Assembly (NCBI GenBank): GCA_036741775.1
Contig: DAINRQ010000030.1
Coordinates: 477-64,476, forward strand
DNA from: Gemmatimonadaceae bacterium
GTDB taxonomy: Bacteria > Gemmatimonadota > Gemmatimonadetes > Gemmatimonadales > Gemmatimonadaceae
Reading direction: 5' to 3'
DNA length: 64,000 nt
A program made the translations under genes and the position numbers. The notes beneath the pieces were generated by a model. That model was not told the origin of the DNA. It did no database searches and worked only from the letters and a program-made list of their open reading frames with translations. This document shows, one piece after another, positions 1-64,000 of the stretch. Each line of letters begins with the position of its first letter. Within the stretch, counting starts at the first letter, position 1.

Positions 1-473
1 AGAAAGATACCGTCACCGACACGGATTTCGCACGGCGCGGCACCTCCGGACTGCACTGCGCTGAGCACACTACGCGCCACGACGGCTCGCACCAGATCCG
101 CCGGCGCCGCGGTCACCGTTGCGCCCGTGCGGGGGAGATGTTCCGAAACCACGCGCTGGCCTCGGACCGTCAGCAGCTTGCCGAGTCGCTCGACGATATT
201 CGCCACGTCGGGCGGCTCGGGCTCCGCCCTGGCGAAGCCGAGGAGCGCTTCGGTGGCCGCGACGGCCACCTCGAGCTGGGACGACGCCGTCGCCGCGAAC
301 GGGGCGATGGCGGCAGCTTCCGCGCCTCGCGCCGAGCGACCCCTCACGACCTCGAGATTCACCGCGACGGCGTTGAGGGCGTTCCTGAGGTCGTGGGCGA
401 CGTACGCTGCCAGCGCCTGGAGCGTGGCGCTCCAGGCGGCCTCGGTCGGATCGCCAGCCGGCGCCAGGGTCAG
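1..473 (-). CDS. histidine-kinase-like protein, partial (3' end runs off the window start)
   Basis: Absent from the ORF track because the frame has no ATG/GTG/TTG start. The minus-strand frame has almost uniform G/C third positions and reads ...LTLAPAGDPTEAAWSATLQALAAYVAHDLRNALNAVAVNLEVV... (HisKA-type H-box AHDLRN). The only plausible start is CTG 473..471, which overlaps the aldolase TGA (CTGA). Confidence 0.45.
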   Translation of the reverse strand, partial: MTLAPAGDPTEAAWSATLQALAAYVAHDLRNALNAVAVNLEVVRGRSARGAEAAAIAPFAATASSQLEVAVAATEALLGFARAEPEPPDVANIVERLGKLLTVRGQRVVSEHLPRTGATVTAAPADLVRAVVARSVLSAVQSGGAAPCEIRVGDGIF

Positions 474-1897
474 TCGCTCAGATCGGTGTCGTCGGGAGCA
501 GCAGCCACACTCTCGTAGCCGCTGGTACCGGGCATCGGGCGGTGGAGCTTGGTCGCTTTCACGAACGTCCGCACGGGGGCGGCCGTCCCCGCCACGCCGA
601 GCTGCGTGAACAGGAACTCGAACTTCGTGTCGTAGGCCTGTGCCAGGCGCGCCTTTACGTCGTCTGGCAGGTCCCAGATGCGCCGCTTGAATGGGCCGAT
701 CGCCTTCTTCCGCGTCTTGTAGAAGAACTGCTCGTCACTGTCAGTGGCCTTCCGCTCGTCCTTCGCATTCTCGCGGAGCCAGTCGTAGACCTCCTGCCGG
801 AACTGCGCGGGCAGGTGATCGAAGAGCATGTTCTGGAAGTTCGTCGCGAGGTGGATCTCGGCGGTCTCGGTCCGCGGGAAGTTGTTGAACGCGCCGTCGG
901 GAAGCGTGGACGCACCGTGCTGCACCGCTCCGGCGAGCCCGTATTCCTCGCGCGCGACCTTGGACAATCGCTCCAACGTGTCGAGGTCGAGCGCGACCTC
1001 GGCGATGGAACCGTCCGGAAGGACCACGCCGCCGTGTGACGTTCCCGATTGCACGCTGATCTTCGACAGCCCGGCCGTCCCCGGCGTGCAACGCTCGGCG
1101 AGGGTACGGTTGAAGCCGTCCATGAACGCCCGGAGCTCCTCGACCGTGCTGTTGTGCGATCCCACCTCGCCGATCTCACCCCCCACCGAGATCGTCACGC
1201 CCTTGGGCTGCAACTCGCGGATGTAGCGCGTGATATCGACGCAGGTCTCGTAGTTGAGGCGCTGCTGCGCGGCGAGGTCCGGCTGCGACAGGTCCACCAG
1301 CGTGGACGTGTCGACGTCGATATTGTAGAAGCCCGCCGTGATCGCTTCGAGCGCGAGCTGCTTCACCGCCGCGACTTCACCCGTAGGATCCACGGCGAAC
1401 TTCTTCGAGTTGACCTGGAAATGGTCACCCTGGATGAAAACAGGCCCGCGAAAACCCTCACGCAGCGCCGCAGCCACCATCACAGCCACGTACTCGGTGG
1501 GCCGCTGGTCCGTGTACCCGATCTCCGAGCGGGCGATCTCGAGCAGGAACGCGCCGGCGTCGAGCTTCTTCGCGGTACGAAAGATCGAGCGCGCCGTGTC
1601 GTACGCCATGCCACGCACGTTGATCGCGGGTACCGTGAATCCTCGGACCTCGCCGCGCCCGCGTGCCAGATACAGGTCGTTGATCGAAGCCGGACGCACG
1701 CCGACGCTCTGACCGATCTCCCAGATGAGCCATCGGGCGTGGTCGCGCGCTTCGCCGGTACCGAACACGGCCTCGCGAACGAGGGCGTCCATTTTCGGCG
1801 ACGCGAGATCCGCCTCCCGCACCACGGTGACACGGTCGTTTTCGACCTTTATCGCGTCGCCGAGGGGCGACACCCGCGCGCTCACTTGCTCCAACAT
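470..1897 (-). CDS. class II (metal-dependent) fructose/ketose-bisphosphate aldolase, long form
   Basis: ORF 470..2173 trimmed to ATG 1897 (MLEQVSARVSPLGD...), because the upstream part of the ORF lies in a repeat element. Motifs GFTVPAINVRGMAYDTA, PVFIQGDHFQV and QSGTSHGG fit the class II aldolase family. Confidence 0.75.
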   Translation of the reverse strand: MLEQVSARVSPLGDAIKVENDRVTVVREADLASPKMDALVREAVFGTGEARDHARWLIWEIGQSVGVRPASINDLYLARGRGEVRGFTVPAINVRGMAYDTARSIFRTAKKLDAGAFLLEIARSEIGYTDQRPTEYVAVMVAAALREGFRGPVFIQGDHFQVNSKKFAVDPTGEVAAVKQLALEAITAGFYNIDVDTSTLVDLSQPDLAAQQRLNYETCVDITRYIRELQPKGVTISVGGEIGEVGSHNSTVEELRAFMDGFNRTLAERCTPGTAGLSKISVQSGTSHGGVVLPDGSIAEVALDLDTLERLSKVAREEYGLAGAVQHGASTLPDGAFNNFPRTETAEIHLATNFQNMLFDHLPAQFRQEVYDWLRENAKDERKATDSDEQFFYKTRKKAIGPFKRRIWDLPDDVKARLAQAYDTKFEFLFTQLGVAGTAAPVRTFVKATKLHRPMPGTSGYESVAAAPDDTDLSD

Positions 1898-1974
1898 GTG
1901 CAGCCTCGGTAGGAAAGGCCCGTCGTTATCTCGATTTGGGGAAGCTGACCGAGCCCCGCGCGGTGTGCAACCCC

Positions 1975-2340
1975 TGCTCCGAGCTTCTCGTGCCCGCGCG
2001 TGCACCTCGCCTCCGAGCGTCATCGCGCCCTGTACGCATCGCGACCGGTCCGGGAACGGCAGTGGAGACCGGATGGACAGGATGAACAACATGACCAAGA
2101 TGACCAACGCGGCAGCGGCGTCGATCTCCCAACGAGCCGGACATGAATAGGGGAACGCCCGCTCGGGAAGCACCGTCCCCGAGAGCCGTTCCCCTCTGTT
2201 TTTTCAGGCCGCTGGCGCGCGCGACGGCGCCGCCGCGCAGGACATCTTCGTCATCCCGTGAATCCTGTCCATCCTGTCTCTTGCCGTTCAATGACCGGTC
2301 GCGATGCGTACCGGGCGCGATGACGCTCGGAGTCGGGATT
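1975..2340. repeat. structured palindromic repeat, family 1, copy A (two ~160-nt modules in inverted orientation)
   Basis: Left arm 2011..2050 (ctccgagcgtcatcgcgccctgtacgcatcgcgaccggtc) is the near-exact reverse complement of 2293..2332. Symmetry continues inward through 9-nt periodic words (ggatggaca ggatgaaca / aatcctgtc catcctgtc) to a central hairpin ggggaacg...cgttcccc centred near 2172. The same modules recur at 10447 and 61218. Confidence 0.85.
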
Positions 2341-2349
2341 CATCGTGCC

Positions 2350-3135
2350 TCAGGGCTCGTCGATGCGAATCGTCAGTCCATCAAAAGCCGGCGAGACGCC
2401 GCGAGGAAGCTCGGCCTCGAGGTCGGCGTGGAAGTTGTCGTGGGTGAGGTGCGTGAGGTACGTACGATCGGCACCCACCTCACGCGCCACGCGGACCGCC
2501 TCGGGCACGCTGAGATGGGTCGGATGCTCGGTTCGAAACAGGGCGTTGACCACGAGCACCTGTGCTCCGCGCAGATGCGCCATGGCGTCAGCAGGAATCG
2601 TCTTCGCGTCGGTCACGTACGCGAGTGGTCCAATGCGATAGCCGTACACCGTGATCTTGCCGTGCGGGACCGGGACGGCAGTGACATCGACGTCCCCCAC
2701 GGTCACGGTCTCGTGACCGGCCAGCGGGCGCGCGTGCCCCTCGGGCTTCGACGTACCCGCGGCCGGTCGAATGTTCTCGTCGAAGATGTACGGGAAGCGC
2801 GCGGCGAGACTCCGCAGCGTCTCAGGTGGTCCGTACATCGGGAGCGGCGCGTCTCGACGGACGGTGATGGCTCGAATGTCGTCCACCCCGTGCGTATGAT
2901 CGGCGTGCTCATGGGTGAACAGCACCGCATCGACCCGATCGATCCCGTTCGTGACGAGCTGCAGGCGGAGCTCGGGCGGCGTATCGATCAGCAACCGCGT
3001 ACCGCGCTCGGTCTCCACGACGGCGCCGACCCGGCTTCGACGATCTCGAGGGTCGGCCGATCGGCACACCGCACAATGACATCCGATCTGCGGAACGCCA
3101 AAGCTCGTACCCGTCCCGAGGAACGTCAGCTTCAC
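2350..3135 (-). CDS. MBL-fold metallo-hydrolase (PhnP/GPMB-like)
   Basis: HxHxDH motif (THEHADHTHG) and N-terminal LTFLGTGTSFGVPQIGCHCAVC. Start moved to GTG 3135, which overlaps the pyk stop (GTGA); the longer ORF overlaps pyk in another frame. Confidence 0.8.
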   Translation of the reverse strand: MKLTFLGTGTSFGVPQIGCHCAVCRSADPRDRRSRVGAVVETERGTRLLIDTPPELRLQLVTNGIDRVDAVLFTHEHADHTHGVDDIRAITVRRDAPLPMYGPPETLRSLAARFPYIFDENIRPAAGTSKPEGHARPLAGHETVTVGDVDVTAVPVPHGKITVYGYRIGPLAYVTDAKTIPADAMAHLRGAQVLVVNALFRTEHPTHLSVPEAVRVAREVGADRTYLTHLTHDNFHADLEAELPRGVSPAFDGLTIRIDEP

Positions 3136-4652
3136 ACCCGTTCGACTCGCAGCACGTTCGTGGTACCCGGGACGTCGAACGGCACGCCGGCCGTCACGAG
3201 GACACGGTCGCCTTCCTTGGCCAGGCCGCGAGACAGGACGACGTCGCGCGCTTTCGCGACCATCGCCTCGTACGTGGCACAATGCGGCACGAGCGCGGGA
3301 ACGACCCCCCACACGAGCGCGAGCTGACTGTACGTGCGTGGTTCGTCGGTGAGCGCGAGAATCGGAACAGCCGGCCGGTGTGCCGACACGATCCGCGCGC
3401 TGGAGCCGCTCTTCGTGAACACGATGATGATCGGCGCCCCGAGCATCCGCTGCGCGGTGTCGGTGGCCGCCGCGATCGTTTCTTCGGTGGTCGCAATGAT
3501 CTCGGGGGCGCGTTGGCCGTCGCGCGCTCGCTTGAACGGATGTTGCTCGATCTCGGAGATGATCCGCTGCATTGCCTGTACGGCAAGGCGCGGGTACGCG
3601 CCGGCGGCGGTCTCGGCCGAGAGCATCACGGCGTCGGTGCCATCGATGATCGCGTTGGCGACGTCACTCGCCTCGGCACGCGTGGGACGCGGATTCTCGA
3701 TCATCGACTCGAGCATCTGCGTCGCCGTGATCACCGGCCGCCCGATGAGGTTGGCCAGCTTGATGATCCGCTTCTGTGCAATGGGTACTTCCTCGAACGG
3801 CAGCTCGACGCCGAGGTCACCGCGCGCGACCATCACGCCGTCCGATGCGCGGAGAATGCTGTCGATGTTCTCGAGTGCCGAATCCTTCTCGATCTTCGCG
3901 ATGATGAGCAGCGACTTGGGGACGAGCTCGCGAAGCTCCGCGAGGTCGGCCGCCCGGCGCACGAAGCTCAAGGCGAGATAGTCCAGCTTCTGCTCGACGG
4001 CGAACGCCGCGTCCGCACGATCTTTCTCGGTGATCGATGGCGCGGAGACGTTCACGCCGGGCAGGTTGATCCCCTTGTGACTCTTCACCTCCCCGCCGTG
4101 GACGACGCGCGCCACCACGCGCGGCGCCTTCACCTCGAGCGCGACGAGCTCGATCACGCCGTCATCGACGAGGATGCGGTCACCGACGTGCACGTCATCC
4201 GCGAGCGCGGCGTACGTGACGGGCATCTCGCCATCGCGCGCCGTGCCCTCGGGACAGAACACGACATCCTCCCCGGGCTCGACCTGACGCGGTGCGTCGA
4301 GATCACCGATCCGGATGCGCGGCCCCTGCAGGTCGCCAAGGATCGCCACGGGCCGGTGACGTTTGCCAGCGAGCTCACGAACGATCGCGATCGTCTTCGC
4401 GTGCTGTTCGTGCGTCCCGTGGGAGAAGTTGATGCGCGCGACGTCGAGCCCCGCATCCATCAGCGCACCGATCGCCTCTGGGGTTCTGCTCGCGGGGCCG
4501 AGGGTGCACACGATTTTCGTGCGCGGCTGGCGGTTTGGTGCCACGGCGAGTCGCGCGGGGGATGGAGCGGTGCTCGCGGACACGTCGTCAGGCGCGTGCG
4601 TCGGAGCGCCGGCGGTGTCCGCCGGTGAATCGGTCCACGAAGCGTGGCTCAT
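3132..4652 (-). CDS. pyk: pyruvate kinase
   Basis: TKIVCTLGPASR, INFSHG, MVARGDLGVELP and ITATQMLESM motifs. Trimmed to ATG 4652 (MSHASW...); the rest of ORF 3132..5039 overlaps tal. Confidence 0.9.
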   Translation of the reverse strand: MSHASWTDSPADTAGAPTHAPDDVSASTAPSPARLAVAPNRQPRTKIVCTLGPASRTPEAIGALMDAGLDVARINFSHGTHEQHAKTIAIVRELAGKRHRPVAILGDLQGPRIRIGDLDAPRQVEPGEDVVFCPEGTARDGEMPVTYAALADDVHVGDRILVDDGVIELVALEVKAPRVVARVVHGGEVKSHKGINLPGVNVSAPSITEKDRADAAFAVEQKLDYLALSFVRRAADLAELRELVPKSLLIIAKIEKDSALENIDSILRASDGVMVARGDLGVELPFEEVPIAQKRIIKLANLIGRPVITATQMLESMIENPRPTRAEASDVANAIIDGTDAVMLSAETAAGAYPRLAVQAMQRIISEIEQHPFKRARDGQRAPEIIATTEETIAAATDTAQRMLGAPIIIVFTKSGSSARIVSAHRPAVPILALTDEPRTYSQLALVWGVVPALVPHCATYEAMVAKARDVVLSRGLAKEGDRVLVTAGVPFDVPGTTNVLRVERV

Positions 4653-4663
4653 GAGGCGGGCGA

Positions 4664-5809
4664 CTACCGACCCGCGCCGACCGTTCGGCCGAGCGACTTC
4701 GTCTTGCGCTCGAGGCCCGCGATGAGCGAGTCGAACGACTTCTGGAAGCTCGCGAGCCCGTCCACGAGCAGCTTGTCGGTGACGTCGCCAAAGTCGATAC
4801 CCACTTCGGCCAACTGCGCCATGACGCGCTCCGCCTCGCGGACGTTCTCGTCGACCGTGCGCGCGACCACGCCGTGATCGGTGAAGGCGTCGATGGTCGC
4901 GGGCGGCATGGTGTTCACCGTGTCGGGCCCGATGAGCTCCTCCACGTACACGACATCGCGATAGGCGGGATTCTTCGTGCTCGTGCTCGCCCACAGCGGC
5001 CGTTGGAGACGCGCCCCGCGCGCGGCGAGGGCCGCCCATCGCTCGCTCGCGAACATCTCGCGAAAGAGTCGGTACGCGAGCTTCGCGTTCGCGATCGCCG
5101 CGCGCCCCTTGAGCGCCATTGCGCGATCCTTTGCCGAGGCATCGCCCTTCGCGGCGATGGCGTCCAGCCGCTTGTCCACCTCGGTATCCACGCGACTCAC
5201 GAAGAAGCTCGCGACCGACGCCAGCCCCGAGATGTCATGCCCTGCCGCGAGACGGTCCTCGAGCCCGCCCATGTACGCCTCGATGACCCGGCGATGGGCG
5301 TCGATGGAGAAGAGCAGCGTGATGTTGACGTTGACGCCGTCCGCGATGAGCGCGCGCACGGCCTTCGCGCCCTCGATCGTGCCCGGGATCTTGACCATCA
5401 CGTTAGGCCGCCCGACGGTGGCCCAGAGCCGCTTCGCCTCCGCGATCGAGGCCTCCGCGTCGTTCGACACCCCGGGAGAAACCTCGATCGACACGAAGCC
5501 GTCGCCGCCCTGCTCTGCCCGGTAGACATCGGCAAAGATGTCACAGGCGGTTCGCACGTCCGTCGTCTCGACGAGCTCGAATAAGTCCCACGCCGTGAGC
5601 CCCGGCGGCGCGGCGACGATCTGCTCGTCGTACTCCGTACCCTCGGCCAGGGCCTTCTCGAAGATGGTCGGATTGGACGTCATCCCTGTAAGCGCGCTGT
5701 CGCGGATCATGCGAGCGAGCTCGCCGTTGCGCAGGATCGTCCGGTCAATGAAGTCCAGCCAGACCGACTGGCCAGCCTCGTGTAGCGCGTGGAGCCGATT
5801 GGTCGTCAT
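4664..5809 (-). CDS. tal: transaldolase
   Basis: GQSVWLDFIDR, MTSNPTIFEKA and VMVKIPGT regions. Trimmed to ATG 5809 (MTTNRLHAL...). Confidence 0.9.
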   Translation of the reverse strand: MTTNRLHALHEAGQSVWLDFIDRTILRNGELARMIRDSALTGMTSNPTIFEKALAEGTEYDEQIVAAPPGLTAWDLFELVETTDVRTACDIFADVYRAEQGGDGFVSIEVSPGVSNDAEASIAEAKRLWATVGRPNVMVKIPGTIEGAKAVRALIADGVNVNITLLFSIDAHRRVIEAYMGGLEDRLAAGHDISGLASVASFFVSRVDTEVDKRLDAIAAKGDASAKDRAMALKGRAAIANAKLAYRLFREMFASERWAALAARGARLQRPLWASTSTKNPAYRDVVYVEELIGPDTVNTMPPATIDAFTDHGVVARTVDENVREAERVMAQLAEVGIDFGDVTDKLLVDGLASFQKSFDSLIAGLERKTKSLGRTVGAGR

Positions 5810-5987
5810 TCCAGGTGTGCGCTCGAAGTGGTGTGCCTGACAACGGTCAGCCCGCCGGAATGCCGGGGACCTACGCCGAAACATATCACCTGCCGGCGAG
5901 GGGCATAGCCGCTACGCGTGTGCTCGCCTCGAGGCCCTCGAAGCCCTCGACACCGGTCGTGCAGCCACCTCGTACCGACGAAACGAC

Positions 5988-7958
5988 ATGATGGCGGTCC
6001 GCAGGGGCGTTCGCGCCACACTCCGCTGGTGGCGCTCCCTTTCGCTCGCCGCTCAGCTCGTTCTCACGAACGTCGGTGTCTTCGTGATCTGGGCCGTCAT
6101 GACCCAGCAGATTGTCGCGTTCCAGGACGGACGCCGCGAAGACGCCGAGATGGCTGCCGTCCGGGCGGGCTCCGCGGTTCTTGTGGCTGCACAGATCGGG
6201 CCGGCTCTCATCAATCTCGAGAGCGGAGAGCGCGGTTTCGCGGTCACCGGCGACTCCGCTTTTCTCAACGCGTACCAGCTCGGTCGCGGCCAGCTCGACA
6301 TCGCGCTCGACACGCTGGCCAAGCTCGCGGTCGGGAACGAGGAGCTCCGGCTCGCCACGTCTCGCCTCGACGAAACGACGCGCCTCTGGACGCACGCGGC
6401 GACGATTCACATGGCAGCGCAACCGTCCAACGGCGCCGCGTCACCACGTACGCGCACGATGGGACGTCGCGTCGCGGCGCTCATGGACAGCTCGCGTGCG
6501 GCATCCGCCGCCATCGAGCGGCTCACGCGGGTTCAGTCCGAGCTCCGGGCCGCTGAAGCGACGGTGCAACTCGAGCTGGATGCCCGGGAGACGCTCCTCG
6601 TCCGCTTCCTGCTGGTCGCGTTGATCGTTCTCGCCACGGTGGTGAGCCTCCGTCGCGTCACGGGCACGCTGGACGCAATCGTGTTCGATGCGCGCGCGCT
6701 CGCGGCCGGCGACCACCGGGCAGCGACGCGCTCCACCGCGGGCGGGAGCCGCGAGCTGGCGCAGCTCGGCGCGGCGTTCGGAACGCTCGCCGTCGCGGTG
6801 GCCGAGCGCGAAGATGGTCTGCGCGACGACATTCGCCAGCTCAAGGAAGTCGAACGACTCAAGACCGAGTTCGTCTCGACAGTCAGCCACGAGCTGCGAA
6901 CGCCGCTCACGGCGATTCGGGGCGCGCTCGGTCTCGTCCTCGCCGGCACCGCGGGGCCTGTCGCACAAAAGACGCGGGATCTCATGCAGATCGCGTTGCA
7001 AAACACGGAGCGCCTCATCCGGCTGATCAACGACATCCTGGATGTCGAGCGCATCGAGTCGGGGCACCTCGTAGTGCGACGCGAGCCGTGCGAGCTCGCG
7101 GACATCCTGCGCACGACGGTCGACTCACTTCGCACCGTCGCGATGGAAGCACAGGTCACGCTCGCACTCGACGGCGAGCGAAGCGCAGTCGTGACCGGGG
7201 ACCCGGATCGCCTCGTGCAGGTCTTCATGAACCTCATCTCGAACGCGGTGCGGTTCTCGCCTCGGGGCGAGACGGTGACCGTGTCCCTTCGCACCACGCC
7301 GACCAGCGCGGCGGTGTTCGTAACCGACCGCGGTCCGGGAATCCCTCTGGAGTTCCGCCGTCGCATCTTTGGCAAGTTCCAGCAGGCCGATCCGGCCGGG
7401 GCGGCAGGGGGCGCGGGGCTCGGACTCGCCATCGTCCGCGCGATCGTCGAACGCCACGGCGGCTCGATCCGGTTCGACAGCGCGCCCGGGCACGGCACGA
7501 CGTTCATTACCGAGCTCCCCTACACTGCTCCCGCGACATCGACGGCCACGGGCCACGGCGAACACCGCCTTCTTGTCCTCGACGACGACCGCGACATGTT
7601 GAGCGTACTGCGGTCGCTCTGCGAGCCGCTGGGTGCCGTCACCGCGGTCGGTTCGACTGACGAGGCATGGCGCGCGCTCACGAGCGCCGCGTATGACGCG
7701 ATCGTCATCGACCCGAACGCGCCGGAGTCACCGGGCATCGCGCTCGTGCGACGTATTCGCGAGCTCCCCGGCTACGCCGATGTGCCTGTACTCGTGTTCT
7801 CCTCGCGGGAATTCTCGGACAGCGAGCTGTCGGGGGTAACGCTGGCGCCGTCGCACGCATTCGTGAAAACGCGCGACCGTGAGCAGGACCTGCTGCTTCG
7901 CCTCCGAGCCGTGCTCGCGGTACGCCGCCCCCGGCGACCGGTGGCGGTTCCGGCCTAA
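5988..7958 (+). CDS. hybrid sensor histidine kinase (TM, CHASE3-like, HAMP, HisKA, HATPase, C-terminal REC)
   Basis: LESGERGFAVTGDSAFLNAY (CHASE3-like), H-box [13 protein letters not shown]-boxes DRGPGIP and GLGLAIV, C-terminal LLVLDDDRDM...VIDPNAP receiver. Confidence 0.85.
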   Translation: MMAVRRGVRATLRWWRSLSLAAQLVLTNVGVFVIWAVMTQQIVAFQDGRREDAEMAAVRAGSAVLVAAQIGPALINLESGERGFAVTGDSAFLNAYQLGRGQLDIALDTLAKLAVGNEELRLATSRLDETTRLWTHAATIHMAAQPSNGAASPRTRTMGRRVAALMDSSRAASAAIERLTRVQSELRAAEATVQLELDARETLLVRFLLVALIVLATVVSLRRVTGTLDAIVFDARALAAGDHRAATRSTAGGSRELAQLGAAFGTLAVAVAEREDGLRDDIRQLKEVERLKTEFVSTVSHELRTPLTAIRGALGLVLAGTAGPVAQKTRDLMQIALQNTERLIRLINDILDVERIESGHLVVRREPCELADILRTTVDSLRTVAMEAQVTLALDGERSAVVTGDPDRLVQVFMNLISNAVRFSPRGETVTVSLRTTPTSAAVFVTDRGPGIPLEFRRRIFGKFQQADPAGAAGGAGLGLAIVRAIVERHGGSIRFDSAPGHGTTFITELPYTAPATSTATGHGEHRLLVLDDDRDMLSVLRSLCEPLGAVTAVGSTDEAWRALTSAAYDAIVIDPNAPESPGIALVRRIRELPGYADVPVLVFSSREFSDSELSGVTLAPSHAFVKTRDREQDLLLRLRAVLAVRRPRRPVAVPA

Positions 7959-7975
7959 ACTCGGCGGCGGATTCG

Positions 7976-9925
7976 TCAGCGCGTAGCGGCGCGCTCTCGC
8001 CACATCGGGATTTTGCCCGACAGGATGCGGAAGCTCACCGGCTTCGCGACGTAGTCGAGCGCCCCGGCGCGTAACGCGCGTATCTGGTCGCCCTCGGTGC
8101 CGTTGCCGGTAATGAACACGACGGCGAACACGTCGGGCCGCTCTGCACGTAGGCGCTCGTGGACGGCGTGGCCGTCGAGGCCCGGGAGATCGACGTCGAG
8201 CAGTACGAGCGGACGGCGACCATCAGCGCGAAACGAGAGAAGCGCCTCGAGGGCCGGCACACCGTTGTTGAAAGCGCGGAAGGTGAGGCCGGCGGACCGG
8301 AGCACGTACTGCACCATGTCGGACAGCGCCGGGTCGTCCTCGATGAGGATGATGTCGGGCGCGAGCCCGGCCTCGTCACGGCGCCATCGCCTAACGAACG
8401 ATGCTCGGTCCTGGCGTGACATCTCGATCGCCTCGTCGGCACCGCGGCGGAGCGCGATGGGGTCGGCGCCGACATCGGTCGAATCCACCACACCGCAGCG
8501 CCACGCCGGCGCGCCCTCCGAGCGACCGAACACGAGCGCTTCGAACAACGATTCCGCGAGCTCCGCATCGCCATCGAGCACGGCCATGAGCGAGACGCCG
8601 TCGTGATATCCGACGACGCTCGCCGAGCTCGCGACCGCGTTCGCGATGCGCTGGGTCTCACGGAGCCACCCCGTCGCCGCGTCGCCGAGCAGATCATCGA
8701 CGTCCGGTCGCACGATCACCATCGCGACGGAGCGCTGTGCCTCCGCGGCGACCGCCGTGAATCGCGCGACGTCGCTCGCCGTCCGCGGTGGGAGCGGCAA
8801 CCCCGTACCCGGATGACGGCCCTCGCTGAGCCGCACGACACGCTGGCGCTCCAGGTGACGTGCGATGCACGCGCGCAGCTCCTGCGCCGCGATGGGCTTC
8901 GCGAGAAAATCATCCACGCCAGCGCGACGGGCCTGCTCCTTCGTGCGCTCCTCCGTGTCGGCGGAGATGAGCACGATGGGGAGGTCCCGGTATGCCGGCA
9001 GGGTGCGCAACTCGCGCGCGAGGTCGATCCCGGAGATCTCCCCCATCCGCACGTCCATGACGAGCAGCGAGGGGGCCGTTGCGGCGAGCTGCTCGTGCAG
9101 CGCGTGCGGATGGTCGCACGTCATGATGCGAACGCCTTCGCTCTCGAGCAGGAACTGAACGATCGTCAGGATCGAGGGGTCGTCGTCGAGCACGAGGATC
9201 GTGGCGCCGGCGGTGGAGCTGCCGAGCGACAGGCGGTCCGCGATGTCGAACAGCGTTCCAAGCTCGTCACTGATGTCGACGGTCGCGATGCCGGCGGCCG
9301 CGGCGGCTGCGGCGTCGTCCAGCGTCGCACCCTGGGCGAGCGCGATCAGCGGGACGTTCGCGCCGGAACTGAGCTCCCGCAGATCGGCGACCTGTTCGAC
9401 CGATACGACGACGACGTGCGGGGCAAGCTCGCGAAGCCCAGCGGCCGTGAGATCGCCCGCCCGAGCCGCCGTGAGCTGATAGCCTCGCAGCGCGGCCTCC
9501 GACCGGAGCGCGCGCGCGTAATTCGGCGCGACATCCACGAGAAGCATCCGGCGACGCGACGCGGGAACATGCCCGATCGCTGCCTCGGCCGACATCGCGA
9601 GGCGGAGCGCACTGACGAAATGCCCGATGATGGTGGCGCGCTGGGTCCGCTCGAGCGTGGGGTCGTTCTCCCAGTCGCCAACGCGCCGCTCGAGCTTGGC
9701 GGCGAGACGGCTCGCTTCCACGAAGCCATAGCTCCCCGCGGTTCCGTGCACGCGATGGAGCTCGCGACGCAACGCCGCGACCGTGTCCGGCGACGTCGGC
9801 TCGGTTCCGAGCTGACGCGCCAGATCTTCGAGCATCGTGATTGTTCCGGCGCTCGTTTCGCGAAAGCGCTCGCGTAACGTCCGCAGCGCATCGCTCGCCC
9901 GGGCGACGGTTTGGGCGCTCGCCAT
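7976..9925 (-). CDS. multidomain phosphorelay protein (HPt plus two REC domains, with a central region of unclear family)
   Basis: HPt motif HRVHGTAGSYGF. REC 1: ILVLDDDPS...MDVRMGEISG...AKP. REC 2: IILIEDDPA...LDVDLPGLDG...AKP. Trimmed to ATG 9925 (MASAQTV...). Confidence 0.8.
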   Translation of the reverse strand: MASAQTVARASDALRTLRERFRETSAGTITMLEDLARQLGTEPTSPDTVAALRRELHRVHGTAGSYGFVEASRLAAKLERRVGDWENDPTLERTQRATIIGHFVSALRLAMSAEAAIGHVPASRRRMLLVDVAPNYARALRSEAALRGYQLTAARAGDLTAAGLRELAPHVVVVSVEQVADLRELSSGANVPLIALAQGATLDDAAAAAAAGIATVDISDELGTLFDIADRLSLGSSTAGATILVLDDDPSILTIVQFLLESEGVRIMTCDHPHALHEQLAATAPSLLVMDVRMGEISGIDLARELRTLPAYRDLPIVLISADTEERTKEQARRAGVDDFLAKPIAAQELRACIARHLERQRVVRLSEGRHPGTGLPLPPRTASDVARFTAVAAEAQRSVAMVIVRPDVDDLLGDAATGWLRETQRIANAVASSASVVGYHDGVSLMAVLDGDAELAESLFEALVFGRSEGAPAWRCGVVDSTDVGADPIALRRGADEAIEMSRQDRASFVRRWRRDEAGLAPDIILIEDDPALSDMVQYVLRSAGLTFRAFNNGVPALEALLSFRADGRRPLVLLDVDLPGLDGHAVHERLRAERPDVFAVVFITGNGTEGDQIRALRAGALDYVAKPVSFRILSGKIPMWRERAATR

Positions 9926-10078
9926 CAAACGGTCATGGAAACGGATAGGCGGACGCCATGAGGAATACCGGCGAGAAGCCGGCCCGGGGCGCCGTGACGT
10001 CGTACACTCCAAAGACGTCCCAGAGCTGAGGCCGGTCACGCCACACCGCCGGCCAATCACCCCGCACACCGATCGCGG

Positions 10079-10444
10079 ATGAAGCTGCTGTGCGCCGACG
10101 ACGAGCCGGATCTCAGAACGATCCTGGAGCTCGCGTTATCGATCGATCCCGGGTTCGAGGTCGAGATCGTGTCGTCGGGGACGGAGCTGCTCGAGCGGGC
10201 GTCGCGCGGCAGCTACGACGCGTTCGTGCTGGACGGCATGATGCCTGGGCTGGACGGCTACGAGACCTGCCGCCGGCTCAAGGGCGATCCGAGCACGGCT
10301 GGCATTCCCGTGATCTTCCTCACCGCGAAGACCCAGCAGGACGAGATGCGCCGCGCCCTCGCCCTCGGCGCGACGGCGTGCCTGGTGAAGCCGTTCGATC
10401 CGCTCACGCTCGCGATGGAGCTGCGCGCGGCGCTGGAACCGTAA
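10079..10444 (+). CDS. single-domain response regulator (CheY-like)
   Basis: 121 aa with CADDEPD...LDGMMPGLDG...LTAK...VKPF. Divergent from the HPt/REC gene. Confidence 0.9.
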   Translation: MKLLCADDEPDLRTILELALSIDPGFEVEIVSSGTELLERASRGSYDAFVLDGMMPGLDGYETCRRLKGDPSTAGIPVIFLTAKTQQDEMRRALALGATACLVKPFDPLTLAMELRAALEP

Positions 10445-10446
10445 CA

Positions 10447-10616
10447 ATCGGGAATCGGGACTCGCCTCTGGGACGCCACCGTCCCGCGAGCCGTTCCCCT
10501 GGCATTTCAGGCCGCTCGCGAGAGCGACCGTGCCGCCGCCCGAGTCATCTTCGTCATCCGTCCGTCCCGTCCGTCCTCTCCTCCTGCCGTTCCCGGACCG
10601 GTCGCGAAGCTCGGAG
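10447..10616. repeat. structured repeat, family 1, copy B (single module preceded by 2x CGGGAAT-like heptamers)
   Basis: ...gggacgccaccgtcccgcgagccgttcccct..caggccgctcgcgagagcgaccgtgccgccgc..catcttcgtcatcc..gccgttcccggaccggtcgcgaagctcggag aligns with the right-hand module of copy A and with 61244..61390. Lies between convergent genes. Confidence 0.8.
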
Positions 10617-10617
10617 A

Positions 10618-10638
10618 ACCTAACGAGCCCGCCTAACG
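10618..10638. other. two direct copies of the abundant octamer (ACCTAACG, GCCTAACG) 13 nt apart
   Basis: aaCCTAACGagcccGCCTAACGg. The second copy supplies the TAG stop (10635..10633) of the GAF/PAS kinase. See the octamer finding. Confidence 0.9.
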
Positions 10639-12942
10639 GCCAACTACCGAACCAGGGGACTCCGTCAAACCCGACTCGTTCGGAGCCGCAAGGCGGACTG
10701 GCAGCCACGCGGTGAAGGTCGTGCCGACGCCGAAGCTGCTCTCTACCTCCACGCTCCCGCCGAGCCGCTCGAGGAGCTTCCTCGTGATGCTGAGGCCGAG
10801 CCCCGTCCCGCCGAACTCGCGCGTACGCGACTGGTCGATTTGCCGGAAGTCCTCCCAGATCGCGGCGAGGTGCTCGCCCTTGATGCCGATCCCGCTGTCG
10901 CTCACCGCAATGCACACCTGGTCCCCCGTGCGGGTCGCGTTCAGGCGCACCCACCCCGTATGGGTGAATTTGACGGCATTCGAGAGGAGGTTGAGGAGGA
11001 TCTGCTTCAGCTTCGTGCGGTCGGTGTAGACGAACAGGCGGTCGTCATCCACCTGGTATGTCGCCTCGAGCCGTTTTTTCCGGACCATCGGCTCGAGCTG
11101 CTGCGCCACCTCGGTCACGACGTCCGCGAGCGGGATCTCCTCGAGGTGGAGCGGCATCTTCCCGGCCTCGATCTTCGCGAGGTCGAGGATGTCGTCGATG
11201 AGGGCCTGCAGATGCTGCCCGGCAGCGCGGATCCGCTCCAGGCTGTCGATCTGCTGGGTCGTGACGTCGCCGAACAGGCGGTCGAGGAGCAGCGACGTGT
11301 GCCCGAGCACGGCGTTGAGTGGCGTGCGCAGCTCGTGCGACATGCTCGCGAGAAACTCGGACTTGAGCCGGTTCGCGCGCGCGAGTTCCTGCGACTGCCA
11401 TTGCAGCTTGAGGTTCTGCGCCTCGAGGTCCGCCGTGGCGGCGCGGATGCGCTCCTCGAGCTGCGCCGAGAACTTCTTGAGCTCCTCGTACAGCCGCTCG
11501 TTCTCGACCTGTTTCGTCAGGTCGTGCACGACCGACACGATGACGCTCGGCTCGCCGTGCTCGTTGATGATCTTGCCCGACACGACCTCGACTGGGAGCT
11601 CGCGCCCGCTGGACGGGTCGGTGAGCGTCATCCGCGACCGACGCGAGATGGCGGTGCCTAACGTGAACTCCGAGATGAAGGACGTGAACTTCGTGTCGTT
11701 GCCACGGATGGCCTGGATGGCACCGTAGTTTCGTTTGCCACCCTCGCGCACCTGGAACAGCCGCTCTGCCTCCTCGTTCATCATGATGATGTTCGACTGG
11801 TCGTCAGTCACGAGGATGGGGTCGGCGACGTTCTCCAGAATGAGGTTGAGGCGATCGCGCTCGCGCGTGGCTTCGAATTCGGCGAGTCGCACGCGCTGCA
11901 TCTGGCGCTCGAGCTCGTGGCCGGCACGGCGGAGGTCCGTCACGTCTCGCAGCACCGAGAGTACCGCCCCCGCCCCCTGGGCCTCGCCGCCGAGCGGGTG
12001 CGCCAGCACCTCGAACAGCAGGTCGGTGCCCTCGCCCGGGTCGACGAGGTTCAACTCGCGCGGCCCGCTCTGGAGCCCGCCGGTCATCACCGCGCGCGCG
12101 AGGTACGACGTGAACAGCAGGTTATTGACCTCCACGGCGCGGCGGCGCCCTTCGGAGTCCGACTCGCGCGTGTTGAGTAGCCGCTCCGCGCGCGCGTTCT
12201 GGACGATGATGTCGTTCGCGGCGTTCGTGATGACGATGGGGTCGGGCAGCGAGTCGATGATGCTCGTTAGGCGATCGCGCTCCTTCGTCGCCCGGTCCGC
12301 GGTCTGGCGGACCGCGGTCGCCATTCCCATGCGCGCCAGAATGGGCCCGGCAAACATCGCGATGCGTGCCAGCGCTGCGACCACCTCCGGGTCCGCGTCG
12401 CCCTCGATCACGGCCACCCCGGCGGGCGCCTGGCCGAACCACTCCGTGTTGCGTGCCGGGCGCGCCCCGAACGTGAGCCGCAACGGACCCATGAGGTCCA
12501 TCGCGCGCGCGAGCGGAAGGACGGGCGGGCCGGTGCGGTCGTCACCGCGCGGCAGCGGGAGCGCGGTCCAGTGGCGGAATGCCAGCCGCGGGTCACGAGT
12601 CGAATCCGGCCCCGCGACGATCGGGTGGAGCGACAACGCCGACACCACGATGGGGTGCGACAGGTCGCTCACCGACAGCGTCGGAATGCCACGCCCGTCG
12701 AACCCGACGAGCGCGACGACACCGAGCGACTCCATCGCCGGGTCGAGCAGACGAACGAACCCGCGGCTCGAGCCGGACAGCTCCCCGAGCCGCGACAGCA
12801 GGAACGCGGCCGACGACGCGAGGTCGGGTGCCTCGGCGAGTGTGGCGAGCAGCTCGTCGAGGTCCGTCGCACCGCGCGGCGCCGCTTCCGCGTGCGTCAG
12901 ATCACGGACCGACTTGGTCAAGACGCCGGCGTAGCTCGGCAT
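10633..12942 (-). CDS. sensor histidine kinase with long GAF/PAS-type N-terminal region
   Basis: H-box [16 protein letters not shown]; [15 protein letters not shown] and GTGLGLSI boxes. ATG 12942 overlaps the gvpA 3' end by 41 nt, so the start is somewhat uncertain (in-frame TTG at 12921). Confidence 0.85.
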
Positions 12943-13204
12943 TCTCGCGCATCACTCGCTCGAGCTCCGAGTCGGTGTCAGCGACGAGCTCGCGCGGGCG
13001 CGACACGGGCGCGGTGATGCCGACCGCTTCCGAGTACTTCAAATACGTGTCGATCGATGCGACGACGACACGCGCTTCGACCGTAACGAGGTCAATGCCG
13101 ACGAGTGAGACGCGGACCCACGCGTCGATGACGATTCCCTTGTCGAGAACCCGATCCAGAACATCGATGAGGGAACTCCCGCTCGGGGAGCGTTCTACGG
13201 CCAT
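12902..13204 (-). CDS. gvpA: gas vesicle structural protein GvpA (with C-terminal extension)
   Basis: [54 protein letters not shown] is the canonical GvpA core. GGAG lies 9 nt upstream of the ATG. Confidence 0.9.
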
Positions 13205-13232
13205 TAGAGCCTACTCCGCAGGTGAGAAGGTC

Positions 13233-13559
13233 TTACGTCTTCCGGCGCGTCGATCGCTGGGACTCGGCGGTGAGCTGCTCCAGTCCGCGCTCGATGCGCT
13301 CGAGCCGCCGCTCGATTTCGCCCGCAAGAAGCGGGCTCGACGGTGCAGAGGTCAAGCGCGGATCATGGCGCCACCAGTTCAACCCGATCTGCTCCGCTTT
13401 GTCGATCGAGCACACGAGCAGACGCACCTGGATCGTGAGCAGTTCGACGTTCGCGAGATTGATCTTGATGTCACCGGCGATCACCAAGCCCTTGTCCAGC
13501 ACGCGGTCGAGAATCTCGACCAGCCCGTGACCGCGCGATGGTGTAACGAGATCGGCCAA
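13233..13559 (-). CDS. gvpJ: gas vesicle protein GvpJ/M (GvpA family)
   Basis: [48 protein letters not shown] start with GGAG upstream. Confidence 0.8.
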   Translation of the reverse strand: MADLVTPSRGHGLVEILDRVLDKGLVIAGDIKINLANVELLTIQVRLLVCSIDKAEQIGLNWWRHDPRLTSAPSSPLLAGEIERRLERIERGLEQLTAESQRSTRRKT

Positions 13560-13596
13560 GCAGGAACACTCCGACGGCCACTCCCCGCGGCCGTGG

Positions 13597-13956
13597 TTAG
13601 CGTAAGCGACCCAATGGGCCCAAATCGATCTGCAGGTCTTCGTCAGAGAGCCCGAAGACCTCCTTCAACTGCCCCATGCGTTCGTCGAGCTTGAGCAGCG
13701 CAAGCCCCAGCCGCTCGATCTCCTCATCGCTCAAGCCGCCCCCGTCCATCCGCCTGACCGCTTGATGCTCCAAGACCTTACGCACCACTTCAATCAGGGT
13801 CAAGACGAGCCGAGCCAGTCCTTGCTCCACTCGCTCGGGATCCGCGTTGATCCGATCGGGCAACGCGCTCGCGATCTCCGCGAGCTTCGTCTCGAGCTCC
13901 CGCCGAAGGTCGTCACCGGCTGATCCGCTGGTGGGCACCCCTGCTTCGTCAGGCAT
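13597..13956 (-). CDS. gvpK: gas vesicle protein GvpK
   Basis: RINADPERVEQGLARLVLTLIEVVRKVLEHQAVRRMDGGGLSDEEIERLG matches the GvpK family core. Confidence 0.85.
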   Translation of the reverse strand: MPDEAGVPTSGSAGDDLRRELETKLAEIASALPDRINADPERVEQGLARLVLTLIEVVRKVLEHQAVRRMDGGGLSDEEIERLGLALLKLDERMGQLKEVFGLSDEDLQIDLGPLGRLR

Positions 13957-14662
13957 CGCCCGCGAACGAATAGGGTGGAAAGGGTCCCAGGAGCGAGGCC
14001 TCTATGCCGCCGGTCGCAAGACACGACGCAATGGTCGCCTGCGCGGCGTCGAGCTCTGGTCGCCGAACGAGTAGCGGAAAGAACGCGAGCCGGCGCGCGG
14101 CCTCGCATCGCTGCAGCTCCACGATGAACGGCTTGGCGGCCTCGCGCACGGCGTGTCGGATCTCCTCACACCCGACTTCGCGCGCCAGATCAGCGCGCCC
14201 CTCACGAGCGAGACGCCGAAGAAACGCCGTCCCGCGACGCGTCGCCGGGTCTGCGCCGGGTTCGGGCCTGGCCGTTTCGGGCACGGGCGTCGCCGGCTCC
14301 TGTGGCTCGCGGCCGCGCGAGACGACCACCCGCAGCTCGACGCACCCGGCGACGCGGGCGAGGCGCTCGTGAAGGGTCGCACGCCGGGACGCGATCGCGG
14401 ATGCGGCCGCCCCGTCGTCCGCGAACGTCTGCCCGAACCGGATTGGCAACGGGGTTTCGCCGGATTGCATGGCCGCGGCGCACACGGCGTCGTGTGCCTT
14501 CACCCGCTCCAGCGTCGAGGCGACGGGCACATCGGGTACGTCGCTCACCCATGCCGTGAGCCCTGTAGCGAAAAGCGACCGGACCGCAGCGCCATTCAGT
14601 CCGGTGAGATCCGACGGCGCCGGCCGCGGGTCGTTTCGAATGCAGTACAGATATGTGGCCAT
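13949..14662 (-). CDS. gvpL: gas vesicle protein GvpL/GvpF family
   Basis: Trimmed to ATG 14662 (MATYLYCI...). Contains PLPIRFGQTF and ends ...GPFPPYSFAGDA, typical of GvpL_GvpF proteins. Its stop overlaps the gvpK start by 8 nt. Confidence 0.8.
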   Translation of the reverse strand: MATYLYCIRNDPRPAPSDLTGLNGAAVRSLFATGLTAWVSDVPDVPVASTLERVKAHDAVCAAAMQSGETPLPIRFGQTFADDGAAASAIASRRATLHERLARVAGCVELRVVVSRGREPQEPATPVPETARPEPGADPATRRGTAFLRRLAREGRADLAREVGCEEIRHAVREAAKPFIVELQRCEAARRLAFFPLLVRRPELDAAQATIASCLATGGIEASLLGPFPPYSFAGDA

Positions 14663-14675
14663 CGATACCTCGGCC

Positions 14676-14885
14676 TCAGTGATCCGGTTCGCCCGCAGCC
14701 GCTTTCCGCTCCCGCGCGCGCGCCGTCTCGACCGCGGTGAGCACAACGGTCAGGTCGAGCTGAATGAGGTCGATGTCCGCGACCGAGATCGTGACGCTCC
14801 CGGCGATGACGGCGCCTTTGTCGAGAACGCGGTTGATGAGGTCCGAGAGCTCCAGTGGGGCGTTGTCGATCGTCGAGTCCCTCAC
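14676..14885 (-). CDS. small GvpA-fold gas vesicle protein (GvpM/GvpS-like), 69 aa
   Basis: Hidden inside spurious ORF 14676..15524. GTG 14885 follows GGGGGAGG by 5 nt and overlaps the upstream gvpF/L TGA (GTGA). Reads LSDLINRVLDKGAVIAGSVTISVADIDLIQLDLTVVLTAVETA. Confidence 0.75.
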   Translation of the reverse strand: MRDSTIDNAPLELSDLINRVLDKGAVIAGSVTISVADIDLIQLDLTVVLTAVETARARERKAAAGEPDH

Positions 14886-15703
14886 GATGCCTCCCCCTCG
14901 CCGTGCCCCTCGATCGTCGCACCGCGCCTCGCGAAATGGTACGGAGGCCACGGTCCCGTAAACTCGATGCGAAAGCCACGAGCGTCGTACTCCCGCACGA
15001 GGTCCGTAACGGCAGCACGGAAGTTCTCGATGCGATCGTGTGCAACGAGGAACGACGCGTCGAGCACCGCGATGCCGGTTTGCGCGCCGGTTGGCGCTGG
15101 GAGCGGATCTTCCACCGATTCGAGCGCGCACGCCGCGAGTCGCTCGAACGCGCGAGTGCCCACGTCTCGCGAAACAGTCGCGAGCTCCTCTTTCGTCATC
15201 GCCTCGAGCTTCCGGCCGAGCAAATACCCTTGGCCCGGTGCCGAAGCCTCGGTCACCTGCCGCGCCAGTTCCGCGATCGTGGGACTGTACTCGGCCAGGA
15301 CGCTTCGAAGCTCGCCGTCCACGCGAAACATGCGCACGCCGTACTCCCGCCCACGCCCGACGTGCGCCAGCAGCCCGCGAAGCTCGGAGGCGCGAGCGCG
15401 CAGCATGCCGCGCACCGCGTCCTCCGACCGGAAGAGCGAGAGGAGCGGCAACGGCACCAGCGGTCCGGTATCGCTCGCCCAGGTGAGAACCCGGTCGTGC
15501 GCGGCAGCGCGCGGCCCAAGCCACGCAACGTCCGCGAGCCGGTCGTCCAGCCCCTCACCATAGGAGGGGCTCACACGGCTAACGACTGCGGCGAGCTCGC
15601 CTTCCCGGACGAGCAAAACCGGCGTCTCGTCCACGCCCGCCGGCGCGCCGCCGAAATCGGCGTCGCCGGGAACGACGGCATAGATGTACACGAGGTCAGA
15701 CAT
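14882..15703 (-). CDS. gas vesicle protein GvpF/GvpL family
   Basis: Trimmed to ATG 15703 (MSDLVYIYAVV...). Contains PLPLLSLFRS and ends ...FTGPWPPYHFA. Confidence 0.8.
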   Translation of the reverse strand: MSDLVYIYAVVPGDADFGGAPAGVDETPVLLVREGELAAVVSRVSPSYGEGLDDRLADVAWLGPRAAAHDRVLTWASDTGPLVPLPLLSLFRSEDAVRGMLRARASELRGLLAHVGRGREYGVRMFRVDGELRSVLAEYSPTIAELARQVTEASAPGQGYLLGRKLEAMTKEELATVSRDVGTRAFERLAACALESVEDPLPAPTGAQTGIAVLDASFLVAHDRIENFRAAVTDLVREYDARGFRIEFTGPWPPYHFARRGATIEGHGEGEAS

Positions 15704-17612
15704 CTGGGTGGAGCACTCTCCAGCCACCGAGCCAGTCCAGCAGGCGCGCCGGGCCGACGAGTGGCGGCGCGACATCCGGCGCAACAAACTGCCCGAGCGG
15801 TCCCGCGACTGGAAGAGGCAGCGGCGCACACACCGCACGATTCCACACGAGCGCCGGGACGTAGTTGCCGAGCGCTCGCACGCGTTCCACCACGCGAACG
15901 GACTCGCTGCGCACGATCGGCTCGTCGAGCGCCACGACCACGACACCGGCACGCGCCGGGTCGTGAAGCATCTCGCGCACTGAGCGGGTGCGCCGCGCGA
16001 ACGTCAGGAGTTCGGCCGACGTTTCCCCACCTCCGGCGAGCTCACGGTACTTGAGCATCAGTCGCAACAACCGGTGAGACCAGTCGAGCGCGAGTGCCGG
16101 CATCTCGAGCAGCCTGATGAGATGTCCCGTTGGCGCAGGATCGATCACGATTCGGTCGAATGTCCCCTCGGTGATCATGTCACCGAGCCACACGAGCGCA
16201 TAGAGCTCGTCGATCCCGGGGGGAGCGAGCGCGAGGAGATCGCGTGCGACGGCCCGGTCGTGCTGCGCGTCGACGCCGGGGCCGAGGAGGGCGTCGAACG
16301 CGACGTCCACCCGCGCCTGGTACGCGTCGCGCCACCGCCCGAACTCGGCAGTCGCATCGACCTGGCGGGCGACGAGGCCGAAGCCCTTTTTCACCACGTG
16401 ATCGCTGGAGCCGACCGGTCGCTCGAGCGCATCCGCAACGGACGGCGCCGGGTCCGTGGACACGAGGAACGTGCGAGCGCCGGACCGCGCAGCCGCGAGA
16501 GCCAGCGCACAGGAGATCGTCGTTTTCCCGACGCCGCCCTTGCCGCCCACGATGAGTACAGGCGGAAGCGACTCGACGACGGGCCCGGCGGGTGACAGCG
16601 ATGCGAGAGCGCGGGCGCGAGATCGACCCGCCCGCACGCGCGGCTGGCGTGGCCGCGAGCCACCTGGCGCTGCGCTCGCGGCGGCCTGGGTACGCAGCTG
16701 CCGAACGCCAGCGATCCACCGCGTGATGTCATCTGCCCCTCCGCCCAGGCCGGCCAGCTCGGGAACGGCGAACGAGCGCACCCCGGGCGCGACCGCGCGA
16801 ACCCGATCCGCGGCGCCGGTGGCGTCGCCGCTCTGACCGCGACCCACGGCGTTGACGAGCACGACACGAACAGGCACGCCCAGCTCGCCTAACGCGATCG
16901 CGTACCGCTCCGTTTCGGAGACGACGACCGGCTCGGCGCGCGTCACCAGCACGACCCCGGTGCGCTCACCATCGGTCAGCAGGCGGCGGAGCCGCTCGAC
17001 CTTGCCGCGCAGATCGGCGAGAAACGCGTCGGCCTCGTCGGTGCGGTAGCGCCGGAGCAGCGCGGAGACCATGAACCGGTGCTTCGCCTGCATCGTCTCG
17101 AGCAGGTCGATGACAGCGTGAAACGTCTCCGGCAGCGCGAGGAGACGAAGCGTGTGGCCGGTCGGTGCCGTGTCGAGAATCACGCGGCTCCACGTCCCTG
17201 TGTCCGCCAGATCGGCCAACGCGAGCAATGCCATGGTCTCGTCGACTCCGGGCATCGCCGCGGCAACGAGGCCGTCGATGTCATCGCGGTCGAGGTACGT
17301 CCCGCGGTCGATGATGGTGGCGATCACGTCGCCCCACTCGCCGAGAAACGCCGTCCGCGCGGCGTTGGCGTCGAGCTGCGCGGCGGCGAGACCCGTAACG
17401 GTTTCGAGCGCGCGCGGTTTGCCCGCGAGCGCTGTGCCGAGCACGTCGCCGAGCGTGCCTGCCGGGTCGGTCGAGAGGATGAGCGTCGAGCAACCGCGCC
17501 GCGCACTGTGGAGCGCGAGGGCTGCAGCGCAGGTCGTCTTGCCCACGCCGCCCTTGCCACCGACGAGCGTCCACGGGGAAAGCGACGCGAGGAGCGCGTC
17601 GATCCCCGTCAT
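15696..17612 (-). CDS. tandem two-domain ArsA/GET3-family P-loop ATPase embedded in the gvp operon
   Basis: Two P-loops (VGGKGGVGKTTCAAALA; VGGKGGVGKTTISCALA) and two ArsA-type signatures (ILDTAPTGHTLRLL; VIDPAPTGHLIRLL). ATG 17612 overlaps the gvpG stop (ATGA), and its stop overlaps the next gvpF/L start (ATGTCTGA). Confidence 0.8.
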   Translation of the reverse strand: MTGIDALLASLSPWTLVGGKGGVGKTTCAAALALHSARRGCSTLILSTDPAGTLGDVLGTALAGKPRALETVTGLAAAQLDANAARTAFLGEWGDVIATIIDRGTYLDRDDIDGLVAAAMPGVDETMALLALADLADTGTWSRVILDTAPTGHTLRLLALPETFHAVIDLLETMQAKHRFMVSALLRRYRTDEADAFLADLRGKVERLRRLLTDGERTGVVLVTRAEPVVVSETERYAIALGELGVPVRVVLVNAVGRGQSGDATGAADRVRAVAPGVRSFAVPELAGLGGGADDITRWIAGVRQLRTQAAASAAPGGSRPRQPRVRAGRSRARALASLSPAGPVVESLPPVLIVGGKGGVGKTTISCALALAAARSGARTFLVSTDPAPSVADALERPVGSSDHVVKKGFGLVARQVDATAEFGRWRDAYQARVDVAFDALLGPGVDAQHDRAVARDLLALAPPGIDELYALVWLGDMITEGTFDRIVIDPAPTGHLIRLLEMPALALDWSHRLLRLMLKYRELAGGGETSAELLTFARRTRSVREMLHDPARAGVVVVALDEPIVRSESVRVVERVRALGNYVPALVWNRAVCAPLPLPVAGPLGQFVAPDVAPPLVGPARLLDWLGGWRVLHPDV

Positions 17613-17914
17613 TCGTCGCTGTCGGTCTCCCGAGCGACGCGCACGGGGCCGGCCGCCGTAGCCATCCCGAGCCGCGCGCGCCACTCGCGGACCTCGCGGA
17701 GTCGCTGCATGAGTGCGGCCTCGCGACGTGTGTACTCCGCGTCGTCGATGTCGCCGAGCTCGAGCAGCATCTGCAGCTCCATGAGCTCCTGCTTCACCGG
17801 CGCGTCATCCACGAGCTCCTCCTCGACCACGCGCTGGACCTTGCCTAACGACCAGCGGATGCCGGCGACGGGACCGGCGATGGGAAAGAACAGCAGCTTG
17901 GTCAGGAGGCCCAT
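17609..17914 (-). CDS. gvpG: gas vesicle protein GvpG
   Basis: MGLLTKLLFFPIAGPVAGIRWSLGKVQRVVEEEL...LQMLLELGDIDDAEYTRREAALMQRL fits the GvpG pattern. Confidence 0.8.
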   Translation of the reverse strand: MGLLTKLLFFPIAGPVAGIRWSLGKVQRVVEEELVDDAPVKQELMELQMLLELGDIDDAEYTRREAALMQRLREVREWRARLGMATAAGPVRVARETDSDE

Positions 17915-17932
17915 AACGGGAACAGGGAACCC

Positions 17933-18739
17933 TCAGTTGGCTTTCTCCAACTTCAACTTGATGTTGACGAAGTTGTACGGCGGCCACGGCCCCGTGTACT
18001 TGAACTGCAAGAGCTCCTCGTACCGGCGACTCACTTCCTTCACCTTGTCGTCGAACGCGCGCTCCTGGGTCCGCTCGACGAGGAACGCGGCGTTCAGGAT
18101 CATGCGGTCGCCGATGACCTTGTTACTCCGACTAGCCACGGCGACGGGTTTGAGCGCCTCGTGAATGTCGGCGACGTAGCGGCTCTGCACCCCCTCGAGC
18201 GCCGATTCCACGAGCCGGCCGAGCTGCATCCGGGCGAAGTACGTGGACGACGCCGTGTTCCTGCTGATCTCATCCTTGAGACGCCGGATCTCGTCGTTCT
18301 CGCGCTCGAGGTTCGCGATGACTCGCTCTCGCTCCCACAGGACCTTGAGACCGAACTCGATCTTGTCCTGCATCTTGTCGAGCACGTCGCTGAATGCCTG
18401 GTAGGTCGAGCGCAGGAGCTCGGTGACATCCTCCTCCGAGCGGAATACCGTCCCGAACGACATCGGGATCACGGTGAACTCGCGCATGACCGTCTCGTTG
18501 ACGAACTCGTGCGCGAGCACATGCTCGCGCGTGGGGTCGTAGATGACGAGCGGCGTGTCACTGACGATCGCCGCGAGATCGCGGTAGTGGACCGTGTAGA
18601 CGCGCTGCCCACCACCAATCCCTACGCTGCCGAAGTCACGCGGCTTGTCGAGCCGGATGATGCAGTACACGTACTTGCCATCGACCGCGGGTTGCGCGAG
18701 CGACGGTGTATCGGTCCGGACGGTCTGCGGTTCGGTCAT
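17933..18739 (-). CDS. gvpF: gas vesicle protein GvpF
   Basis: Trimmed to ATG 18739 (MTEPQTV...). KYVYCIIR, TVIPMSFGTVFRSEEDV and ...YTGPWPPYNFV. First gene of the operon. Confidence 0.85.
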   Translation of the reverse strand: MTEPQTVRTDTPSLAQPAVDGKYVYCIIRLDKPRDFGSVGIGGGQRVYTVHYRDLAAIVSDTPLVIYDPTREHVLAHEFVNETVMREFTVIPMSFGTVFRSEEDVTELLRSTYQAFSDVLDKMQDKIEFGLKVLWERERVIANLERENDEIRRLKDEISRNTASSTYFARMQLGRLVESALEGVQSRYVADIHEALKPVAVASRSNKVIGDRMILNAAFLVERTQERAFDDKVKEVSRRYEELLQFKYTGPWPPYNFVNIKLKLEKAN

Positions 18740-19092
18740 CGCGGGGGGGTCCCGGTTTGGCGTCGCCTGCACGAAGCCCCCGAATGTGCGGGGAGCGTCG
18801 GCAGAAGGTAGCTCCAGGGCTTGGCGGCGGGAATGGTCCCTGCCATGCAGTAGGACGAAACGACTGTCAGTTCGGACGATAGGAGCCGCGTGCCGCGCCG
18901 TTGCGAGCCCGCCTTGCCCGCAGAACGCACCGGCCGCGAGGGTCGCCGTGCAGGTCAGCATCCGTCTCGCCAGCCAGGCCACGTGGCGTGAGTTGGCCGC
19001 TCTTACAGCCCTGTTCGCCCTCGCCCACCTCGCCGTCACGATCCTCGGATTCGGATTCGGGCTCACGGAACTCTGTGGGGCTCCGACGGCTC

Positions 19093-19455
19093 ATGAATCT
19101 CAATGAGGAGTCGAACCTGCCCACGTTCTACTCCTCCCTTCTGCTGGTCGGCGCGACGCTGCTACTGACGGTGCTTGCGGTTACCGCCTGGCGACGGGGC
19201 GGCGGCGCCGCTGCGATTCCAAAGCCGACGCGGCCGCCGCCCTCGAGGGCCGCGTACCGCACGACAGAGCGATACGCAAGCGAGCAGCTCGTCGGACGTG
19301 ACGCATCGGTGAACACCGAGCTGCGGGCACGGCGAATACGACGGACAGCTCCGATTCGAAAAGCCGAATGTGCCCCAGCCGATGGAAAAGGGGCTGCCGA
19401 AGCAGCCCCTGGAGATTGCTCGCTTTACGACGAGCAGCTCAGCCGCACTCGCTGA
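19093..19455 (+). pseudogene. possible remnant of a membrane-protein gene (only the first ~35 codons look coding)
   Basis: MNLNEESNLPTFYSSLLLVGATLLLTVLAVTAW has GC-rich third positions and one TM helix. After about 19200 the frame loses coding character and runs through the nrdJ terminator. Confidence 0.2.
19384..19410 (-). terminator. rho-independent terminator of nrdJ
   Basis: Minus strand reads AGGGGCTGC-ttcg-GCAGCCCCT followed by TTTTCC, 29 nt after the nrdJ stop. Confidence 0.7.
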
Positions 19456-21934
19456 AGCCACACACGTGGCACTTCACGCACCCCTCGGCGTACTCCAGCT
19501 GCGATCCGCAATCAGGACAGGTTCCAATGAATGACTCAGCGCCCGAGTCGAAGCTCGACTGTGCCTGCTCGCCGGCAGGGGTACTGTGTAGTACGGTGAC
19601 CTCCTCGCGAACCGGCGACGCGGCGGACGGACCGAGGCTCTCACGCAGCAGGTCCTGCTGTACGCCGAGCTGCTTTTCCTGATACCAGTCGTAGAGCGCG
19701 ATACCGATCGCGTCAGGCACCGAGAGAACCTTGTGAGGCCCGAGGCCAACCGCGCGGTCGGACGAAATGCCGCGGAGCTGCTTGTGGATCTCCATGAGCG
19801 GAATCCCCGAGCGCAACGCCAGCGAGATGAGTCGTCCCATCGCCTCGGCGTCCGCCATCGCGGACCCACCGGCCTTGCCGAGGTTGATGAATACCTCGAA
19901 CGGCTGCCCGCGATCGTCCTCGGTGATGTGGACGAACATCGTGCCCAACGGCGTTTCCTTACGGATGGACGTGCCGCGCAGCTTGTCGGGGCGCGACCGC
20001 TTCTGGCGGCGCTGGAGATTTTCCGCCTCGGCATCGTAGAGCGCCTTCTTGAGCCGCTCCACCTCCGCGTCGAGCTCGGCGATGGTGCCCTTGAGCTCCG
20101 CGAGCGCGCGTTTGTCGGTCGGCGCGCCATCACGCTCCGACTTCGCCTTGTCGGTCGCGCCCGTGGAGAGCACCTGGTTGTCGCGCGAGCCGTCGCGGTA
20201 GACTGTGACGCCCTTGCACTTGAGGTCGTACGCGAGCTCGTAGATCGCGCGAACGTCGGCGACTGTGGCGGTGTGCGCGAAGTTCGTCGTCTTCGAGATG
20301 GCCGAGTCGCAGTGCTCCTGGAAGGCTGCCTGCATGCGCATGTGCCACTCGGGGGCGATGGAGTTGGCGGTCACGAACACGCGCTGCCAGCGCTCCGGCA
20401 CTTCGGGGAAGTCCACCCGTCCCTCGCGGGCGATGCGCTCCATGAGCGCGTCGGAGTACCACCCTTCCTTCGTCGCGATGGCGACGAAGTCCTCGTTCAC
20501 GTCCGGCATCATCACGCCGGCCTGGTTGCGCATGAACGCAACAGCGAAGAGCGGCTCGAGGCCCGACGAACAGCCCGCGATGATGGAGATCGTGCCCGTC
20601 GGCGCCACCGTCGTGACGTTGCAGTTGCGGAGCAGCTGCATTGGACGGATGCGCTTCCCCTCGCTGTCGCGCGCGCACGTCTCGTCCGGGCCCCAGATGG
20701 AGCGGGCCCACTCGGGGAACGCACCGCGCTCGTTCGCGAGCCGCTCGCTCTCCTTCTTCGACTCTACGTCGACGAACTGCATGACCTTGCGGCCGAACTC
20801 CACGCCTTCGCGCGAGTCGTAGGCGATCCCGAGCCTGACGAGCGCGTCGGCGAACCCCATGACGCCGAGTCCGATGCGGCGGATCCGCTTCGAGAGCGCG
20901 TCGATCTCCGGCAGCGGGTATTTGTTGACGTCGATGATGTTGTCGAGGAAGTGCGTCGACAGGGCGATGTCGGCCGCGAACGCATCCCAGTCCAGCTTCC
21001 CGTCGCGCACGTAGTAGCCGACGTTGATGGAGCCGAGGTTGCACACGTCGTAGCCGAGGAGCGGCTGCTCGCCGCAGGGGTTCGTGGCCTCGTAGGCGCC
21101 GAGATGCGGGACCGGGTTGTAGCGATTCGCCTCGTCGATGAAGAAGCAGCCTGGCTCACCGGTGCGCCACGCACCGTCGATCATCTTGTCCCAGACCATC
21201 TGCGCATCGAGCTGCTTCACGACCTGCTTCGAGACCGGATCGATCAGGTCGTAGGTCGTGCCGGCTTTCACCGCCTGCATGAACGCGTCGGTGACGGCAA
21301 CGGAGATGTTGAAGTTCGTCACCTGGGTGAGGTCTTCCTTGCAGGTGATGAACTCGAGAATGTCCGGGTGATCGACGCGCAGGATGCCCATGTTCGCCCC
21401 ACGCCGGGTTCCGCCCTGCTTCACGGCGTCGGTGGACGCGTCGTAGAGCTTCATGAACGACACGGGGCCGCTGGCCACGCCAGTCGTGGACCGGACCATC
21501 GAGCCGTTCGGGCGCAGCCGGGAGAACGAGAAGCCGGTCCCGCCCCCGCTCTGATGGATGAGCGCCATCGAGCGCAGCGTGTCGTAAATGCCGTCGCGTC
21601 CGTTGGAGAGCGAGTCGGCGATGGGCAGCACGAAGCACGCGGACAGCTGGCCGAGCGGGCGCCCCGCGTTCATGAGCGTGGGCGAGTTGGGTTCGAACCG
21701 GCGCTCCGTCATGAGCGCATAGAACTGCTGCGCGGCCTCTGTGACGGCTCCCTCGTTCGCTCCGTACCGGCGGTCAGCTTCCGCAACGACCGTGGCCACC
21801 CGCCAGAACATGTCCTCGGGGGTTTCGGTCGGCTTCCCGCTGGAATCCTTCACCAGATAGCGCTTCTCGAGGACTGTGCGCGCGTTCTGGCTGAGGTCAG
21901 CGGGGCCGGCAGGGGGCTTCGAGGGTAGGGGCAT
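19439..21934 (-). CDS. nrdJ: adenosylcobalamin-dependent (class II) ribonucleotide reductase
   Basis: VLEKRYLVKD, NPCGEQPL, TVAPTGTISIIAG and C-terminal CxxC..CxxC (CPDCGSQLEYAEGCVKCHVCG). ATG 21934 is preceded by GGGAGAG 8 nt upstream. Confidence 0.9.
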   Translation of the reverse strand: MPLPSKPPAGPADLSQNARTVLEKRYLVKDSSGKPTETPEDMFWRVATVVAEADRRYGANEGAVTEAAQQFYALMTERRFEPNSPTLMNAGRPLGQLSACFVLPIADSLSNGRDGIYDTLRSMALIHQSGGGTGFSFSRLRPNGSMVRSTTGVASGPVSFMKLYDASTDAVKQGGTRRGANMGILRVDHPDILEFITCKEDLTQVTNFNISVAVTDAFMQAVKAGTTYDLIDPVSKQVVKQLDAQMVWDKMIDGAWRTGEPGCFFIDEANRYNPVPHLGAYEATNPCGEQPLLGYDVCNLGSINVGYYVRDGKLDWDAFAADIALSTHFLDNIIDVNKYPLPEIDALSKRIRRIGLGVMGFADALVRLGIAYDSREGVEFGRKVMQFVDVESKKESERLANERGAFPEWARSIWGPDETCARDSEGKRIRPMQLLRNCNVTTVAPTGTISIIAGCSSGLEPLFAVAFMRNQAGVMMPDVNEDFVAIATKEGWYSDALMERIAREGRVDFPEVPERWQRVFVTANSIAPEWHMRMQAAFQEHCDSAISKTTNFAHTATVADVRAIYELAYDLKCKGVTVYRDGSRDNQVLSTGATDKAKSERDGAPTDKRALAELKGTIAELDAEVERLKKALYDAEAENLQRRQKRSRPDKLRGTSIRKETPLGTMFVHITEDDRGQPFEVFINLGKAGGSAMADAEAMGRLISLALRSGIPLMEIHKQLRGISSDRAVGLGPHKVLSVPDAIGIALYDWYQEKQLGVQQDLLRESLGPSAASPVREEVTVLHSTPAGEQAQSSFDSGAESFIGTCPDCGSQLEYAEGCVKCHVCGFSECG

Positions 21935-22065
21935 GTTTACATCTCTCCCTGGTGAAACGTAGCGTGCGACGACAAGAGCCAACGCACCGAGCGGGGGGCA
22001 CCGGGGAATCCGGCGCGGCGAGAAGAGGAAAGAGGGGCGCAGTTTAGGGAGGTTCGTGAAACCGC

Positions 22066-22112
22066 GCCAGTATCTACGTAAAATACTATGGGATATCTAC
22101 TTACGTAATCGA
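22066..22112. promoter_or_regulatory. AT-rich island with two TACGTA palindromes upstream of nrdJ (candidate operator/promoter)
   Basis: cagTATCTACGTAaaatactatgggaTATCTACtTACGTAAtc. TATCTAC is repeated 23 nt apart, TACGTA at 22075 and 22102, TTACGTAA at 22101..22108. About 130-180 nt upstream of the nrdJ ATG, in a GC-rich genome. Confidence 0.3.
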
Positions 22113-22363
22113 CATCACGAATCTCGGCGAGGTCGTGTGTTTCCACGCGACCGGAGATTACAGCAGTCTCACGCACTGTCATTCCCACGCCCGCGCGCAG
22201 CCTCCCACCGCCGCCTAACGCGGACCCAACATACAAACCGCAGTACGACAACACGTTAGTAGCCAACGACCGCGCCAGCCTGCCAGATACCGCGCCTCGG
22301 CGACCCGGGTCCGACTACTCGAGCGCAAAGCGCCCAGCCATCGAACCATCGCCTGGTTTGCCT

Positions 22364-22386
22364 GGAAACACGTGCATTACACGTGC
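22364..22386 (-). terminator. weak candidate terminator after the gamma-CA-like gene
   Basis: Minus strand reads CACGTG-taatg-CACGTG followed by TTTCC. The stem is short, so support is low. Confidence 0.25.
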
Positions 22387-22451
22387 CGCGGCTCGCGCCG
22401 TAGCACGAATGGGCACAACGACTTAGGCTGAGCCCGTCACACGCGCGCTGC

Positions 22452-22958
22452 TTACGCTCCCGGTCGCACTGGCGGGAACTCGCCTCGCCGATGTCGCTCC
22501 GCGAGCGCGACATACGCCGCCACCGCCGACGTGATCCGTCCGCGGAGCGCCTCGTTGGTCGATCGCACGACCCGGCCCGGTATGCCGAGCACGAGCGAGT
22601 TCGGTGGCACCACCATCCCTTCTCGACACACTGAACCGGCGCCGATGATCGAACCGGTTCCGACGACGACGTGATTCAGCACGATCGCCCCCATGGCAAC
22701 GAGGCAGTCGTCCTCGACGACCGCGCCGTGGACGATTGCGCGATGGCCGATCGCCACGCGCGCCCCGATGGTGCACGGAAGACCCGGGTCGACGTGAATG
22801 ACCACACCATCCTGCACGTTGCTCGACGCACCGATCGTGATGGGAGCGCTGTCCGCACGCACGACAGCCGACGGCCACACCGAGGCCGCCGCGCCGAGCG
22901 TGACGTCGCCGCACACGAACGCCGCCGGATGGATGAACGCGGTCGGATGGACGTTCAC
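22452..22958 (-). CDS. gamma-class carbonic anhydrase / left-handed beta-helix (hexapeptide repeat) family protein
   Basis: Hexapeptide repeats (IGASSNVQDGVVIH, IGARVAIGHRAIVHGAVV, VGTGSIIGAGSV). GTG start overlaps the amidase stop (GTGA). Confidence 0.8.
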   Translation of the reverse strand: MNVHPTAFIHPAAFVCGDVTLGAAASVWPSAVVRADSAPITIGASSNVQDGVVIHVDPGLPCTIGARVAIGHRAIVHGAVVEDDCLVAMGAIVLNHVVVGTGSIIGAGSVCREGMVVPPNSLVLGIPGRVVRSTNEALRGRITSAVAAYVALAERHRRGEFPPVRPGA

Positions 22959-24844
22959 TGCGCGTCACCCCGCGCCCGGAAGTAGGCCTCCAGCCCATCG
23001 GCCACGCCTAACGCATAACGCTCCTGAAATTCCGGCGTTCGTACGGCGGCCTCCTGCTCCGGAATCATGATGAACGCACCCTCACACAACACCGATGGCA
23101 TCCAGGGATGGCGGAGGTCGGACAGGTTGTCGTAGAAGATGCCGAGGTCTCTCAACCCCATGCGCGCCACCATGCCGCGCTGCACCAGGCGCGCGAGCCG
23201 TTCCGACGCCGGATGAAAGTAGTAGCTGCCCGTCCCGTGCGCCGTGAACGGATTCACCCCGTCGGGAAGCGCGTTCAGATGGATCGAGACGAACGCGTGC
23301 GCACCCGCCTGCCGGGCGAGGACCGGGCGGATCGCGAGCGCCAACGGGTCGGCCGTCGTGCGCGTCATGACGACCCGCGCTCCTCGCGACTCGAGGATCG
23401 TCTTCAACCGCTCGCTGATGGCGAGCGTGGGCACGGCCTCGTACAAACCGGTGGGCCCCGTCGAGCCGGCCGGCGGATGACCCGCGTTCACCGCGATGAC
23501 CAGCCCACGAAGCGGCGACGCGCGATCGATGCGCGGTGGCCGCCGCACCCGAAGGCGGAACGCGCCCGCGTCCCACATCGCGAGGTACCCGAACGGGGCA
23601 CTGGCGAGATCGATCTCGTACCGGGCCCGGTCGCTCGTCTCCTGATACCACCGCACGCGCCGCACGAGTGAGTCATCACCGGTGTACCCGAGGATGTCGG
23701 TGTTGGCCTGCACCCCGTAGAGCAGCAGCACGAGCCGCGTTCCTTCCTCTCGGACCTCGAACGCCGGACGTTCGCCGACCGGAATCACGACGTCCACCCA
23801 GGCCGGCCCCGCCGCCACGCGGGCATTCCCCGCGATGCGCCGCGGCCCCGCCGTCCCCGCGGGGAGCTCCGTCACCTCCGCCGCGGACACCCAGGCCTCG
23901 AGCGCCGCATCGAGGCGGACGCGCACCATGTCGCCCACGCGCCCCGTGTGCTCCAGGACTGTCCCGGGCAGGAGGTGCCACTTGTACGTCCCGTTAGGCA
24001 CCGGCCGCAGGTTGATGACGCGGTCGGTGTCCGGAACAGCGGCGCCACCGGTGAGGCGGACCCATCGTACTCGTCCCGGCTCGTCCACGGTCACGTCGCG
24101 AATCGCGAACCGCACCGAGTCCGCCCCCCGCGCCACGACGAGCTCCGCACCGATCGTCAGGAGCGACGCCGGGACGTCCGTCGCCCAGAGGAATGGATCG
24201 CGTCTGGAACTGTCCCCCGGTCCGTTCGTCCCGCCCGGCCGAGCCGCCGCGTTGACGAGCACGCGGTACGATTCGTCCGCGAGCCGGACCACCGCCGTCA
24301 CGTTCCGCGGCGCTCGCACGCTGACGCGTATCCGTTCGTCGGCTCGCGCGAATCGGACGCCGCGCGGTGACACGCTCCCCGAATCGACTACGAGCCGCCC
24401 CGTGTCCGAGAGCGCCACCCGAGGCGACGGCACGCGGACTGGATGCGCGAGCGCAGCGCTGTCGGCGCCCCGCCTCGCGACGATCGTGTAGCTCGGCGCA
24501 CCATTCGGCGGCACGGGCAGGAACGCGAGGAAGCTCCCGTTAGGGAGCACGCGCACGTTCGAGCCGTTGATCGTCAGGGTCGCGTTGCCACTCCCGACGC
24601 TGCCGAAGATGAAGTTCGAGTCGCGCGCCTGAATCAACGCGCCCGCGGGCGGATACACGACGCGAATGACCAGCGGGCCGTCGACGAGCGGAATCGGTGG
24701 GAGCGTCGGTGCCGTCGGCGCTGCCGTGGGACGGGGTTCGAGACGAGGCGTCGCGCGACTGCAGGCCGAGAAAATCAGGGGGCCGGCGGTAAGAATCCAC
24801 AGGGCCTCCACCACCCACCGGGTGGTCGGCGTCGTCCGTTCCAT
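22955..24844 (-). CDS. N-acetylmuramoyl-L-alanine amidase (Amidase_3 domain) lipoprotein
   Basis: Lipobox LIFSAC near the N-terminus. C-terminal VIAVNAGHPPAGSTG...AHAFVSIHLNA...GTGSYYF...LCEGAFI. Confidence 0.8.
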   Translation of the reverse strand: MERTTPTTRWVVEALWILTAGPLIFSACSRATPRLEPRPTAAPTAPTLPPIPLVDGPLVIRVVYPPAGALIQARDSNFIFGSVGSGNATLTINGSNVRVLPNGSFLAFLPVPPNGAPSYTIVARRGADSAALAHPVRVPSPRVALSDTGRLVVDSGSVSPRGVRFARADERIRVSVRAPRNVTAVVRLADESYRVLVNAAARPGGTNGPGDSSRRDPFLWATDVPASLLTIGAELVVARGADSVRFAIRDVTVDEPGRVRWVRLTGGAAVPDTDRVINLRPVPNGTYKWHLLPGTVLEHTGRVGDMVRVRLDAALEAWVSAAEVTELPAGTAGPRRIAGNARVAAGPAWVDVVIPVGERPAFEVREEGTRLVLLLYGVQANTDILGYTGDDSLVRRVRWYQETSDRARYEIDLASAPFGYLAMWDAGAFRLRVRRPPRIDRASPLRGLVIAVNAGHPPAGSTGPTGLYEAVPTLAISERLKTILESRGARVVMTRTTADPLALAIRPVLARQAGAHAFVSIHLNALPDGVNPFTAHGTGSYYFHPASERLARLVQRGMVARMGLRDLGIFYDNLSDLRHPWMPSVLCEGAFIMIPEQEAAVRTPEFQERYALGVADGLEAYFRARGDAQ

Positions 24845-24965
24845 GTGGGGAAGCTAACACGGCCCTCGTTAATTGCCTCTCGTTTTCCCTACCCGTATAT
24901 ATTCGTCAACTTCGTGACCCCTCCTGACCCCGGCACCCCGTCCGTTCCGATCCCCCGGAGCACGT

Positions 24966-26072
24966 TTGACGGTCAACTCGCACCCGACGCCGACGGACCC
25001 GATCACGCCTCCCGGCGCGATCGTCTTTCACGTTTTCGCGCACTCCGATGTTGGCCGGACGCGGGAGCACAACGAGGACGCGTTCGTGGTAGCGGACCTC
25101 GAGCGCGGCGAGCCCCTCCATTTCGAGCACCTCCGCACCGAACGCGCGAGCGCGCGCGGTACGCTGTTCATGGTCGCCGACGGCATGGGCGGCGCCGCTG
25201 CGGGCGAGATCGCGAGCGAGATGGCCGTCGAGGTCGTGCTGCAGCAGATGCGACGTCGGTGGCGGGACGCGTCGACGGTCGAGCCATCGGCGTTCGTCGG
25301 CGCACTGAAGGCCGCAACCGAGGTAGCCAACGCGACCATCCACCATTACGCCGGCGATCACCCCGAGCTGCGTGGGATGGGCACCACCGCGACGATCGCC
25401 GGACTGCTCGGCGACACACTCTACCTCGCGCAGGTAGGCGATAGCCGAGCATACCTCGTGCGCGACGGGGTGGCGTTTCAGATCACGAAAGACCAGTCGC
25501 TCATGCAGAAGCTCATCGAGGCCGGCGAGATCACGGTCGAGGAGGCGGAGATGAGCGACCGCCGGAACATCATTCTGCAAGCGCTCGGGCCGGAGCCGAA
25601 CGTCAAGATCGACCTGACGCACCAGCGGATCCGGCGGGACGATGTGCTGGTGCTGTGCAGCGATGGGCTCTCGGGGCTCGTGAAGCCCGAACAGATCGCC
25701 CGCGCGGTGACCGAGGAGCACAGCCCGGAGCTCGCGGCAGAGCGGCTGGTCGAGCTCGCGAACTCGTCCGGCGGGCCGGACAACATCACGGTCGTCATCG
25801 CCCGGTTTCATGGCACGGGACTCAATGCTGCGGAGGCCGTCGACGAGGTCGGGCACCGCGTGTTCGACTCTCCAGACCTCGTCACGCCGGCATCGACGTC
25901 ACCCGTCGTTCCTGTGGGCGACTTCCCGGAGTCCATCGGCCTCACTCCGCCGGCGCCCAGCCCTGACATGAGCCTCGACGAGCGCCGACGCCGCGGCATT
26001 CTCTACGTGCGCATACTCGCTGCCGTGGGCATCGTCCTGACGCTGCTCTTTCTCTGGCAGGTCCTCACGTAG
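24966..26072 (+). CDS. PP2C-family Ser/Thr protein phosphatase with C-terminal TM helix
   Basis: HSDVGRTREHNEDAF, MVADGMGGAAAGEIAS, LCSDGLSG and DNITVVI. TTG start taken from the track; the exact start is uncertain. Confidence 0.85.
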   Translation: MTVNSHPTPTDPITPPGAIVFHVFAHSDVGRTREHNEDAFVVADLERGEPLHFEHLRTERASARGTLFMVADGMGGAAAGEIASEMAVEVVLQQMRRRWRDASTVEPSAFVGALKAATEVANATIHHYAGDHPELRGMGTTATIAGLLGDTLYLAQVGDSRAYLVRDGVAFQITKDQSLMQKLIEAGEITVEEAEMSDRRNIILQALGPEPNVKIDLTHQRIRRDDVLVLCSDGLSGLVKPEQIARAVTEEHSPELAAERLVELANSSGGPDNITVVIARFHGTGLNAAEAVDEVGHRVFDSPDLVTPASTSPVVPVGDFPESIGLTPPAPSPDMSLDERRRRGILYVRILAAVGIVLTLLFLWQVLT

Positions 26073-26106
26073 CGGCCGCGGCGCGGCAGAACCCGCCTGA
26101 CCCGCG

Positions 26107-27546
26107 TCACACGCGTCGCATCACCCACCGGCCAGCCGCACGCAGCATGGCGTCGCTCGCGGTCCAGCAGGCGACGAGGAGATCGGCGTCCAGCGATGCC
26201 GGCGTGGTGTCGGGATGCCCGCACCAGACGACGGCGATGTCGCGGTGCGCTTTGCGGGCGTCGGCGCACACCGCGGCGAGCTCGCGGGGGACGTGCCCTG
26301 ACGACACGTGGTCCGGCCGAGCCGCACGGGTAGGGGGCGCGGCGACGATCACGAGCGCGGATCGGGGCGAGGAGGCGACGGTATGCACGTGCCTAACGCC
26401 AGCGGGGTCTCCCCCTGCCTGGGCCACGCCGTCGGCGAACGACTGCACGATGGGAGCACGGTCCACACGCCGGTCGCTCGCCACCGCAACGTCGACGGGC
26501 GCACCGATCCGAACCGTGCGGCCCCGGACGACCGCGATCGTACGCTCGGCCAGCTCATCGAGCCACGCTTCGTCCTCGCGCGCAACGTCTGGCGGCGCTG
26601 GTGCACCCGCCAGCTCGGCGCGCTCGCGTCGGCGCCGCGCGGCGTCATGGACGCGCTCGCGATCCACGCGGCCGTCGGTGACGGCATCGAGCAGTCCGCG
26701 GAGGTCCGCATCGAGGCGATCGGTGTGCAGCACGAGGTCCACGCCGGCCGCGACGAGGTCGCAGGCGGCCACCGGCCGCCCCACGCGGGTCTCGAGTAGC
26801 CCCGCGTCCGCGGCCACTAATCCATCGAAGCCGAGTTGCTGGCGGAGCACTCGATCGATCACGGCTGGCGAGAGTGCCGCGGGCTGGGTGCGCGCGTCGA
26901 GCGACGGATAGGCTACCGCCGCCATCATGACCGCTGCCGCTCCGGCATCGATCGCCGCGCGGAACGGGACGAGATCGATGGCATAGAGCGAATCCTCCGT
27001 CGCGCGCACGACGGGGAGCGCGTTCACGTCATCCGTTGCGCGGCCGGTGCCCGGAAAGCTGCCGACGCAACAGAGCACGCCCTCGGCCTGCACGGCATCG
27101 ACCGATTCGGCGACGGCGAGCGCGACGGAGGACGCGTCCGCGCCGAACGATTCGACGGCTGGCGCGGCGGCCACGTCGCACGCCGGACCGAGCATCGCGT
27201 TACACCCGGTGCGGCGTACGGCCCGAGCGGCGAGACGCGCCACGCGGCGCACGACATGCGTGTCGCGAAGGGAGGCGATCGCGGCTGGCGGCGGGAGGGC
27301 CAGCGTCTGCCGCCGAATCGTCCGGTCGCCCAGCGCGACCGGATCCATCACGAGGAGCGGGGCCTCATCCGCGCGGTCGCGGATGGCGGCGGCCAGCTCG
27401 AGGCTCGCCTCCGGCGGGACGGCATCGAGCACGAAGCCGCCGACGCCGGCGTCGAGCGCCCGTTCCACGGCCGGACGCACGGCAGGCATCCCGAGCATCG
27501 GGTTCCAGCGAATGGACGGCAGCAGGAGGCGCGCGATATCGCGCAT
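26107..27546 (-). CDS. glycoside hydrolase family 3 (NagZ-like) protein with diverged catalytic motifs
   Basis: GSFPGTGRATDDVNALPVV...PFRAAIDAGAAAVMMAAVAYPSLD...LRQQLGFDGLVAADAG parallels the NagZ KHFPGHG...LPV...PF...MxAH..YP..D...LR..LGF.G...SDD layout with several substitutions. Confidence 0.6.
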   Translation of the reverse strand: MRDIARLLLPSIRWNPMLGMPAVRPAVERALDAGVGGFVLDAVPPEASLELAAAIRDRADEAPLLVMDPVALGDRTIRRQTLALPPPAAIASLRDTHVVRRVARLAARAVRRTGCNAMLGPACDVAAAPAVESFGADASSVALAVAESVDAVQAEGVLCCVGSFPGTGRATDDVNALPVVRATEDSLYAIDLVPFRAAIDAGAAAVMMAAVAYPSLDARTQPAALSPAVIDRVLRQQLGFDGLVAADAGLLETRVGRPVAACDLVAAGVDLVLHTDRLDADLRGLLDAVTDGRVDRERVHDAARRRRERAELAGAPAPPDVAREDEAWLDELAERTIAVVRGRTVRIGAPVDVAVASDRRVDRAPIVQSFADGVAQAGGDPAGVRHVHTVASSPRSALVIVAAPPTRAARPDHVSSGHVPRELAAVCADARKAHRDIAVVWCGHPDTTPASLDADLLVACWTASDAMLRAAGRWVMRRV

Positions 27547-27580
27547 ACCGCGGGTCGTTATCCGGGCTGCCTAACGACGA

Positions 27581-28732
27581 TCACGCCGGCGTGAGCTGGC
27601 CGAGGATGCGGGGACCGCGCGCGCCGGTGACGCTGGGCAGGTTGCCGGGCTCTCGCTCGAGGAACAGGTATCCGAGCAGCGCGAACGCAACCGCTTCTTT
27701 CGCTTCGCCGTCGAAGAACAGCTCATCGAACCGGCGCACCTCCAGTGATGGCACGGCGGTGCGAATGGCGTCCATGAGCGCCGGGTTCTCCGCGCCGCCG
27801 CCGGACACGACGAGCTCGCGGACGGGCTCGGGGACGAATCGACGAAAGGCGTCGGCGATGCTCGCTGCCGTCAGCGCCACGGCGGTCGCGACGATGTCGC
27901 CCGGCGACGCGGTCCCACGCTCGGCCCGGCAGCGCGCGATGAATTCGGCGATGTACGTCGGATCGAACAGCTCGCGTCCCGTCGACTTCGGCGGCGGCGC
28001 CGCGAAGTACGGGTCCTCGAGTGCCTGTTGAACGACCGGCTCGATCGGCGTACCGCTTCGCGCCAACCGGCCATCCACGTCGTACGACATTCCAGGGGCG
28101 ACGAGCCGAGTGACGCCGTCGATCACGACGACGCCCGGACCGGTATCGAAGGCGCGTGTGGACGCGGCGACGCCGCCAGGCGGCACGACGGTGACGTTGC
28201 CGATACCGCCGAGATTCTGCAGGGCGCGCCACCCACTGTCGTGGGCGAAGAGCAGCGCGTCGGCCACGGGCACGAGCGGAGCGCCCTGCCCTCCGGCCGC
28301 GACATCTCGCACGCGAAAGTCGCTCACGACGTCGATCCTCGTGCGCTCGGCGATCACGGCCGGCTGCCCGAACTGCCAGGTGGAGTGACCGGGCTCGTGC
28401 CACACGGTCTGACCATGGCTCGCGATGGCCGAGACCGACGCGCGGTCGACGCCGGCCTCGGCGATCGCGGTCATCGCGGCGTCCGCAAGCCAATCGCCGA
28501 GGTCGAACGCCAGCCGGCAGTAGTCGCGTGGCGTCATGCCCACGAGCGATTGCGTGAGCCGGTCGCGCTGCGCCGCGTCGTACGGCCGCACGCTCATGCC
28601 TAACAAGTCATACGTGATGCGCCCAGCGGGGGCGCGGTCGAACCGAACGACCGCCGACGAGATACCGTCGAGCGACGTGCCCGACATGAGTCCGACGACG
28701 ATGCGCGGCCCACCTGACGCCGGTCCCGTCAC
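27581..28732 (-). CDS. anmK: anhydro-N-acetylmuramic acid kinase
   Basis: IVVGLMSGTSLDGISSAVV. Start set to GTG 28732, overlapping the murQ TGA (GTGA); the longer track ORF overlaps murQ out of frame. Confidence 0.85.
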   Translation of the reverse strand: MTGPASGGPRIVVGLMSGTSLDGISSAVVRFDRAPAGRITYDLLGMSVRPYDAAQRDRLTQSLVGMTPRDYCRLAFDLGDWLADAAMTAIAEAGVDRASVSAIASHGQTVWHEPGHSTWQFGQPAVIAERTRIDVVSDFRVRDVAAGGQGAPLVPVADALLFAHDSGWRALQNLGGIGNVTVVPPGGVAASTRAFDTGPGVVVIDGVTRLVAPGMSYDVDGRLARSGTPIEPVVQQALEDPYFAAPPPKSTGRELFDPTYIAEFIARCRAERGTASPGDIVATAVALTAASIADAFRRFVPEPVRELVVSGGGAENPALMDAIRTAVPSLEVRRFDELFFDGEAKEAVAFALLGYLFLEREPGNLPSVTGARGPRILGQLTPA

Positions 28733-29688
28733 GCCACCACCGGGGGCGGAGCGTCGCGCACCACGCGGCGAATGACGCCGCCCGCCGCAACGAGCGCCCG
28801 CTCGGCCTCGTCGCGTCCAACGCCGAGCTTCTGCATGACGATCGCGGTCTTCACGCTCCGTCCCGATTGAGCGAGCAGCTCGCGCGCCTCCTCGCGCGAG
28901 ACGCCACACACTTCGACGACGATGCGCTCGCTGCGGTCCTTCAACTTCTCGTTCGTCGCCTTGAGATCGACCATCAGGTTGCCGTACGTCTTGCCGATGC
29001 GGATCATTGCACCGGTCGTGATCATGTTCAGGATCATCTTCGTTGCGGTCCCGGCCTTGAGCCGCGTCGAGCCAGTCACCACCTCGGGGCCGACGATCGC
29101 GATGATCGCTTCGTCGACCGTGGCGAGGAGCTTGTCCGAAATGGGCGTGCAGGCGACGATGGCCGTGCGCGCCCCCCGCGCGCGCGCCCGCTCCAGGGCT
29201 CCGTGCACGAACGGCGTGGTGCCTGACGCCGCGATGCCGACGACGATGTCGCGCTCGACGACGGCGTGCTCGTCCATGACGGCAGCACCGCCCGACGGCA
29301 AATCTTCGGCGCCTTCCTGCGCGCGCAGAATGGCTGGGAACCCGCCCGCGATGATCCCCTGCACCATCTCGGGGTCGCTCCCGAACGTCGGCGGACATTC
29401 GCTCGCGTCGAGGACGCCGAGCCGACCCGAGGTGCCGGCACCGACGTAGAAGAGCCGGCCGCCGCGGCGAAACGCGTCCTCGGTCATCGTCACGACGCGT
29501 GCGATGCCGTCGCGTTGCGTCGCGACGGCATCGGCCACCGTGCGATCTTCCGCATTCATCAGGTCAACGATCTCGAGCGCCGAGGCGAGATCGATGTCGG
29601 CTGTGCGCGGATTACGGCGTTCGGTAATGCGCGGGTCGAGCGCCTGACGAGTCACGAAAGAAACGGTGGAAGAGACCGGCGCAGGCAC
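28729..29688 (-). CDS. murQ: N-acetylmuramic acid 6-phosphate etherase
   Basis: TERRNPRTADIDL, LFYVGAGTSGRLGVLDASECPPTFG and IAASGTTPFV. GTG 29655 is an alternative start. Confidence 0.9.
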   Translation of the reverse strand: MPAPVSSTVSFVTRQALDPRITERRNPRTADIDLASALEIVDLMNAEDRTVADAVATQRDGIARVVTMTEDAFRRGGRLFYVGAGTSGRLGVLDASECPPTFGSDPEMVQGIIAGGFPAILRAQEGAEDLPSGGAAVMDEHAVVERDIVVGIAASGTTPFVHGALERARARGARTAIVACTPISDKLLATVDEAIIAIVGPEVVTGSTRLKAGTATKMILNMITTGAMIRIGKTYGNLMVDLKATNEKLKDRSERIVVEVCGVSREEARELLAQSGRSVKTAIVMQKLGVGRDEAERALVAAGGVIRRVVRDAPPPVVA

Positions 29689-29813
29689 ATCGTGCGCGCG
29701 CCGCGCGCGTTCACCGCGCGATCAGAATGGTTCACTGTCGACGTTGCGGAGCGCGGGCTAACTTATGCCCCGCGCGCGAGCGGTGGCAAGCGATCTCACA
29801 ATGGAGCCGTGCG

Positions 29814-31610
29814 ATGACGGGGCGAATGACGACGTTCTCGAGGATGTCCACGTTCACAGCATCGATCTGCCTGGCCATCGTGGTCGCGGCCGGCGGGTGT
29901 CAGTCGGCGGGGACGGGCGGCGGTTCGGGATCGGGCGCCGCGTCGGCAATTCCTACACGCGAGCCTGCATCGTTCCCGTCTGCGTGGCGGTTCACCCCCA
30001 ACGAGCAGGCGACGTTCGCCGCGTCGACAATGATCGCGAGCAACAGCCTGCTCGCCAGTCAGGCCGGCGACGAGATCCTGCGCCAGGGCGGCAACGCCGT
30101 CGACGCAGCGGTCGCGGTCGGCTTCGCACTCGCGGTGACGTTCCCCTATGCCGGCAACCTGGGCGGCGGTGGATACATGGTGATTCGCATGGCGGATGGT
30201 CGTACCGCGGCGGTGGACTACCGCGAGATCGCGCCGCTCGCGTCGACGCGAGACATGTATATCGGGCCGGACGGAAAGCTCACGGACGAGAGCGTTATCG
30301 GGTACAAGGCCTCGGGCGTTCCGGGCGCCGTCGCGGGAATGGCCGCGGCGCTCGCACGCTTCGGCGCGAAATCACTCCGCGAGGTGCTGCAGCCGGCCAT
30401 CCGGCTCGCGGACGAAGGGTTCATCGTCGACAGCGCACTGTTCGAGTCGCTCCGTGAAGATCAGGCGTACATCAGCCGGTTCGACGGGAAGAACGTGTTC
30501 TTCCCGAACGGGCAGCCGCTCCCGCCGGGTACGCGCTTCCGGCAACCGGCGCTCGCCAGGACACTCCGACTCATCGCTGAGCAGGGTCCTGACGCCTTCT
30601 ACAAAGGCGAGGTGGCTGACTCGATCGTCGCCGGGATGCAGCGCGGCGGTGGAATCATCACGAAAGAGGATCTCGCGCGCTACGCGCCGATTATGCGCGA
30701 GCCCATCGTCTCGACGTATCGCGGCTACCGCCTGTTCACCATGCCGCCGTCGTCATCCGGTGGTACGACGATCACCGAGTCGCTCAACATTCTCGAGACG
30801 TTCGACTCGCTCCCTCGGTTCGGTAGCGTGGGATACACACATGCACTGGCCTCTGCGTACCAGCGCGCGTTCATCGATCGCAACTCGAAGCTCGGGGACC
30901 CGGCATTCATTCAGGTGCCGCTCGCGCGGCTGACGAGCAAGGAGTACGCGCGCGAGCTGCGCAAGACGATCGCGCTCGACAGCGCGACGCCAACGCCGAT
31001 GCTCGAGCGCAAGATGCCCGAGCCCGTGCACACCACGCATTACTCCGTGGTGGACGGGTCGGGGAACGCGGTCGCGACCACGACGACGATCAACAACGGC
31101 TACGGGTCGGGGGTGTATCTCACGGGCCCCGGGTTCTTCATGAACGACGAGATGGACGACTTCGCCGCGCAACCGGGCAAGCCGAACATGTTCGGCCTCG
31201 TGCAGGGCGAGCAGAACGCCATCGCACCGGGGAAGCGAATGCTGAGCGCGATGTCGCCGACGATCGTGGTCGATTCTGTCGACAACGTCCTGCTCGTCGT
31301 CGGCGCGGCCGGCGGCCCGCGCATCATCACGGCGACGTCGCAGGTGATCCTGAACGTCATTCAGCATCGGATGTCGCTCGCGGACGCGATGCGCGCGCCG
31401 CGGATCCACCATCAGGCGCTACCGGACACGTTGCGGTACGAGCGCGACGGGCTCGCTCCGGCCGTCGTTGATTCGCTCACGCGAATGGGCTGGGCCGTGG
31501 CTCCGGTCGGCGGCGTGGCCAACGTGAACGCGATCATGCGCGTCCAGGGCGGATGGGTCGGAGTCACGGAGCCTCGGGATAGAGGACCGAGTCGGGCGGC
31601 TGGACACTGA
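29814..31610 (+). CDS. ggt: gamma-glutamyltranspeptidase (lipoprotein signal)
   Basis: Trimmed to ATG 29814 (MTGRMTTFSRMSTFTASICLAIVVAAGGC). GGGGYMVI, HTTHYSVVD (autoprocessing Thr region) and MNDEMDDF. Confidence 0.9.
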   Translation: MTGRMTTFSRMSTFTASICLAIVVAAGGCQSAGTGGGSGSGAASAIPTREPASFPSAWRFTPNEQATFAASTMIASNSLLASQAGDEILRQGGNAVDAAVAVGFALAVTFPYAGNLGGGGYMVIRMADGRTAAVDYREIAPLASTRDMYIGPDGKLTDESVIGYKASGVPGAVAGMAAALARFGAKSLREVLQPAIRLADEGFIVDSALFESLREDQAYISRFDGKNVFFPNGQPLPPGTRFRQPALARTLRLIAEQGPDAFYKGEVADSIVAGMQRGGGIITKEDLARYAPIMREPIVSTYRGYRLFTMPPSSSGGTTITESLNILETFDSLPRFGSVGYTHALASAYQRAFIDRNSKLGDPAFIQVPLARLTSKEYARELRKTIALDSATPTPMLERKMPEPVHTTHYSVVDGSGNAVATTTTINNGYGSGVYLTGPGFFMNDEMDDFAAQPGKPNMFGLVQGEQNAIAPGKRMLSAMSPTIVVDSVDNVLLVVGAAGGPRIITATSQVILNVIQHRMSLADAMRAPRIHHQALPDTLRYERDGLAPAVVDSLTRMGWAVAPVGGVANVNAIMRVQGGWVGVTEPRDRGPSRAAGH

Positions 31611-31630
31611 AGCAGGACTACAGGAACTAC

Positions 31631-31812
31631 GCTGGTCGCTGTTAGCTGGAACTGGTTGACGCAAACAGCGTCCAACTGCGCTGCAGGGTGAAAAAGGATA
31701 ACCCTCGGGAGGCCCTCGCTATCGTAGAGAGGCTTCCCGAGGGTTCTCGCTTTCACACCCTGCAGCTACCAGCACCAGCTAACAGCGACCAGCGCTGGTT
31801 GCGCTGGTTGCG
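31631..31812. repeat. long imperfect palindrome built from 7-nt periodic words (family 2)
   Basis: gctggtcgctgttagctgg (31631..31649) pairs with ccagctaacagcgaccagc (31775..31793). Inner pairs are ctgcagggtg/caccctgcag and aaccctcgggaggcc/ggcttcccgagggtt. The left arm reads GCTGGTC GCTGTTA GCTGGAA CTGGTTG; the right arm reads CAGCTAC CAGCAC CAGCTAA CAGCGAC CAGCGCT, followed by gcgctggtt x2. Lies between convergent ggt and a lipoprotein gene. Confidence 0.75.
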
Positions 31813-31822
31813 GTCATTCCCG

Positions 31823-32707
31823 TTAGGCTGCCGCCCGAATCGTGAGCGGCGAGGTGAGCGTGATGACGATACGGCCACCGTTGTTCACGCAGCCGTCGTA
31901 GTTCGCCGTCGCGGCGGCGGCGGCGGTACCTGCCGCAGCACCCGTCGCGGCGCCGATCACGGTGCCCTTCGTGTCCTTGCCGATCACCTGGCCGATCACC
32001 GCACCGATCACCGCACCGCCGATCACCTTCTTCGCGTCGTCGCCGCGCGTTGCGCCACGCACGCGATCGACCGCGGCCGAAGTGACGTCGGCATCCACGT
32101 TGTAGGTGTTACCGCCGAACTGGATGCTGCGAACGGCAAAGCCCATCTCGATGTTGTCGTTCGCGTTCTCACTTCTCTTGAGCTTCGTCAACTCGATGAC
32201 GGCGGTCGCGCCGGCCGGGATCACTGCGCCGTTCGTGCCCGTTACCGACTCGTTCAGCGTCGCGGTGAATCGGTCGCCGACCTTGTTCGTGTTCGTGCAA
32301 ACCTTCTGGCCGGACGAGAACGTCAGCGTCGTGCCGGACGCGATCATGCCGACATCGCCGCCGGAGCTCTTCTCACCGGTGGTTACCGTGTTGCCCGAAG
32401 GCGTGCGCACCGGCTCGTCGGTCTTCGGCGCCGGAGCCTTGGGAGCCGGCGCCTTTGGACGCGACGGCGTCGTGGGTCGCGGACGCACAGGCGTCGGCGT
32501 CGCCGCCGGGGGTGGCGACTCGGCGGGAACGTCACTCAACTGCGGCTGTGCCGCGGTGTCCCCCTGCGCCATCTGCAGATCGCGGTTCAGCGCGGAATCC
32601 TGCGCCAGCGCCGTGTCGGTATCGTCTCCACCAGTGCCACACGCCGCGGTCAGCAGCGCAAGCGAGAGCGCCAACGGCGTCCCGATGCGGCGGATATATT
32701 CTGACAT
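31823..32707 (-). CDS. lipoprotein with Pro-rich linker and C-terminal glycine-zipper segment
   Basis: Lipobox LLTAAC, PPPAATPTPVRPRPTTPSRPKAPAPKAPAPK linker, and GGAVIGAVIGQVIGKDTKGTVIGAATGAAAG. Confidence 0.65.
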   Translation of the reverse strand: MSEYIRRIGTPLALSLALLTAACGTGGDDTDTALAQDSALNRDLQMAQGDTAAQPQLSDVPAESPPPAATPTPVRPRPTTPSRPKAPAPKAPAPKTDEPVRTPSGNTVTTGEKSSGGDVGMIASGTTLTFSSGQKVCTNTNKVGDRFTATLNESVTGTNGAVIPAGATAVIELTKLKRSENANDNIEMGFAVRSIQFGGNTYNVDADVTSAAVDRVRGATRGDDAKKVIGGAVIGAVIGQVIGKDTKGTVIGAATGAAAGTAAAAATANYDGCVNNGGRIVITLTSPLTIRAAA

Positions 32708-32791
32708 TTCGTTGCCTCCGATTTGGTGCCGAGAGTCGTACCACTTCGGCTGAGAAAGGTGCCTTCAGCAGGGATAGGGCGGGCAATCCAT

Positions 32792-34585
32792 ATGCCAACC
32801 ATGGGGGCGCTCGGACGGCTCCTGCCATACTACCGGCCGTATCGCTGGCAAGTCATTGCAGGACTTGCGCTTGTGGTGCTTTCGTCGGCGCTCACGAGCG
32901 TCACGCCGTGGCTTCTTCGCCTGGCGCTCGATGCCATCGGTTCGGACGGTCCTGCTCTCCGAATCTGGACGCTCGCGGGCGCCATGGTCGGCGTCGCTCT
33001 CGTAGCCGGGTTGTTTCGCTATGGGATGCGTGAGCTCATCAATGGCCTCAGTCGACGAATCGAATATGACCTCCGCAACGACCTCTTCTCTCATCTGATG
33101 ACGCTCGACGCGGGCTTCTTTGCACGTACCCGCACGGGCGACATCATGGCGCGGCTGACGAACGACCTCAGTGCTGTGCGCCAGGCTGCGGGCCCGGCCA
33201 TAATGTACCTCACCAATACGATCGCCGGTGGGATTTTCGCGCTGTACTTCATGTTACGAATCGACGAGCGCCTGACGCTGTTGGCCCTTACGCCAATGGT
33301 GCTACTCCCGGTGCTGACTATCTGGTTGGGCCGCGCTATCCACGTGCGATTCGAGGCCGTGCAGGAGCACTTCAGCACGCTGACGACGCGCGCGCAGGAG
33401 AATCTCGCGGGGGCGCGTATCGTCCGTGCCTACCGGCAGGAACACGCGGAGCTCGAGCGGTTCGGCCGACTGAACGAGGAGTATCTCGAGAGGAACATGC
33501 AACTCGTCCGGCTCTACGGGCTCATGAATCCGGCATTCGGTCTTCTCGCGGGGCTCGGTGCGGTTACGGTCCTCGGGGTTGGTGGAACGCTCGCGCTCCG
33601 CGGAACGATCTCGGTGGGCTCGTTCGTCGCGTTCGGACTGTATCTGGGCATGCTGACCTGGCCGCTCATTGCGTTAGGCTGGGTGGTGAACCTGTTTCAG
33701 CGCGGGGCAGCGTCGATGGCCCGCCTCGTGGAGATCCTCGACCGTGCTCCGGTGGTGAGCGACCCCCCAGCTGCCGTGGTGCTTGCCGACGCGCCGGCCG
33801 GCCGGTCGGTGGAGTTTCGTCGTGTTGGCTTCCATTACCCCGCGGCACTGGATACCACGCCGCGATGGGTGCTCCGCGACATCTCGTTTCGGATCGACGC
33901 CGGGCAGACGCTCGCCGTCGTCGGCGCGACGGGCAGCGGTAAGAGCGCCCTGCTGGAGCTCCTGGCGCGCGTGTACGACCCGCAGGAAGGCGAGATCCTG
34001 GTCGACGGTGTGCCGATTTCGGCGCTCCTGCTCGCGGAGCTGCGGCGTGAGATCGGGTTCGTGCCGCAGGAGAGCGTGCTCTTCAGCGAGACCATTCGCG
34101 ACAATCTGACGTACGGCACCGATGACGAAGCGTCGGCGGAGTGGGCAGCACGCATCGCCCAGCTCGACGCGACGATCAACGCGTTCCCCGGCGGCTACGG
34201 CACGATGCTCGGCGAGCGCGGGATCAACCTGTCGGGCGGTCAGAAGCAGCGCGCGTCGCTCGCCCGCGCGCTGGCGCGGCGCCCGTCCATCGTCGTGCTC
34301 GACGACGCGCTGTCGGCGGTCGACACCCATACGGAGGCGGACATTCTCCGCGGGTTGCGGGACGCCCTCCGCGGCCGAACGGCAATCATCGCATCACACC
34401 GTATCAGTGCCGTCCGCGACGCGCACTGGATCATCGTGCTGGATGAAGGGCGGATTGTGGAGCAGGGGCGTCACGCCGACCTTATCGCGGCGGGCGGCCG
34501 GTACTGGACGCTGCTGCGCCGCCAGCAGCTCGAGGACGCCATCGAGGACGAGCCGGTCGCTGCGCCAGGGCTGGCCGCGGGCTGA
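32792..34585 (+). CDS. ABC transporter, fused permease/ATP-binding exporter (MsbA/MdlB-like)
   Basis: Trimmed to ATG 32792. Six-TM region, then Walker A GATGSGKS, signature LSGGQKQRASLARAL and Walker B IVVLDDA. Confidence 0.9.
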   Translation: MPTMGALGRLLPYYRPYRWQVIAGLALVVLSSALTSVTPWLLRLALDAIGSDGPALRIWTLAGAMVGVALVAGLFRYGMRELINGLSRRIEYDLRNDLFSHLMTLDAGFFARTRTGDIMARLTNDLSAVRQAAGPAIMYLTNTIAGGIFALYFMLRIDERLTLLALTPMVLLPVLTIWLGRAIHVRFEAVQEHFSTLTTRAQENLAGARIVRAYRQEHAELERFGRLNEEYLERNMQLVRLYGLMNPAFGLLAGLGAVTVLGVGGTLALRGTISVGSFVAFGLYLGMLTWPLIALGWVVNLFQRGAASMARLVEILDRAPVVSDPPAAVVLADAPAGRSVEFRRVGFHYPAALDTTPRWVLRDISFRIDAGQTLAVVGATGSGKSALLELLARVYDPQEGEILVDGVPISALLLAELRREIGFVPQESVLFSETIRDNLTYGTDDEASAEWAARIAQLDATINAFPGGYGTMLGERGINLSGGQKQRASLARALARRPSIVVLDDALSAVDTHTEADILRGLRDALRGRTAIIASHRISAVRDAHWIIVLDEGRIVEQGRHADLIAAGGRYWTLLRRQQLEDAIEDEPVAAPGLAAG

Positions 34586-34607
34586 GCGGGCACGGTACAA
34601 TTCGGCC

Positions 34608-35420
34608 ATGAATCCCGTCGATTCGACGACGACCGCGGAGTTCCGCATTGCGCGCCTCGAGGAGGCGCTCAATGAGGCCGCGCAGGTCAACGCCGAGCTC
34701 CAGTCGCGCGACGCGCTCAAGACGCAGTTTCTCGCGAACATCTCGCACGACCTCCGCACGCCGCTGACCGCGATCATCACGCACGCGGAGATCCTTCGCG
34801 ACGGGATTCTTGGCCCCCTGTCGGAGCGCCAGCGCGAGAGTGTCACGAGCATCATCAGCGGCGGCCGGCAGCTGCTCGAGGCGGTAGGTGAGATTCTCAC
34901 CTACGCCCGCGGAGCAGCCAATCAGCTCACGGTCTCGCCGAGCGAGTTCCACATCGGGGCGGTCATCGCGCAGGTGTCGGCGCTCAACGAGCCGCTCATC
35001 GCGAAGAAGGGCCTTACGCTGAGCGTCGAGGTTCCGGACGAGGTCCCGACACTCGTCGCCGATCGCGAGCAGGTGATGCACGTCATCAGCAACCTGCTCG
35101 GCAACGCGATCGCGTTCACGCCGTCAGGGGGTCGCGTGTGGGTTGCGGTCGCGTGCGTGTCCGAGGACACTTCGCGCTCGGTGCGCGTCGAGGTCGGCGA
35201 CACGGGGATCGGCATCGCGCCCGAGCATCATGACCTCGTGTTCCGCGAGTTCGCGCAGGTGGACCCGTCGCCGTCGCGGCGGCATCACGGTACAGGTCTC
35301 GGGTTGACGATCGCGCGCCGTCTCGTGGAGTTGAACGGCGGGCGGATCTGGGTGGAGAGCAAGCTCGGACACGGCAGCCGATTCTTCTTCTCCCTCCCGG
35401 CCGGCTCGAGCACCCGCTGA
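34608..35420 (+). CDS. cytoplasmic histidine kinase without a recognisable sensor domain
   Basis: ATG 34608 (MNPVDSTT...). H-box ISHDLRTPLTAI; LLGNAIAFT, DTGIGI and GTGLGLTI. The track ORF 34122.. is extended out of frame over the ABC gene. Confidence 0.85.
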   Translation: MNPVDSTTTAEFRIARLEEALNEAAQVNAELQSRDALKTQFLANISHDLRTPLTAIITHAEILRDGILGPLSERQRESVTSIISGGRQLLEAVGEILTYARGAANQLTVSPSEFHIGAVIAQVSALNEPLIAKKGLTLSVEVPDEVPTLVADREQVMHVISNLLGNAIAFTPSGGRVWVAVACVSEDTSRSVRVEVGDTGIGIAPEHHDLVFREFAQVDPSPSRRHHGTGLGLTIARRLVELNGGRIWVESKLGHGSRFFFSLPAGSSTR

Positions 35421-35795
35421 GTGGTGGAGGGGCGCGCGCACGTCCTCATTGTCGACGACAGCGCACTCGTCACGGACGCCCTCCGGCTCCTGTTCGAGGA
35501 AAGCGGGTATGATGTGTCGGTGGCGGGGTCGGTGCGCGAGGCGGTGGATGCAGGCGTGGCGCGCGCGGTGGATGTGATGCTTCTGGACCTCACGCTTCCC
35601 GACGGTGACGGGCTCGTCGCGCTGACGGACCTGCGAGAGCGAGGAGTCGAGCCTCGGGTGACTGCGGCGCTGACGGGGCATGAGGCCGCCGAGGTCACGG
35701 TGCGTTGTGTCGCGGCGGGGTGTCAGGCGGTGCTCGTGAAACCGGTGCCCATTGCGGACCTTCTGAAGCAGGTCCGCGAATGGACGGCCCGGTGA
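35421..35795 (+). CDS. single-domain response regulator
   Basis: VLIVDDSALV...LDLTLPDGDG...VKP. The GTG start abuts the kinase TGA. Confidence 0.85.
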   Translation: MVEGRAHVLIVDDSALVTDALRLLFEESGYDVSVAGSVREAVDAGVARAVDVMLLDLTLPDGDGLVALTDLRERGVEPRVTAALTGHEAAEVTVRCVAAGCQAVLVKPVPIADLLKQVREWTAR

Positions 35796-35828
35796 CCGTC
35801 CCCGCGCCGTTCGCACTTCGCCGTTCGC

Positions 35829-36554
35829 CTAAATCCGATCCCGAATAACGTCCGGCGTCAACTGCTGCAGGTACGTTGCGAGAATCGTGAAGTAGTTCGT
35901 GACCATGAGGATGCCCACCGCGATCATCAGCACGCCGGATGCTCGCGTGACCCACACCATCTGCCGCTTCATGCGCGTGAAGAAATCGAGGAACCGCTCG
36001 ACCGCCACGGCCGACACGAGGAACGGCACCGCAAGGCCAAGGGAGTACGCAAGCAGCAGCCAGAGGCCACGCGACAGGTCCGCGGCGCTTGCCGCGTACG
36101 TGAGAATGGAGCCGAGGATGGGGCCAATGCACGGCGTCCACCCGGCGCCGAACGCAATGCCCACGAGCAGTGTACCCAGGTAGCCGACGGGCTTATCGGC
36201 GATGTGCACGCGTCGCTCGCGAGAGAATAACGACACGTTGAACACCCCGAGCATGTAGAGCCCGAACACGATGATGAGGACCCCACCAATGCGGCTGATC
36301 CAGGCGCGTTGGTAGCCCAGGAGTTGCCCCAGCGCCGTTGCGGTGGCGCCGAGGGCAACGAAGATGATGGTGAACCCGAGGATGAAGAGGAGCGAGTGCA
36401 CGAGGGCCGTGCGACGGGCGTGGCCGACGTCCTCGAGGCTCAGCCCCGTGATGAACGTGACGTAGCTCGGGATGAGGGGAAGCACGCAAGGAGAGAGGAA
36501 GCTCAGCAACCCGGCCGTGAACGCGAGCGCAATGCCTACTGACGCACCTTCCAT
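35829..36554 (-). CDS. ccdA: cytochrome c biogenesis / thiol-disulfide transfer membrane protein CcdA (DsbD TM family)
   Basis: LSFLSPCVLPLIPSY and GAGWTPCIGPILG motifs in a polytopic membrane protein. Confidence 0.85.
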   Translation of the reverse strand: MEGASVGIALAFTAGLLSFLSPCVLPLIPSYVTFITGLSLEDVGHARRTALVHSLLFILGFTIIFVALGATATALGQLLGYQRAWISRIGGVLIIVFGLYMLGVFNVSLFSRERRVHIADKPVGYLGTLLVGIAFGAGWTPCIGPILGSILTYAASAADLSRGLWLLLAYSLGLAVPFLVSAVAVERFLDFFTRMKRQMVWVTRASGVLMIAVGILMVTNYFTILATYLQQLTPDVIRDRI

Positions 36555-38361
36555 GTCCTCTCCTGTGGGCGAGCGCCGGAAACGCCCGCGTGCCGGGCGG
36601 CTCCTGCGCTGGTATTACGCTGTAAAGTATCGGCCGTTTCGCCGGGAGCGGCGAGCGCACGACGGCCGGCGCGGACTCATCGCCCTCCAGATCGACGCCC
36701 TCGCCTACGCCGACCTGCGCCGGGCGATGGAGTTGGGGTATACACCGACCCTGTCGCGGCTCGTCAACCAGGAGGACTTCACCCTCCGTCGCTGGTTTTG
36801 CGGGCTGCCGTCCGCGACGCCGTACTGCCAGGCCGGGATCTTCCACGGGGAAAACGACGGGATTCCGGCGTTCCGCTTCTACGATAAAGCGGCGCGGCGG
36901 GTCGTGACGTGCAACGCGCCGGAGGGAGTGCAATATATCCGCGACCGAATCCAGTCGCCGGGCGCACTCGCCGGGGGGTCGAGCTACGTCAACCTCCTCG
37001 ATGGCGACGCGTCCACGGTCGCGTTCACGGTCGCGACGCGCGAGCGCATGTCCGTCTATCGTCGCCTTGGCGGAACGCGGATGGCGCTGCTCATTCTCCT
37101 GCATCCACTGCGCGTCGTCCGCATGCTGCTGCAGGGCGCGGGCGAATGGCTGCGAGAGGAGTGGGAGCGTGCGCGAGGCGAGTGGGCGGGCCGGGTGACC
37201 CACGCTGAAGGGATTTTCCCATTCCTCCGGATCTTCACGAACGTAGTCGTACGCGAGCTCCAGACGATCGCCATTCTGCTCGACGTGTACCTCGGCGTCC
37301 CGGTCATCTACAGCACGTTCATGCAGTACGACGAGCTCGCCCACCACTTCGGATCCACCAGCCGGTTCGCGCTCGCCGATCTGCGGCGGACGGACGCGCG
37401 CATTGGTGAGATCGTGCGCATGGCGCAGGCGGCGGGCGGGCGCGGCTACGACATCGTCGTGTTGAGCGACCACGGGATGACGCCGTCGGTCAGCTACCGC
37501 GTGCGGTTCAAGGAGTCGCTCGCAACGACGGTGCAACGCATTCTCGATGGCGACGCCTTCAAGACGGGGGAGATGCCGATTCGGTCGCTCGCGAGCTTCG
37601 CGGAGTCGAGCGAGTACGCCGACGTCGGGGCGCGCGTGGTGGACTCCGTGGCCGGCGCTACCCGTTCGCGCTCGCTGGGCCGGACGCTCCGTCGGCTTGG
37701 GGGCTGGGTGAGGTCGCGCTACGGACTTCGTGAGCTCGTTCTCCCGGAGAAGTACCGTGTGGACGCGCGCCACGGGGTGGTCGTGACGTACAGCTCGTGC
37801 CTCGCGCTGCTCTACTTCGCTGACGACGAGGCGCGGCTCACGCTGGAGGACATCGCCCGGAGCGGGCGGCGCGCGGTGTTGTACGACGCACTCCGCGAGC
37901 ACCAGGGGATCGGGCTCCTCGCCGCGCTCGACGCCCACGGCGTGCACGTGCAGAGCCGTACCGGCCGAGCGCGCATCGTGGGCGGCGACGTGACCGTGCT
38001 CGAGGGCGAAAATCCGCTGGCGCCGTATGGCACCGACGCGCTGACCGCACGGGCCGTCGAGGCGCTCGTCAGGCAACCGAATGCGGGGGACCTCGTCCTC
38101 TTCGGCGCGTACGACGGCTACGAGATCATCTCGTTCGACGACCAGGTGGGCGCGCACGGGTCCGCCGGCGGCGACCAGGTGTGGCCGTTCCTCATCGCGC
38201 CGCCATCGTTAGGCGTCGGCGGCGAGCGCATCGACAATGCCCGCGACATTCACCGCGTGATCATGCGGCCGTACGCCCGAGATCCCGTTCCGCCCGCCGC
38301 GCCGGAATCGGCCGAGCCGGACCTGCCCGACGACGTCGTCGAATCTGCTCGGGGAGGCTGA
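36553..38361 (+). CDS. alkaline-phosphatase-superfamily protein (type I phosphodiesterase/nucleotide pyrophosphatase-like)
   Basis: IALQIDALAY...PSATPYCQAGIFHG...YDIVVLSDHGMTPS...GAHGSAGG. Start uncertain: ATG 36553, or GTG 36565. Confidence 0.55.
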   Translation: MSSPVGERRKRPRAGRLLRWYYAVKYRPFRRERRAHDGRRGLIALQIDALAYADLRRAMELGYTPTLSRLVNQEDFTLRRWFCGLPSATPYCQAGIFHGENDGIPAFRFYDKAARRVVTCNAPEGVQYIRDRIQSPGALAGGSSYVNLLDGDASTVAFTVATRERMSVYRRLGGTRMALLILLHPLRVVRMLLQGAGEWLREEWERARGEWAGRVTHAEGIFPFLRIFTNVVVRELQTIAILLDVYLGVPVIYSTFMQYDELAHHFGSTSRFALADLRRTDARIGEIVRMAQAAGGRGYDIVVLSDHGMTPSVSYRVRFKESLATTVQRILDGDAFKTGEMPIRSLASFAESSEYADVGARVVDSVAGATRSRSLGRTLRRLGGWVRSRYGLRELVLPEKYRVDARHGVVVTYSSCLALLYFADDEARLTLEDIARSGRRAVLYDALREHQGIGLLAALDAHGVHVQSRTGRARIVGGDVTVLEGENPLAPYGTDALTARAVEALVRQPNAGDLVLFGAYDGYEIISFDDQVGAHGSAGGDQVWPFLIAPPSLGVGGERIDNARDIHRVIMRPYARDPVPPAAPESAEPDLPDDVVESARGG

Positions 38362-38394
38362 CCCGCCGGCCCACCGCGGTGTCAGCATGGCTCG

Positions 38395-39081
38395 TCAGCG
38401 TTCCAGCGTCGCGAGCGGCGCCTCGAGTGCGTCGCGAAACGCATCGCCATTCAGGCGGTCAGGCTCGGCCCCTTCGCCCGCGCGACGCTGTACGCCCCGC
38501 ACGACCGCGTCCACAGCCGAGAGCGGTGCGTCCGCTTCCGCAACCACGTCAACCTCCCACTTGCCGCGGTCCACGCCTTTGAGCGTGAGCCGATAGCGCG
38601 CCGTGTGTACCGTGAGGCGGACATGCGCTACCGGCTCGGCTTGCACGCTCGCGTCAACGACGTCCACGGTCTCGACGACCTCCGCCACGGCGTCAGTCTC
38701 GACCGGCACATCGGTCGCGATGGCGTCTGCCTCTATGGCATCACCCGATGTGGCATCGGCTTCGACCACCGTGTCGGCATCCGGAGCGACGTCAGACAGC
38801 ATCTCCTCCTGCGCCGCGAATGCCTCGGCCTCCGGAGAGTCCGCCGCCAGGGCCGGCGCGAATTCAGGATCGATGTACGTCGCGTCGCTCGCCGATGGCG
38901 CCTCCGTACCGTTCGCCGCCGCGGGGCTCGCGTCGAGCACTAACGGCTGCTCCGCGACGACCGCTACCCCGGTCTCCACACCACCCTGACGGATGGCCGG
39001 GAACAGGTGCACTTCGACCACCCGCTCCTTCGGCACTCGCTCGGCGATCGCGCGCAGGAAACGCTGTTGTGTCTCGGTCAT
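38395..39081 (-). CDS. hypothetical protein with an acidic Ala/Asp/Glu/Val-rich low-complexity centre
   Basis: High GC3 frame. ATG 39081 overlaps the upstream stop (ATGA). No family recognised. Confidence 0.6.
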
Positions 39082-40238
39082 CCCGCCACCGCTGCGGACC
39101 GGCCGGACGCCAGTCCCGTCGCGCGACCGTCCAGCTCACGTTCCACGAAGAGCCGCAAGATGTGCATGAAGTCCTGAGCGTTGGTAACGACGCCGAACGC
39201 CTGGTGCGTCCCGCGATCCTTGAGCTTCCCGACGACGAACTCCGCCGAGTCCACGCAGATGGTCGGAAGCTCGCGAAGCGTTCCATCGGGATCGGCGACG
39301 AACGCCGGGAGCATGTTGCCAGTGGCAATGGCGTGCAGCGCCGTGGCGATCATGATCGCCATCGTCGCGCGAGCGGTGTGCGCCTTCATCGCGTCCTGCG
39401 CGGCCGACATGTCGGTGTACACGTCAGGCAGCGGACCATCATCGCGAATGGAGCCGCAGAGCACGAACGGCACGCCCTTCCGGACGCACGCGTGCATGAT
39501 GCCGTCGGTAATGACACCCGCTTCCACCGCGCGCTGAATGGACCCGGCCGCCCTCACCTTGTTGATCGCGCGCATGTGCAGGCCGTGCCCGCCGACGGTC
39601 GTCTCACCGCTGCCCGACATGCCGAGCGTCGTGCCGAAGATCGAGGCCTCGATGTCGTGAACGGCGACCGCGTTGCCGGCGAGCAACGCGCTCACGAAGC
39701 CGTTCATGATGAACCACGTCATGTCGGCGCGCGCGCGCGAGTGCACGAGCGCCGGCCCCGTCACCCACACGATGTAGCCACCTCGCTCCCGCTCGTCGAT
39801 CAGCATTCGCGCGAGGTGGACGTAATCCACGGGCTTCTCGCGCGACACCTCGCTGGCCATGAACTTGAACTCGCCGTCGTCGTTTCGCGCGGCAACCTCG
39901 GTGTGGACGAAAATCCCCTCGGTGCCGTCTTCCTTCTTCCCCACAGCGACGAGCTCGCCGGCCTTCACGCGACGCATCTCGCGAACCCAGAGCTCGCCGT
40001 TCGCGTCGAGCACGAGCGCGGCGTCCATCCGCGGCTCGTGCGGCAACGTCCACTCGCCACGCACACGGACGTAGGTGGGAAGGTTGGTCGTCGAGAAGAA
40101 GTCCTCGGGCAGCACGCCGTCGGCCGGCGCGGGCACGAATTGCGCGTCGGGCGCGCTCACCAGGCGGGGCGCGCTGAAGTCGGGAGGCGGTATGATCGGC
40201 ACGATCGAAAGATGCCTGACGGGCGTAGCTCGGGCCAA
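39078..40238 (-). CDS. LOR/SDH conserved-domain (TIGR00300-like) protein
   Basis: [14 protein letters not shown]...[11 protein letters not shown]...[16 protein letters not shown]... recalls the TIGR00300 / saccharopine-dehydrogenase-N-like family. Assignment is from memory only. Confidence 0.45.
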
Positions 40239-40361
40239 GCCCCGGCCTCGGGTGATTCTTTCCCGACAGCCCGTCGGGGATCAACCCCCTGTCATCCGAC
40301 AGTCCCCGGCCGCAGACTGCACCCTGATACCCCTTCCCCACCGGATCCGCGGAGGCCCCGA

Positions 40362-42347
40362 ATGCCATCCATCGCCCGTTACGCTCGCCGGGCCGTCGTC
40401 GCGATCGTCGCGGCCGGCTTCGCTCCCGGGATTGGCGCGGTCGCCCTGGCGCAGCCGACTGTGCAGCGCGACAGTGCGCTCGTGGCGCGCCGAGACTCCC
40501 TCGAGCGCGAGCTTCAGCGCATTGCCGTCGTCGAGCGGAAGCTCATGGTGCCCATGCGTGACGGCGCGCGGATGCAGTTCGACGTCTACCGCCCGAAGGA
40601 GGCCGCCGGACCGGTGCCGGCGATCTTCGTGCGAACGCCGTACAACATGAACTTCTGGGACGTGCAGCTCCGCGCGCCGGCGGACATGAGCGCTCAGCTC
40701 GAGGCGGTGAAGCGTGGGTACGCCTACGTCGGCGCGAACGAACGGGGCCATTTCTTCTCCGAGGGCAACTACGACATCCTGGGTCCGCCGGTCACGGATG
40801 GCGTGGACGAGATCGAGTGGATCGCGTCGCGGCCCTGGTCGAACGGCAAGGTGGGGTTGATCGGCTGTTCGTCCACGGCCGAGTGGCAGATGGCCGTCGC
40901 CGCGCAGGGCCCGCGGGGGTTGGGCACGATCATCCCCCAGGGGTTCGGCGCAGGGGTCGGACGCGTGAAGCCCTACTACGAGCAGGGGAACTGGTATCGC
41001 GGCGGCGCGGTCCAGCAGCTGTTCATCAGCTGGTTGTACGGCCAGCAGAACCAGGTACGGCCGATGTTCCCGCCGAACACGCCGCAGGAGGAATTGATTC
41101 GTGCGGCGAAGTCGTACGACCTCGCGCAGCGACTACCGCCGGTGGACTGGGCGAAAGCGTTCTGGCATCTACCGACGCAGGACCTCATCAAGGCAGTGGA
41201 CGGGCCACGGGGGATCTTCGCCGACTCGATGCCGGGCATCGCCACCGGCGGCGCGATGATCAAGCGCACGCCTAACGACTCGGCGTGGTATCGCGGGGGG
41301 CTCTTCCACGATGACATGAAGATCAACGTGCCGGGGCTCTGGATCATGACCTGGTACGACGTGTCGGTCGGGCCGAATCTCGCGACGTACAACCACGTGC
41401 GGCGCACTGCCGACTCCGCGGTCGCGAATCAGCAGTACGCGGTCATCGCACCGACGCTGCACTGTGCGCAGCGGCGGGCGACCGAGAACACGGTTGTCGG
41501 GGAACGCAGCGTCGGCGACGCGCGCTACGATTACGACGCCCTCACCTACGGCTGGTTCGACCACTTCCTCAAAGGGAAGGACAGCGGGCTGCTCGATACG
41601 ATGCCGAAGGTCCGCTACTTCACCATGGGCTCGAACAAGTGGCAGACGTCGGACACGTGGCCCCCCCGCGGCGCGCAGCCGATGACGTTCTACCTCTCGA
41701 GCAACGGCAGCGCGAACACGCGGAACGGCGACGGCGTGCTGACGACGCGGCTGCCGGCGCGCGATCGGCCCGACACGTTCTCGTACGACCCGAAGAACCC
41801 GGTGCCGTCGCGCGGAGGCAACGTCTGCTGCCAGGGCAACGCGGTGTCGGGCGGCGCGTTCGATCAGCGAGAGATCGAGCTGCGTCCCGACGTCCTCGTA
41901 TACACGACGGAGCCGCTGAAGGAAGGACTGGAGGTGTCCGGTCCGATCGACGTGACGATCTATCTCTCATCCGACCGAAAGGACACGGACGTCACGGTGA
42001 AGGTGCTCGACGTCTATCCCGACGGCCGGGCGTACAACCTCGACGAGACGATCCAACGCGTGCGCTACCGCGAGGGGTACGACAAGCCGCCGACGTGGAT
42101 GGAGCCAGGCAAGGTGTATAAGGTCCAGTTGCAACCGATGACGACGAGCAACTGGTTCGCGCCCGGTCACCGCATCCGGATCGAAGTGTCAAGCTCGAAC
42201 TTTCCGCGATTCGACCGCAACCTCAACACGGGCGGCAAGAACTACGACGAGGTTACCGGGCTCGTGGCGAAGAACAGCATTCACCACTCGAGGCAGTATC
42301 CGTCGCAGATCACGGTGTCCGTGGCAAAGAAGCCACCGGCGATGTAA
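40362..42347 (+). CDS. CocE/NonD-family hydrolase (peptidase S15, X-Pro dipeptidyl-peptidase-like), secreted
   Basis: ATG 40362 with GGAGG 6 nt upstream. Signal-like [17 protein letters not shown]; [17 protein letters not shown] (nucleophile elbow) and [14 protein letters not shown]. The 1199-aa track ORF is an out-of-frame upstream extension. Confidence 0.75.
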
Positions 42348-42424
42348 ACGGGGTCAGAGTCGAATATCATCGTTCCGTTGCGGCCGCAACGGAACGATGA
42401 TATTCGACTCTGACCCCGTTTACA
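42343..42424. repeat. perfect 82-nt palindrome centred on GCGGCCGC; probable bidirectional terminator
   Basis: tgtaaacggggtcagagtcgaatatcatcgttccgttgcggc | gccgcaacggaacgatgatattcgactctgaccccgtttaca. I checked every position from 42343 to 42424 as complementary. It contains the TAA of the S15 hydrolase gene and the TAA of priA. Confidence 0.9.
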
Positions 42425-44672
42425 GCAGGCTCACCGGATCGCGATCCAGCGCAACGCGGAGCTGAGCCCGATCCTTCGGCACGGCAAGGCGCTCGACGAG
42501 AAACCGGCACGCGCGCGTGAGCAACGCCGGGTTCGCGCACTTGAGCAGGAGGTGCCACCGCCAGCGCGTCTTCACCCGCTCGATGGGACAGGGCGCCGGC
42601 CCGACGACCGTGATCTCGTTCCCATACCGCGTGATCGCCTTGCGCAGCCGAGTCGCCGCCGTCATCGCGAGCTGCTCCGTGTCGCTCTCGCGCAGCCCCG
42701 AAAACACCACGTTCGCGAGACGCGTGAGCGGCGGGTACAACGGGTCCGCCCTGCCCTCCATCTCCTCCTCGACGAACGACGCATAGTCGTGCGACACGGC
42801 GCACTTCACCGCGTGATGCGACGGGACGCGGGTCTGCACGAGCACGTGCCCCCCCTTCGGGCCGCGCCCCGCACGGCCCGCCACCTGGCTCAGGAGCTGG
42901 AAGCACCGCTCGGACGAGCGGAAATCGGGAAGGTTGATCCCCACGTCGGCGTCGATCACGCCCACGAGCGTCACGTTCGGGAAATCGAGCCCCTTCGCGA
43001 TCATCTGCGTGCCGAGGAGCACGTCCACTTCCCCGCGGCCGACGCGGTCGAGGATGTCGGCGTGCGCCCACTTCCCGGTGGTCGTGTCCACGTCCATGCG
43101 TGCCACCCGGGCTGACGGAAAACGCTCGGCGAGAAGACGTTCCACCTGCTGGGTCCCGAGACCACGGCGGCGTAGCGTCTCGCCGTCGCAGCGACGGCAC
43201 CGCGGTGACGGCTCCTCCTTGTGAAGACAGTAGTGACACACGAGACGCTCGGGCATGCGATGGTACGTGAGCGAGATCGTGCAATTCGGGCACGTGGACA
43301 CTTCACCGCAGTAGCTGCATTGCACAAACGACGCATACCCGCGCCGATTGAGGAGCAGAATGCTCTGCTCCGAGCGCGTGAGGCGATCACGCAGCGCGCT
43401 CTCGAGCTCGTCGCTCACGACGAGACGGAACGGATCGGGCGGCGCGCTCGACGCCGCGCGAGCGGGGCCACGCATGTCCACGACGTCCACGCGCGGGAGC
43501 TGGCCGCCACCAACGCGGTCGGGCAACGAGAGGCGCCGGTACTTCCCCCCTTCCGCGTTGCTCCAGCTCTCGAGGCTCGGCGTCGCACTCCCGAGGACGA
43601 CGACCGCGCCTTCCTGCCGTGCGCGCACGATCGCGACCTCGCGCGCGTGATACCGCGGCGACTCGCCCTGCTTGTAGCTCCCCTCGTGCTCTTCGTCCAC
43701 GATGATCGCGCCGACGTTCCGGAGCGGCGCGAAGATGGCCGAGCGTGCACCGACGGCAATGCGTTTCTCGCCGCGCCGTAGTGCGAGCCACGCATCGTAG
43801 CGCTCGCCGTCACTGAGCGCCGAGTGTAGAACGGCGATCGAGTCACCGAAGACCTGGCGGAAGCGATCGACCGTCTGCGGCGTAAGCGCGATCTCCGGCA
43901 CCAACACAATCGCCGTCTGGCCGCGCTCCCGCACGACGCGCTCGAGCACCTCGATGTACACGAGCGTCTTGCCGCTGCCCGTGATTCCGTGAAGCAGGAA
44001 CACCTCTCCCGGCGAACCGGACGTTATGGCATCGACGGCGCGCTGCTGGTCACGCGTGGGGGCATGACGCCGCCCGGTCAGCGGCGCCCGCAGGGCAAAG
44101 GGGTCACGCGTGACGATCTCGTCGTCGACCGTCACCAACCCGCGGGCCACGAGCCCCTTGAGCACGGACGGCGAGAAGCTCAGCTGCTCGACGAGGTGTT
44201 CCACCGGAGATCTACCCCCGAGCGACTCGAGCAGCTCGAAGAGCGCGCGCTGTTGCGGTGCCCGGGCGAAGATGCGGTCCCGTCGCATGAGCGACGGGAG
44301 CTCGGCCACGATGGTCGCCACGCGCCGCGTCTTCTGCGACGGGGTCGGCGTATCCGCACCCGTGAGCAGCGTCGGCAGCGCGCAGCGTAGCGCGATGCCT
44401 AACGGCACAACGTAGTACGACGCGATCCACCGGCAGAGCTCGAGCATCGACCCGTCGATGGCGGGCTCGGCGTCGGGAACGTCGGCGACCGGCTTGTAGT
44501 GTCGCGTTGGGTCAGTCGGCTGGGAGAAGCCGACGCAGACGCCGATCTCCTTTCGATTCCGGAACGGCACGAGCACGCGCGTGCCGGGGACGATCGCGTT
44601 CGCGAAGTCCTGGTCGACCTGGTACGAGAACGTGGTGAAGAGCGGGAGTGGTAGCGCGACTTCGACCAGCAC
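42420..44672 (-). CDS. priA: primosomal protein N' (replication restart helicase PriA)
   Basis: Walker A GITGSGKT, DEEH box, Zn-binding CxxC repeats (CSYCGEVSTCPNCTISLTYH...CHYC...CRRC). Start set to GTG 44672, one nt after the epimerase stop. Confidence 0.9.
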   Translation of the reverse strand: MLVEVALPLPLFTTFSYQVDQDFANAIVPGTRVLVPFRNRKEIGVCVGFSQPTDPTRHYKPVADVPDAEPAIDGSMLELCRWIASYYVVPLGIALRCALPTLLTGADTPTPSQKTRRVATIVAELPSLMRRDRIFARAPQQRALFELLESLGGRSPVEHLVEQLSFSPSVLKGLVARGLVTVDDEIVTRDPFALRAPLTGRRHAPTRDQQRAVDAITSGSPGEVFLLHGITGSGKTLVYIEVLERVVRERGQTAIVLVPEIALTPQTVDRFRQVFGDSIAVLHSALSDGERYDAWLALRRGEKRIAVGARSAIFAPLRNVGAIIVDEEHEGSYKQGESPRYHAREVAIVRARQEGAVVVLGSATPSLESWSNAEGGKYRRLSLPDRVGGGQLPRVDVVDMRGPARAASSAPPDPFRLVVSDELESALRDRLTRSEQSILLLNRRGYASFVQCSYCGEVSTCPNCTISLTYHRMPERLVCHYCLHKEEPSPRCRRCDGETLRRRGLGTQQVERLLAERFPSARVARMDVDTTTGKWAHADILDRVGRGEVDVLLGTQMIAKGLDFPNVTLVGVIDADVGINLPDFRSSERCFQLLSQVAGRAGRGPKGGHVLVQTRVPSHHAVKCAVSHDYASFVEEEMEGRADPLYPPLTRLANVVFSGLRESDTEQLAMTAATRLRKAITRYGNEITVVGPAPCPIERVKTRWRWHLLLKCANPALLTRACRFLVERLAVPKDRAQLRVALDRDPVSLL

Positions 44673-44673
44673 G

Positions 44674-45720
44674 TCAGCCGTCGTACGCGGCAGCCGCGTC
44701 CCTGCGCGTGACGCCGAGGCCGGGCGCCTCGGGAAGGACGATCGTGCCGCCGTCGATCGTCGCGCCGACGAAGGGGTCGTGCGCAAGCAGCGCCGCCCCA
44801 TCAAGGTCCGCGTAGTCGAGCAGCGCGGCGAATTGCGCCGCCGCCGTGATGCCGAGACTCGTCTCGACCATGCAGCCCGCCATCACCGACATGTCGTGCG
44901 CGCGGGCGGCCGCGATGATCCTCAGCGCTTCGCGAATCCCGCCACACTTCGCGAGCTTGAGGTTGATCCCGTCCACGGCCCCGGCCAGTCGCGGAATGTC
45001 AGTAGCCACGAGGCAGGATTCGTCAGCGATGATCGGGAGTGGCGATCGGTCGCGAACGAATCGGAGTCCCTCGATGTCATGCGCCGCAACAGGCTGCTCG
45101 ACGAACTCGACGTCGTAGTCGAGGAGCACGTCGATCATGTGCAGGGCATGTTTGGGCGTCCACGCGGCATTCGCATCCACACGGAGAATCTTATCCGGCG
45201 CGGACGCACGGACGCCGGCAATCGTGTCCGCGTCTCGTGGGCCTCCGAGCTTGACCTTGAGGACCGGGTACGGCGCGGCGTCGTCGAGCGCGCGGCGGAG
45301 GGCGTCGTCGTCGGCCGTGATCGGGATCGTGAAGCTCGACGGCGGCGCCTTCGCCGGATCGAGCCCCAGCATCCGGTGCAGCGCGACGCCGAGCCGTTTG
45401 GCGGCGAGGTCGTGGAGGGCGGCGCTCACCGCCGCTTTCGCGGACGCGTTGTACCGAAGCGTGCGGTGCATCTCCGCCTCGATTGCCTCGAGCGACCACG
45501 CGTGTGCCTCGGCCAGCACCGGCGCGAGCCGATCGAGCGCGGCGATGACGGTTTCCGTCGTCTCGCCATAGAATCGGCTCGGCGCCGCCTGGCCCCACCC
45601 TTCCGCTCCATCGTCGTCGACGACGCGTACCCAGACCAGACGCCATTCGCTCGACCCGCCGCGCGCGATCACGAACGGGGTCCGCGTGCGCACGGTGACG
45701 ATCTCGTGGAACAATCTCAT
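44674..45720 (-). CDS. dipeptide (L-Ala-D/L-Glu-type) epimerase, enolase superfamily
   Basis: KVKLGG..., RVDANAAW, VEQP, IIADES and LKLAKCGG follow the MR/MLE-family pattern. The specific substrate is inferred from cell-wall recycling genes elsewhere in the window, not from adjacent genes. Confidence 0.7.
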   Translation of the reverse strand: MRLFHEIVTVRTRTPFVIARGGSSEWRLVWVRVVDDDGAEGWGQAAPSRFYGETTETVIAALDRLAPVLAEAHAWSLEAIEAEMHRTLRYNASAKAAVSAALHDLAAKRLGVALHRMLGLDPAKAPPSSFTIPITADDDALRRALDDAAPYPVLKVKLGGPRDADTIAGVRASAPDKILRVDANAAWTPKHALHMIDVLLDYDVEFVEQPVAAHDIEGLRFVRDRSPLPIIADESCLVATDIPRLAGAVDGINLKLAKCGGIREALRIIAAARAHDMSVMAGCMVETSLGITAAAQFAALLDYADLDGAALLAHDPFVGATIDGGTIVLPEAPGLGVTRRDAAAAYDG

Positions 45721-46727
45721 AGCGGCGTGGCGGGCGCGCCACCGCCGCGGCGGGCGAACCAGGCCGAGCGCGTCTCGCCGGGAGCGTTGAGGGTGAGGAC
45801 GTATGCGAGCAGGGCGTCGGCGAGCTCGGCGCCCGTCTGGTAGCGAGCGTCAGCCGGCTTCGCGAGACACCGCATGACGAGCGCCGAAAGCTCGGGAGGC
45901 ACGCGCGAGTCCACGACATCGGGCGCCGCGGCCGTCTCGTGCACGTGCTTGTAGCCCACCGAATACGAATCGGCGCCATCGAACGGCGGGAAGCCGAGCA
46001 GCATCTCGTAGAGCATCACGCCCACGGCATAGATGTCGCTCCGTCCGTCGACCATCTTCCCCATGGCCTGCTCGGGCGACATGTAATGCGGCGTACCCAT
46101 GGCGCGTCCCGTCCCCGTTAGGCGGCCGTGAAAGCGGGCCGTCGCAATGCCGAAGTCGGTGATGAGCGCGTGACCGTCCTCGTCGAAGAGCACGTTGTCG
46201 GGCTTGACGTCGCGGTGGACGACCCCGCGCCGGTGCGCGTAGTCGAGGGCGCTCGCCACCTGCGCGCACACGGTGGACGCCGGCCCCGGCGCGACGGTGC
46301 GCTCCTTGACCAGCACGTCGGCGAGCGACCCGCCAGCCAGGTACGGCATGACGATGAACACCGCCTCCGCCGCCTCCGCGTAGTCGATGATGGTGCAGAT
46401 GTGCGGGTGCACGAGCTGACTCGCCGCCTCGGCTTCACGCCGGAAGCGCTCGCGCATCTCGGCGTCGCGCGCGAGGTGCGTGTGTAGCACCTTGATCACG
46501 AGCGGACGCTCGAGCAGTTGATGCTCGGCGTAGTACACGTTCGCCATCCCGCCGCTGCCGAGCCGGCGGATCACGCGGTAACGGCTTCCCGTGATGCGCC
46601 GCAGGGCGGTCAACTCCTCGTCGGGCCGTTCGCGCGGAGCGTCCGGGACCTCTGGTAGCTCGGTCGCGCACCGGGTGCAGTGCACCGCCCGCGTCCGGTT
46701 CCACGTCCCACAGTCTGGACAGAACAC
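45717..46727 (-). CDS. Ser/Thr protein kinase with N-terminal zinc ribbon
   Basis: Start GTG 46727 (FCPDCGTWNRTRAVHCTRCATEL), 2 nt after the gvpF-like stop. Kinase motifs LGSGGMANVY, VIKVL, HRDVKPDN, DFG and SPEQ. Confidence 0.85.
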   Translation of the reverse strand: MFCPDCGTWNRTRAVHCTRCATELPEVPDAPRERPDEELTALRRITGSRYRVIRRLGSGGMANVYYAEHQLLERPLVIKVLHTHLARDAEMRERFRREAEAASQLVHPHICTIIDYAEAAEAVFIVMPYLAGGSLADVLVKERTVAPGPASTVCAQVASALDYAHRRGVVHRDVKPDNVLFDEDGHALITDFGIATARFHGRLTGTGRAMGTPHYMSPEQAMGKMVDGRSDIYAVGVMLYEMLLGFPPFDGADSYSVGYKHVHETAAAPDVVDSRVPPELSALVMRCLAKPADARYQTGAELADALLAYVLTLNAPGETRSAWFARRGGGAPATPL

Positions 46728-46729
46728 CG

Positions 46730-47368
46730 TCAGGCTCCGAACTGCATGCGGACGAAGTCGTACGGCGGCCACGGTCCCGTGCACTCCACGCGCATCTCGC
46801 GCAGGCGTCGCTGCTCCTCCCGCACGATGTCGTTGAACACCTCCCAGCGGTCGCGCTCCACGAGGAACGACGCGCGGGCGATCGGCATGATGATGCCGGA
46901 GTGGTTGCTCACGACGAGCGATGCAATGGCGTGGCGGCGGAGCAGTCGAAAGCTCTCGTCCGCCGCCGTGTCGAGGAGGTCCGCGTCGATCGCCATCGCC
47001 ATCGTGTTGTCCGGCTCCTGGCCGTACGACACGCTGACCCGCGCCATCGCGCGATCGGTCACGAACGTGAGCGCCTCGAGCAAGGTGAAGTAGTGCAGCT
47101 CGAGCCACCGCAGGAGCGAATCGCGACTGCGAAACACGGTTCCGAACGGCGCCGGCACGATCGTCTGGCGGCCGAACACGCCCTCGATGACGCGCCGATA
47201 TTCCGCGACGTGTTGGGCGGTTGCCGACGGCGCCGCATACGGCGAATCGGCCACGAGCGCGCCGAGGTCGCGAAACGAGACGACGTTCACGCCGCGCATG
47301 GGCGTCGTCCCGGAGATGTCGAGCGAGATGATCCCGAACAGCTGCAGCGCGTGCTGGGCCGGCGGCAC
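46730..47368 (-). CDS. orphan GvpL/GvpF-family protein
   Basis: IVPAPFGTVFRSRDSL and C-terminal CTGPWPPYDFV, as in the three gvpF/L genes at 13.9-18.7 kb. Confidence 0.75.
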   Translation of the reverse strand: MPPAQHALQLFGIISLDISGTTPMRGVNVVSFRDLGALVADSPYAAPSATAQHVAEYRRVIEGVFGRQTIVPAPFGTVFRSRDSLLRWLELHYFTLLEALTFVTDRAMARVSVSYGQEPDNTMAMAIDADLLDTAADESFRLLRRHAIASLVVSNHSGIIMPIARASFLVERDRWEVFNDIVREEQRRLREMRVECTGPWPPYDFVRMQFGA

Positions 47369-47369
47369 G

Positions 47370-48188
47370 TCAGCTCTCCTGTCTGGCGTGAGGCCACTTC
47401 ACTCCCTTCAGCAGCTGAAATCCAAGTGCACGCTCTCGCGTCAGCTCCTTGAGCAGCGCGCGTTCGCGCGCGACTGCGCCGCGCGCCCCCTTCCATCCGA
47501 GCTGGCGCCACGCTCGACCAGCGATTTGTACCTTCTGCTGCCACGTGAGCACCGGCTCCTCTTCCTCGGCCGCCGCTTTCGCGCCGGCCTCGGTCCAGTC
47601 CTGGACCTGGATCTCGACGAGCCCCGCCTCGCGCATCATCTGCTTCCACTCGATCAGCAGGCGAGGTCGAAGTCCGAGCCGTTCCACGAGCATCTCGCGG
47701 GCGGACTCGCTCATGTCGGAGCTCCAGGTCAACTCCAACAAGACGACGGGCCCCATCGGCTTGGTCACGCGGGCCAGCTCCGCGACGGCACGCTCGGGGT
47801 CCTCGGCCGCGGAGAGGAGCGGTTCGGCCAGCGCCGCGTCGAAGACGTTGGTCTCGTGCGGCAGGTCATCGAGCTGGCCGTGTTGGTAGGACAGCGCCAG
47901 CGGTGTCTTCAGGACGCGCGCACGCGCTTCGGCACGTTCTACGCGCGCTTCGTCGGCATCGACGCCCGTGACCGAGGCACCGGTGCGGGCTGCCAACCAT
48001 TCGCTCGTTTCACCCTCGCCCGCTCCCGACACGAGAATCTCCTTGCCGGGTTGCGCCTCCATGAGGGAGGCGACCTCGCGGTACAGCTCTTCCCCCGTCG
48101 CGCGCCAGCGTCCGAGTACCATCATCTGGACGAGCCGCAATACGGCAGGCACTGGCGGAACGCGCGGCGGGGCGCTCATGACGGCCAA
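47370..48188 (-). CDS. class I SAM-dependent methyltransferase (putative)
   Basis: Motif I-like ILVSGAGEGETSEWLA and post-I VTGVDADE. Its stop lies 1 nt before the gvpF-like start. Confidence 0.55.
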   Translation of the reverse strand: MAVMSAPPRVPPVPAVLRLVQMMVLGRWRATGEELYREVASLMEAQPGKEILVSGAGEGETSEWLAARTGASVTGVDADEARVERAEARARVLKTPLALSYQHGQLDDLPHETNVFDAALAEPLLSAAEDPERAVAELARVTKPMGPVVLLELTWSSDMSESAREMLVERLGLRPRLLIEWKQMMREAGLVEIQVQDWTEAGAKAAAEEEEPVLTWQQKVQIAGRAWRQLGWKGARGAVARERALLKELTRERALGFQLLKGVKWPHARQES

Positions 48189-48335
48189 AGTATATCTGGG
48201 TACCGTGACTCTTGGGAGGACGTGCCAGGTGCGTCGGAGGACGCGCCGGGTCTCGTCGGGCGTGGTCGGACCGCGACAGGGCAGCCAGCACGACAGGCTC
48301 GGCGGCGCGGCTGGGCAGCAAGCAGTCGTCGGTTG

Positions 48336-48435
48336 TCAGTCGGGAGTCGTCAGTTCCCAGTCATCCAGTCGTGAGTTCGGAGTACGTACTCACAACTCAT
48401 GACTGGATGACTCGGGACTGATGACTGCCGACTCA
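48336..48435. repeat. ~100-nt imperfect palindrome made of AGTCNNN heptads
   Basis: AGTCGGG AGTCGTC AGTTCCC AGTCATCC AGTCGTG AGTTCGG AGTAC | GTACT..., then the inverted complement, centred on gtac|gtac at 48385/48386. About 40 of 50 positions pair. Sits downstream of the HDAC-family gene. Confidence 0.8.
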
Positions 48436-48510
48436 ATACTGACCACTGATCACTGCGCCGGCCGTGCCGCGCACCATGACCGTCCGATATCGCCCCTGGA
48501 TGCGTAGGGC

Positions 48511-49443
48511 TCACCGCCCCAACAGCTGCCGGAGATGGGCAACCGCCGCCGCCGCCATCCGTTCCGGCGCATACCCACCTTCCAGTGCGCTCACGAGCCG
48601 TCCCCCGCACCACGCCTCGGCCCGCGCGACCAGATCGACCGTCATGGCGACGAAATCCTCGATCTCCAGCGTGAACGCCCCGAGCGGGTCGCCGCGAAGC
48701 GAGTCGAACCCGGCGGACAACAGGAGCAGGTCCGGTTGCCAACCGGTCGTGGCAGCGTCGATCGCCCGCATCCAGGCGTCGACGTAGCGTTCGCGCGGTA
48801 AGCCCCCCGCCATCGGGACATTCCAGATGGTACGGAACGGTCCTCGATCCTCGGCCGCCCCGGTCCCCGGATACCACGGCCACTGGTGCATCGACACGAA
48901 ACGGATGTCGCTTTCGCGCTCCACGAGCGCCTGCGTGCCGTTACCGTGGTGGACGTCCCAGTCCACAATGAGCACTCGACCGATCCCATGCCGAGTACGG
49001 GCGTAGTGAGCCGCGAGGGCTACGTTCCCGAACAGGCAGAACCCCATTCCCCGCGCGGCGAGCGCGTGATGGCCGGGTGGTCGTACGGCGCTGAAGCTAC
49101 GCAGCGCACGTCCGTCGAACGCCATGTCGACGGCGTCGAGGACACATCCGGCACCCGCGGTTGCCGCGGCCCAGCTGCCCTCGCTGACCATCGTGTCGGG
49201 GTCGAGCTGGCCCCCACCGTGACTGGAGAAATCCTGGACGTGGCGGACGTATGCGGGGTCGTGCACGAGCGCGAGTTCTTCGGGGGTCGCGTGGCGCCCT
49301 TCGACGTGCGTCAGGGCGTGAAACAGCTCGGGATCCTCGCGCAACGCGCGCGGGAGCGCGCGCAGTCGGCCGACGTGTTCGGGATGTCCCCAGCCCGTAT
49401 CGTGCCGGCCGCAATCCGAGTGGGAGAGGTATGCAACGGTCAT
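48511..49443 (-). CDS. histone deacetylase-family (acetoin utilisation / acetylpolyamine amidohydrolase-like) enzyme
   Basis: Trimmed to ATG 49443, which overlaps the upstream stop (ATGA). RPPGHHA, VDWDVHHGNGTQ and EGGY motifs. Confidence 0.85.
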   Translation of the reverse strand: MTVAYLSHSDCGRHDTGWGHPEHVGRLRALPRALREDPELFHALTHVEGRHATPEELALVHDPAYVRHVQDFSSHGGGQLDPDTMVSEGSWAAATAGAGCVLDAVDMAFDGRALRSFSAVRPPGHHALAARGMGFCLFGNVALAAHYARTRHGIGRVLIVDWDVHHGNGTQALVERESDIRFVSMHQWPWYPGTGAAEDRGPFRTIWNVPMAGGLPRERYVDAWMRAIDAATTGWQPDLLLLSAGFDSLRGDPLGAFTLEIEDFVAMTVDLVARAEAWCGGRLVSALEGGYAPERMAAAAVAHLRQLLGR

Positions 49444-50738
49444 CGTGCGCCGCGGAGCCGTCGGGCTACCCACTCGAGCAGCAGTGGTCCGACGACGAGC
49501 AGGAACAGGATTCGTGTAATGGCAGCTGCATTACGCGGCTCCGCCGGAGCAACGTCGAGCGACGACGGCGCGCCTAACGCTGAATAGAGTGCCGCGAGCG
49601 GTGCAGGGTCGACGACGGCGCTCATCGGCGGCGACACGGGGACGAGTGGTGCGTATGCGACCGACGAGACGAGACGCGACCACCACTCGCGGTGCGCGCG
49701 AACCGCCTCGTCCCCTCCGCCCATGCGCCAGCGCCAGGTCTCGTCATACCCAACCTGAACGACGCGGCCTGCGGCGACGCGGCGCGCCGCGACGACCGGC
49801 GTGTCATCACGCGCCTCGAGCACGACCGCGTCCGCGCGAGCTGACGCCACCGGGAACGCGCCGAGGCCGCCGCGCGGTGTGGCGCCGCCGATCGCGCCCG
49901 CGACGCCCGCGATTCGCCGGCCGACGCCTCCCGGCGCCACCGCCGCAAGCGACGGGAGACGAGCCGCGCCGCCAGCGAGCACGACCCCACCGCCGTCTCG
50001 CGCATAACGAGCAATGGCCCCAGCCCACGAGGCCGCCGTGCTGTCGAGGACGACGACGGCCGAGTACTGCGCCGTGTCGATCGGCGCGAGCACGCCTTGC
50101 GTCACATCAACGCCGGGCGCGACGCGGAGTCGCGCGGCGACACGCCATCCGCGCTCCTCGAGCGCCGCGATGGTGAACTTCGGTTCCCACCCGGCTGCCC
50201 CGAGCACGAGCACCGGGCGAAGCACGACGCTGTCGCGCGTCGTCGTCCGCGCCACGAACGTCGAACCGCGCGCACGCACGTCACCAGCCACGACGCCGAG
50301 CTCGAACTCGACGTTGCCGCCTTCGGGGAGGGTGTCGATCATTCCGGCGGCATCGATGAGCGCGACTGGCTCCCCGGTGTGCGACGCCACGCGCACCCGC
50401 GTCGTGCCGTACGGGTCCGCGGCGGGCTCGGCCACCATCGCCGACGGCGTGAGGGGTCGCGACGTCGACCAGCGCATCGTCGTTCCTGCTCGCGCGAGCG
50501 CGCGCATCCAGTCTCGCGTCATCGGGTCAGGCGCCGCATCGAACACGACGTGCGCGTCCGCGGGCCTGCTGGACGTCCATGCCGCGAGGGCCGCGCCGAC
50601 GTCGCGCGCGGCGACGGCGGTGTGTGTTTGAGACGCAGGGCGAACCGCGCGCCAGAGCAAGACCGCCAGCGCCGCGAGCGCTATACCGCGGAGGACGAGC
50701 TCCGCCGCCACCCGCGCGCGTTCAACGCGTGAGCGCAT
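49440..50738 (-). CDS. hypothetical membrane-anchored protein (N- and C-terminal TM helices)
   Basis: High GC3 frame inside the MoxR-type operon. No family recognised. Confidence 0.6.
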   Translation of the reverse strand: MRSRVERARVAAELVLRGIALAALAVLLWRAVRPASQTHTAVAARDVGAALAAWTSSRPADAHVVFDAAPDPMTRDWMRALARAGTTMRWSTSRPLTPSAMVAEPAADPYGTTRVRVASHTGEPVALIDAAGMIDTLPEGGNVEFELGVVAGDVRARGSTFVARTTTRDSVVLRPVLVLGAAGWEPKFTIAALEERGWRVAARLRVAPGVDVTQGVLAPIDTAQYSAVVVLDSTAASWAGAIARYARDGGGVVLAGGAARLPSLAAVAPGGVGRRIAGVAGAIGGATPRGGLGAFPVASARADAVVLEARDDTPVVAARRVAAGRVVQVGYDETWRWRMGGGDEAVRAHREWWSRLVSSVAYAPLVPVSPPMSAVVDPAPLAALYSALGAPSSLDVAPAEPRNAAAITRILFLLVVGPLLLEWVARRLRGAR

Positions 50739-51333
50739 ACACGATCACGTTCACGCCGAACTTCGTGTTGTCCACGGCCAGGAACCGCTTGTTGTCGGGA
50801 TGATACCCCCACTCCGAACTGTAGTCCTTGTTGCTGTACAGGACCGCGATGCGATCGCCACGCATCACGGCCTGGAGATGCGTATGTACGAGGTTGTCCC
50901 CCCACCCGTTCAGCTCGTGCGACGTGTTCGGCGGTCCGTCCGGAAACTTGAAGAACGAGGAGTAGAGCGAGTGGGTGTTCGGCAGTCGCACCAGCGGGCC
51001 GACCGAGCGGGTCAGCTCTTCCACCGCGGTCTTGTGAAAGGCGCCATCGATGTCGTGGTTGTGATCGTCCACGAACAGGAGACCGCCACGGTCCGCGAAC
51101 CGCCTGACGTTTCCACGCTCGGCGTCGGTGAAACGCACGGGGAGGTGCCCGGTGAAGAACACGAACGGATAGCGGAACAGATCGTCGCTCGACAACGCGA
51201 CGATCACTCCGGTGGGCGCCACGGGGAGACTCGTGTAGCGGGCGATGGAGTCGATGAGGTTCGCCGGCACGAGCGGCGCGCTGTCCCAATCGCCGGACTC
51301 GTACTGCGCGGTCGCGAATACGAACTCGCTCAC
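50722..51333 (-). CDS. DUF4159 domain protein
   Basis: TAQYESGDWDS...YPFVFFTGH...LLFVDDHNHD...LYSNKDYSSEWG pattern. GTG start overlaps the upstream stop (GTGA). Confidence 0.7.
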   Translation of the reverse strand: MSEFVFATAQYESGDWDSAPLVPANLIDSIARYTSLPVAPTGVIVALSSDDLFRYPFVFFTGHLPVRFTDAERGNVRRFADRGGLLFVDDHNHDIDGAFHKTAVEELTRSVGPLVRLPNTHSLYSSFFKFPDGPPNTSHELNGWGDNLVHTHLQAVMRGDRIAVLYSNKDYSSEWGYHPDNKRFLAVDNTKFGVNVIVYALTR

Positions 51334-53423
51334 CAGACCCCGCTCCAGGAACCGAGCGAGCTTCCCCCACGCACCGTACCGTCGGCCGCTCGGCGCGCTC
51401 GCGCCAGCAGCGACGACGCGTCACGCCCGCTGCGAAGGGCGTCAACGACGTCACCAAGCGCGGCCGCGAGCGCCGGCGCGGCGTCGAGCGCCTCGACCCG
51501 CAGCAGCACGAGCGAATCGATGGCGGCGGCAGGCTCGTGCGCCGCGAGCGCCATCGCGGCAGCCAAACGCTCGGTGCGACGGGCGGCGTTCGGATCCGCG
51601 GGGGCGCGCGCCGACCGCGTGCTCGGACCGCCGGAATCCTTCCCCGTTAGGCGCACGCGCGCGAGATCGACGACTACCGCCGGTGGTTTCCCGCGCAGGT
51701 AAATCCGCTCCGCCTGACGTGCGCGCTGAATGGCGGCGAGGGCCCGGCGCATCGGCGGCAACGCGCGCGCCGGCTCGCCCTGATCGAGCTCGCGTCCAGC
51801 CTCCCACATCGCGTTGTACGCCTCGAGGAGCGGCCGATTGATCGCGACGATGGGAGTCTCGTCGCCCTCGAAGTCGAGGATCTCGTCCCCGCCAGTCGTG
51901 GCCGCTTCGGCGGCGCGCAGCAGCGCGGCCCGCGCCGAATCGGCGGACGAGTCGGCGGGTGTGCCGACCGGCTCGTCGTGTGGTTCTTCGTCAGGTCCGT
52001 GCACGTGCTCACCGGTCGGGTCGTCACCAAGGCGCGCGAAGATGATATCGCCGACCCGCTTCCGAAGTCGCGTCTGGTCGCGCCCGATCGCCCGCGACTC
52101 ACCAAGTACGGTTTCTCGCGCGAGGCGCGGCCGCCGCCGCTCGAGCGCCTCGGTCATGATGATCAGCATGCGCTGGCTGATCAGCGACTTGTCGGCCTCG
52201 GGCGGTGCGGCGCCTTCGACGGCGATCGAGTCGTACTCGCTCGCGCGAGCGATTCGTATCACCCGCGTCTCCGATGAGCCGGCGCCAGGCCCCGACACCG
52301 TGTTGCCATCGCGTGCGACGGCGCGGAGGTGCAGGATGTCACCGGGTTTGAGACCGAGCGACGTCAGCCTCAACACCCCCGTGAGCGTCCCGGTCAGAGT
52401 CCGATTGCCGTCCGTGGCGAAGCGCCTGGCGCCCAGCGTCCCCGAGCGGAACTCGAAGCTCTCCCCCTGGCCCGAGCTGACGATGTACTCGAACGCGCCG
52501 CTCACGAGGCCGATGTCATCACGGACCTCAGCGGCCAGCGGCACGTTGCCTTCGGCAGCGCGAAGAACGGTGTCGCGCGCCGGGCGTGTGAGCCGCACGA
52601 CCGGCGCGGAGTCGGGACGCGGCTCGAGTGCGACCATCCGCTCGCCTAACGAATGGCGCAGTCGTACGATCGCCGGCCGGTCCCCCATCGTGAGGCCGAC
52701 ATGCCATTCCCCACCGGTGCGCCGTACCGCGACCTGTCGTCCCGCCACGTCAGCGGATATGCCAGCGCCGGTTCCCGGCGCTCGCAGCGTGATGGCGCTT
52801 CCACCGAGCGATGCGATGGAGACGGGCGACTCGATGGTCACCTCTCGGCCGCCCGCGTACGCGGGCGGCCGCACGTCAGCGGCGAGCCCCGCAAAGGGCG
52901 CTGGCGGCGAGCGCCCCGCCGCGGACGTCCCGGTCACGCGGACGGCTATCGCAGGGACCGCGCCGAGGTCGGCACGTCGGACGGCGAGGAGTGCGACGAG
53001 CGCGACGGCTGCAGCGATCGCAGGACGCGCGAGCGCGCGCAGGATGGCGCGGCTCGTCTCGGCAGACCAGCTGACGCGCGCGATCTGGTGTTCGAGATCT
53101 GGCGTCACTGGCGAATTCTCGTAGCGCGGATCGACCGCCGTGACGAGCGCGTAGCCGAGTTGCGGTACGCGCTCCTCGATCCACAACGCGACGCGGGGAA
53201 CCGTAAGCCGCCGAGCCGGCGCGGCCGCGAGAGTGAGCGCGAGGATCGCGGCGAGTACCCCGGCTGTCCAGGTGGCGATGTCGGTGGCGCCGAGGCGCCC
53301 AACGATGACAGTCGTGAGCGCGGCCGCGCCGAGCCCCGCCGCCACCGACCACATTACCGCGCGCGTCGCAACCGCCGCCGCCAGCGCGCGCCGCGTGCGC
53401 CGGACGCGCTCAAGCGGTCGCAT
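51330..53423 (-). CDS. large hypothetical membrane protein of the MoxR/BatA-type operon
   Basis: Trimmed to ATG 53423 (MRPLERVRRTRR...). Two N-terminal TM helices, then a long soluble region. Confidence 0.6.
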   Translation of the reverse strand: MRPLERVRRTRRALAAAVATRAVMWSVAAGLGAAALTTVIVGRLGATDIATWTAGVLAAILALTLAAAPARRLTVPRVALWIEERVPQLGYALVTAVDPRYENSPVTPDLEHQIARVSWSAETSRAILRALARPAIAAAVALVALLAVRRADLGAVPAIAVRVTGTSAAGRSPPAPFAGLAADVRPPAYAGGREVTIESPVSIASLGGSAITLRAPGTGAGISADVAGRQVAVRRTGGEWHVGLTMGDRPAIVRLRHSLGERMVALEPRPDSAPVVRLTRPARDTVLRAAEGNVPLAAEVRDDIGLVSGAFEYIVSSGQGESFEFRSGTLGARRFATDGNRTLTGTLTGVLRLTSLGLKPGDILHLRAVARDGNTVSGPGAGSSETRVIRIARASEYDSIAVEGAAPPEADKSLISQRMLIIMTEALERRRPRLARETVLGESRAIGRDQTRLRKRVGDIIFARLGDDPTGEHVHGPDEEPHDEPVGTPADSSADSARAALLRAAEAATTGGDEILDFEGDETPIVAINRPLLEAYNAMWEAGRELDQGEPARALPPMRRALAAIQRARQAERIYLRGKPPAVVVDLARVRLTGKDSGGPSTRSARAPADPNAARRTERLAAAMALAAHEPAAAIDSLVLLRVEALDAAPALAAALGDVVDALRSGRDASSLLARARRAADGTVRGGSSLGSWSGVW

Positions 53424-54735
53424 GAGACTCTCCCCGTCGCAGCAACAATTCCCCGACGGCCAGAGCGAACGCGATCCCGAGCAACCAGGCGGCGAGGCGC
53501 GGCGCATCACCGGGCTCAGTATCGCGGTCCAGCACAGGTGCTCGTGCGCCACTGGGCGCGGCAGGAAGTACGCGGTCGACGACGCTGTCAGGCGCCACCG
53601 CCCCCGCGTTGCTGCCACATCGCTCCGCCATGCGTCGAGCGAAGTGGCGGAATGCCGGTGTCAGTGCGAGATCGCCGACCGTCGGCACCGGAACGGCAAC
53701 TGAACGCACGCAGCCGCTGCCTAACGGGTTCTCCGTCGCCGCCGTTGAGCCGTCACCCCAGTACGCAATCGCGCGGCCGGCCGGAGGGTCGAACGCGCGG
53801 TCGAACGGCGCAACGACGGTCGCCGCGGTCGAGCGGCCAAACCCCTCCGATGCGCCGCCCGCTACGACGGAGAAGGCAGTGTCTGGATCAGGACGCGCAT
53901 CCCAACCTGTGGCTGGTGGTACCGGCCACGCGACGAGCGTCCCCCCTTCCCGCACCCACGCACTGTCTGCCGGCGTCACGCCGTCGCGCCGCACGCGAAC
54001 CGTCGCGCCGCCGACCACAGGTCCAACGAGCGAGAGCGCGGCGGCAACCGGGTCACCGGCACTCGCGCGGACCTCCGGGCGCACCGACGCGAGCGTATCA
54101 CTCCGCACCGAGCCCGCCCGGATGACCCGCACCGAACCAGGCCATTCGTCTCGAATCGCGGCGGTCGCCGCGTCGATCTCATCGAGCGTGACCGGAGAAA
54201 CGATCGCGATCTCCACCGAATCTCGCTCGCGAGCCAGCCGCTCGGCCGCCCGCAGCGCAGCAACGAGCGCGGCGGACAGTGAACCAGGTGCACCCGGTGC
54301 TCGTCCGGCGTCCCGCGGGGTCGCGATGGAGTCCGCCACGGGGCGCGCCACCTCTCGCGCCGACGAATCGAAGACCACGAGGGCGTCGCCCGGGCGGAAC
54401 ACCGCGCGCGCGGAGTCGGACACGGCCTCAGCGTCACCAGCCGAGCGGGACCGGTCGATCACGACCACGCGACCCTCGCCGCGCCGTTCGCGCGCAAAGC
54501 TGGGGCGCGCGAGCGCCAACCCCACGAGCATCACCATCGCGACGCGCACCGCCAGCAGCAGGAGGTCCGTGGGCCTGACCGCGCGCGACACGACGCGGGC
54601 GGGTCGTTCTGGAGCGAATCGCGCCGTCGGAAGCGGCGACGACGGCGGCCGGCGCCAGGCAAGCAGATGCGCCGCAACCGTCGCAATCGCGACAGCCGAC
54701 GCGATCCAGAGGAAGAACGGAGCGGCGATGCTCAC
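53410..54735 (-). CDS. BatA N-terminal double-TM domain protein (TIGR02226-like)
   Basis: MSIAAPFFLWIASAVAIATVAAHLLAWRRP...LLLLAVRVAMVMLVGLALARP. GTG start overlaps the DUF58 stop (GTGA). Confidence 0.65.
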   Translation of the reverse strand: MSIAAPFFLWIASAVAIATVAAHLLAWRRPPSSPLPTARFAPERPARVVSRAVRPTDLLLLAVRVAMVMLVGLALARPSFARERRGEGRVVVIDRSRSAGDAEAVSDSARAVFRPGDALVVFDSSAREVARPVADSIATPRDAGRAPGAPGSLSAALVAALRAAERLARERDSVEIAIVSPVTLDEIDAATAAIRDEWPGSVRVIRAGSVRSDTLASVRPEVRASAGDPVAAALSLVGPVVGGATVRVRRDGVTPADSAWVREGGTLVAWPVPPATGWDARPDPDTAFSVVAGGASEGFGRSTAATVVAPFDRAFDPPAGRAIAYWGDGSTAATENPLGSGCVRSVAVPVPTVGDLALTPAFRHFARRMAERCGSNAGAVAPDSVVDRVLPAAPSGARAPVLDRDTEPGDAPRLAAWLLGIAFALAVGELLLRRGESHATA

Positions 54736-55649
54736 CGGGATTCCCCGCGAGCGCGGGCGGCCGCCCCGGCACCGGCACCAGCCACACGCCTAACGACACG
54801 AGACGCGGGCTCCGAGGTCAGCGCCTGCGTGAAGGTGAGCCCTTCGCCACGCCAGCCACTCGCGAGCGCCTCCCGCCACGCCGCGAAGTTCGCCAGGTAC
54901 GCGGCACGAGCGTCACCCACGAACGGCCGAGCGATCGCCTCGTCCTCCGGGTCCACCGCGAGCATGGCACGCCCCGGAGGATCGAGCTCCTCCTCGGCCA
55001 CCACGTGCACCGCATGCACCTCTCCACGGGCGGCGGCGATCTCGCCCGCGCGTCTCCGCACGTCGTCCGCATCGCCGAGGAAGTCGCTGATGATGACGAC
55101 GCGCGAGCGCGCCCGCGTGCCGGCCAGCGCGGCGGTGATCGAGGCACTCCCCTCCGCGCGACTCGCGTCGAGTGCGCGCGCGATCTCCCCCACGATACCA
55201 CGTCGCGTCCGGGGCGGCAGGTGCCTGACGCCGGCGCCGCTCACGAGCAGTAAGCCCACCGGGTCACGCGCCGTGTGCGCGACCGCGGCGAGACCCACAG
55301 CAACGTCGCACGCGAGCCGCCATTTCCCGAGCGAATCAGGCGGAAACGCCATCGACGCCGTCGCATCCACGACCACGATCGTCGGGACGATCGACCGGTC
55401 CTCGGCCAGGCGGATGTAGGCGCGGTCGCTCCGTGCGAGGAGACGCCAGTCGATCCGCTTCGGATCATCGCCCTGACGATACGCGCGGTATTCGCTGAGC
55501 TCCGGCGCCGCCCCGCGCAATCGCGAGTGGTGCGCACCGGGCATGGCGCCAGCCACGGGCCGAAGCGCCGGCCACTTCACGCCACGTATCGCGTCGAGGA
55601 GCGCTCCCCGCGACTCGGCTCTCAGTGTGTCCGAGCGTCCGTCCCGCAT
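54732..55649 (-). CDS. DUF58 domain protein (vWA-like, MoxR partner)
   Basis: GAHHSRLRGAAPELSEYRAYRQGDDPKRIDWRLLAR...VVVDATASM. Confidence 0.8.
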   Translation of the reverse strand: MRDGRSDTLRAESRGALLDAIRGVKWPALRPVAGAMPGAHHSRLRGAAPELSEYRAYRQGDDPKRIDWRLLARSDRAYIRLAEDRSIVPTIVVVDATASMAFPPDSLGKWRLACDVAVGLAAVAHTARDPVGLLLVSGAGVRHLPPRTRRGIVGEIARALDASRAEGSASITAALAGTRARSRVVIISDFLGDADDVRRRAGEIAAARGEVHAVHVVAEEELDPPGRAMLAVDPEDEAIARPFVGDARAAYLANFAAWREALASGWRGEGLTFTQALTSEPASRVVRRVAGAGAGAAARARGESR

Positions 55650-55657
55650 CGCGGCCG

Positions 55658-56725
55658 CTACACGCGGATGCCGCTCGATGGCGGGTGCACGTGCTTCACG
55701 ACGGCAGCAACGATCTGCTCCGCCGTCACGCCGTCCGCATCCGCCGCGAAGTTGGGGAGCACCCGATGGCGCAACACCGGCAGCGCCACGCGACGCACGT
55801 CCTCCGGCGCAACGGCCGCCCGTCCGGACAACAGGGCGTGGGCCTTCGCGCCAAGCACGAGCGCTTGCCCCGCTCGCGGCCCCGCGCCCCAGCGCACGTA
55901 TCGCTTCACGATCTCGGGCGGTCCGCCACTCTGGCCGTTCCCGGCGCCGTCTTCCGTCGGCGGTCGCGTCGCTCGCGCCAGCGACGCCGCGTACCGCAGG
56001 ATGGGATCAGCGGCGGGCAGCTCGCGTGTGAGGCGCTGCAGCGCGCTCGTCTGACGCGCGTCCAGCACTGGCGTCAGATCCACTTCGCTCGCACCGGTGG
56101 TCGAGCGCAGAATCCCGACTTCCTCCTCCTCGTTCGGATACCCGATGCGTATGTCGAAGAGAAACCGGTCGAGCTGTGCCTCAGGCAGCGGGTACGTGCC
56201 TTCCTGCTCGATGGGGTTCTGCGTCGCCAGCACGAAGAAGGGCTCGGGCAGCCGCATGGTCTCACCAGCCGCGGTCACCCGATGCTCCTGCATTGCCTCG
56301 AGCAACGCCGCCTGCGTTCGAGGCGGCGCGCGGTTGATCTCATCGGCCAGCACGATGTTCGCGAACACGGGCCCGCGCACGAAGCGGAACGTCCGCGCCC
56401 CGGTGGCCGCGTCTTCCTCGAGCAACTCCGTCCCCGTGATGTCGCTCGGAACGAGGTCGGGGGTGAACTGGATGCGGCGGAAGTCGAGCCGCATCGACTC
56501 CGCCACCGAGCGCACCATGAGCGTCTTCGCCAGCCCGGGCACGCCGACCAGGAGCGCGTGACCGCCGGCGAGGACCGCCATCAGGATCTCCTCGAGCACG
56601 TCGTGCTGGCCGACGATGCGTCGAGCCACCTCGTTGCGCAGCCGGACGGCCGCGGCGAGCAGGGCGTCGCGCTCCGCGGGCGGCGTGGACGCGCCCGCGT
56701 TAGGCGTCGGGCGCGTGGTCGTCAG
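55658..56725 (-). CDS. MoxR-family AAA+ ATPase (N-terminus extended to a putative CTG start; first canonical start is GTG 56629)
   Basis: Walker A GVPGLAKT, Walker B LADEINR, FFVLATQNP. The 32 codons upstream of GTG 56629 (...TPPAERDALLAAAVRLRNEV-ARRIVGQ) keep 33/34 G/C third positions and encode the N-terminal helix typical of MoxR. Confidence 0.85.
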   Translation of the reverse strand: MTTTRPTPNAGASTPPAERDALLAAAVRLRNEVARRIVGQHDVLEEILMAVLAGGHALLVGVPGLAKTLMVRSVAESMRLDFRRIQFTPDLVPSDITGTELLEEDAATGARTFRFVRGPVFANIVLADEINRAPPRTQAALLEAMQEHRVTAAGETMRLPEPFFVLATQNPIEQEGTYPLPEAQLDRFLFDIRIGYPNEEEEVGILRSTTGASEVDLTPVLDARQTSALQRLTRELPAADPILRYAASLARATRPPTEDGAGNGQSGGPPEIVKRYVRWGAGPRAGQALVLGAKAHALLSGRAAVAPEDVRRVALPVLRHRVLPNFAADADGVTAEQIVAAVVKHVHPPSSGIRV

Positions 56726-57045
56726 CGGACCGGCCGCCGACGGCGGTAGGTGAGGAGGAACGTGGACCCGTCTTTCGCGCCGGCGTCCGTGAGCGACGCG
56801 CCCTCGTCGAGCACCTCGAACCCGTTCAGCTTCATGACGAACGCGTGGGCGGGGTCTCCGTCGGGCATCAAGGCGTTCAGCGCGGCGGCCTTCACGGAAA
56901 GCACCGGTTCACTGGGCGGAGCTTCCACGCGAACGAGGTCCCACACCTCTGGGCTCTGCACACGCACCGTGATGCGCTCGCCGTTATCGCCGAGGCGTAC
57001 GACACCGGGCCGAGCTCGGAGCTGGGTGACGAACGGCGCGGTCAC
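56722..57045 (-). CDS. hypothetical small protein (107 aa)
   Basis: GTG start overlaps the upstream stop (GTGA). High GC3. The C-terminal ...LTDAGAKDGSTFLLTYRRRRPVR is faintly ubiquitin/beta-grasp-like, which is speculative. Confidence 0.55.
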   Translation of the reverse strand: MTAPFVTQLRARPGVVRLGDNGERITVRVQSPEVWDLVRVEAPPSEPVLSVKAAALNALMPDGDPAHAFVMKLNGFEVLDEGASLTDAGAKDGSTFLLTYRRRRPVR

Positions 57046-57344
57046 GGCGCGACCTCGCTCGCGACGGGCGGCAACGTGTCCAGGAAACGGGCGAGCTGCT
57101 GATCGAAGAGATACGTCGATCCGGTCACGCGGGTCCCCTGCCCGTCCTCGGCCGCAGTGGCAGCAACGAGAACCTCCTCGCCGCCCTGCCCGCGTAAGCT
57201 CACGTAGTTCGGCCCCTCTTTCTCCGCAAACGCCGAGTAGATGCTGTTCCGCCGCACGAAGAAGCGCTTGGCGGCGGTGATCACGTCTGACACGCCGAGG
57301 CTCGTCCGAGCTTCCTGCAGCGTGCGGCCGCTCTGAATGTTCAT
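57042..57344 (-). CDS. hypothetical small protein (100 aa)
   Basis: Trimmed to ATG 57344 (MNIQSGRTLQEA...). The longer track ORF overlaps the kinase gene. Confidence 0.5.
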   Translation of the reverse strand: MNIQSGRTLQEARTSLGVSDVITAAKRFFVRRNSIYSAFAEKEGPNYVSLRGQGGEEVLVAATAAEDGQGTRVTGSTYLFDQQLARFLDTLPPVASEVAP

Positions 57345-57366
57345 CCGGTCCGTTAGTGTCAGGTCG

Positions 57367-58734
57367 TCAGTCGTCTCCCGGCGACATGACGGGAGCCTCG
57401 TACTCCAGCGGCAGCTCGACCGTGAACGTGGACCCCTCGCCGACCGTCGAGTGCATCTCGATGGTACCGCCGAGGAGTCCGGCAAGACGCCGGGCGAGCG
57501 CCAGGCCGAGCCCCGAGCCGCCATACCGGCGCGTCGACGAGCCGTCGGCCTGGCGAAACTCATCGAATACGAATTGCTGCGCGTCCGGTGCAATGCCAAT
57601 ACCGGTGTCTCGTACGCGATAGACCACCCGGTCGTTGGCGAGGCCGACGCTCGCGACGATCTCGCCCTGTTCAGTGAACTTCGCCGCGTTGCCGAGTAAG
57701 CTAACGAGGATGCGGAAGATTTTCTTCCGGTCGGTCGTGATGGTGGGGAGAAGGGTCGGCGGTTCGTCCAGTCGCACCGTCACCCCGGGATTTGGCGGTG
57801 GCATGGAACCCACAGCCTCCCGCAGCGGGTCGCGCGGGTCGACGTCCTCGATGAACAGGTCGAGGTCGCCCTTCTTGAGAGTCGTCAGCTCCAGCAGGCT
57901 CTCGATGAGGTCGAGTAATCGCTCACTCGCGCGCCTCACGTGTGTGAGGTCGTTGCGCTGCCCTTCGGTAAGCGGGCCGGAAATGCCCTCCTGCATGATC
58001 GAGATGTACCCGAGGACCGCCGTGAGCGGCGTCCGCAGCTCGTGGGAGATGTTCGCGAGGAACTCGTCCTTGAGCCGCCGAGCCTGGACAACGGCAGCGT
58101 ACTGCTGTTCGAGCTCCTCATTGGCCTCGAGCAGGGCAGCGTTGGAACGACGCAGCTGGTCGATCAGCAACGCCTTCTCCGCCGTGGCAGCCATCTGGTC
58201 CGCGACAATCCGCAGCAGGCCACGTTTCTCCGTGGAAAACGACTCGGCGTCGGCGAAGTAGAACGTCAGCGCGCCGAGGACTCGGCTTCCCGTCTGAAGC
58301 GGCAGGGCGATCAGTGCCCGAAAGCCGAGCTCGGACGCGACTTCCTGCCAGTCTTCGAGATCGTCGTCCGCGAAAACGTCCGACACTTCGATCGTGCGCC
58401 GTTCGCTTGCCGCCTCACCGCTCGGGCCGAACCCGAGCCGCACTCTCGTTTCGCTCAACCACGGGCGGAACTTCTCGGGCCAGTTGTGCGCGGCGCCGAG
58501 ACGCATGAGCTCCGACGCTCCGTCCACGAGGTAGACCGACGCGAACGTTGCGCCGACGAGTGGACTCACGCGGTCGAGCGCGAACTGATAGACGTCCTCG
58601 GGCCGATCGGCCGTGAGGAAGGCGTGGATGACCTCGCGGACGGCAACGAGCTCACGCATCGCCTGGTCCGGGGGGGCCACAGGCGCGCGGAAGCGATCCC
58701 TGCGCGATACGGATGATCTTGGCACCGGCGGCAA
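57367..58734 (-). CDS. GAF-domain sensor histidine kinase
   Basis: GAF-like N-terminal half, H-box [15 protein letters not shown]; LLGNAAKFT, DTGIGI and GSGLGLAL. Confidence 0.85.
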   Translation of the reverse strand: MPPVPRSSVSRRDRFRAPVAPPDQAMRELVAVREVIHAFLTADRPEDVYQFALDRVSPLVGATFASVYLVDGASELMRLGAAHNWPEKFRPWLSETRVRLGFGPSGEAASERRTIEVSDVFADDDLEDWQEVASELGFRALIALPLQTGSRVLGALTFYFADAESFSTEKRGLLRIVADQMAATAEKALLIDQLRRSNAALLEANEELEQQYAAVVQARRLKDEFLANISHELRTPLTAVLGYISIMQEGISGPLTEGQRNDLTHVRRASERLLDLIESLLELTTLKKGDLDLFIEDVDPRDPLREAVGSMPPPNPGVTVRLDEPPTLLPTITTDRKKIFRILVSLLGNAAKFTEQGEIVASVGLANDRVVYRVRDTGIGIAPDAQQFVFDEFRQADGSSTRRYGGSGLGLALARRLAGLLGGTIEMHSTVGEGSTFTVELPLEYEAPVMSPGDD

Positions 58735-58825
58735 TTTAAAGGGAGGACGTCACTTGCGCGACCAACAGCCGAGCTTTGGACGCGCCGGCCACCAGATGTT
58801 TGTGCGAGCGGCCTCATTTGTTCCT

Positions 58826-58865
58826 ACAAAAGGACGACGCCGGCGCCGATTCGGCACGCCGTCCC
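58826..58865 (-). terminator. candidate rho-independent terminator after the SDR gene
   Basis: Minus strand reads GGACGGCGTGCCG-aatc-GGCGCCGGCGTCGTCC (imperfect stem) followed by TTTTG. Confidence 0.45.
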
Positions 58866-58886
58866 GCGTGCGCCCGTGCGTCCTGA

Positions 58887-59582
58887 CTAGCGCTTCTTTG
58901 GCGCTGCGGCCCGAACCTCGATCCGGTGCATCAACACGCGCGGTGGCGTGTCGATCGCGAACGCGACCGCGTCCGCGACGTCATCGGCCACGATCATCCA
59001 GCTCGTGTCGCGCGGGTCGCGGAAGAAGTCCGTGGCCACCGAGCCGGGATTCACGACGCTGACCTTCACCCCCTGATCGCGCACCTCGAGCATGAGTGAC
59101 TCGGCGAACCCCATGACGGCGTGCTTCGTTCCGCCGTAGCAGGTCCCGCCCACGAATGCGCTTCGGCCCGCTATCGAACCGATAATGACGATGTGCCCGC
59201 GCCCCCGCTCGACCATGCCGGGCAGGACCACGCGCGTGACGTGGTACAGCGCATTGAAGTTCACGTTCACCATCGTGTGCCACTCCTCGGGCGTGAGCTC
59301 GAGGAACGGCTTCAGGAAGCCGATGCCGGCGTTGTTCACGAGCACGTCGGCCCGCACGTCGCGCAGCGTCCGAGCTACGGCAGCCGAGTCGGCCACATCG
59401 ACCACGAGGGCATCGCAGCTACCCCCACGGCTCCTGATCTCTGCAGCGAGCGTCTCGAGGTCCTCGGCCGAGCGGGCTGCGGCGACAATGTGGTGATTCG
59501 AGCTCAGGCGTAGCGCTGTCGCTCGGCCGATCCCGCGCGAGGCGCCCGTAACGAGGGCGATGTCCCTGGATTCAGTCGTCAT
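58887..59582 (-). CDS. short-chain dehydrogenase/reductase (SDR) family oxidoreductase
   Basis: TGASRGIG, NNAG and YGGTK motifs. ATG overlaps the M20 stop (ATGA). Confidence 0.85.
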   Translation of the reverse strand: MTTESRDIALVTGASRGIGRATALRLSSNHHIVAAARSAEDLETLAAEIRSRGGSCDALVVDVADSAAVARTLRDVRADVLVNNAGIGFLKPFLELTPEEWHTMVNVNFNALYHVTRVVLPGMVERGRGHIVIIGSIAGRSAFVGGTCYGGTKHAVMGFAESLMLEVRDQGVKVSVVNPGSVATDFFRDPRDTSWMIVADDVADAVAFAIDTPPRVLMHRIEVRAAAPKKR

Positions 59583-61042
59583 CGCGTCACCCGCAGCATC
59601 GTGCCGTAGATGAGGCGCGTGCCGAAGTCGAGCGAACGGAGTGGAATGCGCTCGTCGTTCCCGTGCATGCGGTCCTCGTCGTCCTGGTTCATGGGAAAGG
59701 GGAGCACGCCGAACGCCTGCATGCCGAGCTGACGGAGCCGGGCGCTGTCGGTGGCGCCTGTGCTCAGGTACGGTACGGTGACCATGTCGGGGGCCAGCTC
59801 CTTCACACTCTCCGCGATCGCGCGGAAGAGCGGCGATGAGAAGTCCGACGGGGGCGCGTCCTCACCGCGGTCGGTGATCGTGAGCTGCACCATCGAATCG
59901 TTCACGACGCGCCGGAGACGCGCGACGACCGAGTCAATGGATTGCCCGGGCAGCGTGCGGATGTTGAGCGTCGCGGTGGCCTCCGTGGGAATCACGTTCG
60001 ACCGGATGCCTCCGTTCACGATGGTCGCGGAAATCCCGGTGCGAAGGACGGCGTCGAAGACCGGCGTGGACGCAAGCACGCGAGCGCCACGCGCGATGCG
60101 CGAGGAGTTCCGCGACGCAACGTCAGCCATCGCGCGGCGCTCCGACGCGTCCGGCCACACGGTCGCGAGCTCGCCGAAGAAGGCCCGCGTAGTGGGGTTC
60201 ACTTGCGTAGGCTCGCGATGTCGCCCGATCGCGGCCAGCGCTCGTCCAAGACGCGTGATCGCGTTCCCCGCGAGCGGGATGGACGCGTGTCCCCCAGGCC
60301 CGCGCGCCGTCACGGTGACGGTGTGCGGGACTTTCTCTGTGTTCTGCACGGCGACGTAGAGCGGCTTACCGCGCACGATGCGCGTGCGTCCACCCTCGTT
60401 CAGCGCGAACTCGGCGTCGATGAGATCGCGGTGGTTGGAAATGAGCCACCCCATGCCGTAATCGCCGCCTGCCTCTTCATCCGAGTTCGCCACGAAGATC
60501 ACGTCGCGGGACAGCTTCCCTCCCGCGTCGAGCACGTGCTGTTTCAGCAGCAACATCGTTTGCAGGTTCGCCGCGAGCATCCCCTTGTCATCGATGGCGC
60601 CGCGCCCGTACAGGTACTCGCCTTTGATCTCCGCGGCGAATGGATCGACCGTCCATTTGTCCGGTTCGACGCCGACGACGTCCATGTGCCCCATGATGAT
60701 CACCGGGCGTCGCGACCCGTCCCCGCGCAGCCGGGCGACGAGCGCCGCTCGGCCCGGCGCCGGCTCGAAGAGATGCGTCTCGATGCCGGCGGCCTTGAGG
60801 GTGCTGTCGAGGTACCGGGCGACGCCGATCTCGTTACCCGGCGGGTTCACGGTATTGATGCGGATCATGCGCTGCAGATGCGCGAGCGTCTCCCGCGAGA
60901 CGGCGTCCCAATCGGGAGCTTGCGCGCCTGCGGGCGCGGCAGCGGTCGTCAGCGTCATGAGCAGGGCGTACCGGAATGGTCGGCGAGCAATTCGAATCAT
61001 GCGTCGGGTGCGTAGGTGTGAGCCGAGCATGAAGAGTCGCAT
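59579..61042 (-). CDS. M20/M25/M40-family metallopeptidase, secreted
   Basis: Signal-like LLMTLTTAAAPAGAQA, IIMGHMDVV, GRGAIDDKG and SDEEAGG. ATG 61000 is an alternative start. Confidence 0.8.
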   Translation of the reverse strand: MRLFMLGSHLRTRRMIRIARRPFRYALLMTLTTAAAPAGAQAPDWDAVSRETLAHLQRMIRINTVNPPGNEIGVARYLDSTLKAAGIETHLFEPAPGRAALVARLRGDGSRRPVIIMGHMDVVGVEPDKWTVDPFAAEIKGEYLYGRGAIDDKGMLAANLQTMLLLKQHVLDAGGKLSRDVIFVANSDEEAGGDYGMGWLISNHRDLIDAEFALNEGGRTRIVRGKPLYVAVQNTEKVPHTVTVTARGPGGHASIPLAGNAITRLGRALAAIGRHREPTQVNPTTRAFFGELATVWPDASERRAMADVASRNSSRIARGARVLASTPVFDAVLRTGISATIVNGGIRSNVIPTEATATLNIRTLPGQSIDSVVARLRRVVNDSMVQLTITDRGEDAPPSDFSSPLFRAIAESVKELAPDMVTVPYLSTGATDSARLRQLGMQAFGVLPFPMNQDDEDRMHGNDERIPLRSLDFGTRLIYGTMLRVTR

Positions 61043-61091
61043 CCCCTAGAGAGCAGATCAAATGCCGCAACCGCCGGTGCGATCAGCGGCG

Positions 61092-61129
61092 CAGCGCTGG
61101 TTGCTGTTCGCCCGGTTGGTAGCTACAGG
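61092..61129. repeat. partial family-2-like repeat (GCTGGTT-type words)
   Basis: cagcgctggttgctgttcgcccggttggtagctacagg resembles cgctggtcgctgttagctgg... at 31629 and agcgctggttgcgctggttgc at 31791. Confidence 0.4.
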
Positions 61130-61217
61130 GTGAACAACCACGCGTATAGGGCCCGGCGCGCGCGGGCCGGTCGGAACGGCGATGGGCGCGGATGAGGCGG
61201 AAATGGCGGGATCGTGT

Positions 61218-61680
61218 CGGGAATCGGGAATCGGGAATCGCTTCCGGGACGCCACCGTCACTGGGAGCCGTTCCCCTCTTTCTTTCAGCCCGCTGGGGCG
61301 AGCGACCGTGCCGCCGCGCAGGGCATCTTCGTAATCCTGTTAATCCTGTCCATCCTGTCTTTTGCCTTTCGTCTTTTGCCTTTCCCGTTCTTCGCTCCGA
61401 GCGTCGGCGCGCGAGTCCGCATCGCGACCGGTCCCGGAAAACGGCAGGGGAGACAGGATGAACAGGATGGACAGGATGACGAAGATGACTCGGGCGACGG
61501 CACCGTCGCTCGCGTCAGCGGCCTGAAGAGAAGAGGGAACGGCTCTCCGGGACGGCACCGTCCCCGAGAGCCGTTCTCGCGCTCCTCCCGGCTCGTTGCG
61601 CGAGGAGTCGTCACGGCCGAGGAGCCATCCCGTTCCACCGGTCACATCCTGCCATCCTGTCTCTGCCCATACTGTCCATC
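61218..61680. repeat. structured repeat, family 1, copy C: (CGGGAAT)x3 followed by three modules in alternating orientation
   Basis: 61244..61390 aligns with the right-hand module of copy A. 61391..61576 aligns with the left-hand module, forming a hairpin around 61395..61435. 61577..61680 is a diverged third module. Conserved blocks: gagccgttcccc, catcttcgt(c/a)atcc, (a/c)atcctgtc x3, gcatcgcgaccggtc, ctccgagcg. Confidence 0.85.
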
Positions 61681-61733
61681 GCGTTATGGTGCGGCTCGAG
61701 CCACACGCTGCCTAACGACGCTACCAGCCAGTA

Positions 61734-63254
61734 TCAGGCGGAGAGACCGTGCTCGATAGCCTCGACCAGCGGCCCGAATGACAATCCAGCAGTACCCACC
61801 CGGCGACCAAGCTCGGAGGCGAGTTCGCGCTGCCCCTCCCCGAACAGCTCGCGGACGACCCACGGGCCCGCTCGCGGGTTTCGGTACCAATCGTCGTCGA
61901 ATGTCGATACGAGCACATCCCGCAGCGCCGCCTGCAGCTGCCACGCGCGGAGGTACCGCGCGGCGTAAAAGCGGGGATCCACATCCACGAACGCGTCCGA
62001 TGGCCGGTACCGGAACAGCGTGGCCCCACTGAGGATGTCGACGTACGCATCCGGCAACGAGGACCATGACACATCGCCGCCGTACAGCCGACGCTCGTAC
62101 AGAAGCTTCGCCGCGTAGCGCCGCAGGAACTGCAGCTCCTCGAATGCCGCGGCGCGCCGGTAATCCCCGACCCGCGCCCCGCCTAACGCCGAGTAGCGGA
62201 GGAGCCACCCGGTGTCGTGCATGAGATGGTCGAAGAGCATGGCGTACCCCTCGGTGATCGAGTTGTCGCCGAGCCACCGGAACTCGAACGGGAGGTCGTC
62301 GCGCATGTACGCGAAGTGCAGCGTGTGCCCGAGCTCGTGCAGGAGCGTCCGGTAGTCGGTCGCGCCGCCGTGTGGGAGCAACACCAGGTAGACCTCGTGG
62401 GGGATGCGCACGGGCGCACAGAAGGCGCGCGACCGCTTCCCTGGCCGCTCCCCGAGGTCGAAGATCGCGCGTCCGTTCGCCGTTGGATCGATCCCCATCT
62501 CGCCAACCTGCCGTCGAACGACCGACTCCATGTCGGCCGCCGGAAAGTAGGGGTCGAACCGCGGCGCACGGAGCAGCGCGAGCGCGTCGGCCCGCGTGGC
62601 TTCGGCCGGGAGAATGCCAAGCTGCTTCCGCACCTGCTCACGATGCACCTCGGCCCACATCGCCTCGGTGTCCTTCAGGAAGCGGTCGCAGTCCGCCGCC
62701 AGGGCCTGAAGGTCGATCCCGCTCAGCGCCTCGAACGTCGCAAGGTATCCAGGCGCGATCTCGAGCGACTCGATGAGGTCGCGCTCGCGCTGGAGCCGCT
62801 CCGACCTCAACGGCGACAGTTCGCGGGTGACGAGCGCCGAGCGTGCTTCGTCGAGCGCGAGACGCTCGTTCCGGTCGGGCAGGGTGGCGAGGTCCACCGC
62901 AACGCGCTGATACGGCACCTGCCGACCATCGGCGAGCTGGACGACCGCGCTCGCTTCCCAGGCGATGATCCGCTCGTCCAGCTCCGCGAGTGTTCGCGAC
63001 GCGTGCGCCTCGACCTGCCAGTCGAGCAGCGCCCGGGCCGCGCGCCACTCCTCGGTGCCCTCGGTCGCCCCACGAAACGCGTCACGCGTCAGCTCGAGCG
63101 CGCCCGGCCCCAGCACGTGAGAGAAGCGGTCGTAGATCGGGCGCAGCTCGGCGTTAGGCTTGTGCCCGGCGAGCGCCAGATGTTGTTCGCGAGACAGCGC
63201 CTCCATGAATCGCTCGCCGTCGGTCCGGAGCGCCGTCAGCGTGAGATCGGCCAT
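61734..63254 (-). CDS. M3-family oligoendopeptidase (PepF-like)
   Basis: Zinc motif LLHELGHTLHF in a roughly 500-aa cytoplasmic protein. Confidence 0.75.
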   Translation of the reverse strand: MADLTLTALRTDGERFMEALSREQHLALAGHKPNAELRPIYDRFSHVLGPGALELTRDAFRGATEGTEEWRAARALLDWQVEAHASRTLAELDERIIAWEASAVVQLADGRQVPYQRVAVDLATLPDRNERLALDEARSALVTRELSPLRSERLQRERDLIESLEIAPGYLATFEALSGIDLQALAADCDRFLKDTEAMWAEVHREQVRKQLGILPAEATRADALALLRAPRFDPYFPAADMESVVRRQVGEMGIDPTANGRAIFDLGERPGKRSRAFCAPVRIPHEVYLVLLPHGGATDYRTLLHELGHTLHFAYMRDDLPFEFRWLGDNSITEGYAMLFDHLMHDTGWLLRYSALGGARVGDYRRAAAFEELQFLRRYAAKLLYERRLYGGDVSWSSLPDAYVDILSGATLFRYRPSDAFVDVDPRFYAARYLRAWQLQAALRDVLVSTFDDDWYRNPRAGPWVVRELFGEGQRELASELGRRVGTAGLSFGPLVEAIEHGLSA

Positions 63255-63436
63255 CAGTGCAACCTCGGGTTATCGTCGCCCGGTGTTTCGACGTCAGTAT
63301 GGAACCGCCCCGGCACCCTACGAAAAAACGAAGGGCACCGTGCGCTCGCCGGCTGCGCGTGTCCCCGTACGTCGCGCCTTCTCGCGACGGCGGCTCACTC
63401 AGGAGCCTCCCCCGCGCCGCCGCGGTGCCACGCTCG

Positions 63437-64000
63437 TTAGGCCGGCGTGATTCGCTCGCCGATGTACGCGCGCAGCTGTTCCGCCGCGACGCGGACCTGC
63501 TGCAGCGTATCGCGGTCGCGGACCGTCACCGTCCCGTCCTGCGTCGATTGCCCGTCGATCGTGATCCCGAATGGCGTCCCGACCTCATCTTGCCGGCGGT
63601 ACCGCCGCCCGATCGCGCCGCCGTCATCATAGAACACGGCGAGGTCGCGGCGCAGATCGCCGGCGACGCGCTGCGCCATCTCCGGCATCCCGTCTTTCTT
63701 CACGAGCGGGAATACACCGGCCTTGATCGGCGCGAGCGCTGGCGAAAGCGCGAGAACCGTACGCCCTTCGCTCTCGCCCGGCACCTCCTCTTCGCGATAC
63801 GCGTTCACGAGCACGGCGAGCGTCGTGCGGTCCGCCCCGACCGAAGTCTCGATGACGTATGGCACGAACCGGCGATTGTTAGGCTGATCGAAGTAATCGA
63901 GCTTCTTTCCCGAGTACTCCTGATGGCGGCCGAGGTCGTAGTCCGAGCGGTTGTGGATCCCCTCGATCTCCTGGAAGCCGAGCGATCCGCCGAAGTCGAA
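63437..64000 (-). CDS. glyQS: glycine--tRNA ligase (dimeric class II type), C-terminal part; 5' end beyond the window
   Basis: The frame stays open to 64000: ...FDFGGSLGFQEIEGIHNRSDYDLGRHQEYSGKKLDYFDQPNNRRFVPYVIETSVGADRTTLAVL..., then the anticodon-binding domain (IKAGVFPLVKKD...RYRRQDEVGTPFGITID). Confidence 0.8.
   Translation of the reverse strand, partial: FDFGGSLGFQEIEGIHNRSDYDLGRHQEYSGKKLDYFDQPNNRRFVPYVIETSVGADRTTLAVLVNAYREEEVPGESEGRTVLALSPALAPIKAGVFPLVKKDGMPEMAQRVAGDLRRDLAVFYDDGGAIGRRYRRQDEVGTPFGITIDGQSTQDGTVTVRDRDTLQQVRVAAEQLRAYIGERITPA

Follow-up and report, generated by a model that had tools for sequence, protein, structure and literature searches.

A chain of dispersed hairpin-forming repeat modules in the spacer between two peptidase genes of a soil Gemmatimonadaceae bacterium

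We analysed a 64,000-nt stretch of DNA from a soil Gemmatimonadaceae bacterium (GenBank assembly GCA_036741775.1, contig DAINRQ010000030.1, positions 477 to 64,476 of the forward strand), which we call the window. Positions 61043-61733 of the window are a 690-nt spacer without a gene, and it lies between two peptidase genes (Table 1). For the M20 peptidase, homology with relatives begins at residue 10 or later, and the true start of this gene is probably near 61000. The ORFs that cross the spacer (181, 117, 101 and 89 aa) had no match in a Pfam search and carry no codon signal, which agrees with a preliminary description of this DNA that saw no coding character here. A blastn search of PLSDB for a plasmid origin gave no match.

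The spacer is a chain of dispersed non-coding repeat modules that form hairpins; it is not a gene and it is not a unique RNA. The chain opens with a B arm and its heptamers, followed by a hairpin, an inverted short A arm, a 14-nt tandem junction, a full A arm, a second hairpin and lastly the degenerate third arm. The predicted fold of the spacer is far more stable than that of shuffled sequence (z = -10.3). It contains an 87-nt inverted repeat, where 61274-61360 pairs with 61451-61537 at 82% complementarity, and a 31-nt direct repeat at 61243-61273 and 61546-61576. The features that the preliminary description had named (a word block, heptamers, modules, 9-nt words and an octamer) are all present in the sequence. 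The octamer GCCTAACG is found at 61710 as described; it has 2,861 copies in the genome and is unrelated to the repeat modules.

Table 1. Features of the spacer, its flanking genes and other family-1 copies in the window. Positions are those of the window; C30 marks positions on the contig.
Feature	Position	Strand	Evidence and remarks
Complete 'T1' family-1 palindrome, two full arms around core hairpin 2150-2193	2009..2333		Profile matches; fold z = -16.1
Single family-1 arm with core hairpin 10469-10497	10480..10626	-	Profile matches; CGGGAAT-like units before it
M20 peptidase gene, flanking	59579..61042	-	Pfam PF01546, E = 1.2e-27
Family-2 ('B') arm	61092..61239	+	nhmmer profile match, 121.5 bits; GCTGGTT word block 61092-61129; heptamer array at end
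(CGGGAAT)x3.3 tandem array (GGGAATC unit)	61218..61240	+	Seen in sequence; inner end of B arm, beside core hairpin
Core hairpin h, copy 1, degenerate	61244..61275		h profile match; followed by TCTTTCTTTC on + strand
Short family-1 ('A') arm	61255..61370 (C30:61731-61846)	-	97 bits, profile positions 48-163; 'short arm' subfamily
GTCTTTTGCCTTTC x2 tandem, junction typical of 13 'T2' composites	61357..61384	+	Repeat search; alignment of 13 composites
Full family-1 arm	61392..61554 (C30:61868-62030)	+	132 bits, profile positions 2-162
Core hairpin h, copy 2, GGGAACGGCTCTCCGGGACG-GCAC-CGTCCCCGAGAGCCGTTC	61535..61576		h profile match; inverted repeat; C/T-rich tract after it on minus strand
Third arm, degenerate	61558..61666	-	40 bits, profile positions 53-163
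Small palindrome GTGCGGCTCGAGCCACAC	61689..61706		Inverted repeat; unique sequence between repeat mosaic and stop codon of M3-like gene
Octamer GCCTAACG	61710..61717	+	Seen in sequence
M3-like (HExxH) peptidase gene, flanking	61734..63254	-	PF01432 weak, sub-cut-off, E = 3.7e-4; relatives keep synteny

We took the borders of the family-1 modules from a profile made from genomic copies. Three such modules in alternating orientation had been proposed for the spacer, and all three match the profile, but the proposed borders were off by 10-20 nt and the third module is degenerate. The short A arm bears the 9-mers AATCCTGTT, AATCCTGTC and CATCCTGTC, while the full A arm has the outer terminus CTCCGAGC, the block CATCGCGACCGG, (CAGGATGNN)x3 and a 22-codon ORF; the 9-nt words are those of 61334-61360 and of 61454-61480. 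Comparison with Bb centres identified the third arm as a hybrid, in which a C-type module (CCCGGCTCGTTGCGCG) is joined to the end of an A arm that has the 9-mers, and third arms of this kind also occur on contigs C9, C161 and C69. A pattern scan scored one terminator-like site in the spacer, a weak one at 61263-61275. The copies at about 2 kb and 10.5 kb that had been assigned to the same family are real members of it, as judged from profile matches.

The modules belong to a superfamily with a common core, which is a GC-rich hairpin of ~44 nt (GGGGAACGGCCGCCCGGGACG-CCAC-CGTCCC..GCCGTTCCCC) between an A-rich and a T/C-rich tract. The arms that sit on the core are interchangeable and of several types: the 'A' arm is 163 nt long and has (NNGGATGNN)n 9-mers, the 'B' arm ends in (GGGAATC)n, and there are others. 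The arm patterns Aa, aA, AaA, AaAb, Bb and Ab recur, as do certain junctions and composites, and in T1 elements the outer ends CTCCGAGC...GCTCGGAG are terminal inverted repeats. In a genome-wide profile search we found 135 family-1 (A) arms at 85 loci, far above chance, and 210 copies of family 2 (B) on 91 contigs, counts that are lower bounds because the genome is a fragmented MAG (263 contigs, 92% complete) and the repeats are concentrated near contig ends (31 loci vs 16.5 expected). The consensus of family 2 ends in three heptamer units. Core hairpins were found at 125 loci; 25 of these are outside the A and B loci and have other arm types, and 23 of the 25 are intergenic. A search for further copies had been proposed as a check on the preliminary description, and more than 200 loci of the module families are present. 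Repeats of this type fill ~4% of the non-coding DNA of the genome.

About 90% of the repeat sequence is outside predicted CDS, in a genome that is 14% non-coding. Convergent spacers hold 36% of the A loci and 46% of the B loci, compared to a background of 19%, and 76% of the core hairpins are within 300 nt after the 3' end of a gene; these position statistics are approximate because our gene calls are crude (ORF/GC3). A minority of the A loci are next to FtsX/PadR cassettes, which is a ~3-fold enrichment (20% vs about 6%). We estimated the clustering of A loci, and the number of pairs within 10 kb was about equal to chance.

Heptamer repeats with the units GGGAATC and GGGGA(C/T)T have been described in Xanthomonas and in Nostoc, where the units are STRR repeats, and the description covers intergenic tandem GGGAATC, convergent pairs, arrays that favour four units and the formation of quadruplexes (Rehm et al. 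2015, PLoS One, PMC4692102). Our genome has 93 perfect GGGAATC arrays of at least 2 units, all with the identical unit, since (CGGGAAT)n equals (GGGAATC)n, and intergenic as in those organisms. The arrays vary in length, as they do there, from 2 to 8 units (2:35, 3:20, 4:25, 5:4, 6:1, 7:6, 8:2), and the peak at 4 is only a secondary one. As in those repeats, neighbouring arrays are convergent with the G-rich array always before the C-rich one (11 vs 0), and arrays are sense near stop codons and antisense near starts. Unlike the Xanthomonas and Nostoc repeats, the heptamers of this Gemmatimonadaceae genome, which is from a different phylum, are the inner end of a larger B arm that abuts a conserved core hairpin. 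The sister genome has (GGGGACT)n hairpins at one of the heptamer/module sites, as seen when we compared the 2-kb site.

The modules have been copied around the genome as cassettes, and they are located almost only in intergenic DNA, preferentially behind gene 3' ends. A 330-nt unit of short arm, junction and full arm (T2) is present in 13 copies, which have a derived junction in common. The larger composite of the spacer is collinear at three or four other loci, with matches of 535, 496 and 462 nt at C9:41104, C9:47764 and C28:4228, and therefore cassettes were copied as units. Identity reaches ~87% in the best pairs of arms and 85% in the best composite; judged by these values there are no very recent copies.

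The modules also vary between sister species in their presence, arm number and arrangement. In the closest relative (G003, DASURJ010000487.1) the orthologous spacer is 158 nt and has only a 77-nt fragment of an arm, and there are elements of G003 that are absent or reduced in our genome (G000) at C44, C107, C162 and C16. At the 2-kb site, G000 and G003 have the T1 element, and the site is empty in both G005 and G002. Two loci (C149 and C135) have one arm in one species and two or three arms in another, and at one site (L068 / C40) we found T1 versus T2. Comparison of orthologous spacers had been suggested earlier, and it did reveal presence/absence and arm-number differences between sister species. 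Together with the 13 T2 composites and the collinear matches of 460-535 nt, these differences uphold the earlier proposal of a MITE-like unit that multiplies or recombines as a cassette. Across the genus, A arms are present in 2 of the 7 species and the core hairpin pattern is in all 7 genomes (124, 109, 44, 23, 15, 12 and 3 half-sites). This pattern occurs 0-1 times per genome across 34 genomes of other genera, as does a reversed control pattern, and on this comparison the superfamily appears to be specific to the genus.

We searched for an orthology signal in the arms at syntenic loci of two species and found none; these copies are as much alike as random members of the family (identity of 0.758 for syntenic and 0.764 for non-syntenic pairs, permutation 1501/2000). 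Between the same two species, third codon positions in the flanks are 0.734 identical, and the invariant columns of the arms are 0.93 identical between copies at syntenic loci. In total, conservation is 96% or higher in 42 of the 158 columns of the arm, where 0.03 would be expected under a uniform rate. The lack of an orthology signal, combined with one third of positions that are nearly invariant, suggests either that copies turn over at sites which are reused or that motifs are constrained. We also considered an old burst followed by neutral decay, and rejected it on the extreme site heterogeneity and the missing orthology signal. The overall element identity of 0.64-0.76 had fitted that scenario when set against a silent-site identity of 0.734.

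The explanation that we consider likely is that the spacer consists of non-coding hairpin modules from a genus-specific palindromic ('foldback') superfamily, which is built around one core hairpin and has spread as cassettes. The modules would be non-autonomous mobile elements whose spread takes place at the DNA level, probably by way of single-strand hairpins and into reused landing sites. A putative enzyme would mobilise them, and this machinery, or a host factor, may recognise the CTCCGAGC terminus, CATCGCGACCGG, the GGATG 9-mers, GAAGATGAC and the hairpin core. From its shape and position, we predict that the core hairpin with its A and T/C tracts is probably a two-way transcription stop or a stabiliser of 3' ends. 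REP, BIME and ERIC-type repeats act in these ways.

The spacer modules are a local form, not described before, of the REP/BIME/MITE-type repeats that are known from other bacteria. A full-text literature search for Gemmatimonadetes together with REP returned nothing relevant. REP and BIME, including REPIN doublets, form mosaics in E. coli and other proteobacteria, and BIME-type mosaics bind IHF, DNA gyrase or Pol I. Like them, our superfamily has an imperfect GC-rich palindrome in hundreds of copies outside genes. These copies alternate in orientation, form mosaics with a few linker modules, for the most part follow the ends of genes or sit between convergent ones, and are lineage-specific. 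Unlike them, the arms are long (about 115-163 nt) and complex, with tandem sub-repeats of 7, 9 and 14 nt, and whole elements reach 330-650 nt. We rejected a link to RAYT (Y1 transposase): the REP beside the RAYT genes of the genus, including the one in our genome, is of a different family from the spacer modules, in contrast to the REP/REPIN-RAYT system, in which the gene lies beside copies of the dispersed REP itself. Of six RAYT loci examined in five genomes of the genus, five are flanked by GGGGTCAGAKYC repeats, a classical REP, and none of the six had a match to the core hairpin, A or B profiles.

The modules share with MITEs (such as Correia, ERIC/IRU and Nezha) a length of 150-650 nt, long inverted repeats at the ends from which a single long hairpin forms, a non-coding and intergenic nature, subfamilies that are copied as units, and presence/absence differences between close relatives. 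They differ from MITEs in that the core hairpin at the centre is common to the families and the arms differ, the opposite of what MITEs usually show. We saw no target-site duplication at the three filled-versus-empty sites where we looked for one (2-kb, C44 and C107), although the flanks there are diverged, and we found no parent IS with the same ends. Two of the 'empty' sites hold CTCCGAGC-like remnants. We looked for an autonomous parent among 14 inverted module pairs that are 0.5-4 kb apart in the genome. In the four A-flanked intervals between such pairs we found genes for FtsX-type permeases or PadR-like regulators, or other ORFs, and a Pfam check on these four recognised no transposase; absence of an autonomous partner is not proven by this, because the genome is 92% complete. 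These comparisons do not demonstrate a classical MITE with a target-site duplication and an autonomous partner.

A more specific reading, which we think is possible but rather unlikely, is an active system of site-specific hairpin elements, in which a putative mobilising enzyme continually replaces copies at fixed landing pads behind genes. The continual replacement would be why the likeness of syntenic copies does not exceed that of random members. The invariant motifs would be recognition sites, with CTCCGAGC, CATCGCGACCGG, the 9-nt-spaced GGATG and the core hairpin serving either a new transposase or recombinase of single-strand DNA or a host factor dedicated to the elements. The core hairpin is described in this reading as having one conserved side and one free side. 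If the reading were true, the heptamer G-tract arrays of Xanthomonas and Nostoc would be one arm type of such elements and not independent simple repeats.

Another way to account for the conserved motifs, with a protein-binding array as the preliminary description had offered, is that the modules have a function for the host, where selection keeps the invariant motifs in each copy for a protein of the host or for non-B DNA. The motifs would be the 9-nt-spaced GGATG 9-mers, CATCGCGACCGG, the core hairpin with its conservation on one side and the G-tracts of GGGAATC, which could form quadruplexes, and the users could be a nucleoid-associated protein, gyrase or IHF as at BIMEs, or a regulator. 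The excess of conserved arm columns fits this, as does their 93% identity between syntenic copies of two species when silent sites are at 73%. In the hairpin, the internal side GCCGCCC is conserved and the facing side is variable and mostly unpaired, and the heptamers follow the positional and 'G-rich first' rules of Xanthomonas, with 11 pairs vs 0 (PMC4692102). However, the same conservation would arise with no host function if only copies with intact motifs propagate and turnover is fast, and the missing orthology signal of syntenic copies fits turnover. Five of the 7 members of the genus are entirely without A arms, so any function is dispensable, and no candidate protein was identified. 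We consider binding arrays unlikely.

The preliminary description had also offered a structured ncRNA family. On this reading, the modules would be cis-acting 3'-UTR elements or small RNAs and the long hairpin would be what functions. Very stable predicted folds (z = -10.3 for the spacer and -16.1 for the T1 element) and the position downstream of genes would suit this, and in six syntenic element pairs there are 19 positions where both partners changed and kept the pair, when about 8 are expected. However, the 98 copies of the core hairpin have no covariation: the paired fraction is 0.641 vs 0.658 for shuffled copies, and compensatory cells are 124 vs 169. In the syntenic element pairs, one-sided changes break the pair in 106 of 149 cases. 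The partner arms of an element are each other's closest relative in 0 of 46, and the strand relative to co-oriented neighbour genes is even (20 vs 20). Rfam gave 0 matches at the gathering score over the whole window, and with E up to 1 only sub-threshold noise from hairpins of miRNA precursors. These results do not support the ncRNA option, and we believe it to be very unlikely.

It is more improbable still that the A arms are small genes, each encoding a peptide of 22 residues (consensus MDRMNRMTKMTRAAARSLAPAA). A GGAG ribosome-binding site is 5 nt upstream of the ATG, and the 22-codon frame is intact in 36 of the 98 arms, with 12 more that differ by whole 9-nt units (16, 19 and 25 codons). 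Against a peptide, variability is equal over the three codon positions (0.17, 0.14, 0.16), pN/pS is 0.73 in frame vs 0.90 and 1.45 in the other frames, and about half of the copies are frameshifted or have the stop read through; the frame is open inwards in both arms of the palindrome, which symmetry alone predicts. We rejected the small-peptide gene since this often intact ORF has no codon-position or pN/pS signal. We give almost no credence to the spacer being an assembly or binning artefact with collapsed or chimeric repeats: the MAG has many contigs and the repeats are enriched near contig ends, but an independently assembled sister genome has the same families at similar copy number and at syntenic loci with both flanks conserved, and the spacer itself is inside a 65-kb contig, between two conserved genes.

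Our analysis of the spacer is a descriptive result on an uncultured lineage. Repeats made of these modules interrupt the assembly of metagenomes, give rise to long spurious ORFs and can pass for genes or RNAs, so recognising them improves the annotation of Gemmatimonadaceae. Hairpin modules spread as cassettes also offer three handles on an old question, namely what moves and maintains REP-like and heptamer repeats where the bacterium has no obvious partner transposase: one core hairpin serves several arm families, the GGGAATC heptamers of Xanthomonas are here within a larger element, and syntenic copies have no orthology signal and yet have islands of invariant motifs.

A mosaic of palindromic repeat modules, dispersed in the genome and of the REP/BIME/MITE kind, fills the spacer (61043-61733) that separates the M20 peptidase gene from the M3-like one; it is neither a gene nor a demonstrable structured RNA. 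We found in its sequence all of the features that the preliminary description had listed there, and they are collected in the table with their coordinates. A Pfam search with the ORFs that cross the spacer gave no match. The stretch 61200-61733 has a fold energy of -293.5 kcal/mol, against -220 in shuffles (z = -10.3).

Features of the spacer and its flanks, with examples from other contigs (C) of the same genome; bare coordinates are window positions
Feature	Position	Strand	Remark
M20 peptidase gene	59579-61042	-	Pfam PF01546, E = 1.2e-27
M3-like HExxH peptidase gene	61734-63254	-	
(CGGGAAT)x3.3	61218-61240		
9-nt words	61334-61360 and 61454-61480		
87-nt inverted repeat	61274-61360 with 61451-61537		82% complementary
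31-nt direct repeat	61243-61273 with 61546-61576		
14-nt tandem, GTCTTTTGCCTTTC x2	61357-61384		
Octamer GCCTAACG	61710-61717		
A-arm module 1	61255-61370	-	profile score 97 bits
A-arm module 2	61392-61554	+	profile score 132 bits
A-arm module 3	61558-61666	-	profile score 40 bits
FtsX/MacB-type permeases	C161:4475-7159, C149:7608-10723, C35:46401-49413		
Core hairpins with a further arm type	C15:7503-7545, C27:55354-55397, C50:43581-43625		

The probable start codon of the M20 peptidase is the ATG at 61000 rather than the one at 61042. Its N-terminus then reads MIRIARR... and is signal-peptide-like, and likeness to relatives sets in at residue 10 or later. With this start the spacer would be about 733 nt long.

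An iterated nhmmer profile of 163 positions, built from one arm of family 1 (the A arm), found 135 A arms at 85 loci in the assembly that holds the window, G000 (7.24 Mb, 67% G+C, 263 contigs). They are laid out as 44 singles, 21 head-to-head pairs (T1), 8 back-to-back pairs, several triplets and one quadruplet. T1 is a palindrome of about 330 nt (for example 2009-2333 of the window, fold z = -16.1). The upstream 200 nt of the spacer belong to family 2 (the B arm), which is about 150 nt long with CGGGAAT units at its end. Its 210 copies are spread over 91 contigs; they include 107 singles, 31 inverted pairs and 24 cases in which the neighbor is an A arm, always in the same orientation relative to the B arm.

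Single arms carry a terminal hairpin without exception, this hairpin also lies in the centers of B pairs, beside a third short module, and its profile alone finds 125 loci in G000, so we regard this core hairpin as the common denominator of the families. It is about 44 nt long (GGGGAACGGCCGCCCGGGACG-CCAC-CGTCCC..GCCGTTCCCC), with an A-rich tract before it and a T/C-rich tract after it. GCCGCCC, on one side of its internal part, is conserved: at ≤3 mismatches it has 91 matches, and its reversed control has none. The opposite side varies and is for the most part not complementary to it. At 25 of the 125 hairpins the arm is of yet another type, containing GGAGCGATCCGCCCCGATC and GGTCTCGCAATGACC as words, which adds a fourth module family to the superfamily.

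The composite of 61243-61576 is present at 13 loci. In each, a hairpin is followed by a short arm that spans profile positions 163 to 49, then by a tandem junction of the GTCTTTTGCC type, by a full arm (positions 3 to 163) and by a second hairpin. Because the short arms of all 13 have the derived characters AAAAGACAGG and GTTAATCCTG in common, we conclude that copying acted on the composite as a whole. The wider mosaic is also collinear elsewhere, over 535 nt at 77% identity (C9:41104-41649), 496 nt (C9:47764) and 462 nt (C28:4228).

Gene calls by a crude ORF/GC3 method (5,523 genes, 86% coding) place about 90% of the A and B sequence outside CDS. Of the A loci 36%, and of the B loci 46%, fall in convergent spacers, which make up 19% of all spacers; divergent spacers are depleted. 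Ninety-five of the 125 core hairpins lie ≤300 nt past a gene 3' end (median 182 nt), and just 47 lie ≤300 nt from a 5' end. Between co-oriented genes we saw no strand preference, with the conserved side sense in 20 cases and antisense in 20. The FtsX/MacB-type permeases (~880-920 aa), often preceded by a PadR-like regulator, are a very large paralogous family with 154 blastp hits in G000; they neighbor 20% of family-1 and 13% of family-2 loci, where ~6% would be expected.

The A arm holds a GGAG-N5-ATG followed by a 22-codon frame (MDRMNRMTKMTRAAARSLAPAA), which about half of the copies keep intact. Variability is equal at the three codon positions and pN/pS is 0.73, and we reject a peptide gene. 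An Rfam search for structured RNA returned nothing, and there was no covariation among 98 copies of the core hairpin (paired fraction 0.641 vs 0.658 in shuffles). Partner arms of one element were mutual nearest relatives in 0 of 46 cases. For six syntenic element pairs, double changes that keep a pair are mildly in excess (19 vs ~8 expected), and single changes mostly break pairs.

The only Y1 (RAYT) transposase gene detected in G000 (C1:46213-46917) has inverted flanking copies of a 31-nt REP, CTAATCGGGGTCAGATTCGAATATCATCGTT (C1:46203-47110), which differs from the A, B and core modules. In sister genomes we examined five RAYT loci, and four of them have the same REP on either side (GGGGTCAGAKYC flanks; four genomes). 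The window holds a doublet (REPIN) of this REP, which forms a perfect palindrome of 82 nt at 42343-42424. We recognized no transposase among the genes that we inspected in the intervals between paired inverted modules; these genes include FtsX-type permeases and PadR-like regulators. How the modules would be mobilized, and what host role (terminator, binding array) they may have, we can only infer.

Xanthomonas has the same heptamer as (CGGGAAT)n, described there as GGGAATC, and (GGGGACT)n of the congeneric genome G004 is the STRR-type unit of Nostoc (Rehm et al. 2015, PMC4692102). The rules in that paper for placement, pairing and sense/antisense bias also hold for G000: the arrays lie in intergenic DNA, are G-rich-first convergent when paired (11 vs 0), and are sense near stops and antisense near starts. 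Their unit number ranges from 2 to 8, and the peak at 4 is a secondary one. The octamer GCCTAACG is an uptake-signal-like or Chi/KOPS-like word that is independent of the repeat modules. With its complement it occurs 2,861 times in G000, against ~274 expected from base composition, and about 85% of copies are within predicted genes.

Every relative found by the flanking genes is a Gemmatimonadaceae MAG. Among seven genus genomes, we found A arms only in G000 and its sister G003; the hairpin pattern is in all seven (124, 109, 44, 23, 15, 12 and 3 half-sites), with 0-1 per genome in 34 genomes of other genera. The orthologous spacer in G003 and in public contig DASURJ010000487.1 is 158 nt, and its sole family content is a 77-nt arm fragment. 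Four genus members (L049-L052: G002, G004, G001, G005) have 1.7-2.0 kb of other DNA in this gap, and more distant relatives have 130-290 nt. G000 and G003 have an element at the locus ~1975-2340; in G005 and G002 this site is empty. In G004 (L056, C318 ~3746-3922) it holds a different hairpin with arms (GGGGACT)n / (AGTCCCC)n, so that different palindromic elements colonized this spacer in different species.

Most of the sites of twenty G003 elements that we compared are also filled in G000. One is empty (C44), three are reduced to remnants (C107, C162, C16), two have one arm against two or three in G003 (C149, C135), and one has T2, the short arm/junction/full arm composite, where G003 has T1. 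No target-site duplication was visible in these comparisons, and two "empty" sites bear short CTCCGAGC...GCTCGGAG remnants.

Whole syntenic elements of G000 and G003 are 64-76% identical, a level near the 73.4% at which third codon positions of their flanks agree. This first suggested neutral decay; however, the average masks strong site heterogeneity. The arm alignment has 158 columns; conservation reaches ≥96% in 42 of them (0.03 expected) and falls below 60% in 23. When column classes were set from other copies, twelve syntenic arm pairs had 93% identity in invariant, 82% in intermediate and 45% in variable columns. Non-syntenic cross-genome pairs match these figures, and overall the two kinds of pair score 0.758 (syntenic) vs 0.764 (permutation 1501/2000). 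Same-locus copies in the two species are thus no closer than random members. This fits copy turnover at reused landing sites, in which only lineages with intact motifs go on propagating; it also fits motifs held by host-level selection while the remaining positions are scrambled through exchange between copies. A mosaic of this kind is unpublished for this lineage.
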